A stretch of 12,737 bases of DNA, taken from a virus. Taxonomy: Duplodnaviria > Heunggongvirae > Uroviricota > Caudoviricetes. A program made the position numbers and the translations under genes. The stretch is from the IMG/VR virus record IMGVR_UViG_2526164663_000020. One strand, given 5' to 3'. Below, piece after piece: positions 1-12,737 of this stretch. Numbering within the stretch: position 1 is the first letter of the stretch; each line of letters starts with the position of its first letter. The notes beneath the pieces are model-generated. The model saw only the letters and a list, made by a program, of their open reading frames with translations. It made no database searches and had not been told where the DNA came from.

Positions 1-629
1 CATTCGCTCACTACAGCTTATCCAACCATCCGGAGTTACCGTAGAGTTGCCCGATAGTGCATTCTGCTCCAGTGATGCTTTTACAAACCACGCTGCCTGA
101 ACTATAACGCCATGAATCCAGCGCAAATCAGCATCGCGATCTTTCTTTTTCATCTTTTCGCCACTTAAGGCCTTGCTTATGTGGCTGCGTACCAGGTCTT
201 CATGTAATTCCTTCGCCTCCTCAATGGTGAAACCACCAGGCAGAAGAGCCGGAGTTACCGGAGAGCTGGTTGACGCTTCCGGGATTTTCCGAAAATTATT
301 GGTTGACGAATCTTTATTTTCCCGAAAGTTTCCGGACTGAAGCATGGCTTCGCGGCAATCGTTCCAGCCTGTAGCGTATGCAGCCGCTTTGCTGCTGCCT
401 TCAACTGGCGCATCCTGCCAATACATTTCTTCCGGCACTATCGGCGCTGGAGGGGCGGCAAATAGATATCCGCCAAAGTCAGGAAGCTCTCTAATGGCCT
501 GTACGAATTTTTGTTTGCCTACGTCAACCCCTAATGGGTAATGAGCTATAATCTTTGCCACCGGCTCTGCTTCCAGCGATGCCAGCGCAATCCGTGCCAG
601 CTCTTCCGCTTCTTCTGCTGGAAGCACAA
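1..629 (-). pseudogene. 3' portion of an ea-region gene cut off from its first 25 codons by the IS600 insertion; the open frame runs off the left edge of the window
   Basis: Minus-strand frame open from 629 to position 1 with no stop. It continues the frame of 1893..1968 once 630..1892 is removed (…GSNVV|LPAEEAEELARIALASLEAEPV…). Positions 564..629 are near-identical to 3003..3068 of the intact paralog at 2685..3143. Confidence 0.6.
627..629. repeat. Left 3-bp target-site duplication (CAA) of the IS600 insertion
   Basis: Flank ggaagca-CAA-[IS]-CAA-cgttgctaccc. The uninterrupted paralog at 3061..3080 reads ggaagcaCAAcgttgctaccc, so CAA occurs once there and twice here. Confidence 0.75.
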
Positions 630-656
630 TGAGGTGTACTGGCAATAGCGGACACT
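630..656. repeat. IS600 terminal inverted repeat, left end in window coordinates
   Basis: TGAGGTGTACTGGCAATAGCGGACACT; imperfect inverted match to 1866..1892. Confidence 0.7.
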
Positions 657-671
657 ACCATTTGTTCTTTT

Positions 672-1490
672 TTAAGCAGCCATCTGATGATATTTTTCCC
701 TGAAGGCTGCCGGGGAGATATTCCCCAGACGAGAGTGACGACGCTGACGATTGTAGAAAATCTCAATGTATTCCCGTATTACTGAGATGGCTTCATCCCG
801 GTTATTAAAACGATAGTGGCTCAGGCTCTCATTTTTCAGCGTTCCCCAGAAGCTTTCCATCGGAGCGTTGTCGTAACAGTTACCTTTACGCGACATTGAT
901 GTTTTCAGACCAAACTGCTCCTGTATGACCCGGTAATCGTATGCGCAGTACTGTGAACCTCGATCAGAGTGGTGGATTAGCCCGGCAGGTGGGCGCTGGC
1001 TCCTGAGCGCCATAAACAGAGCTTTACCTGTCAGCTCTTTTGTCATGCGCTCTCCCATGGCGTAGCCGACAATTTCGCACGTATAAACATCTTTGATGCC
1101 AGCGAGGTACAACCATCCCTCCTGTGTGGCAACATACGTCAGGTCCGCCACCCAGACCTGATTTGGTGCTGTAGGAGCGAACGTCTGGTTCAGCAGATTT
1201 GGCGCAACTGGCAGATTGTGGTTCGAGTTCGTAGTCGCTCTGAACTTGCGTTTCTGCTTACAGCGTAGCCTTAGCTCCTTACGAAGACGTGCCAGTCGGT
1301 CACGACCAACGATGATGCCATTCTCTGCCAGCTCCGTCTGGAGCCGCCGGGTTCCATATGTTTCGCGAGTGCGGATATGTGCCACCTTAATCTCCAGTTT
1401 TAGCCGCTCATCACTTTGTTTTCTGTCTGAGGGTTCATGCTGTACCCAGTTGTAATAACCGCTCCTGGATACACCAAATACCTGACACAT
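672..1490 (-). CDS. IS600 orfB, the DDE transposase catalytic portion; probably expressed as an OrfAB fusion by -1 frameshifting rather than from the Met at 1490
   Basis: 272-aa ORF with the IS3-family integrase core (…HSDRGSQYCAYDY…, …SMSRKGNCYDNAPMESFWGTLKNE…). It lies in the -1 frame relative to orfA. An A7 run then G (plus-strand T-run 1571..1577) near the end of orfA gives a slippery A-AAA-AAA-G site. Confidence 0.85.
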   Translation of the reverse strand: MCQVFGVSRSGYYNWVQHEPSDRKQSDERLKLEIKVAHIRTRETYGTRRLQTELAENGIIVGRDRLARLRKELRLRCKQKRKFRATTNSNHNLPVAPNLLNQTFAPTAPNQVWVADLTYVATQEGWLYLAGIKDVYTCEIVGYAMGERMTKELTGKALFMALRSQRPPAGLIHHSDRGSQYCAYDYRVIQEQFGLKTSMSRKGNCYDNAPMESFWGTLKNESLSHYRFNNRDEAISVIREYIEIFYNRQRRHSRLGNISPAAFREKYHQMAA

Positions 1491-1525
1491 CGCTTCAATG
1501 GGAAATTGTTGTCGCCATTGTTCGA

Positions 1526-1828
1526 TTAACGCGTATTTTTCAGCGACTCCTGTGCAAAATACGCTGTTGCTTTTTTTAATATATCTCGCTCAAGGCGAGC
1601 TTCATTTAACGCCTTACGCAGTTGCAGAATTTCAGATTCCAGTTCAGCCACCGTGCGGGAACCAGGAGTACCGAGCCCTTTTCTGGCGGCGGTAACCCAT
1701 TGTCCTAAAGTGCCTTCAGGAAGAGATAATCGGGAAGCGCCTTCACTGATCGAAAGTTGATTTTCAAGAACCGTTCTGACAGCTTCGGCTTTGAACTCTT
1801 TAGAGTAACGTTGGGTTTTTCTGCTCAT
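1526..1828 (-). CDS. IS600 orfA, the HTH DNA-binding component of the transposase
   Basis: 100-aa ORF MSRKTQRYSKEFKAEAVRTV…LERDILKKATAYFAQESLKNTR, with the HTH and leucine-zipper layout typical of IS3-family OrfA. Confidence 0.85.
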   Translation of the reverse strand: MSRKTQRYSKEFKAEAVRTVLENQLSISEGASRLSLPEGTLGQWVTAARKGLGTPGSRTVAELESEILQLRKALNEARLERDILKKATAYFAQESLKNTR

Positions 1829-1865
1829 TATTAGCTCCTTCTGATGCCATTCTATTTCAGGAAGG

Positions 1866-1892
1866 AGTGTCCGTTAAACTCAGGCTACCTCA
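1866..1892. repeat. IS600 terminal inverted repeat, right end in window coordinates
   Basis: …AGTGTCCGTTAAACTCAGGCTACCTCA; ends with CA immediately before the CAA duplication. Confidence 0.7.
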
Positions 1893-1895
1893 CAA
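1893..1895. repeat. Right 3-bp target-site duplication (CAA)
   Basis: See the left duplication at 627..629. Confidence 0.75.
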
Positions 1896-1968
1896 CGTTG
1901 CTACCCGGTCCGTATGTTTCGCGCCAATGCTGGATTGTCAGCAGTCGCTCTTTGGTAATAGTGATCAT
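1893..1968 (-). pseudogene. 5' fragment (first 25 codons) of the IS-disrupted ea-region gene
   Basis: ATG at 1966..1968 overlaps the upstream stop by 4 bp (ATGA). It encodes MITITKERLLTIQHWRETYGPGSNV, near-identical to the N-terminus of the 2685..3143 product (MTTFTKDRLLTIQHWRETYGPGSNVV). Confidence 0.65.
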
Positions 1969-2480
1969 GCCGCGTTTCCTTCTTTCTTATTAACAATTAC
2001 ACCGTCATATATTTCATTAAGGTGCCCTCTCAACTCCATGCGCCTTAATGCAGATAACATGTAATCGCATTCAACCTGCTTATTTCCAGTAAATGGCTTA
2101 TCGTCAGGATTACCCCAACAGCAATTACCCTTGGGCCACCCATGTACTTTCCGTACTCTTCCGTTAACAACGTGAAGTAATCCCCAGCCGGGAGGTAAAT
2201 CCTCAACTGAAATAATTCCCGGCTCACTAATAAAGAATCGCCAGTCGCCCATGCCAAGTGAGGGATTTTTACGGAAACGCTTATTTCTATCTGCCAACAA
2301 GTCAGCACGAGAACACTTCGCCTCTATCAGGCATGATGCTGAATTTCTGAACCCCATAGCATCTGGCTGTTCTCCGGTACTGGTTACAGCTATAAAGCGG
2401 TCATGAAAACAAACCTTGAACCCGTTGCGCTTAAGGAACTTGTACGCAATCTGACAGAGTTCGCGGTGTGTTAACGCCAT
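1965..2480 (-). CDS. Hypothetical phage early protein (171 aa) with a possible PD-(D/E)xK nuclease-like motif
   Basis: Start chosen at ATG 2478..2480, preceded by AAGGAG at a 6-nt spacing; the ORF track starts at an upstream GTG at 2588. Motif …GEQPDAMGF…CLIEAKCS… (PD, then about 13 residues, then E-A-K). The stop overlaps the next ATG (ATGA). Confidence 0.6.
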   Translation of the reverse strand: MALTHRELCQIAYKFLKRNGFKVCFHDRFIAVTSTGEQPDAMGFRNSASCLIEAKCSRADLLADRNKRFRKNPSLGMGDWRFFISEPGIISVEDLPPGWGLLHVVNGRVRKVHGWPKGNCCWGNPDDKPFTGNKQVECDYMLSALRRMELRGHLNEIYDGVIVNKKEGNAA

Positions 2481-2481
2481 A

Positions 2482-2679
2482 TCACTCTCCTTTAGTGCGC
2501 AAATGTTTTTTCCAGCGGTTTTGCGCCGCGCTGCGCTTATCTTTGACTCCCTCTCTGGCAATTCCAGAAAATGAGAACAACACCACACGGCGATTGCTAA
2601 CTCTCAACCACTGGCTGGGGTAGCAAAGTCTGTATACACGGGAAATTAGCATCTTGGCTTTACGATTGTTGGTTGCCAT
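2482..2679 (-). CDS. Small basic hypothetical protein (about 65 aa); start uncertain
   Basis: Minus-strand ORF between two tightly spaced genes, stop 1 nt before the next start. ATG at 2677..2679 follows AAGGA at about 8 nt. An alternative ATG at 2686..2688 overlaps the upstream stop (ATGA). Arg/Lys-rich. Confidence 0.35.
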   Translation of the reverse strand: MATNNRKAKMLISRVYRLCYPSQWLRVSNRRVVLFSFSGIAREGVKDKRSAAQNRWKKHLRTKGE

Positions 2680-2684
2680 ATCGT

Positions 2685-3143
2685 TCATCCTTTGATGTCT
2701 GTATTTACAGCCTGGCAAGCCTCTTCGAGCACCCAGTCAACAGCGTCTTTCCACGCACCAGTCCCAACTGGCGGATTCTCATTTTTTACCTGCTCATAAA
2801 AACGCACCGCTTTAACCAGTCCTTCAGGCACTACCGGCGCTGGTAAGGCAGCGTGACAGTAGAGTGGCATAGTTTTGTACAGTGGTTCGCCAGGACTTCC
2901 GTCAACCTGATTCCATTCTTCAACCCAGGCATCAACAACCGCTTTGCTGGTTGATACATGTTCTTCTGAATCTACATTTTGTCCTGATATACAGAACATA
3001 ACTGGCTCTGCTGCCAGTGATGCCAGCGCAATCCGTGCCAGCTCTTCCGCTTCTTCTGCTGGAAGCACAACGTTGCTACCCGGTCCGTATGTTTCGCGCC
3101 AATGCTGGATTGTCAGCAGTCGATCTTTGGTAAAAGTGGTCAT
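2685..3143 (-). CDS. Hypothetical ea-region protein (152 aa); intact paralog of the IS-disrupted gene
   Basis: ORF MTTFTKDRLLTIQHWRETYGPGSNVVLPAEEAEELARIALASLAAEP…; its first ~47 codons are near-identical to 1893..1968 plus 564..629, after which the two diverge. Confidence 0.7.
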   Translation of the reverse strand: MTTFTKDRLLTIQHWRETYGPGSNVVLPAEEAEELARIALASLAAEPVMFCISGQNVDSEEHVSTSKAVVDAWVEEWNQVDGSPGEPLYKTMPLYCHAALPAPVVPEGLVKAVRFYEQVKNENPPVGTGAWKDAVDWVLEEACQAVNTDIKG

Positions 3144-3145
3144 AG

Positions 3146-3337
3146 CTATTTCACCTTAATCTCAACATTTCGCAGCTTTAGCTCTACTGGCAGGTCTGAC
3201 TTTCCTGTTAATGCTAATGCGAGATTTTCTGGAGTAGTGAGAACAGTTATTGTTTTCCCCCTCGCCAGACGAATAATCATGTGTATCTCGCTATCGTCAC
3301 ATGCTCCTGGTCGAACAATTGAGATTTGTCCGTTCAT
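3146..3337 (-). CDS. Small hypothetical phage protein (63 aa)
   Basis: Internal ATG at 3335..3337 (MNGQISIVRPG…) lies 1 nt after the upstream gene's stop at 3339; its own stop is 2 nt before the next gene. The ORF track's 77-aa form would overlap the upstream gene. Confidence 0.5.
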   Translation of the reverse strand: MNGQISIVRPGACDDSEIHMIIRLARGKTITVLTTPENLALALTGKSDLPVELKLRNVEIKVK

Positions 3338-3338
3338 C

Positions 3339-3539
3339 TCACTCTCCTTTGATGCGAATGCCAGTAGCGCGGATTGCATCGATGACTTCAGAAACTTTGT
3401 ATGCCATTACCGTTTGGTAATCATCGTGAAAATCTGTTCGATGAAGCATGCTGCTACGTTCCGGGAGCAGTATTTCCCGCGCTTCCAGTTCTGCAATGCG
3501 CTTTTTTGCTGCTTCCAGTTCATCCAGTAATTCCAGCAC
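3339..3539 (-). CDS. Small hypothetical protein (66 aa), coiled-coil-like
   Basis: GTG start at 3537..3539; sequence LELLDELEAAKKRIAELEAREILL… The overlapping alternative-frame ORF 3407..3622 is Arg/Trp/Cys-rich and judged spurious. Confidence 0.5.
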   Translation of the reverse strand: MLELLDELEAAKKRIAELEAREILLPERSSMLHRTDFHDDYQTVMAYKVSEVIDAIRATGIRIKGE

Positions 3540-3667
3540 GGTAGCCGGATTAGCCTTGGCAACAAAATCCCGGACTGGCTTACAATCAATCTCCGCAATG
3601 GGTTGATACGATGTGTAGCCATGCTGTCTTGTATAACTACCGTGACGAATAACGAAAAATCACCATT

Positions 3668-3745
3668 TATTTTTTAGCCTGCCACTTATCTTCACCGGCT
3701 TTCTCTGCCGCTTCACGCAGTGCCTGATAGTCAATCTTGCTCACT
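3668..3745 (-). CDS. Possible micro-ORF (about 25 aa) translationally coupled to the upstream gene
   Basis: GTG at 3743..3745 overlaps the upstream TGA stop (GTGA) and is preceded by GGAGG at a 6-nt spacing; encodes [25 protein letters not shown]. Coordinates approximate. Confidence 0.25.
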
Positions 3746-4370
3746 GGTTGCCTCCTTTGCGAAGCCGTTCCGCCCATTCTTCAAGGGATTTCTCTGCATA
3801 TTCACCGGACAGGCCATCAATCGGATGCGATTCATTAGCTAACTCTTCTTTTGCTGACAGAATCATGCGCGTAACGTCGAAAACTTCACGTAAAGACTTA
3901 TTGATAAATCCGTGGTTGAAAGCAGCAGCAAGACGGCTTGCGGTATAGTTAATCCCCTCGTTGCGAGCCTCCGCACGAATTTCAGCCAGAAAAGCATCGG
4001 TGGCTGGCATATTTCCTGTTGCCTTCATGGCCTCCAAAATAACCAGAACGCCATCTCGCCCAACCACCTCAGCGATAACCTCGGTGTTGTCGCCAACAAC
4101 ATCGCATAATGCCTGAACTGCCTTACGAGCCAGCTCATTCTCCGCCGCAAGCGCCGAAAACTTCTCGTGTGCCAACTTAACAGCCGAATCAGCCTGCTTA
4201 ATTGACTCAATCGCTTTCTGCTGGTCTTCGGACAGAGCCGAAATCTTGGCCTCCGCTTCAGCAAATTTACGCACAAGATATTCAGCGTTTGTTTCGTTAA
4301 CCTTTAAATCACATGGGATGCATTTACCTTTCAGAAATCCATCCATCTCAATTAGTGTCATTTGTTTCAT
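3741..4370 (-). CDS. Hypothetical phage early protein (about 209 aa)
   Basis: Long minus-strand ORF. The preferred start, ATG 4368..4370 ([12 protein letters not shown]…), overlaps the upstream stop (ATGA); the ORF track starts at GTG 4388. Confidence 0.65.
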
Positions 4371-4531
4371 TTCTTCCCACTCCGCCACATCGCATTCAGA
4401 TATTTGTTATCATTAACAGAGCAGAAACTCTTTCGCTTAAGCAATTCCTCTCTCGATGGCATTGGCTTTACGCGTTGGCGAATAATCATTTCTGCCGGAA
4501 GAATGCCGGGATTGTATGCAAGTCCTCTCAT
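4367..4531 (-). CDS. Small hypothetical protein (54 aa)
   Basis: ATG at 4529..4531 lies 10 nt after the upstream stop at 4542, with GAGG upstream; its stop overlaps the next start. Confidence 0.45.
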
Positions 4532-4541
4532 GGTAAATTCC

Positions 4542-4838
4542 TCAGTTATTACTGATAGCGCCATAGCGTGAGCGGTAATTACGCAGGCGCGGGTCGATAT
4601 ATTCAGGGAATTTGTCTATTGTCGCTTTTCGCAACGGTCTCATTGCTGTTTCGTTTGTTCGGTCCTTCTCCTGTTTTAGCGCGAGTTGTATATCGCGTCG
4701 GTACATCCGTTCTGCTTTTGTTTCTGGTGTCAGAGCAAGAAACGCGTCGAAATTGTTTTTGATATTTCCCAGCACCTCCGCCTTGGAGCTACCGGAGCAG
4801 TTGCGCGGGTCATCCGCACCATACAGAGGCGCTGGCAT
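4542..4838 (-). CDS. Hypothetical protein (98 aa)
   Basis: Minus-strand ORF immediately downstream of the SSB-like gene, 23-nt gap. Confidence 0.55.
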
Positions 4839-4861
4839 AATGGGAGCCTTATTTTCAGTAA

Positions 4862-5449
4862 TCAGAAAGGAGGGTAATCGTTCTGGCTGTAACCATAATC
4901 ATCTGCATGATTATGGCTTACGTTTTTAGAGCGATTGTCTTTATCTTTGAGGCTGGCAACCATGTTGGCGATAGTTTCTGGTTGCTTGCCTTCTGCCTTT
5001 TCTTTAAGGGTTTGACCTGTTTGTGCAATAAACGGGATGCGTATTTCCATCTGGTAGCTGTCTGCGCCAGTCTTTTTGTTTGTGGTTAATACTTTCTGGA
5101 GCACTAACCCGATTTTCTTTCCATGAAATTCAGGTGCAACAAATTTACTGGCGGAAACCATATGTTGCGTTAATTGTCCAATCCCGGCACACCCCATCAT
5201 GGCGTGAACGACATTTGCGCCAAATTTGTTTTCCGTGCCGTCATTTTTCTGAACACAGACGCTAAGATACTGGATTTTACGTCCGTCGTCGGATTCTCCA
5301 GAAAACTCAATAAATTTGGCTCCTTTTTCTGATTGCTTGAGTTCTGCTTCAGTAATGGTAATTATGTAAGCGCCAGTTTCGTTAATAAAACCACCTTGCC
5401 CTGCGGTCAGTGCTGCTTCTTCGTTATAAGTAAAAATTACGTTGCTCAT
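4862..5449 (-). CDS. Sak4-associated single-strand-DNA-binding-like protein (putative; DUF669-like is my recollection)
   Basis: 195-aa ORF whose ATG overlaps the Sak4 stop by 4 bp (5446..5449). The position immediately downstream of a Sak4-type ATPase is typical of the cognate SSB partner. No canonical SSB motif recognised by eye. Confidence 0.55.
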   Translation of the reverse strand: MSNVIFTYNEEAALTAGQGGFINETGAYIITITEAELKQSEKGAKFIEFSGESDDGRKIQYLSVCVQKNDGTENKFGANVVHAMMGCAGIGQLTQHMVSASKFVAPEFHGKKIGLVLQKVLTTNKKTGADSYQMEIRIPFIAQTGQTLKEKAEGKQPETIANMVASLKDKDNRSKNVSHNHADDYGYSQNDYPPF

Positions 5450-6126
5450 GCGGCGTTTTCCTTAATTTGATGAACATTATTGATGCCGTAGTAATCACAA
5501 ACAGTGGCATCGACGAAAGAGAGATCGTTATCAATCTCATTGGAATCAAACATTCCCATTGGGGATTTAACAGTGTCTGCACCGTTGTTTTTCGTGGTGA
5601 AAAAGAACTGGTCATCGCGGGTAAGAGTGCGAAGAACTATAGTAAACATGCCTTCGACAGTGATTTTCTCGTCCAGCATTTTGCCGATAGTCTTCATTTT
5701 CACGCGCCCCATAGGGGTTTCTTCGGTGTGCGCAAGAAAATAGACTCTCAGGTCATCAGGCGCATCCTGTGCAGCCTTAATGACCTCCCATGCGTGGCGG
5801 CCTATCTCAGTAAATTTATCAAACGATTTTTCTTCTGAGCGGCGCATAAACTCATTGCTCATCACATACTGGAAGTCATCAACAATAACGATTCTTTTTC
5901 CGTATTCGTGAGCACGCTTAATTACAGCAACTATTACGTCCCATTTGTCAGTGGTAACTACGGTTCCTTTTTTTGCTCTGGCATCCCATGCAAGCCAGTT
6001 TTTTGATTTAAATGGTAGCGGCTTGCCTATTGGTTTTATAAGTATTGCTTCCTCTGGATTGATATTTCTCATGCTGGTTGATTTTCCGGTGCCAGACTCA
6101 CCGAGTATTAATATCGCAGTTCCCAT
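5446..6126 (-). CDS. Sak4-like core-only RecA-family recombination ATPase
   Basis: 226-aa ORF with an N-terminal Walker A (ILILGESGTGKST) and a Walker B-like hydrophobic stretch ending in DD (RIVIVDDFQ). Size and position between kil/cIII and the ea genes are those of a lambdoid recombination module. Confidence 0.7.
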   Translation of the reverse strand: MGTAILILGESGTGKSTSMRNINPEEAILIKPIGKPLPFKSKNWLAWDARAKKGTVVTTDKWDVIVAVIKRAHEYGKRIVIVDDFQYVMSNEFMRRSEEKSFDKFTEIGRHAWEVIKAAQDAPDDLRVYFLAHTEETPMGRVKMKTIGKMLDEKITVEGMFTIVLRTLTRDDQFFFTTKNNGADTVKSPMGMFDSNEIDNDLSFVDATVCDYYGINNVHQIKENAA

Positions 6127-6134
6127 AATTCACC

Positions 6135-6323
6135 TCAGAATGGTAATTCGGATGGGGAGGAAAGAAATTCGCGCTCATTCATGCGCTCTCTTTGTGCCTG
6201 CCATAAGCAAAGTTGTTTCTTTGATTTATCTCCCGCTTTACGCCAGTAACGAGCCTCAGCAATGTGATACTCTCTTTTTAATCGACTTAACTCTGGGGTT
6301 TTCGCCAGTTCTACCGGAATCAT
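6135..6323 (-). CDS. Small hypothetical protein (62 aa) in the position where lambda carries gam
   Basis: ATG at 6321..6323 overlaps the kil stop (ATGA); its stop lies 8 nt before the Sak4 start. The ORF track's 66-aa form starts 12 nt upstream. Confidence 0.5.
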   Translation of the reverse strand: MIPVELAKTPELSRLKREYHIAEARYWRKAGDKSKKQLCLWQAQRERMNEREFLSSPSELPF

Positions 6324-6433
6324 TTTGACCTCCATTTTCTGTAGGCTTCTACGGCTTCACGAAACATCTTTTCATCGCCAATAAAAGTGGCGATAGTGAA
6401 TTTAGTCTGGATAGCCATAAGTGTTTTATCCAT
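6320..6433 (-). CDS. kil: Kil-like host cell-division inhibitor
   Basis: MDKTLMAIQTKFTIATFIGDEKMFREAVEAYRKWRSK closely matches my recollection of lambda Kil (MDQTLMAIQTKFTIATFIGDEKMFREAV…). AGGAG lies 9 nt upstream of the ATG at 6431..6433. Confidence 0.8.
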   Translation of the reverse strand: MDKTLMAIQTKFTIATFIGDEKMFREAVEAYRKWRSK

Positions 6434-6566
6434 TTTTGGGAACTCCTGGCTGATTAAGTACGTCGATGAGTCGCTTCCATCCGTCACGTAATTTACGGGT
6501 GATTCGTTCAAGTAAAGATTCGGAAGGGCAGCCAGCAACAGGCCACCCTGCAATGGCATATTGCAT
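6426..6566 (-). CDS. cIII: CIII (FtsH/HflB inhibitor that stabilises CII)
   Basis: MQYAIAGWPVAGCPSESLLERITRKLRDGWKRLIDVLNQPGVPKNG is near-identical to the lambda CIII N-terminal 46 residues. AGGAG lies 7 nt upstream of the ATG at 6564..6566. It is 46 aa here against 54 aa in lambda as I recall it. Confidence 0.9.
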   Translation of the reverse strand: MQYAIAGWPVAGCPSESLLERITRKLRDGWKRLIDVLNQPGVPKNG

Positions 6567-6586
6567 GGTGTGCTCCTTATTTATAC

Positions 6587-6655
6587 ATAACGAAAAACGC
6601 CTCGAGTGAAGCGTTATTGGTATGCATATAAAAAGGCCCTCACGCACTGGAGGGC
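6587..6655 (-). terminator. Tandem intrinsic terminators on the minus strand (tL-like) between the orphan gene and cIII
   Basis: Minus-strand RNA: GCCCUC-cagugcgu-GAGGGC followed by CUUUUUAUA (stem 6636..6641 with 6650..6655, U-run 6626..6635). Then a weaker AACGC-N10-GCGUU followed by UUUCGUU (6596..6615, U-rich 6587..6595). Confidence 0.6.
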
Positions 6656-6759
6656 AAAGAAGATTTCCAATAATCAGAACAAGTCGGCTCCTGTTTAGTT
6701 ACGAGCGACATTGCTCCGTGTATTCACTCGTTGGAATGAATACACAGTGCTTATTCGTA

Positions 6760-7230
6760 CTAATAAAATACCCAATTTTCTGTTTCTTGGTTGTGTCCAA
6801 AGTTATATTCAATATCTGGTGTTGATGTATCAATATTTTTCATCCCATCAACAAGAGTTGATACAACAGCCAAATCTTGTTTTATTCTCATTAAATGGTA
6901 TTTCTTCCGGCGCAATAAACTTTCAATAGCAAGTTTCTTCGTTGGGAATGCAAAAGATCTTTCTGCATTTTTTGCTACTTTCTTAATTGCATATCTATTT
7001 CTCCTTTGTTTCCATTCCTGTAACCACTGATTTGGTGCTGGTTTAAAATTAACAATCCAATGCGCAGGAACCAACCATGCATAATGCTCTGTCTGATGAA
7101 AAGCTATATATTGAAGTGCGAATATTTTTATCCCATCTTCTTCAACTGTCGCCTGGAATCTCCAGAAAACAGGCATTCCATCATGTTCAGTTTCTGATTC
7201 AGGAAAAGGTACGCTCCATGATTTTGTCAT
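6760..7230 (-). CDS. Orphan hypothetical protein (156 aa) in an AT-rich island immediately downstream of N
   Basis: Minus-strand ORF with GAGGTG at a good spacing before the ATG at 7228..7230. Visibly more AT-rich than its flanks. No family recognised. Confidence 0.6.
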   Translation of the reverse strand: MTKSWSVPFPESETEHDGMPVFWRFQATVEEDGIKIFALQYIAFHQTEHYAWLVPAHWIVNFKPAPNQWLQEWKQRRNRYAIKKVAKNAERSFAFPTKKLAIESLLRRKKYHLMRIKQDLAVVSTLVDGMKNIDTSTPDIEYNFGHNQETENWVFY

Positions 7231-7288
7231 ATCTCACCTCAAATAAGTGGTTTGCTGCCTAATTTCATTTTCTGGCGACCAACACAAG

Positions 7289-7672
7289 TCACCTCGCCGT
7301 CAGTTGTTTTGATTTCCGGTAGCCTGCCGCGTAAATGGCTACGTTTGGAAGACATACACCAGTTTCTGGTTGCTTATGTCCAAACTCATTCGCGTACACA
7401 ATGGCCGCTCGCTCCAGATTGCGTCTGTATTCTTTCTGTTGCCAGATCACGTCCTGTGCCATGAACTTAATTGGCTTAGCGTCTTCTATGCGCTCAGGCG
7501 TTTCGTGAGTACCTTTAGCCTGAATCTGCGCTCTGCTTAGAGTAGGGCGGTGTAATACTTCTGAACTTATTGCTTCTTCGCGGGCCAGTACGCCGTTAGC
7601 TAATGCCTTTGCCTTTAAACGCTCACGACGACGAGAACGTGAATTGCCTTTGAACTGAGTTCTGCGTGTCAT
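7289..7672 (-). CDS. N: N-type transcription antiterminator, P22 gp24-like
   Basis: 127 aa with an N-terminal arginine-rich motif (GNSRSRRRERLKAKALA) and a C-terminus …LPNVAIYAAGYRKSKQLTAR matching my recollection of P22 gp24 (…LPGVALYAAGHRKSKQITAR). GGAGG lies before the ATG at 7670..7672. Confidence 0.8.
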   Translation of the reverse strand: MTRRTQFKGNSRSRRRERLKAKALANGVLAREEAISSEVLHRPTLSRAQIQAKGTHETPERIEDAKPIKFMAQDVIWQQKEYRRNLERAAIVYANEFGHKQPETGVCLPNVAIYAAGYRKSKQLTAR

Positions 7673-7682
7673 ATAGACCTCC

Positions 7683-7826
7683 TGATGAACTTTGGTGGTG
7701 TGGTAGGTGGGAGACCCATTTCGACCTGTTTCGGCCTACTTCAATTCGGCAATAGTCCCGCAGGCCTCGCCGCTTTACGTGCGACATATTCCCGTCCATG
7801 AACCCTTCACCACACCCCAAAGTTCA
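7683..7826 (-). promoter_or_regulatory. Long-range imperfect dyad in the N leader, a candidate RNase III-type regulatory hairpin
   Basis: 7683..7706 (gatgaactttggtggtgtggtagg) pairs with 7803..7826 (ccttcaccacaccccaaagttca), enclosing about 95 nt. The promoter-distal arm ends next to the N Shine-Dalgarno. Confidence 0.45.
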
Positions 7827-7837
7827 CTTTGGTTATT

Positions 7838-7852
7838 GCGCTTTGTCAGCGC
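7838..7852 (-). promoter_or_regulatory. nutL boxB hairpin, P22 type
   Basis: The minus strand reads GCGCUGACAAAGCGC, a 5-bp stem with a GACAA loop, as I recall for P22 boxB. The same loop occurs in the plus-strand nutR candidate at 10747..10761. Confidence 0.65.
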
Positions 7853-7859
7853 CGTAGAT

Positions 7860-8140
7860 TCATATTCGAATCGTTGTATATTCACCGCCCTGGTGAGTAA
7901 TGCGTCCTGCTGATGGGTGAACTTTATCGGAGTGATAAATTAATGGCAATAGCAAAATGATAAATTCTCTTGGTTTTCAAATATCGTATTGATTCTTATG
8001 GTGTTTTATTTTGTTGTAGGAATTCGACAGGATAAATAAAGAGATTTGAGGGAGATCTGGATTGCGTTGTTTAGCAAGTTGTATCTATTTATTTTTCAAC
8101 AAATACAATTGGTTATGTGTTTTTAGGTGTGGGGATCGTG
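7860..8140 (-). promoter_or_regulatory. Putative PL promoter and OL operator region
   Basis: AT-rich non-coding stretch between the tImm-like terminator and nutL. Contains the motif (T/G)GATAAAT at 7933..7940, 7958..7965 and 8030..8037 and a palindrome TTTATC-N5-GATAAA at 7924..7940; the same motif family recurs between cI and cro. The -35 and -10 elements were not pinned down. Confidence 0.4.
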
Positions 8141-8171
8141 AGGCAAAGAAAACCCGGCGCTGAGGCCGGGT
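8141..8171 (-). terminator. Intrinsic terminator on the minus strand (tImm-like) ending the cI/TAC transcript before PL
   Basis: Minus-strand RNA: ACCCGGC-cucagc-GCCGGGU followed by UUUCUUUG (stem 8152..8158 with 8165..8171), 8 nt after the stop at 8180. Confidence 0.7.
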
Positions 8172-8179
8172 GGGGAATT

Positions 8180-8584
8180 TCACTTATTACTGTTCGTTTC
8201 CATGGGATTGGCCAAGAAATCAAAATAAGGCAGAGTGAACCTACCAAGGTTTGACATGAGGATAATTTGCTCGGCATATGTTTTTATATAGGGATATGCC
8301 ATATTGGGAGCAATGGACCTTACCTCATATGATTTTGCCATTTCATGAGAAAAATCATCTTCTGACCGGAAGTCAAAGTCGTATGTGATGTCCATCTCAA
8401 GCCTGCCTTCAATAGTTACGGAGGCAAAATATCTCACTCTAAATAGCTTTGAATCCTTCACATTAGTGTAAAGTTCATTATTTAGATTAACGGTTGTTTT
8501 TATGGCTTTTTTTGCTGTTGAATCGCCTTCTAGCCGTGTCATAACCAAGCGTTCAACTTTTTTGCTAATGAGTTCAATTTTCAT
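8180..8584 (-). CDS. SecB-like chaperone, putative third component of a toxin-antitoxin-chaperone module
   Basis: 134 aa. The segments FRVRYFASV and APNMAYPYIKTYAEQIILMSNLGRFTLPYFDF parallel E. coli SecB LRVTVTAS and [33 protein letters not shown] as I recall them. Weak RBS. Lies 82 nt downstream of the antitoxin gene on the same strand. Confidence 0.6.
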   Translation of the reverse strand: MKIELISKKVERLVMTRLEGDSTAKKAIKTTVNLNNELYTNVKDSKLFRVRYFASVTIEGRLEMDITYDFDFRSEDDFSHEMAKSYEVRSIAPNMAYPYIKTYAEQIILMSNLGRFTLPYFDFLANPMETNSNK

Positions 8585-8666
8585 GGTAATAATAAGTAAT
8601 TTCCGTCAGAAGTCATTTCGTCATTCAGGTTGCTAGCCGCTGTGAAACTTGATGACAAGTTACTTA

Positions 8667-9236
8667 TCAAAGAAAAACATTCCGTTTTTCTTTGCATTTG
8701 CCATTACCCCTTACTGCGCTGAACAACATTTTTGAAAAGTAAGATTCTGTAGCCTTTTCAGCGAAATAAGCAGAAGGTGATGTGACGGCTGACTCACACC
8801 GAGCAATGACGCTAGTCATGGCTGTTTCTTCTTCCTCTGCGTCAACTAGGCTCCATTCAATTGCGCTCATATCTTGAATTAAGATATCTGCAGGAATTCC
8901 AAGTCCGTCATGTAGTCTACGGATCATTGAAAGACTTAATGGACGCTTACGATTTAAGACCTCAGATACTTTAGATGCTGAGCCAATGTATTGTTTCATA
9001 TCGGCATAAGAGAGGCCTTGTTGATCCATACGGAACTTGATTGCTTCTATGGGATCTGGCTTGTCCATAGGGAACTCGCGTGACTCATAGTGCTCGATAA
9101 GCAAGCCTAGTAGTTCAAACTCATCAAAATCTTCAGTTCCAGGTTGTAAATCACTAGACGCAAGTTCAATGAGCCTTTCCATAGCTGCAGCATGCTCTTC
9201 ACTATTTTTAATGATGCGCCAGCTAGTTCGATTCAT
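8667..9236 (-). CDS. HigA-like HTH antitoxin with a C-terminal extension of about 70 aa
   Basis: 189 aa. The start overlaps the toxin stop by 4 bp (ATGA). The central segment …MKQYIGSASKVSEVLNRKRPLSLSMIRRLHDGLGIPADILIQ resembles the HTH region of E. coli HigA as I recall it. The tail (…SPSAYFAEKATESYFSKMLFSAVRGNGKCKEKRNVFL) is absent from canonical HigA. Confidence 0.65.
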   Translation of the reverse strand: MNRTSWRIIKNSEEHAAAMERLIELASSDLQPGTEDFDEFELLGLLIEHYESREFPMDKPDPIEAIKFRMDQQGLSYADMKQYIGSASKVSEVLNRKRPLSLSMIRRLHDGLGIPADILIQDMSAIEWSLVDAEEEETAMTSVIARCESAVTSPSAYFAEKATESYFSKMLFSAVRGNGKCKEKRNVFL

Positions 9237-9520
9237 TTAAGCCTCCACTTGTCGTACTCTGCATGAGTTCCAACTCTTTCAACTATGACCATTCCTGCCT
9301 GGTAAACAACTTGGACAACGAGCCGATAGTTATTGCCTTTTATATTAAAAATTACCCTGTTGTTAGGAAGGAAGTCGGCAGAATTAAATCTATTCCGTAT
9401 GTCTTGAGTCGTTTTCCAGTTTTCTCTTATCACTTCATCATACCAAGAGTCTAAAGCCCCCTTGGCCTGATTGTGCTTCCGGCTAAAACTGTGAAGCTTC
9501 TCTACGTTTAAGACCTTCAT
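9233..9520 (-). CDS. HigB-like (YgjN-type) RelE-fold mRNA interferase toxin
   Basis: 95 aa. The C-terminal half …NNRVIFNIKGNNYRLVVQVVYQAGMVIVERVGTHAEYDKW resembles E. coli HigB as I recall it. The toxin gene precedes the antitoxin, as in higBA operons. Confidence 0.7.
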   Translation of the reverse strand: MKVLNVEKLHSFSRKHNQAKGALDSWYDEVIRENWKTTQDIRNRFNSADFLPNNRVIFNIKGNNYRLVVQVVYQAGMVIVERVGTHAEYDKWRLK

Positions 9521-9532
9521 AATCCGATTTTG

Positions 9533-9574
9533 TTCCCTCTTTGGGAATTATAGATTCATTTCCCATAAAGGGAA
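9533..9574 (-). promoter_or_regulatory. Promoter of the TAC operon with two palindromic candidate operators
   Basis: Palindromes TTCCC-N5-GGGAA at 9533..9547 and 9560..9574 flank a perfect minus-strand -10 TATAAT (plus-strand attata at 9547..9552), about 27 nt upstream of the toxin ATG. The -35 element is weak or unclear. Confidence 0.6.
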
Positions 9575-9656
9575 TCTGTATTTTTATCCAGAAATGCTAT
9601 GTACATCACCCAAACGTCTCTTCAGGCCACTGGTTACCAGCTATGTGACGATGAAG

Positions 9657-10361
9657 TCACGAACTTTTCAGCCACTCCCTTGCCTCGATGTCATCCAGAT
9701 GGCGAGATTGCTTCAGAATACCAGCCACATACTCCACCTTTGCTACTTGATGATAAGGCAACGTTATTGGCCTGTGGTCCTGGTTGATGCTTGTAAATTG
9801 GTATTCTCCGTCTCTGTCATAGCCAAGAACTTTGATCATGTTGTGTCCTTCAACAGTTCTGACAAACACCTCATCACCCGGGAATACTTTGGTGTTAGGC
9901 TCAATGAGTACATATTCTCCTGATTTTATTCTGGGCCACATGCTGTCTCCTTTCACACGAAGACCAAAGGCATCTGGATCATCGCTATAAATTTTGAGCC
10001 ACCCATCGCGCTCTTCGGTCATCTCGATGGCACCATCAACACCAAGAATTGCCTCACCAACCACGCGCACTAACCCTTTTCTTACCTGACCGACAAAAGT
10101 TAAAGAATCTGAGCATGATGCAATTGGTGTTACATCATGTACCAAATCAAGCCACCCATTAGGTAACCCAAGCGCGGCTTCAAATTTTCTTGCTAGTTTA
10201 TCCCCTATGTTTCGAGTGCTTTTTTCACCGGAGACTTGCGTGAGTTGAGAAGGGCTAACCCCAAGCTTATCGGCAAAGCTTGCATTAGTGTTACCCGCGA
10301 TTTTTTTATGCTCATCTAGCAAAAACGCCAGATTCGATTTGCGAATATCTTTGTTTTCCAT
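9657..10361 (-). CDS. cI: cI-type prophage repressor (N-terminal HTH, C-terminal S24 LexA-like autopeptidase domain)
   Basis: 234 aa with an HTH region (…FADKLGVSPSQLTQV…) and a C-terminal GDSMWP motif typical of S24 self-cleaving repressors. Divergently arranged with cro. Confidence 0.85.
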   Translation of the reverse strand: MENKDIRKSNLAFLLDEHKKIAGNTNASFADKLGVSPSQLTQVSGEKSTRNIGDKLARKFEAALGLPNGWLDLVHDVTPIASCSDSLTFVGQVRKGLVRVVGEAILGVDGAIEMTEERDGWLKIYSDDPDAFGLRVKGDSMWPRIKSGEYVLIEPNTKVFPGDEVFVRTVEGHNMIKVLGYDRDGEYQFTSINQDHRPITLPYHQVAKVEYVAGILKQSRHLDDIEAREWLKSS

Positions 10362-10474
10362 CTCACAATTTTCCCTCTATTTAGCAAATGGATAAATACG
10401 CAATATGATAAATTTACATTGCGGATGATTTATCAAAATGGTAAAGTTGTTCTGTGTGATAAACGGAGGCACTA
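10362..10474. promoter_or_regulatory. OR region with divergent PRM and PR promoters and candidate operators
   Basis: 113-bp cI-cro intergenic region. Motifs GGATAAAT (10390..10397), TGATAAAT (10406..10413), ATTTATCA (10428..10435) and TGATAAAC (10457..10464). A possible PR has -35 TTGCGG (10419..10424) and -10 TAAAGT (10442..10447) at a 17-bp spacing. GGAGG at 10465..10469 lies 5 nt before the cro ATG. Confidence 0.6.
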
Positions 10475-10708
10475 ATGAGTAATGAACTACTACGCTGGCG
10501 AAAAGAGGCTTCTAGTGAGGAATGGAAGCGACTCGCCGCATTAGCGAAAACTTCAGTTGGCTATCTTGACCAGATTGCATATGGATTTCGAAGAGCTTCC
10601 CCTGATAAAGCGAATGCAATCGAAGAAGCTACTCGTAATTTCACGGGTTATAAACCTGTGAAAAAGGAAAACCTAGTGTTCGTATCGCGTAGAGCATCGG
10701 CTGCATAA
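10475..10708 (+). CDS. cro: Cro-like repressor
   Basis: 77-aa ORF with a strong Shine-Dalgarno, transcribed divergently from cI and followed by nutR and cII. Confidence 0.7.
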   Translation: MSNELLRWRKEASSEEWKRLAALAKTSVGYLDQIAYGFRRASPDKANAIEEATRNFTGYKPVKKENLVFVSRRASAA

Positions 10709-10715
10709 GTAACAC

Positions 10716-10761
10716 CGCTATTTTCACAATGGACATTCGTCCTACGTCGCTGACAAAGCGA
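10716..10761 (+). promoter_or_regulatory. nutR (boxA-like element plus boxB hairpin)
   Basis: BoxA-like CGCTATTTT at 10716..10724 and boxB UCGCUGACAAAGCGA at 10747..10761, with the same GACAA loop as the nutL candidate. Confidence 0.6.
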
Positions 10762-10791
10762 GTCCCAATATATCTGACCAACTAAGGCCAC

Positions 10792-10807
10792 ATGCGTTTC
10801 CACGCAT
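10792..10807 (+). other. Short hairpin between nutR and cII, a possible tR1-region structure
   Basis: ATGCGT-ttcc-ACGCAT, followed by only a weak T-run (accTTTcaa). Confidence 0.3.
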
Positions 10808-10846
10808 ACCTTTCAACTAACTATTCACTATTGGAAATCTTAAGAA

Positions 10847-11143
10847 ATGGAACAAACAAGTTACAGCAAACTATCACAGCGAGAAATTGATCGCGCTGAA
10901 ACTGATTTACTCATCAACCTGTCAACGCTTACCCAGCGCGGTCTGGCAAAGATGATTGGCTGTCATGAATCGAAGATAAGCAGAACGGACTGGAGATTTA
11001 TTGCTTCGGTCTTGTGTGCTTTCGGAATGGCATCAGACATCAGTCCGATTAGTAGGGCTTTTAAGTATGCGCTTGATGGAATCACAAAGAAAAAATCCCC
11101 GGTGGCCGCCGGGGACTCTAAGCAAATTGATATGCAATTCTGA
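10847..11143 (+). CDS. cII: CII-like transcriptional activator
   Basis: 98 aa. The C-terminus …KKKSPVAAGDSKQIDMQF parallels lambda CII …KKRPAATERSEQIQMEF, and the gene sits between cro and O. Confidence 0.75.
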   Translation: MEQTSYSKLSQREIDRAETDLLINLSTLTQRGLAKMIGCHESKISRTDWRFIASVLCAFGMASDISPISRAFKYALDGITKKKSPVAAGDSKQIDMQF

Positions 11144-11163
11144 GGGAATTACTGGATCAATCC
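11087..11163 (-). ncRNA. oop: oop-like antisense RNA overlapping the 3' end of cII
   Basis: Minus-strand terminator CCCCGG-cggcca-CCGGGG followed by AUUUUUUC (stem 11097..11114, U-run 11087..11096). A Po-like promoter on the minus strand inside the start of O has -10 CATAAT (11173..11178) and -35 TTGAGT at a 17-bp spacing. The RNA body resembles lambda oop (…GAUCCAGUAAU…CUCAGAA…). Confidence 0.6.
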
Positions 11164-11175
11164 ACAGGAGTCATT

Positions 11176-12114
11176 ATGACAAATACAGCAAAAATACTCA
11201 ACTTCGGCAGAGGTAACTTTGCCGAACAGGAGCGTAATGTGGCAGATCTCGATGATGGTTACGCCAGACTATCAAATATGCTGATTGAGGCTTATTCAGG
11301 CGCAGATCTGACCAAGCGACAGTTTAAAGTGCTGCTTGCCATTCTGCGTAAAACCTATGGGTGGAATAAACCAATGGACAGAATCACCGATTCTCAACTT
11401 AGCGAGATTACAAAGTTACCTGTCAAACGGTGCAATGAAGCCAAGTTAGAACTCGTCAGAATGAATATTATCAAGCAGCAAGGCGGCATGTTTGGACCAA
11501 ATAAAAACATCTCAGAATGGTGCATCCCTCAAAACGAGGGAGGTTCCCCTAAAATGAGGGACATCCCTCAAAACGAGGGAAAATCCCCTAAAACGAGGGA
11601 TAAAACATCCCTCAAATTAGGGGATTGCTATCCCTCAAAACAGGGGGACACAAAAGACACTATTACAAAAGAAAAAAGAAAAGATTATTCGTCCGAGAAT
11701 TCTGGCGAATCCTCTGACCAGCCAGAAAACGATCTTTCTGTGGTTAAACCGGATGCTGCAATTCAGAGCGGCAGCAAGTGGGGAACAGCAGAAGACCTGA
11801 CCGCCGCAGAGTGGATGTTTGACATGGTGAAGACCATCGCACCATCAGCCAGAAAACCGAATTTTGCAGGGTGGGCTAACGATATCCGCCTGATGCGTGA
11901 ACGTGACGGACGTAACCACCGCGACATGTGCGTGCTGTTCCGCTGGGCATGCCAGGACAACTTCTGGTCCGGTAACGTGCTAAGTCCGGCCAAACTCCGC
12001 GACAAGTGGACCCAACTCGAAATCAACCGTAACAAGCAACAGGCTGGCGTGACAGCTGGAAAACCAAAACTCGACCTGACAAACACTGACTGGATTTACG
12101 GGGTGGATTTATGA
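11176..12114 (+). CDS. O: Replication initiator O (lambda type), 312 aa
   Basis: Near-identical over most of its length to lambda O as I recall it (MTNTAKILNFGRGNFA…TDWIYGVDL), with a 13-aa insertion (GSPKMRDIPQNEG) in the iteron-encoded segment. Confidence 0.95.
   Translation: MTNTAKILNFGRGNFAEQERNVADLDDGYARLSNMLIEAYSGADLTKRQFKVLLAILRKTYGWNKPMDRITDSQLSEITKLPVKRCNEAKLELVRMNIIKQQGGMFGPNKNISEWCIPQNEGGSPKMRDIPQNEGKSPKTRDKTSLKLGDCYPSKQGDTKDTITKEKRKDYSSENSGESSDQPENDLSVVKPDAAIQSGSKWGTAEDLTAAEWMFDMVKTIAPSARKPNFAGWANDIRLMRERDGRNHRDMCVLFRWACQDNFWSGNVLSPAKLRDKWTQLEINRNKQQAGVTAGKPKLDLTNTDWIYGVDL
11524..11690. repeat. Replication origin inside O: six 18-19-bp iterons plus an AT-rich region
   Basis: Iterons of the form ATCCCTCAAAACGAGGGA at about 11524, 11544, 11563, 11583, 11607 and 11630, followed by AT-rich cacaaaagacactattacaaaagaaaaaagaaaagattatt (11649..11690). 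Confidence 0.85.
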
Positions 12115-12737
12115 AAAACATCGCCGCACAGATGGTTAACTTTGACCGTGAGCAGATGCGTCGGATCACCAACAACATGCCGGAACAGTACGACGAAAAG
12201 CCGCAGGTACAACAGGTAGCGCAGATCATCAACGGTGTGTTCAGCCAGTTACTGGCAACTTTCCCGGCGAGTCTGGCTAACCGGGACCAGAACGAACTGA
12301 ATGAAATCCGCCGCCAGTGGGTTCTGGCTTTCCGGGAAAACGGGATCACCTCGATGGAACAGGTTAACGCAGGAATGCGCGTAGCCCGTCGGCAGAATCG
12401 ACCATTTCTTCCATCACCCGGGCAGTTTGTTGCATGGTGCCGGGAAGAAGCATCCGTTATCGCCGGACTGCCAAACGTCAGCGAGCTGGTTGATATGGTT
12501 TACGAGTATTGCCGGAAGCGTGGCCTGTATCCGGATGCAGAGTCTTATCCGTGGAAATCAAACGCGCACTACTGGCTGGTTACCAACCTGTACCAGAACA
12601 TGCGGGCCAATGCGCTGACTGACGCGGAATTACGGCGCAAGGCTGCCGATGAACTGACCTGTATGACAGCACGAATTAACCGTGGTGAGACGATACCTGA
12701 ACCAGTAAAACAACTTCCTGTCATGGGCGGCAGACCT
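12111..12737 (+). CDS. P: Replication protein P (lambda type), 5' part; continues beyond the right edge of the window
   Basis: ATG at 12111 overlaps the O stop (ATGA). The translation MKNIAAQMVNFDREQMRRI…NAHYWLVTNLYQNMRANALTDAELRRKAADEL… matches lambda P as I recall it. It is absent from the ORF track because no stop falls in the window. Confidence 0.9.
   Translation, partial: MKNIAAQMVNFDREQMRRITNNMPEQYDEKPQVQQVAQIINGVFSQLLATFPASLANRDQNELNEIRRQWVLAFRENGITSMEQVNAGMRVARRQNRPFLPSPGQFVAWCREEASVIAGLPNVSELVDMVYEYCRKRGLYPDAESYPWKSNAHYWLVTNLYQNMRANALTDAELRRKAADELTCMTARINRGETIPEPVKQLPVMGGRP

Follow-up and report, generated by a model that had tools for sequence, protein, structure and literature searches.

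ORF156, a 156-aa reading frame in the 12,737-nt stretch of phage DNA analysed here (the window), is a genuine, selected and strongly conserved protein-coding gene. It forms an exchangeable accessory cassette in the leftward early operon, after N and ahead of the first terminators. Transcribed from pL along with N, it is under phage early control and is a long-annotated accessory cassette, not a new kind of element. We propose, with a probability of roughly 0.45, that ORF156 acts during lytic growth, where it would neutralise a host defence or redirect a host process. The features on which this argument draws are listed below in the order of transcription.

7921..7949, minus strand: pL-like promoter, which aligns with the HK106 promoter annotated 'similar to lambda PL'
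7289-7672, minus strand: antiterminator N (H-19B/933W/HK97 allele; Pfam N_peptide, 2e-15), the gene directly upstream of ORF156 and on the same transcript
7240-7234, minus strand: Shine-Dalgarno GAGGTGA of ORF156 (7 nt), ending 3 nt before the ATG, as read from the sequence
6760..7230, minus strand: ORF156 coding sequence, 156 aa, with its ATG start at 7230-7228 and its TAG stop at 6762-6760
6751..7227, minus strand: exchanged cassette, the segment differing from HK106, with blastn breakpoints at 6750 and 7228
6747-6716, minus strand: perfect 14-bp hairpin with a 4-nt loop and no U-tract, beginning 13 nt past the ORF156 stop, in the conserved left flank
6627..6655, minus strand: first intrinsic terminator after pL, with a GCCCTC/GAGGGC stem at 6655-6636 plus a U-tract
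6588..6615, minus strand: second intrinsic terminator, a hairpin at 6615-6596 plus a U-tract, just upstream of cIII

The original prediction of a 156-aa ORF with a good ribosome-binding site, lying between N and tandem terminators, agrees with these features in its coordinates, the GAGGTGA motif, the N_peptide match and the two hairpins. By nucleotide identity the window is a Stx1a prophage of the E. coli O26:H11 type, as it matches several 'Stx1a-converting phage' records at 100% and chromosomes such as that of O26:H11 strain 11368 at 99.9%. The ORF156 protein is 98-100% identical to HK97 gp45 and 933W L0079, the 933W copy being 100% identical, and these genes share its position after N and its flanks and show no difference from it. 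A similar level of identity (98.7-100%) is seen for unnamed ORFs in H-19B, BP-4795, Min27, phage 86 and many Stx phages. All HK97 gp45 and 933W L0079 records are annotated 'hypothetical protein', as is the RefSeq entry for the protein (WP_000167595.1). ORF156 DNA is present in 598 of 5,426 complete E. coli genomes (11%), with up to four copies per genome, and it carries the label 'hypothetical protein' in the matches listed.

The gene had been described as an orphan, a term that has to be abandoned given these named counterparts, its frequency in E. coli and its membership of phrog_1636, whose profile matches ORF156 end to end (E 2.7e-112, residues 1-156 of 156). A profile search against 1.84 billion representatives recovered 81 proteins at E <= 1e-3, nearly all of them stand-alone proteins of 130-160 aa with about 20-27% identity. 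Two long matches (P0045 and P0086) were considered as domain fusions and rejected as false positives, being low-complexity repeat proteins. All 73 members of our family alignment (A2) match phrog_1636 and most also match phrog_13631 or phrog_25384; none of these three families carries an assigned function or a Pfam domain. Full-length relatives with 57-85% identity occur in prophages of other Enterobacterales, including Pectobacterium, Brenneria, Rosenbergiella and Cronobacter, and the family extends to Vibrio and Pseudomonas phages or prophages and to a P22-like phage. Some of the relatives belong to phages that we take to be virulent.

Scans of the ORF156 protein against Pfam and NCBIfam returned no match and no named family, in keeping with the earlier statement that no family was recognised. 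The Pfam scan of the 73 family members produced scattered chance matches only, and the scan of the ORF156 protein against PADLOC-DB 2.0 a single chance-level match (Cas1_II, E 0.018, 12 bits). No functional study of the family emerged from the literature when it was searched by locus tag, accession or family name, and the ORF156 sequence is absent from the supplements of both accessory-gene screens of Silas et al. The orf184 of Silas et al., which lies in the ral accessory region and triggers gop-beta-cII, was considered as a possible identity for ORF156 and rejected; the AlphaFold file for it begins with MEALVVERSEDGYWT, which shows the two proteins to be different.

Conservation of the protein is evident from pairwise dN/dS values of 0.05-0.19 wherever dS can be estimated; synonymous sites are saturated, yet 60-85% of residues are retained. 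The expectation that the gene would be more AT-rich than its flanks, and compositionally foreign, was confirmed: its GC content is 35.2% (GC3 25.5%), whereas GC reaches 45.5% across the window, 49.2% in N and 47.5% in cIII. ORF156 is the lowest-GC gene of the window, and equally AT-rich segments of 471 nt make up only 0.46% of all such segments in it, those that occur overlapping ORF156. The low GC3 is peculiar to the E. coli allele, copies with 73-83% identity in other lambdoid prophages having a GC3 of 50-56%. Beyond the E. coli prophage and HK97 copies, the nearest relative (85% identity, dS 0.5, GC3 29%) sits in a non-lambdoid phage-like contig, L025. As the AT-richness is allele-specific and the nearest outside relative is itself low in GC3 and non-lambdoid, the comparison supports horizontal acquisition of the E. 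coli allele.

The encoded protein is soluble, basic (pI 9.1) and 18.6 kDa in size, with 17 lysine or arginine residues between positions 61 and 120. No hydrophobic segment was found in it (maximum 19-residue Kyte-Doolittle mean 0.56), nor any signal peptide or membrane segment, which bears out the view that this is not an obvious membrane protein. An AlphaFold2 (AF2) model built from the 73-sequence alignment reached a pLDDT of 95.7 and supersedes a run with close homologues only (pLDDT 60). The predicted fold is a compact alpha/beta arrangement made up of a three-stranded sheet, short helices, a fourth strand, a 33-residue helix and a C-terminal tail, which packs into the compact fold in the high-confidence model. 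No match to the model was found in the PDB, and when PDB sequences were searched with the two profiles, the best E values were 1.1 and 0.26, at the level of coiled-coil-like noise. As modelled, the ORF156 fold is unlike any solved structure. Remote-homology search, suggested from the outset alongside structure prediction, gave no relation to Ral, Lar or SieB.

In the wider family the retained residues are for the most part aromatic and basic (positions 23, 24, 41, 52, 76, 83, 84, 87, 91/92, 98, 108 and 109), and the sole conserved acidic position of the family is a glutamine in the ORF156 clade. On this pattern we consider a binding protein more likely than an enzyme, its partner being nucleic acid, some nucleotide-like ligand or a host protein of acidic character.

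The pL-like promoter should drive both N and ORF156, and no sigma-70-like promoter was found between the two genes. The first terminator has counterparts in HK97, where a putative terminator is annotated, and in lambda at 33923-34045, in the interval from ea10 to ral, and the 186-nt region 3' of ORF156 folds with z = -4.6. Beyond the terminators lies cIII with an Rfam thermoregulator at 6521-6579, the only RNA family found in an Rfam scan of ORF156 and its 3' region. From the terminator positions we infer that ORF156, lying upstream of them, would be expressed independently of N, as an immediate-early product that needs no N antitermination. The 14-bp hairpin is common to the flank of phages with differing cargo, lambda included, where it follows ral; it may serve to stabilise the mRNA, as an RNase III or processing site, or as a recombination boundary. 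In the lambda N, P22 gp24 and NARNRRRARRQ-type alleles, the N frame crosses the conserved flank and stops 8 nt before the ORF156 ATG (for example, L047 1897-2202 and L101 2293-2670). The N stop TGA of those alleles overlaps the ORF156 Shine-Dalgarno, which suggests translational coupling. The frame of the window's own N allele ends 58 nt earlier.

Expression, on which the original prediction had been made to depend, is documented by published RNA-seq for the 100%-identical gene of 933W (PMC4048457). The mRNA of this orthologue tracks N and climbs sharply upon prophage induction, and in uninduced LB it stands at an RPKM of 274, about equal to cI at 211 (PMC4048457). The antibiotics that raise Stx expression induce the 933W gene as well. 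N shows a matching signal without induction, which suggests leaky pL transcription or spontaneous induction as its source; given the basal RPKM, there may be some expression in lysogens.

The cassette nature of the gene is clearest from HK106, which has the N allele and the terminators of the window but has another gene, of 83 aa (phrog_2471), in this place. The homology between the two ends at 6750 and resumes at 7228, so the exchanged segment is the coding sequence minus its ATG. The shared flanks contain the Shine-Dalgarno and ATG on the right and the hairpin and terminators on the left, where 6626-6750 is 96% identical to lambda 33923-34045. Other occupants of the interval between N and the terminators are ral, orf28 and sieB in lambda and PhiR57_1 and ECs_1180 in Sp5; comparison with lambda and PhiR57_1 therefore upholds the placement of ORF156 in the slot that holds ral and sieB in lambda-type phages. 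As near-identical phages carry unrelated genes here, ORF156 is dispensable for the core phage cycle. A second exchange point lies at 6625/6626 of the window, between the two terminators, where lambda, Sp5 and 933W have ea10/ssb and the window has nothing.

At 80 IMG/VR loci the ORF is 100% identical, and there it follows at least six N/Nun alleles (H-19B type, NARNRRRARRQ type, a Nun-like gene after a phage-21-type N, lambda N, P22 gp24 and MSRKTEFKG type). Cargo sometimes lies between N and ORF156, encoding a 62-aa CxxC protein, a 149-aa membrane protein, 74-aa and 89-aa proteins or a 207-aa Nmad5-domain protein. The conserved hairpin lies downstream of the ORF, which is the final gene before it, in 64 of 71 identical copies. 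At two IMG/VR loci, L036 and L038, a phage-21-type N and a Nun-like gene (phrog_5632) stand in tandem just before the ORF, and L038 has the Nmad5-domain protein of 207 aa (PF18757, 5e-71) in the ORF156 slot.

Further afield the setting varies. Copies with 71-83% identity (L026-L028) lie directly after an N-type gene, following cI, and in a P22-like phage a 'TolA' protein adjoins ORF156. Salmonella phage NX263 and L025 have it at the head of an operon whose next genes encode ParB-like and MarR-like proteins, and in a Vibrio phage it is second in an operon divergent from recE. Prophages of Pectobacterium and Brenneria carry it away from N, at the distal end of the operon with xis/int next in line. 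Distant members lie within arrays of small early genes, six of them (L006, L013, L014, L020, L021 and L023) with orphan DNA methyltransferases within a few kb; Lar-family genes are found at similar distances from the family members in L023 and L028. No constant neighbour of the family was found across the examined loci.

Several other elements of the window were noted in passing. Three genes follow cI at 8180-9520 (minus strand; terminator at 8152-8171), in the position occupied by rexAB in lambda. They encode a HigB-like toxin (PADLOC PD-Lambda-2_A, 2.5e-42), an HTH protein that matches only the N-terminal third of PD-Lambda-2_B (2.8e-50) and a 134-aa protein resembling PD-T4-9_C (3e-11); as a set they make a candidate defence module of the prophage. 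At 189 aa in the window against 218 aa in strain 00_3305 (L002), the HTH gene may carry a frameshift here. We considered whether ORF156 neutralises the prophage's own HigB-like module and rejected this, since HK97 and 933W carry the gene with different immunity-region cargo. An IS600 copy (IS3 family) lies at 672-1828 on the minus strand (orfA 1526-1828, orfB 672-1490), among early-left accessory genes in the DUF551 region; it is absent from O26:H11 strain 11368 and present at a different offset in strain 00_3305. The recombination module at 4542-6126 (minus strand) is of the Sak4 type and comprises an AAA_24 ATPase (phrog_2872), a 195-aa protein and an Abc2-like anti-RecBCD protein, whereas 933W and Sp5 have an Exo/Bet/Gam module. 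GGGA/TCCC-rich repeats within the O gene (11524-11643), which gave spurious sub-threshold snoRNA matches in Rfam, are probably ori iterons.

In the role we favour, ORF156 would be made immediate-early from the pL transcript together with N, using its own strong ribosome-binding site. During lytic growth the protein would act non-enzymatically: its binding to nucleic acid, to a nucleotide-type ligand or to an acidic host protein would blunt a host defence or take over a host function. ORF156 would then be a functional analogue of Ral in its slot, or of T7 Ocr in its timing, and a homologue of neither. We favour this role because the early placement is kept across many N alleles in a gene that the core cycle can do without, because the slot is shared with Ral and the neighbourhoods include methyltransferases and Lar, and because relatives occur in phages that we believe to be virulent. 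Association carries little weight here, since a defence gene, sieB, is found in this slot too, and early-left regions often contain methyltransferases in any case. A further point against a counter-defence function is that the ORF156 protein is basic, whereas anti-restriction proteins are in many known cases acidic DNA mimics; the int-proximal family members of Pectobacterium and Brenneria also count against it. A bolder form of the proposal strikes us as doubtful: that ORF156 is the enterobacterial member of a phage-wide, new-fold family whose immediate-early products disarm host immunity by sequestering nucleic acid or a nucleotide-type ligand through an aromatic-basic surface.

Three other roles were weighed against counter-defence or host takeover. 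The conserved basic surface would also suit a phage-internal nucleic-acid binder that modulates early transcription, RNA stability, replication or recombination of the phage itself, and the gene does adjoin N, ahead of the recombination module, leads operons in NX263 and L025 whose further genes include those for ParB-like and MarR-like DNA-binding proteins, and has RdgC-family genes nearby in L020 and L023. We nevertheless regard such a role as unlikely, since unrelated genes freely substitute for ORF156 in near-identical phages (HK97 versus HK106), the gene is paired with at least six N/Nun alleles and with differing recombination modules, and no co-varying phage partner was found. The original prediction put forward phage exclusion next to anti-restriction and host takeover, the last two of which are still plausible. 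A SieB-type gene, expressed in the lysogen as a true moron to block other phages, would fit a region that holds sieB in lambda, VT1-Sakai and PhiR57_1, and would fit the AT-rich, cassette-like character of ORF156. This role is disfavoured, and we consider it improbable, because the protein is soluble and encoded on the pL strand, has no PADLOC match and shows no likeness to SieB by hhalign (0.6%), and because the family also occurs in phages that we assume to be virulent. Nor does the transcript seen near the cI level in uninduced LB (PMC4048457) speak clearly for exclusion, as no promoter of its own was found for ORF156 and the uninduced signal is equalled by N.

It is more improbable still that ORF156 is a host-fitness or virulence moron of Stx phages that stands outside phage-phage and phage-host conflict. 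The gene is common in Stx1 and Stx2 prophages and responds to the antibiotics that raise Stx expression, but it is equally found in the non-Stx phage HK97, in a P22-like phage and in Pectobacterium, Brenneria, Vibrio and Pseudomonas phages or prophages. Its phage early control and the lack of a detectable signal peptide or membrane segment also argue against this.

Strong conservation, a position in the Ral/SieB exchange slot and a confident fold that has no solved counterpart make ORF156 worth testing at the bench. It is among the first genes expressed on induction of Stx1, Stx2, HK97-like and P22-like prophages. If the gene turns out to serve in anti-defence or takeover, the catalogue of such factors would gain a new protein family, and host-range differences among near-identical lambdoid phages would become easier to explain; if no such phenotype emerges, ORF156 stays an ordinary accessory gene. 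Were the bolder, sequestration form of the proposal true, it would define a new class of anti-defence protein, present in about 11% of E. coli genomes and in the major Stx phages.

Set beside known systems, ORF156 has the differing base composition of a moron in the sense of Hendrix and Juhala, but no promoter of its own was found for it; it is co-transcribed with N and the terminators sit in the conserved flank, so the earlier use of the word 'moron' does not hold in the strict sense. SieB of lambda and P22 resembles ORF156 in lying between N and cIII in lambda-type phages. The records examined place sieB on the other strand from N, so that a transcript of its own is implied, whereas ORF156 lies on the pL strand and no promoter was found for it. 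SieB is membrane-associated, unlike the soluble ORF156 protein, and the hhalign probability quoted above was obtained with the ORF156 family as a whole. The likeness to T7 Ocr (gene 0.3) is one of expression logic only, both being non-essential and among the first products to appear upon infection or induction. Ocr is a highly acidic DNA mimic of known structure; the basic ORF156 protein, with a fold that has no PDB match, differs in this from Ocr, ArdA and Arn alike. Ral and Lar show no profile similarity to ORF156 (hhalign probability 0.1-0.2%), and ORF156 has no match to the Pfam Lar_restr_allev family. Ral is also much smaller, at 66 aa against 156 aa, and lambda ral lies downstream of tL1, whereas ORF156 precedes the first terminator. 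Yet ral of lambda, like ORF156, occupies the N-to-cIII accessory slot on the same strand, has no promoter of its own and is bordered by the same conserved left flank.

What the first reader, a model, noticed from the sequence alone, without database searches (positions are those of the whole stretch)
7683..7826. Large dyad in the N leader between boxB and the N ribosome-binding site
Two arms of about 24 nt (7683..7706 and 7803..7826) are complementary apart from a few bulges and enclose about 95 nt. The promoter-distal arm abuts the N Shine-Dalgarno. The lambda N leader contains an RNase III-processed hairpin that modulates N translation, and this looks like a longer analogue. The ORF track places two ORFs here (7623..7820 minus, 7707..7913 plus), which I consider artefacts of the structured leader.
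Basis: partly seen in the sequence, partly recalled or inferred. Interest (0 to 1): 0.45.

Follow-up and report, generated by a model that had tools for sequence, protein, structure and literature searches.

The report
N-leader RNase III-type hairpin
This is a real, conserved RNA hairpin just ahead of the phage's early regulator gene N. It is the counterpart of the lambda hairpin that RNase III cuts to set how much N is made, so it is a known kind of element. Its interior, however, proves to be a swappable module.

Summary
The dyad is real. On the N-sense (minus) strand, 7826..7804 pairs with 7707..7686: 10 bp, a bulged A at 7696, 8 bp, a 2-nt bulge, then 3 bp. The helix encloses 96 nt and ends 2 nt before the N Shine-Dalgarno. 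It folds far better than shuffles (z about -4 to -4.6).

The window is a Stx1a-converting lambdoid phage, and its pL leader is identical to that of 933W. The base of the helix carries the same strands as the lambda N leader (CUUUGGGGUGUG / CACACCACCAAAG). It is therefore a homologue of lambda's RNase III-processed hairpin, not merely an analogue.

Of 214 unique N leaders from three N families, 206 show the same scaffold. The stem covaries strongly: 12 of 19 pairs change on both sides, and 0 of 500 shuffles reach this. G:U outnumbers A·C 56 to 4, which places the structure in the sense-strand RNA. Both overlapping ORFs carry stops or frameshifts in relatives and match no protein family.

RNase III cleavage itself was not testable here. 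Beyond the finding, the interior is an exchangeable cargo with 21 sequence types, some of them tRNA-like. The GU-rich 5' arm resembles rrn boxC. A conserved competing local hairpin lies beside boxB.

Verdict: a new member of a known kind.

The parts
7921..7949 (-). pL-like sigma-70 promoter (TTGCCA, 17-nt spacer, TAAAGT). The inferred transcript start is at about 7914.
   Evidence: The consensus scan found it. The sequence ATCAGCAGGACGCA at 7914..7901 equals the start of the lambda pL transcript as aligned. Identity to 933W ends at 7913.
7838..7904 (-). nutL, taken from the annotation of the identical 933W sequence. boxB, GCGCUGACAAAGCGC, is at 7852..7838. A spacer dyad, GAUUCGAAUAUGAAUC, is at 7872..7857.
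   Evidence: The 933W record annotates nutL at locus L001 1739-1805, which maps to window 7838-7904.
7817..7832 (-). Local hairpin CCAAAG-UGAA-CUUUGG (-4.8 kcal/mol). It competes with the long-range lower stem for the CUUUGG strand.
   Evidence: It is conserved in lambda-type leaders (UUCAAAGC/GCUUUGGG) and covaries in L101-type leaders (CCACA/UGUGG).
7804..7826 (-). 5' arm of the hairpin, GU-rich and boxC-like: UGAACUUUGG GGUGUGGU ga AGG.
   Evidence: Folds, covariation and comparison with rrn boxC.
7708..7803 (-). Interior ('type A cargo'), a multibranch region. Proposed helices: P2, 7785..7769 (GUCGC-ACGUAAA-GCGGC); P3, 7766..7760 paired with 7729..7723; and a small hairpin at 7718..7708.
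   Evidence: Alignments and pair counts. P2 and P3 keep pairing through changes, while the small hairpin has no covariation support. The same cargo occurs behind many different N alleles.
7686..7707 (-). 3' arm of the hairpin, CCU ACCACACC A CCAAAGUUCA, with A7696 bulged.
   Evidence: Its mean unpaired probability in the full leader is 0.065.
7678..7683 (-). Shine-Dalgarno AGGAGG of N, 2 nt downstream of the helix and 5 nt upstream of the AUG.
   Evidence: Read from the sequence.
7289..7672 (-). N antitermination gene (127 aa).
   Evidence: phrog_271 at E 3e-39, Pfam PF25694 N_peptide at E 2e-15, and annotation of identical genes in 933W and others.

Best explanation
The dyad is the RNA hairpin of the pL leader that separates nutL from the N ribosome-binding site. 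It is the homologue of the RNase III-sensitive hairpin of the lambda N leader.

Proposed sequence of events:
1. Transcription starts at about 7914 and passes nutL (boxB 7852..7838).
2. Eleven nt later it makes the GU-rich 5' arm, which can first pair locally with an upstream CCAAAG copy.
3. After the 96-nt interior, the 3' arm emerges and closes an interrupted helix of about 21 bp, which ends 2 nt from the SD.
4. The closed helix brings NUTL, with N and the Nus factors bound to it, next to the N start site, and it occupies the region about -14 to -35 from the AUG. This keeps N translation low.
5. RNase III cuts both strands of the helix near the conserved bulge. This detaches NUTL and the hairpin from the N message and raises N synthesis, so N output follows RNase III activity.

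Shown here: the helix, its strand, its conservation and covariation, its homology to lambda, and its position.

Inferred from lambda: cleavage by RNase III and the effect on translation.
For: Structure:
- The fold is much more stable than shuffles.
- The scaffold is present in 206 of 214 unique N leaders from three N families, against 5 of 4280 controls with a shuffled upstream part.
- Unconstrained MFE folding shows the long-range helix in 208 of 214 leaders, against 57 of 216 shuffles.
- Covariation on 50 distinct arm pairs: 93.7% of cells are paired against 77.7% in shuffles, 12 of 19 pairs change on both sides (137 cells), 0/500 shuffles reach this, and slid controls give 36-40%.
- G:U outnumbers A·C 56 to 4, so the selected structure is RNA of the N-sense strand.

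Homology: lambda has CUUUGGGGUGUG...CACACCACCAAAG at the same place, between boxB and the SD.

Literature:
- RNase III positively regulates lambda N mRNA (PMC9032294, citing Kameyama 1991).
- N leader processing has been described (PMC5371410, citing Steege 1987).
- N bound at NutL represses N translation, and the intervening leader is highly structured (PMC5725501, citing Wilson 1997 and 2002).

Alternatives excluded: there is no terminator-like site, and the ORFs are not conserved.
Against: - No cleavage data exist for this phage or for 933W in what I could read. The primary lambda papers (Kameyama 1991; Wilson 1997, 2002) are not held, so the cleavage positions and the size of the effect rest on my recollection.
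- Predicted SD accessibility changes only modestly between the full and the 'processed' leader. Simple SD occlusion by the helix is therefore not evident from thermodynamics alone.
- Columns 5-18 of the covariation alignment were chosen with a pairing threshold, which inflates the percentage paired. It does not inflate the number of pair types.
- H-19B/933W-type N has a reduced need for Nus factors (my recollection of Neely and Friedman 2000), so the autoregulatory part may differ from lambda.
Confidence: 0.8

Rival explanations
1. Scaffold plus cargo. The conserved basal helix is mainly an excision and delivery scaffold. The interior (type A cargo, 7803..7708) would be a functional structured RNA in its own right, released by RNase III cleavage as a stable RNA of about 110 nt. 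In sister phages it is replaced by other cargos, some of them tRNA mimics. This reading does not exclude the best explanation.
For: - There are 21 unrelated interior clusters on one scaffold, and 4 are shared between lambda-type and 933W/P22-type N.
- Type A cargo is 90-100% conserved in front of at least 10 different downstream genes and different nut sites.
- Long unpaired stretches of type A are nearly invariant even in the divergent L319 and L419 copies.
- Extra scaffold copies lie downstream of N in L268 and L278.
Against: - No Rfam family matches, and no tRNA call is made for the window's own cargo even at relaxed thresholds.
- Some leaders carry only a minimal 31-43-nt interior, or a plain perfect hairpin as in the L184 type, so a cargo is dispensable.
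- Conservation of type A may simply reflect recent horizontal spread.
- I found no report of a stable RNA from this region.
Confidence: 0.15
2. Tether only. [quoted passage not shown] It may also be helped to form by the antitermination complex, as with rrn boxC. In this phage it would not be cut by RNase III.
For: The 5' arm starts 11 nt after boxB and is GU-rich like rrn boxC, which is delivered to its downstream partner by the antitermination complex. The loop model of N autoregulation is described in PMC5725501.
Against: The helix has two turns of dsRNA and the same strands as lambda's processed stem. In rrn operons the boxC helix is itself the RNase III site. There is no reason to expect RNase III to spare it.
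Confidence: 0.08
3. The region encodes small proteins: ORF 7623..7820 on the minus strand, with an internal ATG at 7799, or ORF 7707..7913 on the plus strand.
For: Both ORFs are open in the window. A weak SD-like GAAGGG precedes the ATG at 7799. Two phage records annotate hypothetical proteins here.
Against: - Neither ORF has a PHROG or Pfam match.
- The sense ORF carries stop codons in phi80, VT2phi_272 and L285, and a frameshift in L319.
- The antisense ORF carries a stop in L086 (5 loci), L047 and L080.
- Other cargo types replace the whole sequence.
- About a third of the substitutions I tallied by eye in the sense frame are synonymous, roughly the neutral expectation (alignment).
Confidence: 0.02
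4. The dyad is a DNA-level or transcription-level signal: an intrinsic terminator or attenuator, a protein-binding palindrome, or a miniature mobile element.
For: It is a long inverted repeat, and it shows sharp presence/absence boundaries between related phages.
Against: - No U-run follows the stem, and the scan finds no terminator-like site there.
- G:U is strongly favoured over A·C, which argues for RNA of one strand rather than DNA.
- The median is one copy per genome and always at the same place (the N leader), in 499 of 5426 E. coli genomes, unlike a dispersed repeat.
Confidence: 0.02

Closest known systems
RNase III-sensitive hairpin of the bacteriophage lambda N leader (Steege 1987; Kameyama 1991; Wilson 1997, 2002)
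   Same: - It has the same position: pL, then nutL, then the hairpin, then the SD and N.
- It has the same basal-stem strands (CUUUGGGGUGUG / CACACCACCAAAG).
- It has the same bulged purine on the 3' strand.
- It has the same upstream competing CAAAG copy.
   Different: - The interior sequence is unrelated to lambda's (type A cargo, 96 nt, against about 90 nt in lambda).
- The stem is extended by 4 bp at the base, so it ends 2 nt from the SD rather than 8.
- The N protein and boxB are of the P22/933W type.
- Cleavage has not been shown for this phage.
Leader-trailer helix of E. coli rrn operons with boxC (RNase III site flanking 16S rRNA)
   Same: A nut-like site is followed by a GU-rich strand that pairs with a distant downstream strand. 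The resulting long helix loops out a structured RNA and is an RNase III substrate. The antitermination complex is thought to deliver the 5' strand to its partner.
   Different: - The boxC consensus UCUGUGUGGG is not matched exactly (here GGGGUGUGGUG).
[quoted passage not shown]
- The looped-out RNA is about 100 nt, not 16S rRNA.
- The downstream element is an mRNA start site.

This is an analogy, not membership.
tRNA-like structures and tRNA genes
   Same: In sister phages the same scaffold holds interiors with a canonical D-loop and T-loop, an acceptor-like stem of 7-9 bp, then an unpaired purine and CCA.
   Different: The window's own interior has no T-loop or D-loop and gets no ARAGORN call at any threshold tried. 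In the L286 type, the tRNA-like acceptor register does not place the scaffold's A-CCA at the tRNA 3' end.
Other RNase III-activated translation starts (lambda cIII, adhE)
   Same: A structure near the ribosome-binding site is opened by RNase III.
   Different: Those helices directly include the start region. Here the helix lies just upstream and also carries NUTL away.

Membership tests
Lambda-type N-leader RNase III hairpin | Lies on the pL transcript between nutL boxB and the N ribosome-binding site | tested here: met
   boxB is at 7852..7838, the hairpin at 7826..7686, the SD at 7683..7678 and the N AUG at 7672.
Lambda-type N-leader RNase III hairpin | Long-range helix of about two turns (20 bp or more) whose 3' strand ends next to the SD | tested here: met
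   There are 21 bp with two bulges, and z is -4.0 to -4.6. The helix ends 2 nt from the SD.
Lambda-type N-leader RNase III hairpin | Sequence homology of the basal stem to lambda | tested here: met
   CUUUGGGGUGUG (12 nt) and CACACCACCAAAG (13 nt) are shared with lambda L007.
Lambda-type N-leader RNase III hairpin | Helix maintained by compensatory changes across phages | tested here: met
   12 of 19 pairs have double changes, 0/500 shuffles reach this, and slid controls give 36-40% paired against 93.7% observed.
Lambda-type N-leader RNase III hairpin | Cleaved by RNase III on both strands | not testable with these tools
   This needs rnc+/rnc- RNA end mapping or in vitro cleavage.
Lambda-type N-leader RNase III hairpin | rnc-dependent stimulation of N translation, and relief of N-NUTL autorepression | not testable with these tools
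   This needs N-lacZ fusions. Only literature on lambda is available.
rrn boxC leader-trailer helix | boxC consensus UCUGUGUGGG, 18-19 nt after boxA, enclosing rRNA | tested here: not met
   The 5' arm is GU-rich (GGGGUGUGGUG) but does not match the consensus, and the cargo is not rRNA. It is an analogy only.
tRNA or tRNA-like structure | Cloverleaf with D-loop and T-loop, detectable by ARAGORN | tested here: not met
   No call is made for the window hairpin at default settings, with introns allowed, or at 80% thresholds. The feature is met or nearly met only by sister cargos (L286, L268, L015, L008).
Any Rfam family | Covariance-model match | tested here: not met
   Nothing reaches the gathering score, and the only E<10 hit in 7550..8000 is spurious (bxd_1, 12.6 bits). 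Sister leaders also give nothing.
Intrinsic terminator | GC-rich stem followed by a U-run | tested here: not met
   The stem is followed by UCAGGAGG, and no terminator-like site lies in the dyad.
Dispersed repeat or MITE (such as ERIC/IRU) | Many copies at unrelated sites | tested here: not met
   The median is 1 copy per genome that has it (499 of 5426 genomes), and it lies in N-leader context wherever it was inspected.
Small protein-coding gene | Reading frame conserved, or a protein family match | tested here: not met
   Relatives carry stops or frameshifts, and there is no PHROG or Pfam hit.

The most novel reading that the evidence does not exclude
The N-leader hairpin of lambdoid phages may be a conserved, boxC-like 'leader-trailer' scaffold that carries interchangeable structured RNA cargos. 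There are at least 21 cargo types, several of them tRNA mimics with canonical D-loops and T-loops. RNase III would excise the cargo as a stable small RNA. The window's type A cargo would then be a functional phage RNA that travels between phages independently of N and nut. The conserved competing hairpin beside boxB would time when the scaffold closes.
Probability: 0.15. Interest if true: 0.65.

Novelty: new member of a known kind. Interest (0 to 1): 0.35.

Why it matters
N is the first gene expressed after induction of a Shiga-toxin phage, and it gates all delayed-early expression, and through Q the toxin genes as well. A conserved RNase III-type control point in its leader would tie prophage development to the host's RNase III activity.

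The comparative picture gives a ready alignment for a new RNA family that Rfam lacks: one covarying scaffold in nearly all N leaders, with exchangeable interiors. It also gives a concrete phage parallel to the rrn boxC helix. Finally, it explains why gene callers keep placing spurious 'hypothetical proteins' in this intergenic region.

Tried and rejected
- Rfam scans of the window and of sister leaders found nothing for the hairpin.
- ARAGORN on the window and on all loci found no tRNA in the window's element.
- Protein reading: the ORFs have no family and are broken in relatives.
- Terminator reading: no U-run.
- Mobile-repeat reading: single copy at a fixed site.
- I suspected the cargo might be one of the known prophage sRNAs (AgvB, AsxR, Pas). 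Those map to the PR' moron region or elsewhere, not to the N leader.
- I tried to read the primary lambda papers (Wilson 2002 and 1997, Court 2007, Bubunenko 2013). None is held.
- The MFE interior of type A is not supported. Its long CGG-AAUA-GUC/GAC-UAUU-CCG helix is broken by substitutions in L295 and L094. The alternative P3 helix (GGCCUGC/GCAGGUC) is supported by double changes.
- The genome-contig scan with the N protein gave only 8 loci and added little.
- A first fuzzy-regex script timed out.

Full report
WHAT THE WINDOW IS. The 401 bases around the finding are 100% identical to several Stx1a-converting phages. From 7600 to 7913 they are also identical to 933W, Min27, phage 86 and others. 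ORF 7289..7672 (minus strand) is the antiterminator N (phrog_271 at E 3e-39; Pfam N_peptide at E 2e-15). The 933W record annotates nutL at the position that maps to window 7838..7904. boxB, GCGCUGACAAAGCGC, lies at 7852..7838. A promoter-like site (TTGCCA, 17-nt spacer, TAAAGT) at 7949..7921 sits just upstream of ATCAGCAGGACGCA at 7914..7901. That sequence is the same as the start of the lambda pL transcript, so the leader runs from about 7914 to 7673.

THE OBSERVATION. On the minus strand, 7826..7804 pairs with 7707..7686. The pairing is 10 bp, a bulged A at 7696, 8 bp, a 2-nt bulge, then 3 bp. It encloses 96 nt and ends 2 nt before the SD, AGGAGG, at 7683..7678. The element folds at -58.9 kcal/mol against -42.6 +/- 4.1 for shuffles (z -3.97). 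The 211-nt leader has z -4.62. In both cases 0 of 200 shuffles fold as well.

HOMOLOGY TO LAMBDA. The lambda leader (L007) has GGCUUUGGGGUGUGUG...CACACACCACCAAAGC followed by the SD at the same place. The window has GAACUUUGGGGUGUGGUG...CCACACCACCAAAGUUC. The alignment of the pL leaders shows the shared start, boxB position, basal-stem strands and SD, with unrelated interiors. The literature I could read states three things. RNase III positively regulates lambda N mRNA (PMC9032294, citing Kameyama 1991). The N leader is processed (PMC5371410, citing Steege 1987). N bound at NutL represses N translation across a highly structured leader (PMC5725501, citing Wilson 1997 and 2002). My recollection, unverified here, is that lambda is cut near +88 and +197. 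That is at the GG|GG and ACC|AAAG steps flanking the conserved bulge, and it leaves a leader of about 26 nt.

COMPARATIVE TEST. A distant BLAST of the leader showed three patterns:
- Full-length matches (933W, HK97, mEp phages).
- Matches to the hairpin alone in phages with other N genes (phi80, Louie, VT2phi_272). There it again lies between nutL and N.
- Matches to the flanks alone (BP-4795, Salmonella P22-like phages). There a different interior sits between the same arms.

I then fetched about 330 N loci from three N families. Of 214 unique 300-nt leaders, 206 have the scaffold: CUUUGG, an 8-bp upper stem, a bulged purine, then CCAAAG next to the SD. Only 5 of 4280 controls with a shuffled upstream part have it. 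The eight exceptions are variants or coordinate problems. Unconstrained MFE folding finds the long-range helix in 208 of 214 leaders, against 57 of 216 shuffles.

COVARIATION. On 50 distinct arm pairs, 93.7% of cells pair, against 77.7% after shuffling and 36-40% when the partner is slid by 1 to 3 columns. Twelve of 19 pairs show changes on both sides (137 cells; up to five standard pair types per position), and 0 of 500 shuffles reach this. One caveat applies: columns 5-18 had been selected for at least 13 of 14 pairs. That inflates the percentage paired but not the diversity of pair types. The unselected flanking columns behave in the same way. G:U outnumbers A·C 56 to 4 (37 to 3 in the unselected columns), so the constraint acts on the N-sense RNA and not on DNA or the opposite strand.

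THE ORFs. ORF 7623..7820 (minus) and ORF 7707..7913 (plus) have no PHROG or Pfam match. Among type A copies, the sense frame has stops in phi80, VT2phi_272 and L285, and a frameshift in L319. The antisense frame has a stop in L086 (5 loci), L047 and L080. Other phages replace the whole interior. Two GenBank records nevertheless annotate hypothetical proteins here.

OTHER READINGS.
- No terminator-like site lies in the dyad.
- No Rfam family matches.
- The element occurs in 499 of 5426 complete E. coli genomes, with a median of one copy and no annotation. It is therefore not a dispersed repeat.

MECHANISM. The best-supported reading is the lambda one. The helix closes as soon as the 3' arm is made. 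It holds NUTL and its bound proteins next to the N start site and covers about -14 to -35. RNase III then cuts the two-turn helix near the bulge and frees an N message with a short leader. The predicted opening of the SD itself changes little between the full and the cut leader. If the effect is as in lambda, it therefore more likely works through the NUTL complex and standby-site access than through direct SD pairing. This step is inferred.

BEYOND THE FINDING.
1. The interior is a cargo that is swapped. There are 21 sequence clusters of 31-200 nt on one scaffold, and four are shared between lambda-type and 933W/P22-type N. Type A precedes at least 10 different downstream starts. The breakpoints coincide with the conserved basal strands.
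2. Three clusters carry a canonical T-loop, GGUUCGAnUCC, and one also carries the D-loop AGCUCAGUUGG. A tRNA-like element of 71 nt on the same scaffold lies downstream of N in L268. The window's own cargo is not tRNA-like. Its P2 and P3 helices keep pairing through changes, but the support is thin.
3. The GU-rich 5' arm, 11 nt after boxB, parallels rrn boxC. That element is the 5' strand of the RNase III-cut leader-trailer helix and is thought to be delivered to its partner by the antitermination complex.
4. An upstream CCAAAG copy forms a local hairpin with the CUUUGG strand. It is conserved in lambda and covaries in the L101 type, which suggests an ordered or switchable folding pathway.

I found no description of points 1, 2 or 4 in the searchable literature. 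The primary lambda papers were not readable, however.

VERDICT. It is a known kind of element (the lambda N-leader RNase III hairpin) in a Stx phage. The sequence-level and covariation support is strong, but there is no direct cleavage evidence. The cargo and tRNA-mimic aspect is the only part that might be new.

Noticed in passing
window 7817-7832 (-): A short hairpin, CCAAAG-UGAA-CUUUGG, lies just 3' of boxB. It uses the same CUUUGG strand as the long-range stem, so the two are mutually exclusive. The same arrangement is found in lambda (UUCAAAGC/GCUUUGGG), and it covaries in L101-type leaders (CCACA/UGUGG). It may be a folding intermediate or a switch.
   Followed up: partly
window 7708-7803 (-), and loci L003, L004, L005, L220, L319, L329-L408: The interior of the hairpin behaves as an exchangeable module. 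There are 21 unrelated interior types on one scaffold. The window's type occurs at 90-100% identity in front of at least 10 different N alleles or start contexts, and in 499 of 5426 E. coli genomes, never annotated.
   Followed up: partly
L286, L289 and L291 (hairpin about 441-583 in L286); L015 841-983; L008 (minus strand); L268 1289-1368: Some interiors are tRNA mimics, with a canonical T-loop GGUUCGAnUCC, in one case a D-loop AGCUCAGUUGG, and an acceptor-like stem of 7-9 bp followed by an unpaired purine and CCA. L268 has such an element downstream of N, followed by an SD and an ATG.
   Followed up: partly
L009, L184, L315, L280, L275, L218, L018 (3' end of the interiors): Many otherwise unrelated interiors end in a 5-bp hairpin whose 9-nt loop reads AGAUAAGCA, AGAUCAGCA or similar. 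It lies directly against the 3' strand of the scaffold. This shared submotif has no known meaning.
   Followed up: no
L068 574-983; L278 1164-1322; L257: Three rearranged leaders. L068 has two hairpins in tandem (type C, then type A), separated by a duplicated SD-ATGACACGCAGA stub fused to half of boxB. L278 has a second scaffold copy downstream of N. L257 has a type A hairpin whose 5' arm has been replaced, leaving the 3' arm without a partner.
   Followed up: no
window 6521-6579 (-): Rfam Lambda_thermo (the cIII thermoregulator, RF01804) matches at 88.5 bits over the full-length model.
   Followed up: no
window 7913/7914: Identity to 933W and its relatives stops exactly at the inferred pL start. 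The immunity region (operators and repressor) is therefore of another type, while the whole transcribed leader is shared. This is a mosaic joint at +1.
   Followed up: no
window 8152-8171 (-): A terminator-like GC-rich hairpin followed by a T-run lies upstream of the pL region on the minus strand. A similarly placed 'tM' terminator is annotated in 933W, but I did not check whether the two correspond.
   Followed up: no
L002 976-1134 (phi345) and L005 1197-1331 (Louie): Public phage records annotate 'hypothetical protein' genes inside the nutL and hairpin region. The comparative data indicate these are false gene calls.
   Followed up: yes

Follow-up and report, generated by a model that had tools for sequence, protein, structure and literature searches.

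The DNA between positions 8141 and 9574 is a higB-higA-higC operon, a toxin-antitoxin-chaperone (TAC) anti-phage system. It occupies the cI-proximal moron slot of a Shiga-toxin lambdoid prophage of the H-19B/BP-4795 type, where it stands in place of lambda rexAB. To judge by sequence, the module is an allele of the HigBAC system of E. coli NT1F31, which was characterised experimentally in 2024 and is already known (Mets et al., 2024, bioRxiv 10.1101/2024.02.24.581848). We estimate at about 0.9 the probability of the explanation as a whole, namely a HigBAC operon in the rexAB slot, a mechanism taken over from the near-identical NT1F31 system, and a frameshift in higA that is most likely an artefact. 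An initial annotation of this DNA had proposed a TAC module and supposed that it might not have been described in this context. This last point was wrong, because both the system and its location in the rexAB slot had been published (Mets et al., 2024).

The features of the locus in the window (the whole stretch of viral DNA that was analysed, 12,737 nt) are the following:

9657-10361, minus strand: cI repressor gene, directly upstream of the module
9533-9574, minus strand: putative autoregulatory region, two TTCCC-N5-GGGAA palindromes around TATAAT, 13-54 nt upstream of the higB ATG
9233-9520, minus strand: higB, 95 aa, RelE-superfamily HigB toxin, by family a ribosome-dependent mRNA interferase
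8667-9236, minus strand: higA as read in the window, 189 aa, HTH antitoxin with an early end at ...NVFL (stop)
8673-8677: frameshift site, plus-strand A5 run (T5 in the coding direction), where all other copies examined have A6
8581-8672, minus strand: out-of-frame higA 3' remnant, in intact copies residues 189-218 (SLISNLSSSFTAASNLNDEMTSDGNYLLLP, including Y214)
8180-8584, minus strand: higC, 134 aa, SecB-like TAC chaperone (SecB^TA), phage sensor
8142-8171, minus strand: intrinsic terminator, which closes the operon and starts the conserved flank bounding the variable slot
7289-7672: N gene, downstream of the module

The three co-oriented ORFs lie on the minus strand between cI and the intrinsic terminator, as had been annotated; the arrangement was confirmed by the ORF coordinates, the 4-bp overlap of higB and higA, the Peptidase_S24 match of cI (Pfam, E 3.8e-16), and the terminator itself. 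The latter is real by scan and folding: a 7-bp stem with six G-C pairs (8171-8152), followed by TTTTCTTT, lies 9 nt past the higC stop and has a folding energy of -13.7 kcal/mol.

The product of the first gene belongs to a recognised family of type II TA toxins. HigB matched Pfam HigB_toxin with 104.2 bits against a cut-off of 27 (E 4.5e-30) and, in the PDB, the solved E. coli HigB structures 5ycl and 5ifg (E 1e-4), and both results bear out its annotation as a HigB-type toxin candidate. The product of the overlapping second gene matched the solved HigA in 5ycl (E 4e-5), which likewise upholds the HigA-type HTH antitoxin candidate; with Pfam HTH_3 it reached 21.4 bits, just below the curated cut-off of 23. 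Residues 1-121 are the part that binds DNA and neutralises HigB. Residues 122-189, past this HigA core, show full identity with the published segment of the chaperone-addiction tail (ChAD), of which they form the first two thirds, with W128, F158, and F188. The full tail of intact copies has 97 residues (122-218), and a match of residues 1-188 was found to phrog_11202, a profile of 218 positions. The antitoxin tail reported initially does therefore exist, but its length of about 70 residues is not native: HigA has 218 aa in intact copies, and the frameshift in the window removes its last 29 residues, Y214 among them.

The SecB relationship of the third protein had to be set by structure prediction and Foldseek, because no SecB family match was found by sequence: the Pfam and NCBIfam profiles, searched to E 1, gave none, and searching the PDB by sequence returned chance matches only. 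The AF2 model of HigC (pLDDT 86.8, pTM 0.80) has four strands and a long helix. Its best Foldseek match was the SecB-like chaperone Rv1957 bound to a ChAD peptide (5mtw, E 5.5e-7, TM 0.73-0.75), and the next were SecB of E. coli and H. influenzae (1qyn and 1fx3, E ~1e-6), with TM values of 0.70-0.77 over these matches. HigC also matched the PADLOC profile PD-T4-9_C (CmdC) with E 3.2e-11, and it has Y39, N41, R49, and D71, the residues of the pocket, at their published positions. The protein is identical to WP_000687675. The idea of a SecB-like third protein thus stood by predicted fold and by PD-T4-9_C, whereas the SecB-like "segments" on which it had been based are invisible to Pfam and NCBIfam. 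Together, the HigB_toxin profile, the match to a solved HigA, and the SecB-fold model support the TAC reading of the three genes. A housekeeping SecB for protein export was also considered for HigC and rejected: the protein belongs to no SecB family, its context is a prophage TA operon and not yibN-grxC-secB-gpsA, and the fold alone is common to both.

Two prophage-borne or phage-active defence systems share components with the module. If the two best PADLOC matches were taken at face value, as by a defence finder, the module would be called a system of the PD-lambda-2 type, since HigB matched PD-Lambda-2_A (E 2.5e-42) and HigA residues 5-127 matched PD-Lambda-2_B (E 2.8e-50). PD-lambda-2, which acts against lambda, indeed has a homologous HigB-like first gene and an N-terminal HigA/HTH domain in its second (Vassallo et al., 2022). 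However, the B profile was matched at positions 3-125 of 402 only; PD-lambda-2B has a C-terminal ImmA/IrrE-type peptidase where HigA has the ChAD, and the third gene product is a SecB-like chaperone rather than the P4-antitoxin-like PD-lambda-2C. With the defining peptidase domain and the C component missing, the assignment is refuted by domain content, and we regard it as extremely improbable. CmdTAC/PD-T4-9 is a prophage-borne TAC defence with a chaperone homologous to HigC (Vassallo et al., 2022, 2024). It differs in its toxin, an mRNA ADP-ribosyltransferase and not a HigB, in its unrelated antitoxin, and in protecting against T-even phages.

The same order of toxin, antitoxin, and chaperone occurs in M. 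tuberculosis Rv1955-Rv1957 (HigB1-HigA1-SecB^TA), where the antitoxin, as in HigBAC, has a C-terminal ChAD tail bound by the SecB-like chaperone. By structure, HigC matches Rv1957 best, yet the two are only 16-17% identical, and the ChAD of HigBAC is about twice as long as the mycobacterial one. The E. coli HigA ends in Leu-Pro, and its inactivation is independent of ClpXP, unlike that of M. tuberculosis HigA1 (Mets et al., 2024). The phage-sensing role demonstrated for E. coli HigBAC further distinguishes it from Rv1955-Rv1957.

The closest system is that of NT1F31, whose three genes are likewise higB, higA, and higC in that order, in the same lambdoid-prophage slot downstream of cI. The higB gene of the window is identical to the published one at 287 of 288 nt, the single change being R31I (I31 in the window, R31 in NT1F31), and the 5' regions agree at 146 of 153 nt, with seven substitutions. 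The identity extends to all three components, with higA and higC sampled by the primers, peptide, and DNA fragments given in Dataset S1 of Mets et al. (2024). The published HigA121-146 peptide is present at 26 of its 26 residues. Of the native NT1F31 primer segments in that dataset, 22 of 26 are exact at the locus, three differ, and one is too short to place; the differences fall in the Q185R codon, in one cloning-primer segment (prTM0022), and in one terminator base. Within the parts sampled, HigA carries at least one change, R185 in the window for Q185 in NT1F31. Both systems have all published anchor and pocket residues at identical positions, and the terminator and the 5' palindromes are common to them; apart from the substitutions mentioned, the window copy differs by a 1-base deletion. 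Its host prophage is of the O26/O157 Stx-phage type (H-19B, BP-4795, ST2-8624). A search of the text of the paper for the RefSeq accessions of the three proteins found none.

The position of the operon was fixed by the DNA that follows it. The 70-nt flank 3' of higC is the one that adjoins the rexB stop codon in a lambda lysogen, which confirms the proposed rexAB-equivalent slot, and the flank at 8100-8171 is common to some 890 further genomes. The comparison with related prophages that had been suggested showed that the slot is variable: a prophage with a near-identical cI (WP_000428099 vs. WP_000428098) has other cargo there, and lambda has rexAB. RexAB, a lysogen-expressed system, acts by abortive infection to exclude other phages. 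It has the identical position to HigBAC, with cI on one side and, on the other, the conserved terminator flank that lies upstream of pL/N. The proteins, in contrast, have no sequence or fold relationship, and RexAB is a two-gene system that acts by membrane depolarisation, whereas HigBAC has a TA-chaperone mechanism.

Upstream of higB, exact TTCCC-N5-GGGAA palindromes are found at 9533-9547 and 9560-9574, with a perfect -10 TATAAT at 9552-9547. They are the only two matches to this pattern in the window, against 0.34 expected, and two were reached in 7 of 200 shuffles. The whole palindrome/TATAAT region is kept in the 5' region of NT1F31, and six of the seven substitutions are farther upstream. 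The module had been credited with its own promoter; the TATAAT and the palindromes are present, but the -35 is poor, and no sigma-70-like promoter was reported upstream of higB at the thresholds of a consensus scan. A scan of the minus strand between cI and higB found no terminator-like site. We infer that the operon is probably transcribed in the lysogen by read-through from the cI promoter (PRM), and a HigA-autoregulated promoter at the palindromes and TATAAT may also contribute.

Function has been studied with the NT1F31 allele (Mets et al., 2024). There HigBAC, located in the rexAB slot, defends against lambda-vir and Bas25; the trigger is the lambda tail protein gpV, of which an S54P escape mutant was described. 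HigC is needed to keep HigBA from being toxic, a dependence that disappears when HigA residues 122-218 are deleted. The mechanism shown there by experiment may, by near-identity, be carried over to the allele in the window. HigB would be an RNase that blocks translation, and the HTH antitoxin HigA would neutralise it. HigA, with its long disordered C-terminal ChAD (122-218), would be unstable unless held through aromatic anchors by the tetrameric SecB-like HigC. On infection by a lambda-like siphophage, the nascent major tail protein gpV would compete with the ChAD for the same HigC pockets; HigA would then be lost, HigB would be freed, and translation and phage production would stop. The role in exclusion or abortive infection that had been suggested for the module is, by this analogy, supported by the NT1F31 experiments. 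In BP-4795, the single carrier phage in which self-triggering was checked, nothing in the major tail subunit could be aligned with the gpV trigger segment (48-78).

The architecture, that of a generic type II TA system whose antitoxin is unstable, would also agree with a module that primarily stabilises the prophage by addiction, in which prophage loss frees HigB and kills the cured cells. We consider this very unlikely as the main role, given the direct defence phenotypes and the specific gpV trigger of the near-identical allele, and given that related prophages carry rexAB or other small cargo in the slot. Addiction and defence are not mutually exclusive.

The anatomy of higA in the window departs from that of NT1F31, where HigA has 218 aa, with Y214 and a Leu-Pro C-terminus (Mets et al., 2024). 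Alignment to NC_013361 showed that the loss of one base (A6 to A5) ends HigA at residue 189 and creates an apparent gap of 82 nt before higC. This gap, which had been taken as native, is thus a product of the frameshift. In the translation of the intact reference L001, the higA TGA stop overlaps the higC ATG (ATGA) and HigA has 218 aa. Among records carrying the module, all 88 complete E. coli genomes and all 30 phage records showed the same form, none had the A5 deletion (0/88 and 0/30; 0/118 curated records in all), and the NT1F31 primer oKE89 reads T6 at this site.

The T6 to T5 contraction is most likely a homopolymer sequencing or assembly error, and the biological locus an intact HigBAC. 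This rests on the pattern of differences from the closest genome, which were compared by BLAST segments, as a relocated IS600 confused the whole-window MAFFT alignment to L002. There are four indels, all of them -1 contractions of homopolymers of at least 6 nt (4 of the 17 such runs in the window), without a single substitution over 10.85 kb (1891-12737). Two of the four also break an ead/Ea22-like gene, and none is shared by any of the 88 or the 317 complete genomes examined. Such a pattern is hard to obtain by mutation and is typical of 454, Ion Torrent, or nanopore error. The unusual short tail and the gap before the chaperone gene would then most likely be a homopolymer artefact.

The 189-aa form was nevertheless found in 8 contigs, against at least 1,000 for the 218-aa form, and the exact protein came from six independent samples. 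Most of the other carriers are gap-laden assemblies, with 16-23 gap openings per 2-3 kb, which argues for error. Two Logan contigs (SRR040459 and DRR424513), however, are identical to the window and free of further indels over 2.6-3.7 kb. A genuine but rare slippage variant is therefore possible, although we judge it unlikely in view of the contracted homopolymers and the 118 curated records. It would be a natural HigA(1-189) without the Y214 anchor and part of the aggregation-prone patch after F188. HigB would probably still be neutralised, as two of the three binding aromatics remain, and a lysogen with the truncation would be viable, as single and pairwise anchor substitutions were tolerated in published mutagenesis. 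Translational coupling of higC would be lost, as in place of the ATGA overlap there would be 82 untranslated nt without a clear Shine-Dalgarno sequence, and the result would be an attenuated or re-tuned TAC with an altered trigger threshold or HigC dosage. It is more doubtful still, and in our view improbable, that the T6 run within the ChAD-encoding stretch of higA is a true slippage hot spot and the recurrent 189-aa form a natural switch, that is, phase variation in a TAC system. A shorter ChAD (no Y214) and uncoupled higC translation would in that case re-tune the sensitivity or dosage of the defence in a subpopulation.

We found the locus in 88 of 5,426 complete E. coli genomes and in many Stx1a- and Stx2a-converting phages of O26 and O157 EHEC. 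In RefSeq and GenBank, HigA is labelled "helix-turn-helix domain-containing protein" and HigC "hypothetical protein", or all three proteins are "hypothetical protein". The main value of the result is the correct annotation of the locus as the characterised HigBAC; it opens no new question, since publications already cover mechanism, trigger, and genomic slot. By analogy with NT1F31, its recognition would mean that prophages of medical importance harbour a defence which is expressed in the lysogen and senses tail proteins of the lambda type, and this bears on superinfection among Stx phages as well as on phage therapy directed at STEC.

The window corresponds to the early/immunity region of a lambdoid prophage, in which cI and N are separated by three minus-strand ORFs at the coordinates first assigned to them. 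An intrinsic terminator follows the third gene, as had been proposed (7-bp stem including 6 G-C pairs, -13.7 kcal/mol, by terminator scan and folding).

Features of the window (coordinates, strand, description)
672-1490, IS600 orfB
1526-1828, IS600 orfA
7289-7672, minus, N (Pfam N_peptide, E 2.1e-15)
8171-8142, minus, terminator, G+C-rich hairpin and T-tract
8180-8584, minus, HigC ORF (134 aa)
8667-9236, minus, HigA ORF as read in the window (189 aa; 4-bp overlap with the HigB ORF)
9233-9520, minus, HigB ORF (95 aa)
9657-10361, minus, cI (Peptidase_S24, E 3.8e-16)
10475-10708, plus, cro
10847-11143, plus, cII (Phage_CII, E 4.4e-32)
within the window, plus, replication gene O

The N antiterminator is encoded by an intact 127-aa ORF; at this position in RefSeq reference genomes PGAP gives only a 69-nt partial pseudogene, 'regulator'. 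Between N and cIII, a conserved 156-aa ORF (6760-7230, minus strand) matched phrog_1636 (E 2.7e-112) and no Pfam family, and is another uncharacterised early-left gene.

The family and fold matches of the three proteins support the toxin-antitoxin-chaperone reading for each component. The identity of the 95-aa protein as HigB is clear, as first claimed: it scored 104 bits against Pfam HigB_toxin (cut-off 27, E 4.5e-30) and matched solved E. coli HigB structures in a PDB sequence search. The HigA-type HTH antitoxin was likewise confirmed, since residues 53-119 of the 189-aa protein, the HTH region, matched solved HigA (5ycl/5ifg, E about 5e-5); this protein also matched the N-terminal 125 positions of the PADLOC profile PD-Lambda-2_B (E 2.8e-50). 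For the 134-aa protein, the proposed likeness to SecB stood in the predicted fold and not in sequence searches of Pfam, NCBIfam or PDB, which gave no match. It matched the CmdTAC chaperone profile of PADLOC, PD-T4-9_C (E 3.2e-11). An alignment of 19 homologues from Escherichia, Klebsiella, Citrobacter, Salmonella and Serratia gave a confident AlphaFold2 model (pLDDT 86.8, pTM 0.80), in which four long strands precede a long helix. The top Foldseek match in the PDB was the M. tuberculosis SecB-like chaperone Rv1957 with a bound ChAD (chaperone-addiction tail) peptide (5mtw, E 5.5e-7, TM 0.73-0.75), and the next were E. coli and H. influenzae SecB.

Judged on its sequence, the locus is a different allele of HigBAC of E. 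coli NT1F31, a system already characterised in 'Mechanism of phage sensing and abortion by toxin-antitoxin-chaperone systems' (Mets et al., 2024, bioRxiv 10.1101/2024.02.24.581848). The finding is thus real, correctly interpreted and already known, and the suggestion in the initial annotation that this system may not have been described does not hold. The published landmarks of NT1F31 HigA (218 aa; ChAD 122-218; anchors W128, F158, F188 and Y214; Leu-Pro C-terminus) and HigC (pocket residues Y39, N41, R49 and D71) fit the window locus (Mets et al., 2024). The alleles were compared using the sequences, primers and peptide of Dataset S1 of Mets et al., with higA and higC sampled via primer segments and the peptide. 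They agreed at 287 of 288 nt in higB (the difference being R31I), 146 of 153 nt in the 5' region, and 26/26 residues of the synthetic peptide HigA121-146. The native primer segments over higA, higC and the terminator were almost all exact; exceptions included one codon (Q185 in NT1F31, R185 in the window) and one terminator base.

In the NT1F31 system, HigBA without HigC is toxic, HigA is undetectable without HigC, and deletion of the ChAD frees HigA from its need for the chaperone. The system guards against lambda-vir and Bas25; nascent gpV, the lambda major tail protein, competes with the ChAD at the HigC pockets, and gpV S54P was found in escaping phages (Mets et al., 2024).

The HigA tail of about 70 residues first described proved to be the product of a 1-base loss. 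The higA gene of E. coli O26:H11 11368, like that of all other copies examined, has 657 nt, encodes 218 aa ending ...GNYLLLP, and overlaps higC by ATGA. Over the 1561 nt of the module, a single position separates the window from these copies: it has A5 at 8673-8677 where they have A6 (T6 on the coding strand, also in NT1F31 according to primer oKE89), so that HigA ends ...NVFL* after residue 189. The same deletion also accounts for the 82-nt gap between higA and the third gene; it occurred in 0 of 88 complete E. coli genomes and 0 of 30 phage records carrying the module.

A homopolymer sequencing error is the most probable source of the frameshift (probability about 0.85). Compared with strain 00_3305, the closest complete genome, positions 1891-12737 had zero substitutions and three single-base gaps, and the IS600 copy had one further single-base gap. 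All four are -1 contractions of 6-7-nt homopolymers (667, 3654, 3669 and 8673-8677), out of 17 such runs in the compared stretch. This pattern argues against a rare, natural slippage variant, as do the public data, in which the exact 189-aa HigA was found in 8 contigs from 6 samples, most from indel-ridden assemblies, and the 218-aa form in at least 1000 contigs. The window is matched exactly by two short contigs (SRR040459 and DRR424513), which speak for such a variant; we consider it unlikely. If it were real, the Y214 anchor, part of the aggregation-prone patch and higC translational coupling would be lost; the lysogen would probably remain viable, as HigC rescue is abolished only by a triple anchor substitution, single and pairwise ones being tolerated (Mets et al., 2024). 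Two of the four contractions, at 3654 and 3669, also disrupt the ead/Ea22-like gene (3339-3744, minus strand; 135 aa in reference genomes); they lie 15 nt from each other and are present in none of the 317 genomes having the segment. The four contractions suggest that homopolymers were systematically undercalled in the assembly behind the window, whose other apparent frameshifts should be distrusted.

The claim that HigBAC occupies the rexAB-equivalent slot was shown directly by its flank and by a related prophage. The segment 8100-8171 (70 nt, including the terminator) directly adjoins the rexB stop codon in a lambda lysogen, and is conserved (91-97% identity) in about 890 other E. coli genomes, which lack HigBAC; it is the fixed left boundary of a variable cargo slot. 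The NZ_CP074977.1 prophage, with a near-identical cI (WP_000428099 vs WP_000428098 in the window), holds other cargo, the point that the proposed comparison of related prophages was to check: two unrelated small hypothetical ORFs of 42 and 120 aa replace HigBAC at 1593-2099. RexAB shares only position and lifestyle with HigBAC.

The promoter ascribed to the module is a putative one. A perfect TATAAT upstream of higB (9552-9547) is flanked by two exact TTCCC-N5-GGGAA palindromes within 9533-9574 (two in the whole window vs 0.34 expected); both are kept in NT1F31, and the sequence further upstream varies. The arrangement looks like a HigA-autoregulated promoter, with the palindromes as candidate HigA operators. 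Since the -35 is poor and a consensus promoter scan made no call at the TATAAT, we infer this promoter from its motifs. Read-through from PRM is also plausible, because a terminator scan found no terminator-like site on the minus strand between cI and higB; lambda cI-rexA-rexB is the comparison case.

M. tuberculosis Rv1955-1957 has the architecture and chaperone fold in common with the window HigBAC, which differs from it in ChAD length, C-terminal degron and independence from ClpXP. CmdTAC shares only the chaperone, and PD-lambda-2 the HigB/HigA-HTH 'warhead'. Identity with PD-lambda-2 was rejected: the locus is without the peptidase domain and P4-antitoxin-like third gene that define that system. 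The PADLOC signature of 8180-9520 was chimeric (PD-Lambda-2_A, the N-terminal third only of PD-Lambda-2_B, and PD-T4-9_C), an example of how TA 'warheads' and sensor modules undergo modular exchange. Automated defence finders on 2023 models would mislabel or miss HigBAC.

Of 5426 complete E. coli genomes, 88 contained HigBAC, mainly those of O26:H11, O157:H7 86-24 and related STEC. It was also present in 30 phage records, for the most part of Stx1a- or Stx2a-converting phages (including H-19B, BP-4795 and ST2-8624), and its genes are annotated there as hypothetical or generic HTH proteins. Recognising it there improves the annotation modestly and adds no new system. Our literature search found no paper specifically tying HigBAC to Stx phages, except one review mentioning both. 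BP-4795 (AJ556162.1) carries HigBAC intact. No counterpart of the lambda gpV trigger segment (residues 48-78) could be aligned in its major tail subunit (36187-37032); this single example fits with avoidance of self-triggering by carrier phages on induction.

A complete IS600 (IS3 family, 630-1892) interrupts the DUF551-gene region. The insertion is polymorphic among closely related prophages, since IS600 in strain 00_3305 lies 490 nt away from the window site, and strain 6629 has the right-hand junction in common with the window.

Follow-up and report, generated by a model that had tools for sequence, protein, structure and literature searches.

The C-terminal tail of a prophage HigA antitoxin as the chaperone-addiction segment of a HigBAC operon

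Canonical HigA antitoxins end shortly past their helix-turn-helix (HTH). What, then, is the long C-terminal tail of a HigA-like protein encoded by phage DNA? The protein is read, with a length of 189 aa, from an ORF at 8667-9236 on the minus strand of a 12,737-nt stretch (hereafter the window) of the Caudoviricetes record IMGVR_UViG_2526164663_000020. An initial annotation proposed that its tail is the chaperone-addiction segment (ChAD) of a toxin-antitoxin-chaperone (TAC) system, and every computational test of this proposal was positive. The segment concerned, 8670-8873, encodes residues 122-189 exactly, and both peptides quoted from it are present. We consider it very probable that these residues are the N-terminal two-thirds of the ChAD of HigBAC, and that the end at residue 189 is due to a deletion in an A6 run, most likely an error.

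A toxin-antitoxin-chaperone operon between cI and N

The window is the early/immunity region of a Stx1a-type lambdoid prophage. It carries N (7289-7672; Pfam N_peptide, 2.1e-15), a LexA-like cI (9657-10361; Peptidase_S24), cro, cII and O on the plus strand beyond cI, and IS600 at about 630-1892. The genes higB, higA and a 134-aa higC are tightly packed on the minus strand, with cI on one side and N on the other; the HigBAC operon occupies the rexAB position, i.e. the cI/N interval, of the Stx-type lambdoid prophage. With toxin, antitoxin and SecB-like chaperone co-oriented in a single operon, the gene order is that of a TAC.

The first gene of the operon, higB (9233..9520, minus strand), encodes a 95-aa RelE/HigB-type toxin that matches Pfam HigB_toxin (PF09907, 4.5e-30) and the PADLOC profile PD-Lambda-2_A (2.5e-42); the end of higB and the start of higA share 4 nt. 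A hairpin resembling an intrinsic terminator (8152..8171, minus strand; a 7-pair stem with 6 GC pairs and a T-run behind it) lies 9 nt past the higC stop and marks the operon end. In the cI-higB intergenic region the two palindromes TTCCC-N5-GGGAA at 9533-9547 and 9560-9574 (span 9533..9574) are candidate HigA operator sites.

Around the tail segment, 1.5 kb of sequence are 99.9% identical to E. coli O26:H11 11368 and O157:H7 86-24, and the same identity is found with phages BP-4795 and ST2-8624 and with many Stx1a-converting phages. RefSeq and the Stx-phage records (BP-4795, ST2-8624, O26 Stx1a phages) label the three genes only as “helix-turn-helix domain-containing protein”, “hypothetical protein” and “HigB family toxin”, so that one easily overlooks how HigBAC defence is linked to Shiga-toxin prophages.

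The third gene, higC (8180..8584, minus strand), encodes a SecB-like (SecB-TA) chaperone with the pocket residues Y39, N41, R49 and D71. The protein itself gave no Pfam match at E up to 0.1 and no NCBIfam match, and searches of PDB sequences with the single protein or with a narrow 20-sequence profile returned noise only. SecB was detected only by a 50-sequence profile and by the fold search. The 50-sequence family profile matches H. influenzae SecB (2.8e-5); of the 50 relatives in it, 44 match Pfam SecB (PF02556). In all, no more than 120 representative relatives of HigC came out of an exhaustive HMMER search. The AF2 model of HigC (20-sequence alignment, pLDDT 86.9) has four antiparallel strands and a long helix, past which residues 111-134 are coil only. 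With this model Foldseek places 5MTW (Mtb Rv1957 with ChAD peptide) first in the PDB, at a TM of 0.73-0.75, and the SecB of E. coli and H. influenzae after it; the top matches 5MTW, 1QYN and 1FX3 all have a probability of 1.00, with TM values of 0.65-0.77. HigC also matches PADLOC PD-T4-9_C (CmdC) at 3e-11. By fold and transitive homology, HigC is a divergent SecB-TA chaperone. It differs from housekeeping SecB in that it falls below the Pfam gathering score and is encoded in a prophage TA operon, the context of the housekeeping gene being yibN-grxC-secB-gpsA.

Co-occurrence of the HigA tail with a SecB-like gene

The HigA core (residues 1-121; 8874..9236, minus strand) comprises an N-terminal helical hairpin and the HTH (residues 67-118, Pfam HTH_3), and corresponds to a canonical HigA antitoxin. 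E. coli K-12 HigA (PDB 5IFG/5YCL, 138 aa) aligns with window residues 53-119 (E 4e-5) and the alignment stops there, so that the window protein does extend roughly 70 residues past a canonical HigA. The helices of the AF2 model likewise run up to residue 119, and the published delta-ChAD construct ends at Q121, as defined by its primer prTM0090. The tail (residues 122-189; 8670..8873, minus strand) is the in-frame first two-thirds of the ChAD and carries, in translation, the aromatic anchors W128 (8853-8855), F158 (8763-8765) and F188 (8673-8675), all on the minus strand. The initial estimate of about 70 residues for the tail is right for the ORF of the window but not for the true tail, which is 97 residues long in the 218-aa reference protein.

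In the AF2 model of the 218-aa HigA (37 sequences) the pLDDT is 88-96 at residues 11-120 versus 33-42 at residues 131-218; the tail is thus predicted to be disordered, and a Pfam scan found no domain in it. All 62 homologues of 200-235 aa are tailed. Position 128 is aromatic in 98% of them and position 214 in 95%, and the commonest residue of a column has a mean frequency of 0.36 in the tail versus 0.78 in the core. The extension is a feature of the family and not a chance event. A scan of the tail for aggregation, made with a simple, approximate scale, gave hot spots around every anchor, including 187-199 and 213-218, the two that the frameshift takes away. To this extent the tail is predicted to be aggregation-prone, as had been proposed; a ChAD fusion in the NT1F31 system, however, forms no aggregates without HigC (bioRxiv 10.1101/2024.02.24.581848). 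With 70 residues past the HTH (97 in the reference) and a SecB-like third gene, the locus departs from the definition of two-gene HigBA.

Tail and chaperone gene co-occur strictly. A 218-226-aa HigA lies directly upstream in all 30 IMG/VR phage loci with a HigC relative (one of these loci having the 189-aa variant), and the higA/higC ATGA overlap is present in 29 of the 30. The tailed homologues of Serratia, Buttiauxella, Citrobacter, Klebsiella, Pectobacterium and Yersinia, which were reached via the contigs encoding the proteins and via the IMG/VR scan, have a HigC homologue as the next gene in 6/6 cases, the order being cI, HigB, HigA, HigC homologue (E at most 1e-32).

A scan of genome contigs, in which the listed matches are mostly distant core-only or fusion homologues, served as negative control. 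Among the matches listed, 80 species-level genome loci with a HigA core divide into about 47 core-only proteins, 31 fusions of ~400 aa, which are of the PD-lambda-2B type, and 2 short-tailed proteins. Both short-tailed HigA, from Xenorhabdus and Proteus, are followed by an overlapping ORF of 156-157 aa. The Xenorhabdus ORF is recognised as SecB-like by a wide HMM and, at 6.2e-5 and under the gathering score, by Pfam; that of Proteus is its 44%-identical homologue in BLASTP. The narrow HigC HMM missed both. The other 78 of the 80 listed loci yielded no SecB-like ORF. Two-gene homologues have neither tail nor chaperone gene, and homologues of 118-135 aa end a few residues past ILIQ. Some HigA ORFs of the genome loci seem longer (166-230 aa); these are over-extended start codons and not tails.

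Could the tail nevertheless be a conserved part of a HigA subfamily foreign to TACs, and unrelated to the downstream gene? It might for example be a remnant of the peptidase domain of PD-lambda-2B-type fusions, or a second DNA-binding or oligomerisation module. The HigA core does match PADLOC PD-Lambda-2_B at 2.8e-50, and 31 of the 80 species-level homologues listed are the ~400-aa fusions. But this match covers only residues 5-127, which correspond to positions 3-125 of 402, i.e. only the start of the profile, and the protein does not qualify as a PD-lambda-2 member. Moreover, a tail without Pfam domain, predicted to be disordered and poorly conserved save for its aromatic anchors is not what this reading leads one to expect, and the SecB-like gene is always next to a tailed HigA. 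Finally, deletion of the tail in NT1F31 yields a functional, chaperone-independent antitoxin (bioRxiv 10.1101/2024.02.24.581848). The tail occurs only where a SecB-like gene follows, and the reading as a non-TAC subfamily is largely refuted; we regard it as barely tenable.

The published HigBAC system and other chaperone-dependent antitoxins

Mets et al. (bioRxiv 10.1101/2024.02.24.581848) characterised HigBAC of E. coli NT1F31 from a lambdoid prophage, where it is found downstream of cI. Since the NT1F31 accession is absent from the paper, its identity with the window operon was established via the supplementary primers and DNA fragments. Among nine cloning primers, seven match the window exactly and two with one mismatch; the cloning primer “MT16_terminator_rev” maps to 8141-8160, with one mismatch. 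The mutagenesis primers for W128, F158, Y214, N41, R49 and D71 all match the window, those for W128A, F158A, N41A, R49A and D71A exactly. The F188A primer oKE89, GTT[TTT]TCTTTG, is matched with one deletion and one substitution, and shows a T6 run in NT1F31 at the place of the T5 of the window. Over its first 399 nt the NT1F31 fragment shares 98.0% identity with the window, and higB is 99.7% identical to the NT1F31 DNA fragment.

The two operons have the same three genes in the same order and at the same place downstream of cI, and share the positions of W128, F158 and F188. The residue numbers of the paper fit the window proteins: a HigA of 218 aa (in the reference form) with a ChAD at 122-218 and a Leu-Pro end, and Y39, N41, R49 and D71 in HigC. 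Differences are HigB R31 in NT1F31 versus I31 in the window, HigA Q186 versus R186, and a few intergenic SNPs. The window operon resides in a Stx1a-type prophage of an O26:H11-like E. coli, with IS600. In addition NT1F31 has T6, an ORF continuing to residue 218 with Y214 and the Leu-Pro end, and the ATGA overlap, whereas the window has T5 and a stop at 189. As read, the window therefore lacks the complete NT1F31-type form (218 aa, four anchors, Leu-Pro end, higC overlap), and one restored base brings it back. On these comparisons the tail is the ChAD of an already published system in a near-identical allele, and not a new one. By analogy, HigBAC of the window is expected to work like that of NT1F31.

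Several predictions made for the window protein correspond to published results for NT1F31. HigBA is toxic without HigC (Mets et al., bioRxiv 10.1101/2024.02.24.581848). Truncation of the tail was proposed to free the antitoxin from the chaperone, and HigA with residues 122-218 deleted is chaperone-independent. The tail was also proposed to bind the 134-aa protein: in ITC the HigA peptide 121-148 binds HigC with a Kd of 1.3 uM, W128A abolishes this binding, and W128, F158, F188 and Y214 slot into the HigC pockets Y39, N41, R49 and D71. [quoted passage not shown]

A mechanism can be proposed for which gene order, the SecB fold of HigC, the core with its disordered tail, co-occurrence, anchor conservation and near-identity to NT1F31 were computed here; for chaperone dependence, binding and the gpV trigger it relies on published work with the NT1F31 allele (bioRxiv 10.1101/2024.02.24.581848). 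The folded HigA core (1-121) would neutralise the HigB mRNA interferase, and the disordered tail would leave HigA unstable unless it is held by tetrameric SecB-like HigC, which would recognise the regularly spaced aromatic motifs W128, F158, F188 and Y214. A protein of an infecting siphovirus with the same aromatic pattern, such as lambda gpV, would divert HigC; HigA would then be lost, HigB freed and translation stopped. The HigA tail is a good example of a disordered extension that makes an ordinary antitoxin a chaperone-gated phage sensor, a role worked out experimentally in 2024 with an allele to which the window corresponds in its primer sites and in 98-100% of the compared sequence. As for self-triggering, tblastn with an approximate gpV query found no lambda gpV homologue in two HigBAC-carrying Stx phages, one of them searched only over its first 50 kb.

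The tail might also act as a plain protease degron, comparable to the ClpXP tag of CmdA or of Mtb HigA1, with only an indirect part for the chaperone. That HigA becomes undetectable without HigC and without aggregates does point to proteolysis, and other ChADs end in ClpX-type Ala-Ala or Val-Ala (bioRxiv 10.1101/2024.02.24.581848). The reference tail, however, ends in Leu-Pro and the window ORF in Phe-Leu, neither being of the Ala-Ala type, and the toxicity of HigBA persists in clpP, clpX, lon and hslVU mutants. The direct binding of the tail peptide to HigC, which W128A abolishes, also argues against an indirect role of the chaperone (bioRxiv 10.1101/2024.02.24.581848). A tail that is a degron and nothing else is therefore very unlikely; a degron as such is compatible with the ChAD as main explanation, the ChAD being both the destabilising element and the chaperone-binding site.

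Disparities appear between HigBAC and other systems of this kind. The Mtb TAC HigB1-HigA1-SecB-TA (Rv1955-Rv1957, PDB 5MTW) likewise combines a HigB/HigA pair with a dedicated SecB-like chaperone, and its antitoxin has a C-terminal, unstructured and aromatic-dependent ChAD whose removal confers chaperone independence (Bordes 2016, PMC5105189; Guillet 2019, PMC6377645). Mtb Rv1957 gives the best superposition with HigC, yet the two share only 16-17% sequence identity. In length the HigBAC ChAD exceeds that of Mtb HigA1 more than twofold; it contains four repeated motifs ~30 residues apart and, unlike Mtb HigA1, no ClpXP-type C-terminal tag (bioRxiv 10.1101/2024.02.24.581848). Between the ChAD sequences of different TACs there is no significant similarity. 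In its role, phage defence triggered by a tail protein, HigBAC differs from the Mtb TAC.

CmdTAC/PD-T4-9 (Vassallo 2022, PMC9519451; Vassallo 2024, PMC11618068) is a prophage-borne TAC defence with a homologous chaperone and a ChAD-bearing antitoxin; its toxin is an mRNA ADP-ribosyltransferase and its antitoxin is unrelated to HigA. The CmdA ChAD has an Ala-Ala end and is a substrate of ClpXP degradation, whereas the HigA ChAD is without such an end. Canonical HigBA (E. coli K-12, 5IFG/5YCL) and PD-lambda-2 have the HigB family PF09907 and the HigA core fold in common with HigBAC. The two-gene HigA nevertheless ends at the HTH and has no chaperone; PD-lambda-2B has a C-terminal peptidase domain (~280 aa) instead of a ChAD, and the third gene of PD-lambda-2 is P4-antitoxin-like, not SecB-like.

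The one-base contraction at codon 189

The closest database relative of the window HigA has 218 aa and is 99% identical through residue 188; the reference HigA (WP_001082382.1, 218 aa) continues with SLISNLSSSFTAASNLNDEMTSDGNYLLLP beyond F188. Compared with E. coli O26:H11 11368, 6629 and 00_3305, the sole difference over the 1501-nt operon is one A fewer in the window. It falls in an A5 homopolymer (8673..8677; T5 on the coding strand) which is A6 in all closest genomes and in NT1F31. This missing A shifts the frame at codon 189, and from it follow the “basic end” GNGKCKEKRNVFL, the loss of Y214 and the broken ATGA overlap. Neither the length of 189 aa nor this C-terminus, both taken at face value by the initial annotation, withstands the comparison: they are products of the frameshift, which creates a premature TGA stop (8667..8669, minus strand). 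The remainder of the ChAD, reference residues 189-218 (SLISNLSSSFTAASNLNDEMTSDGNYLLLP), is still encoded out of frame at 8584..8672 (minus strand; three-frame translation), with the Y214 anchor at 8596-8598 and the aggregation-prone patch past F188 (hot spots 187-199 and 213-218). The comparison with the reference thus indicates a functional HigA of 218 residues with a true tail of 97 residues.

The contraction also affects the junction with higC. The stop of reference higA and the start of higC overlap as ATGA at 8581..8584 (minus strand), an arrangement that suggests translational coupling, and in the RefSeq annotation of the three closest genomes the overlap is 4 nt. In the window the translation of higA stops 82 nt upstream of higC and is uncoupled from it, and no Shine-Dalgarno-like motif is seen before the higC ATG.

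Does the source strain truly lack this base? Over ~12 kb, four 1-nt contractions of 6-7-base homopolymers (sites 667, 3654-3659, 3669 and 8672) separate the window from the closest complete genomes; two of the four fall in non-coding or IS sequence, and there is no substitution. Such a pattern of contractions only makes a sequencing artefact likely. The identical 189-aa protein is found on 7 contigs, versus at least 1000 for the 218-aa form, and it was seen in 1/30 IMG/VR loci. In one assembly the variant recurs in each of three prophage copies, alongside broken higB genes. No 100% match to the 1501-nt operon query exists among 5,426 complete genomes, nor in phage records. From the pattern of differences, the A5 deletion is probably a sequencing or assembly error.

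If the base were truly missing in the source strain, the locus could be decaying, or could be a variant that depends on the chaperone or responds to the trigger in an altered way: it would encode a shortened ChAD with 3/4 anchors, without the patch past F188 and without coupling to higC. A6 runs are genuine slippage hot spots, and the 189-aa protein is present in four independent samples and one IMG/VR contig. A truncated ChAD could also stay viable, as in Mets et al. (bioRxiv 10.1101/2024.02.24.581848) the single change Y214A and pairwise anchor changes were still rescued by HigC and F188A only lowered toxicity. Against this, all four window-specific differences over the 12 kb are homopolymer contractions with no substitution among them, an assembly with three variant copies and broken higB is typical of error-prone assemblies, neither the 5,426 complete genomes nor the phage records hold a 100% operon match, and an aromatic residue occupies the lost position 214 in 95% of homologues. 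We therefore hold a real deletion to be unlikely. Were it real, this copy may differ in behaviour from the published system. Read literally, the window would encode a tail whose W128 and F158 motifs are predicted still to bind HigC, but which would destabilise HigA less, because the patch past F188 and Y214 are lost; HigC synthesis would be predicted to fall, because higA translation ends 82 nt before the higC start with no visible Shine-Dalgarno.

In a further version of a real deletion, sequencing error would play no part and the A6/A5 tract at F188 would be a true switch prone to slippage. A contraction to A5 would then, in one step, remove the last anchor and the destabilising patch and uncouple higC, and would provide a heritable and reversible on/off or sensitivity control of a prophage defence. 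We judge this highly improbable. We also weighed, and dropped, programmed ribosomal frameshifting at the T-run: an X_XXY_YYZ heptamer is absent from the in-frame site AAT GTT TTT CTT TGA, and the extra base is simply there in nearly all relatives. Returning to the sequencing or assembly error as preferred reading, the 189-aa “transcriptional regulator” of a few assemblies is best regarded as a frameshifted 218-aa HigA, and as a distinct short-ChAD variant only where reads support it.

HigA architectures and their chaperone partners

In the 80 species-level genome loci that carry the HigA core, three architectures are found. The first is the core only, with a length of 118–145 aa. The second consists of the core followed by a short disordered chaperone-addiction tail (ChAD), then by a gene for a SecB-like protein. 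In the third, present in 31 of these loci with a very wide phylogenetic spread, the core is fused to a PD-lambda-2B-like C-terminal region of about 280 aa (395–437 aa in total).

In Xenorhabdus (locus L037, 2471–3515) and Proteus vulgaris (locus L012, 2501–3524) the same core bears a second type of tail, unrelated in appearance and containing DIEW in Xenorhabdus. The SecB-like partner of this tail belongs to a different clade; it is 156–157 aa long and is 44% identical between Xenorhabdus and Proteus. The pairing of another tail type with another SecB-like clade suggests that the chaperone module was independently acquired or exchanged.

At the HigA locus of Serratia symbiotica (FR904233.1), a 128-aa HigA adjoins a 62-aa ORF that takes the place of higB and has no Pfam match; an 86-aa ORF lies downstream and a cI-like repressor alongside. 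This locus resembles a HigBAC that has decayed within the reduced genome of a symbiont.

HigBAC in Shiga-toxin phages and the cI-higB intergenic region

The full HigBAC operon is present in about 88 of 5,426 complete E. coli genomes. Shiga-toxin phages with HigBAC include BP-4795, the Stx2a phage of O157:H7 86-24 and the O26 Stx1a phages. In the phage records these genes are labelled merely as hypothetical proteins or “transcriptional regulator”, and in KU238070.1 (phage ST2-8624) higB has no annotation at all. With an approximate query for lambda gpV, the published trigger of HigBAC, tblastn detected no homologue in either of two Stx phages that carry HigBAC (KU238070.1, 1–50000; LC744186.1, 14000–55817). 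This result would agree with a prophage that carries the defence system without encoding its trigger.

The cI-higB intergenic region of the window contains two palindromes TTCCC-N5-GGGAA, at 9533–9547 and 9560–9574, spaced by 27 bp. They are plausible candidate HigA operator sites for autoregulation. A simple scan of positions 7900–9700 found no sigma-70-like promoter.

Differences from the closest complete genomes

Relative to the closest complete genomes, the window shows no substitution, its only differences being four 1-nt homopolymer contractions: T7 to T6 at 667 and 3669, and A6 to A5 at 3654–3659 and 8672–8677. Contractions without substitutions look like platform-specific homopolymer under-calling, so further ORF boundaries within the window may also be affected.

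Among three prophages that are otherwise identical, the IS600 copy lies at a different site in each: 630–1892 in the window, and 4777–6040 and 146–1409 in the loci of strains 6629 and 00_3305 respectively. That of the window is 490 bp rightward of the 00_3305 site, while in strain 6629 IS600 lies between cIII and a 156-aa ORF. These differing positions indicate that IS600 has been active recently within the prophage lineage of the window.

A full N antiterminator ORF of 127 aa is present at 7289–7672 of the window (Pfam N_peptide, 2.1e-15). At the same place in the O26 genomes (2190–2258 in the 11368 locus), the RefSeq annotation gives only a 69-nt “regulator” pseudogene fragment.

What the first reader, a model, noticed from the sequence alone, without database searches (positions are those of the whole stretch)
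9533..9574. Twin palindromes around a perfect -10 upstream of the toxin gene
Two copies of TTCCC-N5-GGGAA (9533..9547 and 9560..9574) bracket a consensus minus-strand TATAAT. This is the classic layout of an autorepressed toxin-antitoxin promoter and shows the module is transcribed independently of PRM, like a self-contained moron.
Basis: seen in the sequence. Interest (0 to 1): 0.5.

Follow-up and report, generated by a model that had tools for sequence, protein, structure and literature searches.

The report
Self-repressed promoter of phage HigBAC defence cassette
The two small palindromes around a perfect -10 box are very probably the binding sites through which the HigA antitoxin shuts off the promoter of a known three-gene toxin-antitoxin-chaperone anti-phage system (HigBAC) carried next to the repressor gene of a Shiga-toxin phage; this is an expected, ordinary arrangement, now well supported by comparison with relatives.

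Summary
TTCCC-N5-GGGAA occurs exactly twice in the window, at 9533-9547 and 9560-9574 (expected 0.02). The two copies bracket a minus-strand TATAAT at 9552-9547.

The window is the immunity region of a BP-4795/ST2-8624/H-19B-type Stx phage. The genes downstream are a three-gene toxin-antitoxin-chaperone cassette, not a plain two-gene pair: higB (9233-9520), higA (8667-9236) and the SecB-like higC (8180-8584). This is the HigBAC anti-lambda defence system described from E. coli NT1F31, which sits in the slot where lambda carries rexAB.

Comparative evidence for operator function is strong:
- TCCC-N5-GGGA lies upstream of higB in 55 of 60 homologous loci across several phyla.
- 46 of the 49 exact occurrences in 327 kb of those loci fall in that 150-nt stretch.
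- The palindrome always abuts the host's core promoter element.
- The twin-site plus TATAAT geometry is invariant in Klebsiella, Salmonella and Serratia prophages and in 32 IMG/VR contigs.
- E. coli K-12 higBA, shown experimentally to be autorepressed, has the same layout with a half-site differing by one base.

The cassette (8172-9603) brings this promoter with it. However, no terminator separates it from cI, so independence from PRM is not shown.

Verdict: a new member of a known kind, of modest interest.

The parts
9560..9574 (-). Distal operator (minus strand TTCCCTTTATGGGAA). It spans about -34 to -20 of the predicted promoter and overlaps the weak -35.
   Evidence: conserved
9547..9552 (-). 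Consensus -10 hexamer TATAAT of the predicted higBAC promoter.
   Evidence: invariant in L087-L091, in 32 IMG/VR contigs and in 5 of the 7 twin-site loci, window included
9533..9547 (-). Proximal operator (minus strand TTCCCAAAGAGGGAA). It spans about -7 to +8, covers the predicted start site, and its centre is 20 nt from the higB ATG.
9569..9574 (-). Weak -35 candidate TTCCCT (16-nt spacer, 3 of 6 matches), formed by the operator half-site itself.
   Evidence: read; not called by the scanner
9578..9586 (-). A-tract TAAAAATAC at about -46 to -38, a possible proximal UP-element subsite. The A-run is kept in close relatives.
   Evidence: the UP-element assignment is inference from general knowledge
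9539..9541 (-). Predicted transcription start (A9540 is 7 nt after the -10). Not measured.
   Evidence: inference from the position of the -10
9233..9520 (-). higB, a RelE-like ribosome-dependent RNase toxin (95 aa).
   Evidence: Pfam PF09907 E 4.5e-30; PADLOC PD-Lambda-2_A 2.5e-42; PDB HigB 5ycl/5ifg
8667..9236 (-). higA, the HTH antitoxin/repressor with a C-terminal chaperone-addiction extension. It is 189 aa here because of a 1-nt deletion, and 218 aa in all reference phages.
8180..8584 (-). higC, the SecB-like chaperone of the TAC system (134 aa).
   Evidence: PADLOC PD-T4-9_C 3.2e-11; a UniRef name for this cluster is 'Preprotein translocase subunit SecB'; bioRxiv 10.1101/2024.02.24.581848
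8152..8171 (-). Intrinsic terminator (t_imm-like) ending the cI-higBAC transcription unit. It is backbone sequence shared with phages carrying other cargo and with lambda downstream of rexB.
8172..9603 (-). Exchangeable cargo cassette: promoter/operators plus higB, higA and higC.
   Evidence: homology breakpoints against L003/L004, which have the same cI and other cargo
9604..9656 (-). Backbone spacer 3' of the cI stop, with a conserved linker motif and small hairpins but no terminator.
9657..10361 (-). cI repressor (S24 peptidase type), transcribed from PRM towards the cassette.

Best explanation
The 42-bp element at 9533-9574 is the promoter-operator region of the higBAC toxin-antitoxin-chaperone operon. 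A sigma-70 promoter is built on a perfect -10 (9552-9547), a weak -35 and an upstream A-tract, and should start transcription near 9540, about 20 nt before the higB ATG. Two 15-bp palindromes carry the family consensus TTCCCA-N3-TGGGAA. They lie 27 bp apart centre to centre, at about -34..-20 and -7..+8. They are binding sites for dimers of the HigA antitoxin, whose HTH lies at residues ~67-118. HigA, alone or complexed with HigB or HigB/HigC, would occlude RNA polymerase and keep the operon at a low, self-limited level. Loss of HigA would derepress the promoter. The published model for this system has the phage major tail protein gpV diverting the HigC chaperone, which would cause such a loss. 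The promoter is part of a 1.43-kb cargo cassette inserted between cI and the immunity terminator, the slot that holds rexAB in lambda. Because no terminator precedes it, the cassette probably also receives read-through from PRM/PRE.

Shown here: the sequence features, their non-random occurrence, their conservation and co-occurrence with HigA, the cassette boundaries and the gene identities. Inferred: HigA binding, repression, the start site, promoter activity and read-through.
For: (1) The motif is not due to chance: 2 exact hits against 0.02 expected.

(2) Footprint across distant relatives. In 60 higB upstream regions (HigA 47-61% identical, spanning Gamma- and Betaproteobacteria, Bacteroidota, Anaerolineae, Verrucomicrobia and others), 45 carry an exact TCCC-N5-GGGA and 55 carry one with at most 1 mismatch. 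Of 49 exact occurrences in 327 kb of those loci, 46 lie within 150 nt upstream of higB.

(3) The palindrome is always placed on core promoter elements. In 19 of 25 single-site loci a TAnnnT hexamer starts 1 nt after GGGA, and about 17 of the 25 have a TTGnnn hexamer 17 nt further upstream. In Bacteroidota the site precedes TAnnTTTG-like elements. In 5 of the 7 twin-site loci (the window and 4 relatives) TATAAT abuts the proximal site exactly as here.

(4) In close HigBAC relatives downstream of four different repressor genes, the 47-nt core is 91.5-95.7% identical. By comparison higB is 84-88.5% identical, higC 68-81% and flanking non-coding DNA 60-72%. All 20 half-site bases and the TATAAT are invariant.

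(5) 32 IMG/VR contigs carry the exact architecture. In every one higB starts 55 nt after the pattern, and HigA homologues follow in all 32 and HigC homologues in 31.

(6) HigA and HigB are homologues of E. coli K-12 HigA/HigB. The K-12 promoter has TTGCCA-N3-TGGCAA and TTGCCA-N3-TGTCAA bracketing TGtTATCAT. It was mapped by primer extension and shown to be repressed by HigA (PMC2814082).

(7) The HTH recognition region is invariant across the family, which fits a conserved half-site.

(8) The cassette boundaries include the promoter.
Against: There is no direct evidence in this system: no transcription start, no binding data and no reporter data. The study that characterised HigBAC does not mention operators or autoregulation in its text and drove its constructs from vector promoters such as Ptet. 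The -35 is poor and the generic promoter scanner did not call the site. PRM read-through could supply much or most of the transcription in a lysogen. The palindromes also allow an RNA hairpin of -17.7 kcal/mol in read-through transcripts, so an additional RNA-level role cannot be excluded. Whether free HigA, HigBA or HigBAC is the repressing species is unknown.
Confidence: 0.8

Rival explanations
1. The palindromes are HigA binding sites, but the operon is expressed essentially by read-through from PRM. The sites would then act as a transcriptional roadblock or attenuator rather than as operators of an active internal promoter, and the TATAAT would be incidental.
For: No terminator lies between cI and higB. 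The -35 is weak. All enterobacterial HigBAC cassettes examined sit directly downstream of a co-oriented repressor gene.
Against: TATAAT is invariant at a fixed position in all twin-site relatives, including non-prophage chromosomal loci (L020, L010, L047, L006). In single-site relatives the palindrome sits in a recognisable -35/-10 spacer. The homologous K-12 operon has one mapped promoter of its own.
Confidence: 0.1
2. The twin palindromes work mainly at the RNA level. In cI read-through transcripts they pair with each other into a long hairpin that affects higB translation, processing or stability.
For: RNA 9580-9515 folds at -17.7 kcal/mol (z = -2.7) and buries the GAGGG, whereas RNA starting at 9540 is unstructured.
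Against: Each site is individually a palindrome, which dimer binding requires but a long hairpin does not. Most family members have only one site. The arms are invariant, so covariation cannot be assessed. GAGGG lies 14 nt from the ATG and is absent from distant twin-site relatives, which have separate Shine-Dalgarno sequences. There is no Rfam match.
Confidence: 0.05
3. The sites are extra operators for the phage's own cI or Cro, or a plus-strand intrinsic terminator, or a chance repeat.
For: The terminator scanner flags 9560-9574 on the plus strand with a T-rich tail. The element lies in the immunity region.
Against: The region annotated as oR1-oR3 in ST2-8624 (window sequence) contains no TTCCC-N5-GGGAA site. 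The motif travels with higBA into non-phage genomes and next to unrelated repressors. No plus-strand gene ends there. Chance is excluded.
Confidence: 0.02

Closest known systems
E. coli NT1F31 HigBAC toxin-antitoxin-chaperone defence system (bioRxiv 10.1101/2024.02.24.581848)
   Same: The gene order higB-higA-higC is the same, and both sit on a lambdoid prophage directly downstream of cI in the rexAB slot. In the reference form of this cassette HigA is 218 aa, with the chaperone-addiction region from residue 122, W128, F158, F188 and Y214, and a Leu-Pro C-terminus, exactly as published. The SecB-like third gene is also shared.
   Different: That study does not mention the native promoter, operators or autoregulation in its text; its immunity constructs kept 150 bp of upstream DNA but were driven by Ptet. 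The window's higA carries a 1-nt deletion that truncates the last 30 residues. Sequence identity to the NT1F31 accessions could not be checked directly.
E. coli K-12 higBA (ygjN-ygjM) promoter (Christensen-Dalsgaard et al. 2010, PMC2814082)
   Same: The toxin and antitoxin are homologous and the operon is toxin-first. Two 15-bp palindromes bracket the -10 and the proximal one lies just upstream of the start codon. A single mapped promoter is repressed by HigA and induced when the antitoxin is lost.
   Different: The half-site is TTGCCA instead of TTCCCA. Spacing is 29 bp instead of 27 bp. The -10 is TGtTATCAT, an extended -10, instead of TATAAT. There is no chaperone or ChAD, and the context is chromosomal rather than phage.
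Lambda rexA-rexB downstream of cI (PRM transcript plus internal promoter PLIT)
   Same: The genomic slot is the same and the downstream terminator is homologous (one search shows 93% identity to the DNA just past rexB). Both are accessory exclusion/defence cargo expressed in the lysogen. From general knowledge, both combine read-through from PRM with an internal promoter.
   Different: The proteins and mechanism are unrelated, and PLIT is not known to be autoregulated by its own products.
Rts1/Proteus vulgaris higBA Phig with operators O1 and O2 (recalled from memory, not checked here)
   Same: The logic is the same: two inverted repeats overlapping the -35 and -10 are bound by HigA dimers.
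   Different: The HigB and HigA subfamilies are different, and so is the operator sequence.
PD-Lambda-2 (Vassallo et al. 2022, PMC9519451)
   Same: HigB matches PD-Lambda-2_A over its full length (2.5e-42). The HigA N-terminal and HTH domain matches the first 125 positions of PD-Lambda-2_B (7e-50).
   Different: [quoted passage not shown] Here the extension is a ChAD and the third gene is SecB-like.

Membership tests
HigBA (YgjN/YgjM-type) autoregulated type II TA operon | Toxin-first operon encoding a PF09907 HigB toxin | tested here: met
   Pfam PF09907 E 4.5e-30; PDB HigB E 1e-4; higB precedes higA with a 4-nt overlap
HigBA (YgjN/YgjM-type) autoregulated type II TA operon | HTH (Xre-type) HigA antitoxin homologous to K-12 HigA | tested here: met
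   PDB 5ycl/5ifg HigA E 5e-5 over residues 53-119; HTH_3 is below the Pfam cutoff; sources name many homologues HigA
HigBA (YgjN/YgjM-type) autoregulated type II TA operon | Palindromic operator(s) overlapping the core promoter | tested here: met
   the K-12 layout is seen
HigBA (YgjN/YgjM-type) autoregulated type II TA operon | HigA binds the operators and represses transcription | not testable with these tools
   Only comparative support is available. Experimental precedent exists for K-12.
Toxin-antitoxin-chaperone (TAC) system, HigBAC type | Third gene encodes a SecB-like chaperone | tested here: met
   PADLOC PD-T4-9_C (CmdC) E 3.2e-11 over the full length; a UniRef name is SecB. There is no Pfam, NCBIfam or PDB sequence hit, and no fold was predicted.
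Toxin-antitoxin-chaperone (TAC) system, HigBAC type | Antitoxin carries a C-terminal chaperone-addiction extension with spaced aromatic residues | tested here: inconclusive
   The reference 218-aa form has W128, F158, F188 and Y214 and ends in LP, as published. The window's copy is truncated after F188 by a frameshift.
Toxin-antitoxin-chaperone (TAC) system, HigBAC type | Chaperone-dependent neutralisation and phage-triggered abortive defence | not testable with these tools
   Shown for the NT1F31 system in the preprint.
Phage moron (independent transcription unit inserted between backbone genes) | Present or absent between genes that are adjacent or conserved in related phages | tested here: met
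   L003 and L004 have the same cI and terminator but different cargo, with breakpoints at 9604 and 8171.
Phage moron (independent transcription unit inserted between backbone genes) | Own promoter | tested here: inconclusive
   A predicted promoter lies inside the cassette. Its activity has not been measured.
Phage moron (independent transcription unit inserted between backbone genes) | Own terminator and insulation from flanking transcription | tested here: not met
   The terminator at 8171-8152 is backbone sequence shared by other cargos. No terminator lies upstream between cI and higB.

The most novel reading that the evidence does not exclude
The twin operators would make the prophage's defence cassette infection-responsive at the level of transcription. 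When an incoming phage's tail protein diverts HigC and HigA is lost, the promoter at about 9540 would be derepressed inside an otherwise cI-silenced prophage, giving a feed-forward burst of higBAC mRNA. Steady-state supply would come from PRM read-through transcripts, whose long leader folds the two palindromes into a hairpin. The two transcript classes would therefore be translated differently.
Probability: 0.2. Interest if true: 0.5.

Novelty: new member of a known kind. Interest (0 to 1): 0.3.

Why it matters
The result supplies the missing cis-regulatory description of a recently characterised phage-defence system (HigBAC) that is carried by Shiga-toxin phages, including the ST2-8624 prophage of strain 86-24. 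It defines a simple operator motif, TTCCCA-N3-TGGGAA, that appears to be shared by a large, cross-phylum HigA family. It also shows that the promoter travels with the cargo between prophages with different immunity. In practice, the motif can be used to annotate these operons and to design reporters for defence activation. It does not change current understanding of how toxin-antitoxin promoters work.

Tried and rejected
- The consensus promoter scan did not call the site because the -35 is below its 4-of-6 threshold. The promoter call was therefore judged by hand and by comparison with relatives.
- The same scan flags 9560-9574 as a plus-strand terminator. This was rejected as a by-product of the palindrome plus the AT-rich upstream tract.
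- Rfam gave no family at the locus; the only hit in the window is the cIII thermoregulator.
- NCBIfam gave no hit for any of the three proteins. Pfam and a PDB sequence search gave nothing significant for HigC, so its identity rests on the PADLOC model, a UniRef name and the preprint.
Close relatives were recovered through the look-up of encoding contigs and a viral contigs pattern scan.
- The Salmonella SehAB report of two palindromes on the -35 and -10 is retracted (PMC3868539) and was not used as evidence.
- The old H-19B record (AF034975.3) differs by many indels and GC/CG swaps, including inside the distal palindrome. These look like sequencing errors, so the record was not used for conservation.
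- cI/Cro operator identity was rejected, because the oR1-oR3 region (annotated, read) holds no match to the palindrome pattern.
- No structure prediction was run, because it would not bear on the promoter question.

Full report
**Observation.** The window reads TTCCC-TCTTT-GGGAA at 9533-9547 and TTCCC-ATAAA-GGGAA at 9560-9574. ATTATA at 9547-9552 is TATAAT on the minus strand. These are the only two matches to TTCCC-N5-GGGAA in the 12.7 kb, exact or with one mismatch. The exact pattern is expected 0.02 times, and no shuffle out of 200 reached two matches. TATAAT occurs only twice in the window. The two 15-mers are 13/15 inverted copies of each other, so the 42 bp has an overall dyad.

**Context.**
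- The window is 99.9% identical to the immunity regions of the Stx phages BP-4795 and ST2-8624 and of many Stx1a/Stx2a phages. It is 99.0% identical to the old H-19B record.
- Reading leftward on the minus strand, the genes are cI (9657-10361, S24 type), a 95-aa HigB toxin (9233-9520, PF09907 E 4.5e-30), an HTH protein (8667-9236) and a 134-aa ORF (8180-8584). A strong intrinsic terminator follows at 8171-8152, then N.
- The HTH protein and the toxin are distant homologues of the crystallised E. coli/Shigella HigA and HigB.
- PADLOC assigns HigB and the HigA DNA-binding half to PD-Lambda-2 A and B. It assigns the third ORF to PD-T4-9_C, the SecB-like chaperone CmdC.
[quoted passage not shown] Its HigA is 218 aa, has a chaperone-addiction region from residue 122 with W128, F158, F188 and Y214, and ends in Leu-Pro. 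The system senses the lambda tail protein gpV.
- The 218-aa HigA of BP-4795 has all of these features at those positions. The 'toxin-antitoxin module' is therefore a known tripartite anti-phage system.
- The preprint never mentions operators or autoregulation in its text, and its constructs were driven by vector promoters.

**Are the palindromes operators?** I collected 80 distant loci encoding HigA relatives (47-61% identity over the N-terminal and HTH domains).
- A HigB homologue lies immediately upstream in about 65 of them.
- Among the 60 upstream regions with a clear higB start, window included, 45 contain an exact TCCC-N5-GGGA and 55 contain one with at most one mismatch.
- Of the 49 exact occurrences in the 327 kb of those loci, 46 lie in the 150 nt upstream of higB.
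- The consensus is TTCCCA-WWW-TGGGAA.
- The HTH recognition segment (KVSEVL...LSLSMI) is invariant across the family, which fits a conserved half-site.

**Position of the palindrome.** The site tracks the local core promoter.
- In 19 of 25 single-site loci, mostly Betaproteobacteria, a TAnnnT hexamer starts one base after GGGA. A TTGnnn hexamer lies 17 nt upstream of it, which puts the site in the -35/-10 spacer.
- In Bacteroidota the site precedes TAnnTTTG-like elements.
- Seven loci have two sites 27-28 bp apart, centred 19-22 and 47-49 nt from the start codon. In five of these, including the window, TATAAT abuts the proximal site.

**Close relatives.** Klebsiella, Salmonella and Serratia prophages carry higBAC directly downstream of four different repressor genes.
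- Their 47-nt core is 91.5-95.7% identical to the window. By comparison higB is 84-88.5% identical, higC 68-81% and the flanking non-coding DNA 60-72%.
- Every half-site base and the TATAAT are invariant. Changes are confined to the N5 centres and the 7-nt stretch between the distal site and the -10.
- A pattern scan of IMG/VR found 32 contigs with the exact architecture in 9 sequence variants. In all of them higB starts 55 nt after the pattern; HigA homologues follow in all 32 and HigC homologues, down to 41% identity, in 31.

**Experimental precedent.** The K-12 higBA upstream region reads TTGCCA-ATC-TGGCAA, then cggaTGtTATCATa, then TTGCCA-ATT-TGTCAA. That is again two 15-bp palindromes bracketing the -10, with a half-site one base different from the one here. 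Christensen-Dalsgaard et al. mapped a single higBA promoter by primer extension. They showed that it is repressed by HigA and induced in a Lon-dependent way, and they drew inverted repeats in the promoter as putative binding sites (PMC2814082).

**Anatomy of the predicted promoter (inference).**
- With the -10 at 9552-9547, the start should be about A9540, leaving a 20-nt leader.
- The proximal site covers -7 to +8 and the distal site covers -34 to -20.
- The -35 is only TTCCCT (3 of 6 matches, 16-nt spacer) and is formed by the operator half-site itself, which is why the scanner missed it.
- An A-tract at about -46 to -38 is kept in close relatives and could act as a UP subsite.
- Two bound HigA dimers would exclude RNA polymerase.

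**Moron claim and independence from PRM.**
- Phages with the same cI but other cargo (L003, L004) are collinear with the window up to 9604, which is 53 nt past the cI stop. Collinearity resumes at the terminator stem at 8171.
- The cassette is therefore 8172-9603 and includes the promoter and operators. That supports a self-contained cargo unit.
- The terminator, however, belongs to the backbone and is homologous to the DNA just past lambda rexB.
- Neither the scanner nor RNA folding finds a terminator in the 136 nt between cI and higB.
- Read-through from PRM/PRE is therefore expected, as for rexAB. The sequence does not show independence from PRM.

**RNA alternative.** In read-through RNA the two palindromes pair with each other (-17.7 kcal/mol), while RNA starting at 9540 is unstructured. 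This is an unavoidable consequence of two inverted palindromes. Most relatives have one site, and the buried GAGGG is 14 nt from the ATG. I therefore treat an RNA role as a minor possibility.

**Verdict.** It is incomplete about the system, which is the HigBAC toxin-antitoxin-chaperone defence cassette, and it overstates independence from PRM. This is a new, not previously described member of a well-known kind of regulatory element. Interest is modest.

Noticed in passing
window 8667-8680 (T-run on the coding strand, around 8673): higA carries a 1-nt deletion (T5 instead of T6) relative to all 30 phage records and to H-19B. This gives a 189-aa protein instead of 218 aa, loses the last ChAD motif (Y214) and loses the ATGA overlap with higC. 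IMG/VR contig L117 shows the same arrangement, 1 nt shorter. It could be a real variant or a homopolymer sequencing error.
   Followed up: partly
window ~9604-9632; also L003, L004, L087-L091 just 3' of their repressor genes: A linker of about 30 nt, CCAGTGG(C/A)C(T/G)GA(A/T)GAGAC(G)TTTG, is shared downstream of the repressor stop codon by prophages with different cI alleles and different cargo. It is a candidate recombination joint for cassette exchange, or an unrecognised RNA element.
   Followed up: partly
L001 (KU238070.1 ST2-8624), locus 3139-3558: The GenBank record of phage ST2-8624 leaves higB unannotated, although the ORF is intact and identical to the one here.
   Followed up: no
L016, L017, L022, L024, L028, L039, L041, L044, L045, L050, L051, L054, L056, L061, L066, L075 (upstream of higB): In betaproteobacterial homologues the single operator fills the -35/-10 spacer and the -10 ends about 7 nt before the ATG. 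This suggests leaderless higB mRNAs.
   Followed up: partly
L052, L057, L064, L076, L078, L081: In Bacteroidota homologues the palindrome, sometimes as TTACC-N5-GGTAA, lies just upstream of TAnnTTTG-like promoter elements. The operator appears to have been re-fitted to a different promoter type.
   Followed up: no
L003 1593-2099 and L004 1580-2631: Other cargos occupy the same cI-to-terminator slot: two small hypothetical ORFs in L003, and a 144-aa plus 206-aa overlapping pair in L004. Their function is unknown and they are likely further defence or exclusion cassettes.
   Followed up: no
window 6521-6579 (-): Rfam Lambda_thermo (cIII thermoregulator) scores 88.5 bits. It is the only Rfam family found in the window.
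   Followed up: no
L093 (AF034975.3, H-19B): The 1990s H-19B record differs from all modern records by many single-base indels and GC/CG swaps across the cassette, including a missing G in the distal palindrome. These are probably sequencing errors.
   Followed up: partly

Follow-up and report, generated by a model that had tools for sequence, protein, structure and literature searches.

The six-iteron, lambda-type replication origin in the O gene of a Stx1a-type lambdoid prophage and its four-iteron counterparts

Iteron origins of lambdoid phages and plasmids are composed of direct repeats, the binding sites of the initiator, adjoining an A+T-rich unwinding element. In phage lambda the origin is located inside the O gene, coding for the initiator, and comprises four iterons, annotated at 39034–39118 of the lambda record (NC_001416). 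In the replication regions of Shiga toxin (Stx) phages six iterons are found, compared with four in lambda, and the O protein is longer by 13 residues (PMC7466680, Kozlowska et al. 2020); that paper credits the original comparison of Stx phages with lambda to Nejman et al. 2009, and Nejman 2011 is cited there as well. The O protein of 933W also differs from that of lambda by the substitutions G17E, L37I, and S282G, and its iteron 3 by one base (PMC7466680).

The O proteins and origins of 933W and P27 have been assayed by EMSA, DMS footprinting, and plasmid transformation (PMC7466680). On a six-iteron template only the four iterons nearest to the A+T-rich tract were efficiently protected, be it by the O protein of lambda, P27, or 933W, and the two pR-proximal iterons, including the one called iteron 1', were bound by O weakly in vitro. 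With iteron 1 or 1' disrupted, a P27-derived plasmid no longer gave transformants in any host tested. The weaker DNA binding of the Stx-phage O was attributed to its alterations relative to lambda O, i.e., the point substitutions together with the 13-residue insertion, and the authors proposed that the additional sites serve to concentrate O locally or to make the O-some of a lower-affinity initiator more stable (PMC7466680). Here, a six-iteron array located in a 12,737-bp stretch of viral DNA (IMG/VR record IMGVR_UViG_2526164663_000020, the whole of which is referred to as the window) is compared with these systems.

The iteron array within the O gene

The replication origin of the window and the genes surrounding it comprise the following features.

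9657–10361, minus strand: gene of a cI-type (LexA-family) repressor (open reading frame; annotation of the matching genome)
10475–10708, plus strand: cro-like gene, the first of the rightward (pR) operon (open reading frame; a 234-nt gene there in the matching genome)
10847–11143, plus strand: cII gene, upstream of O, on the pR transcript through the origin (open reading frame; annotation of identical regions)
11176–12114, plus strand: O gene, coding for the replication initiator (312 aa) and containing the origin (open reading frame; DNA identity with 933W)
11523–11561, plus strand: 39-bp unit absent from lambda, 13 residues, in one of two equivalent placements
11524–11541, plus strand: iteron 1, ATCCCTCAAAACGAGGGA, at the pR-proximal edge of the array, "ori iteron 1" of 933W, same sequence as iteron 1''
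11544–11561, plus strand: iteron 1', TTCCCCTAAAATGAGGGA, a diverged copy of iteron 2, "ori iteron 2" of 933W
11563–11580, plus strand: iteron 1'', ATCCCTCAAAACGAGGGA, counterpart of lambda iteron 1, "ori iteron 3" of 933W
11583–11600, plus strand: iteron 2, ATCCCCTAAAACGAGGGA, counterpart of lambda iteron 2, "ori iteron 4" of 933W
11607–11624, plus strand: variant iteron 3, ATCCCTCAAATTAGGGGA, lambda iteron 3 with one G-to-A change
11630–11647, plus strand: iteron 4, ATCCCTCAAAACAGGGGG, counterpart of lambda iteron 4, "ori iteron 6" of 933W
11649–11690, plus strand: A+T-rich, purine-skewed tract (the DNA-unwinding element of a lambda-type ori), 42 nt, directly after iteron 4
12111–12737, plus strand: 5' part of the P gene (DnaB-helicase loader), running off the window (position homologous to 933W P)

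A repeat search placed six copies of an 18-bp iteron of the ATCCCTCAAAACGAGGGA type, all of one family, at 11524–11647. They begin at 11524, 11544, 11563, 11583, 11607, and 11630, which gives start-to-start spacings of 20, 19, 20, 24, and 23, and their arms, TCCCTC...GAGGGA, are legible in the sequence. The degenerate motif TCCCYYAAAWYNRGGG matches all six on the plus strand and nothing else on that strand of the 12.7-kb window; its sole additional match is the minus-strand, palindromic reading of one copy of the array (called iteron 3). By chance the motif is expected 0.03 times, and none of 200 shuffles reached seven matches. With 0.03 matches expected and six adjoining sites observed, a miscount or a chance occurrence of repeats is excluded. 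The tract following iteron 4 has an A+T content of 76% (54.5% in the window as a whole) and consists of 69% purines on the plus strand, its best 40-nt stretch corresponding to the 99.9th percentile of the window.

The array lies in the middle of the 312-codon O gene, whose product contains the Pfam domain Phage_rep_O (PF04492) in residues 22–115 (E = 1e-35). The start of P, annotated by PGAP as "replication protein P" in the matching genome, overlaps the O stop codon. In the annotation of that genome the cro-like gene and the LexA-family repressor gene diverge from each other, and the order repressor (minus strand), cro, cII, O, established from the open reading frames of the window and this annotation, places the origin downstream of cro–cII on the predicted pR transcript. 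The structural hallmarks of a lambda-type origin are therefore present, i.e., iterons inside O, an A+T-rich tract to their right, a Phage_rep_O initiator, an overlapping P gene, and cro–cII upstream. Unlike iteron origins generally, in other lambdoid phages and in plasmids, the iterons of the window are located in the coding sequence of their own initiator.

The origin was compared with that of lambda (NC_001416) by alignment of DNA and of protein, including a three-way alignment of the window, 933W, and lambda. The window and lambda have in common the location inside O, the iteron consensus, the spacing of the four distal iterons (20, 24, 23), and an identical A+T-rich tract. In the 250-column ori alignment they are distinguished by a single in-frame gap of exactly 39 bp (13 aa), outside which they differ at two positions, one of them the G-to-A change in iteron 3. 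The gap corresponds to two additional pR-proximal iterons in the DNA and 13 additional residues in the protein; outside the insertion the O proteins are 99% identical, with three substitutions, G17E, L37I, and S282G (lambda numbering). Because the first and the third iterons are identical, the insertion can be read in two registers, as GSPKMRDIPQNEG (O residues 123–135) or, in the MAFFT alignment, as IPQNEGGSPKMRD (residues 117–129), both representing one insertion.

The earlier note had counted six iterons where lambda has four, and the repeat search, the motif count, the alignment with NC_001416, and the annotation of the 933W record agree on that number. Its further description held as well: the 39 bp and 13 residues added to an otherwise lambda-like O are the single exact gap, the peptide GSPKMRDIPQNEG is a valid placement of the insertion with IPQNEGGSPKMRD as the alternative, and the interval 11524–11690 spans the array together with the A+T-rich tract. 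The alignment with lambda and 933W that it had suggested as a check gave four iterons for lambda and identity of the window with 933W throughout.

The O gene of the window is 100% identical in DNA, over 939 bases, to that of 933W and to those of some 25 additional Stx1 and Stx2 phages that have been deposited. In the 933W record (AF125520, NC_000924) the protein-O binding sites "ori iteron 1" to "ori iteron 6" are annotated at homologous positions, and, relative to lambda, 933W O shares with the window the 13-aa insertion as well as G17E, L37I, and S282G. In P22, P32, Stx2 phage I, and AU5Stx1, O with its six iterons and A+T-rich tract is likewise 100% DNA-identical to the window, and the P27 O gene is 98.6% identical. 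The prophage of the window differs from 933W in the immunity region, the nin region, and an IS600 insertion, while the origin is without any difference. The traits of the six-iteron 933W/P27 type are thus all found in the window: the insertion of 39 bp and 13 aa, G17E, L37I, S282G (a trait of 933W only), and the G-to-A change in iteron 3.

As regards the source of the DNA, the window as a whole aligns at 99.9% with chromosomes of O26-type STEC; for Stx1a-converting phages (LC744xxx series) the identity is likewise 99.9%, with 90% of the window covered. The corresponding segment of strain 00_3305 is an integrated prophage adjoining wrbA, with the gene order int, xis, recombination and early-left genes, LexA-family repressor, cro, cII, O, P, ren, nin, Q, stxA1a/stxB1a, esterase, lysis. 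The toxin genes stxA1a/stxB1a lie outside the window; in strain 00_3305, the 99.9% match of the whole window, stxA1a starts 6.6 kb downstream of O. Judged from these matches, the window is derived from a wrbA-integrated Stx1a prophage of an O26-type STEC. We therefore regard it as very likely, with no evidence to the contrary, that the feature is the 933W/P27 form of a six-iteron lambda-type ori, inside O, of a Stx1a-converting lambdoid prophage.

Such an origin is already known, having been annotated for the identical sequence in AF125520 and studied biochemically, and it is not a new kind of element. What is added here is that there is no strict linkage of the six-iteron form to stx, that the reading frame constrains iteron number, and that natural four-iteron counterparts exist. 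Once a Stx prophage is induced, its replication multiplies the stx genes, a prerequisite for high toxin output; how Stx-phage origins differ from that of lambda therefore bears on EHEC virulence and on strategies directed against replication.

Iteron number, O alleles, and stx carriage

The segment 11523–11561 is a tandem copy of 11562–11600, with 35 of the 39 positions identical (90% identity in the repeat-search family). This suggests that the six-iteron state arose from the four-iteron one by an in-frame tandem duplication of the iteron 1–2 pair, 4 of whose 39 positions subsequently diverged; alternatively, six iterons may be the older state and lambda's four the result of a deletion. As the origin lies inside a coding sequence, the duplication adds 13 residues to the O linker, and only those changes of repeat number that preserve the frame give a functional O. 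With spacings of 20, 19, 20, 24, and 23, the frame survives a step of 20+19 = 39 but is lost in most other steps from one iteron to another. Two unusual BLAST matches in finished E. coli genomes (L084, NZ_CP147056.1, 1226–1290, and L085, NZ_CP024155.1, 1226–1282) are O pseudogenes with three iterons, annotated by PGAP as frameshifted, in which out-of-frame iteron-to-iteron deletions have taken place: one is a lambda-type origin devoid of iteron 2 (−20 bp), and the other a six-iteron origin with iterons 1'' and 4 fused (−67 bp).

The distribution of the two forms was surveyed in the best 80 IMG/VR loci encoding a close relative of O. Exactly six iterons, spaced by 20, 19, 20, 24, and 23, are found in 40 of them, and exactly four, spaced by 20, 24, and 23, in the other 40; no other iteron number occurs among the intact O genes of these best 80 loci. 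A phage collection and finished genomes were queried with the 86-nt six-iteron junction. In the phage collection 72 records contain the complete junction, and in 34 the match ends at the point of divergence expected of a four-iteron origin; among the matches listed, all the records named as Stx phages have the six-iteron junction, and the four-iteron group consists of lambda and its relatives. The junction is also present in 362 of 5,426 finished E. coli genomes, in up to four copies per genome, and the six-iteron form occurs in a dog isolate with a genome of 4.76 Mb.

Linkage to stx was judged locus by locus, on loci extending far enough downstream. No stx was found in any of the 16 four-iteron IMG/VR loci with at least 9.5 kb of downstream sequence. 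Six-iteron loci were considered informative when they reached the esterase gene just beyond the stx position, downstream of Q; stx, always stx1, is present in three of these 15 IMG/VR loci and absent from the remaining 12. Three six-iteron prophages of finished genomes were inspected as well: that of RM11911 carries stx1a, and those of CAU16175 and UTME-14 are without stx. Moreover, Stx phages of the Eru1, Eru2, and Eru3 types, a large share of Stx phages, have no O/P origin (PMC8044961).

The possibility that six iterons are a strict marker of stx is rejected, since 12 of the 15 IMG/VR loci and two of the three finished-genome prophages lack the toxin genes. The six-iteron origin is typical of lambdoid Stx phages and their stx-negative relatives, being neither necessary nor sufficient for stx, and in practice iteron number is no proxy for stx carriage. 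The statement in the earlier note that six iterons are characteristic of Stx-converting phages is borne out by the 933W record, the published work (PMC7466680), and the Stx1a context of the window, and has to be restricted in view of the stx-negative loci and prophages and of the Eru types devoid of O/P.

In several six-iteron loci (L010, L013, L030, L035, L040, and L041 from IMG/VR, and L087 and L089 from finished genomes) stx is missing, and Q is followed immediately by the esterase gene and the lysis genes. Some of these stx-negative prophages, relatives of Stx phages, have a 933W-like Q gene.

The 81 complete O genes represent 50 DNA alleles and 32 protein alleles. Three IMG/VR loci, L043, L044, and L049, encode an intact 299-aa O with four iterons, G17E, and the A variant of iteron 3; their further substitutions are L37I and S282G in L043, L37I in L044, and I112T and S282G in L049. 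Conversely, G17E is absent from two six-iteron loci, L040 and L041, whose iteron 3 is of the lambda form. In finished genomes the same query found both the four-iteron form (a 461-nt match in one piece) and the six-iteron form (a 500-nt span), each at 99.2–99.6%. The four-iteron alleles of the 933W type are natural counterparts of the six-iteron allele, devoid of the 39-bp unit only.

Matches H188–H192 in finished genomes likewise have an intact four-iteron O on a 933W-type background.

The view of the six-iteron form as a single O lineage is rejected, as both forms occur on nearly identical O backgrounds. Two processes could account for the pattern of alleles, namely recurrent gain and loss via the identical iterons 1 and 1'', or recombination between alleles. 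Tentatively, and with somewhat more doubt than confidence, we propose that iteron number switches repeatedly between four and six via iterons 1 and 1'', the six-iteron form marking a pool of lambdoid prophages, mostly of STEC-type and livestock-associated E. coli, rather than stx. If this is true, the four-iteron alleles on the 933W background would be ready-made controls and would suggest that the additional pair is conditionally useful and not essential, contrary to what the published plasmid disruptions imply.

Possible role of the additional iterons

From what is known of ori-lambda and from PMC7466680, O dimers would be expected to bind the iterons by their N-terminal Phage_rep_O domain and to wrap the DNA into an O-some, which would destabilise the adjoining A+T-rich tract and lead to its unwinding. 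The P protein would then bring the host DnaB helicase to the O-some complex, and transcription from pR through cro–cII–O is expected to activate the origin. Published footprints on an identical sequence show the strongly bound core to be the four iterons adjoining the A+T-rich tract. The two pR-proximal ones would probably serve as weak auxiliary sites, either increasing the local concentration of O or stabilising the O-some of the lower-affinity, Stx-type initiator. This auxiliary role is less secure than the identity of the feature, and the additional pair may be dispensable in nature, because intact four-iteron O alleles with 933W-type substitutions exist. The earlier note had suggested that iteron number can change O-some assembly; this idea had already been put to experimental test and is thus not new, and in vitro no more than four of the six sites were bound strongly. 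The comparison of four and six iterons that it proposed as an experiment has also largely been carried out in the published work (PMC7466680).

A rather unlikely alternative is that the additional iterons are a selectively near-neutral, in-frame tandem duplication, spread by hitch-hiking and recombination and with no influence on the workings of the origin, and that the four distal iterons are still the functional origin. The strong binding of these four alone on a six-iteron template by lambda, P27, or 933W O agrees with such neutrality, while the failure of the P27-derived plasmid with iteron 1 or 1' disrupted to transform any host tested disagrees with it (PMC7466680). The disruptions, however, being located inside the O frame, also change the O coding sequence, so that the effect of the site would be confounded with that of the protein and the plasmid result cannot cleanly separate them. 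The alleles, too, point both ways: iteron number is not tied to lineage, as the same O background is found with four iterons and some six-iteron alleles lack G17E, but in the 40 six-iteron loci the iteron cores, those of the additional pair included, are almost invariant, most of the variation being confined to the 1–3-bp spacers. Similarly, lambda reportedly grows normally with three iterons, according to earlier work cited in PMC7466680, whereas replication of Stx-derived plasmids is reported to differ from that of lambda in its dependence on DnaA and on transcription (PMC7466680).

We consider it improbable that the effect comes from the protein, with the 13 residues lengthening the linker between the DNA-binding N-terminal and the P-interacting C-terminal domains of O, and thereby giving a looser O-some and a lower need for transcriptional activation. 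The insertion does begin directly after the end of the Phage_rep_O domain at residue 115, and a "space barrier" formed by these residues, making the O-some less compact, is suggested in the abstract of PMC7466680; yet the weaker binding of the Stx-phage O was ascribed there to the substitutions and the insertion jointly, which does not isolate the linker. Finally, nothing was found to suggest that the number six reflects a miscount or an artefact of assembly (a falsely expanded repeat, for instance), and such an error is hardly conceivable given the identical six-iteron sequence in the 72 phage records and 362 finished E. coli genomes and the preservation of the intact 312-aa reading frame.

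Other features of the window

In the early-left arm, the segment 630–1892 of the window is a 1264-bp IS600 element (IS3 family), located in the region of a DUF551 gene. In strain 00_3305 IS600 is found 490 bp further left, after window position 146, and the two elements, occupying different sites, are therefore independent insertions. Most of the related Stx1a phages are without IS600, which explains why they cover 90% of the window.

The immunity region comprises, on the minus strand at about 8180–9520, a HigB-family toxin gene, an HTH (HigA-like) gene, and one more small gene, as annotated in the matching genome. The HigB- and HigA-like genes form a toxin–antitoxin pair lying between the N region and the cI-type repressor gene.

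Among the matches in the phage collection, the record MW057783.1 (hit H101), named "Campylobacter phage CJLB-4", shows the same match to O and ori as phage lambda does and has a lambda-like length (48361 bp); it looks like lambda DNA deposited under another name.
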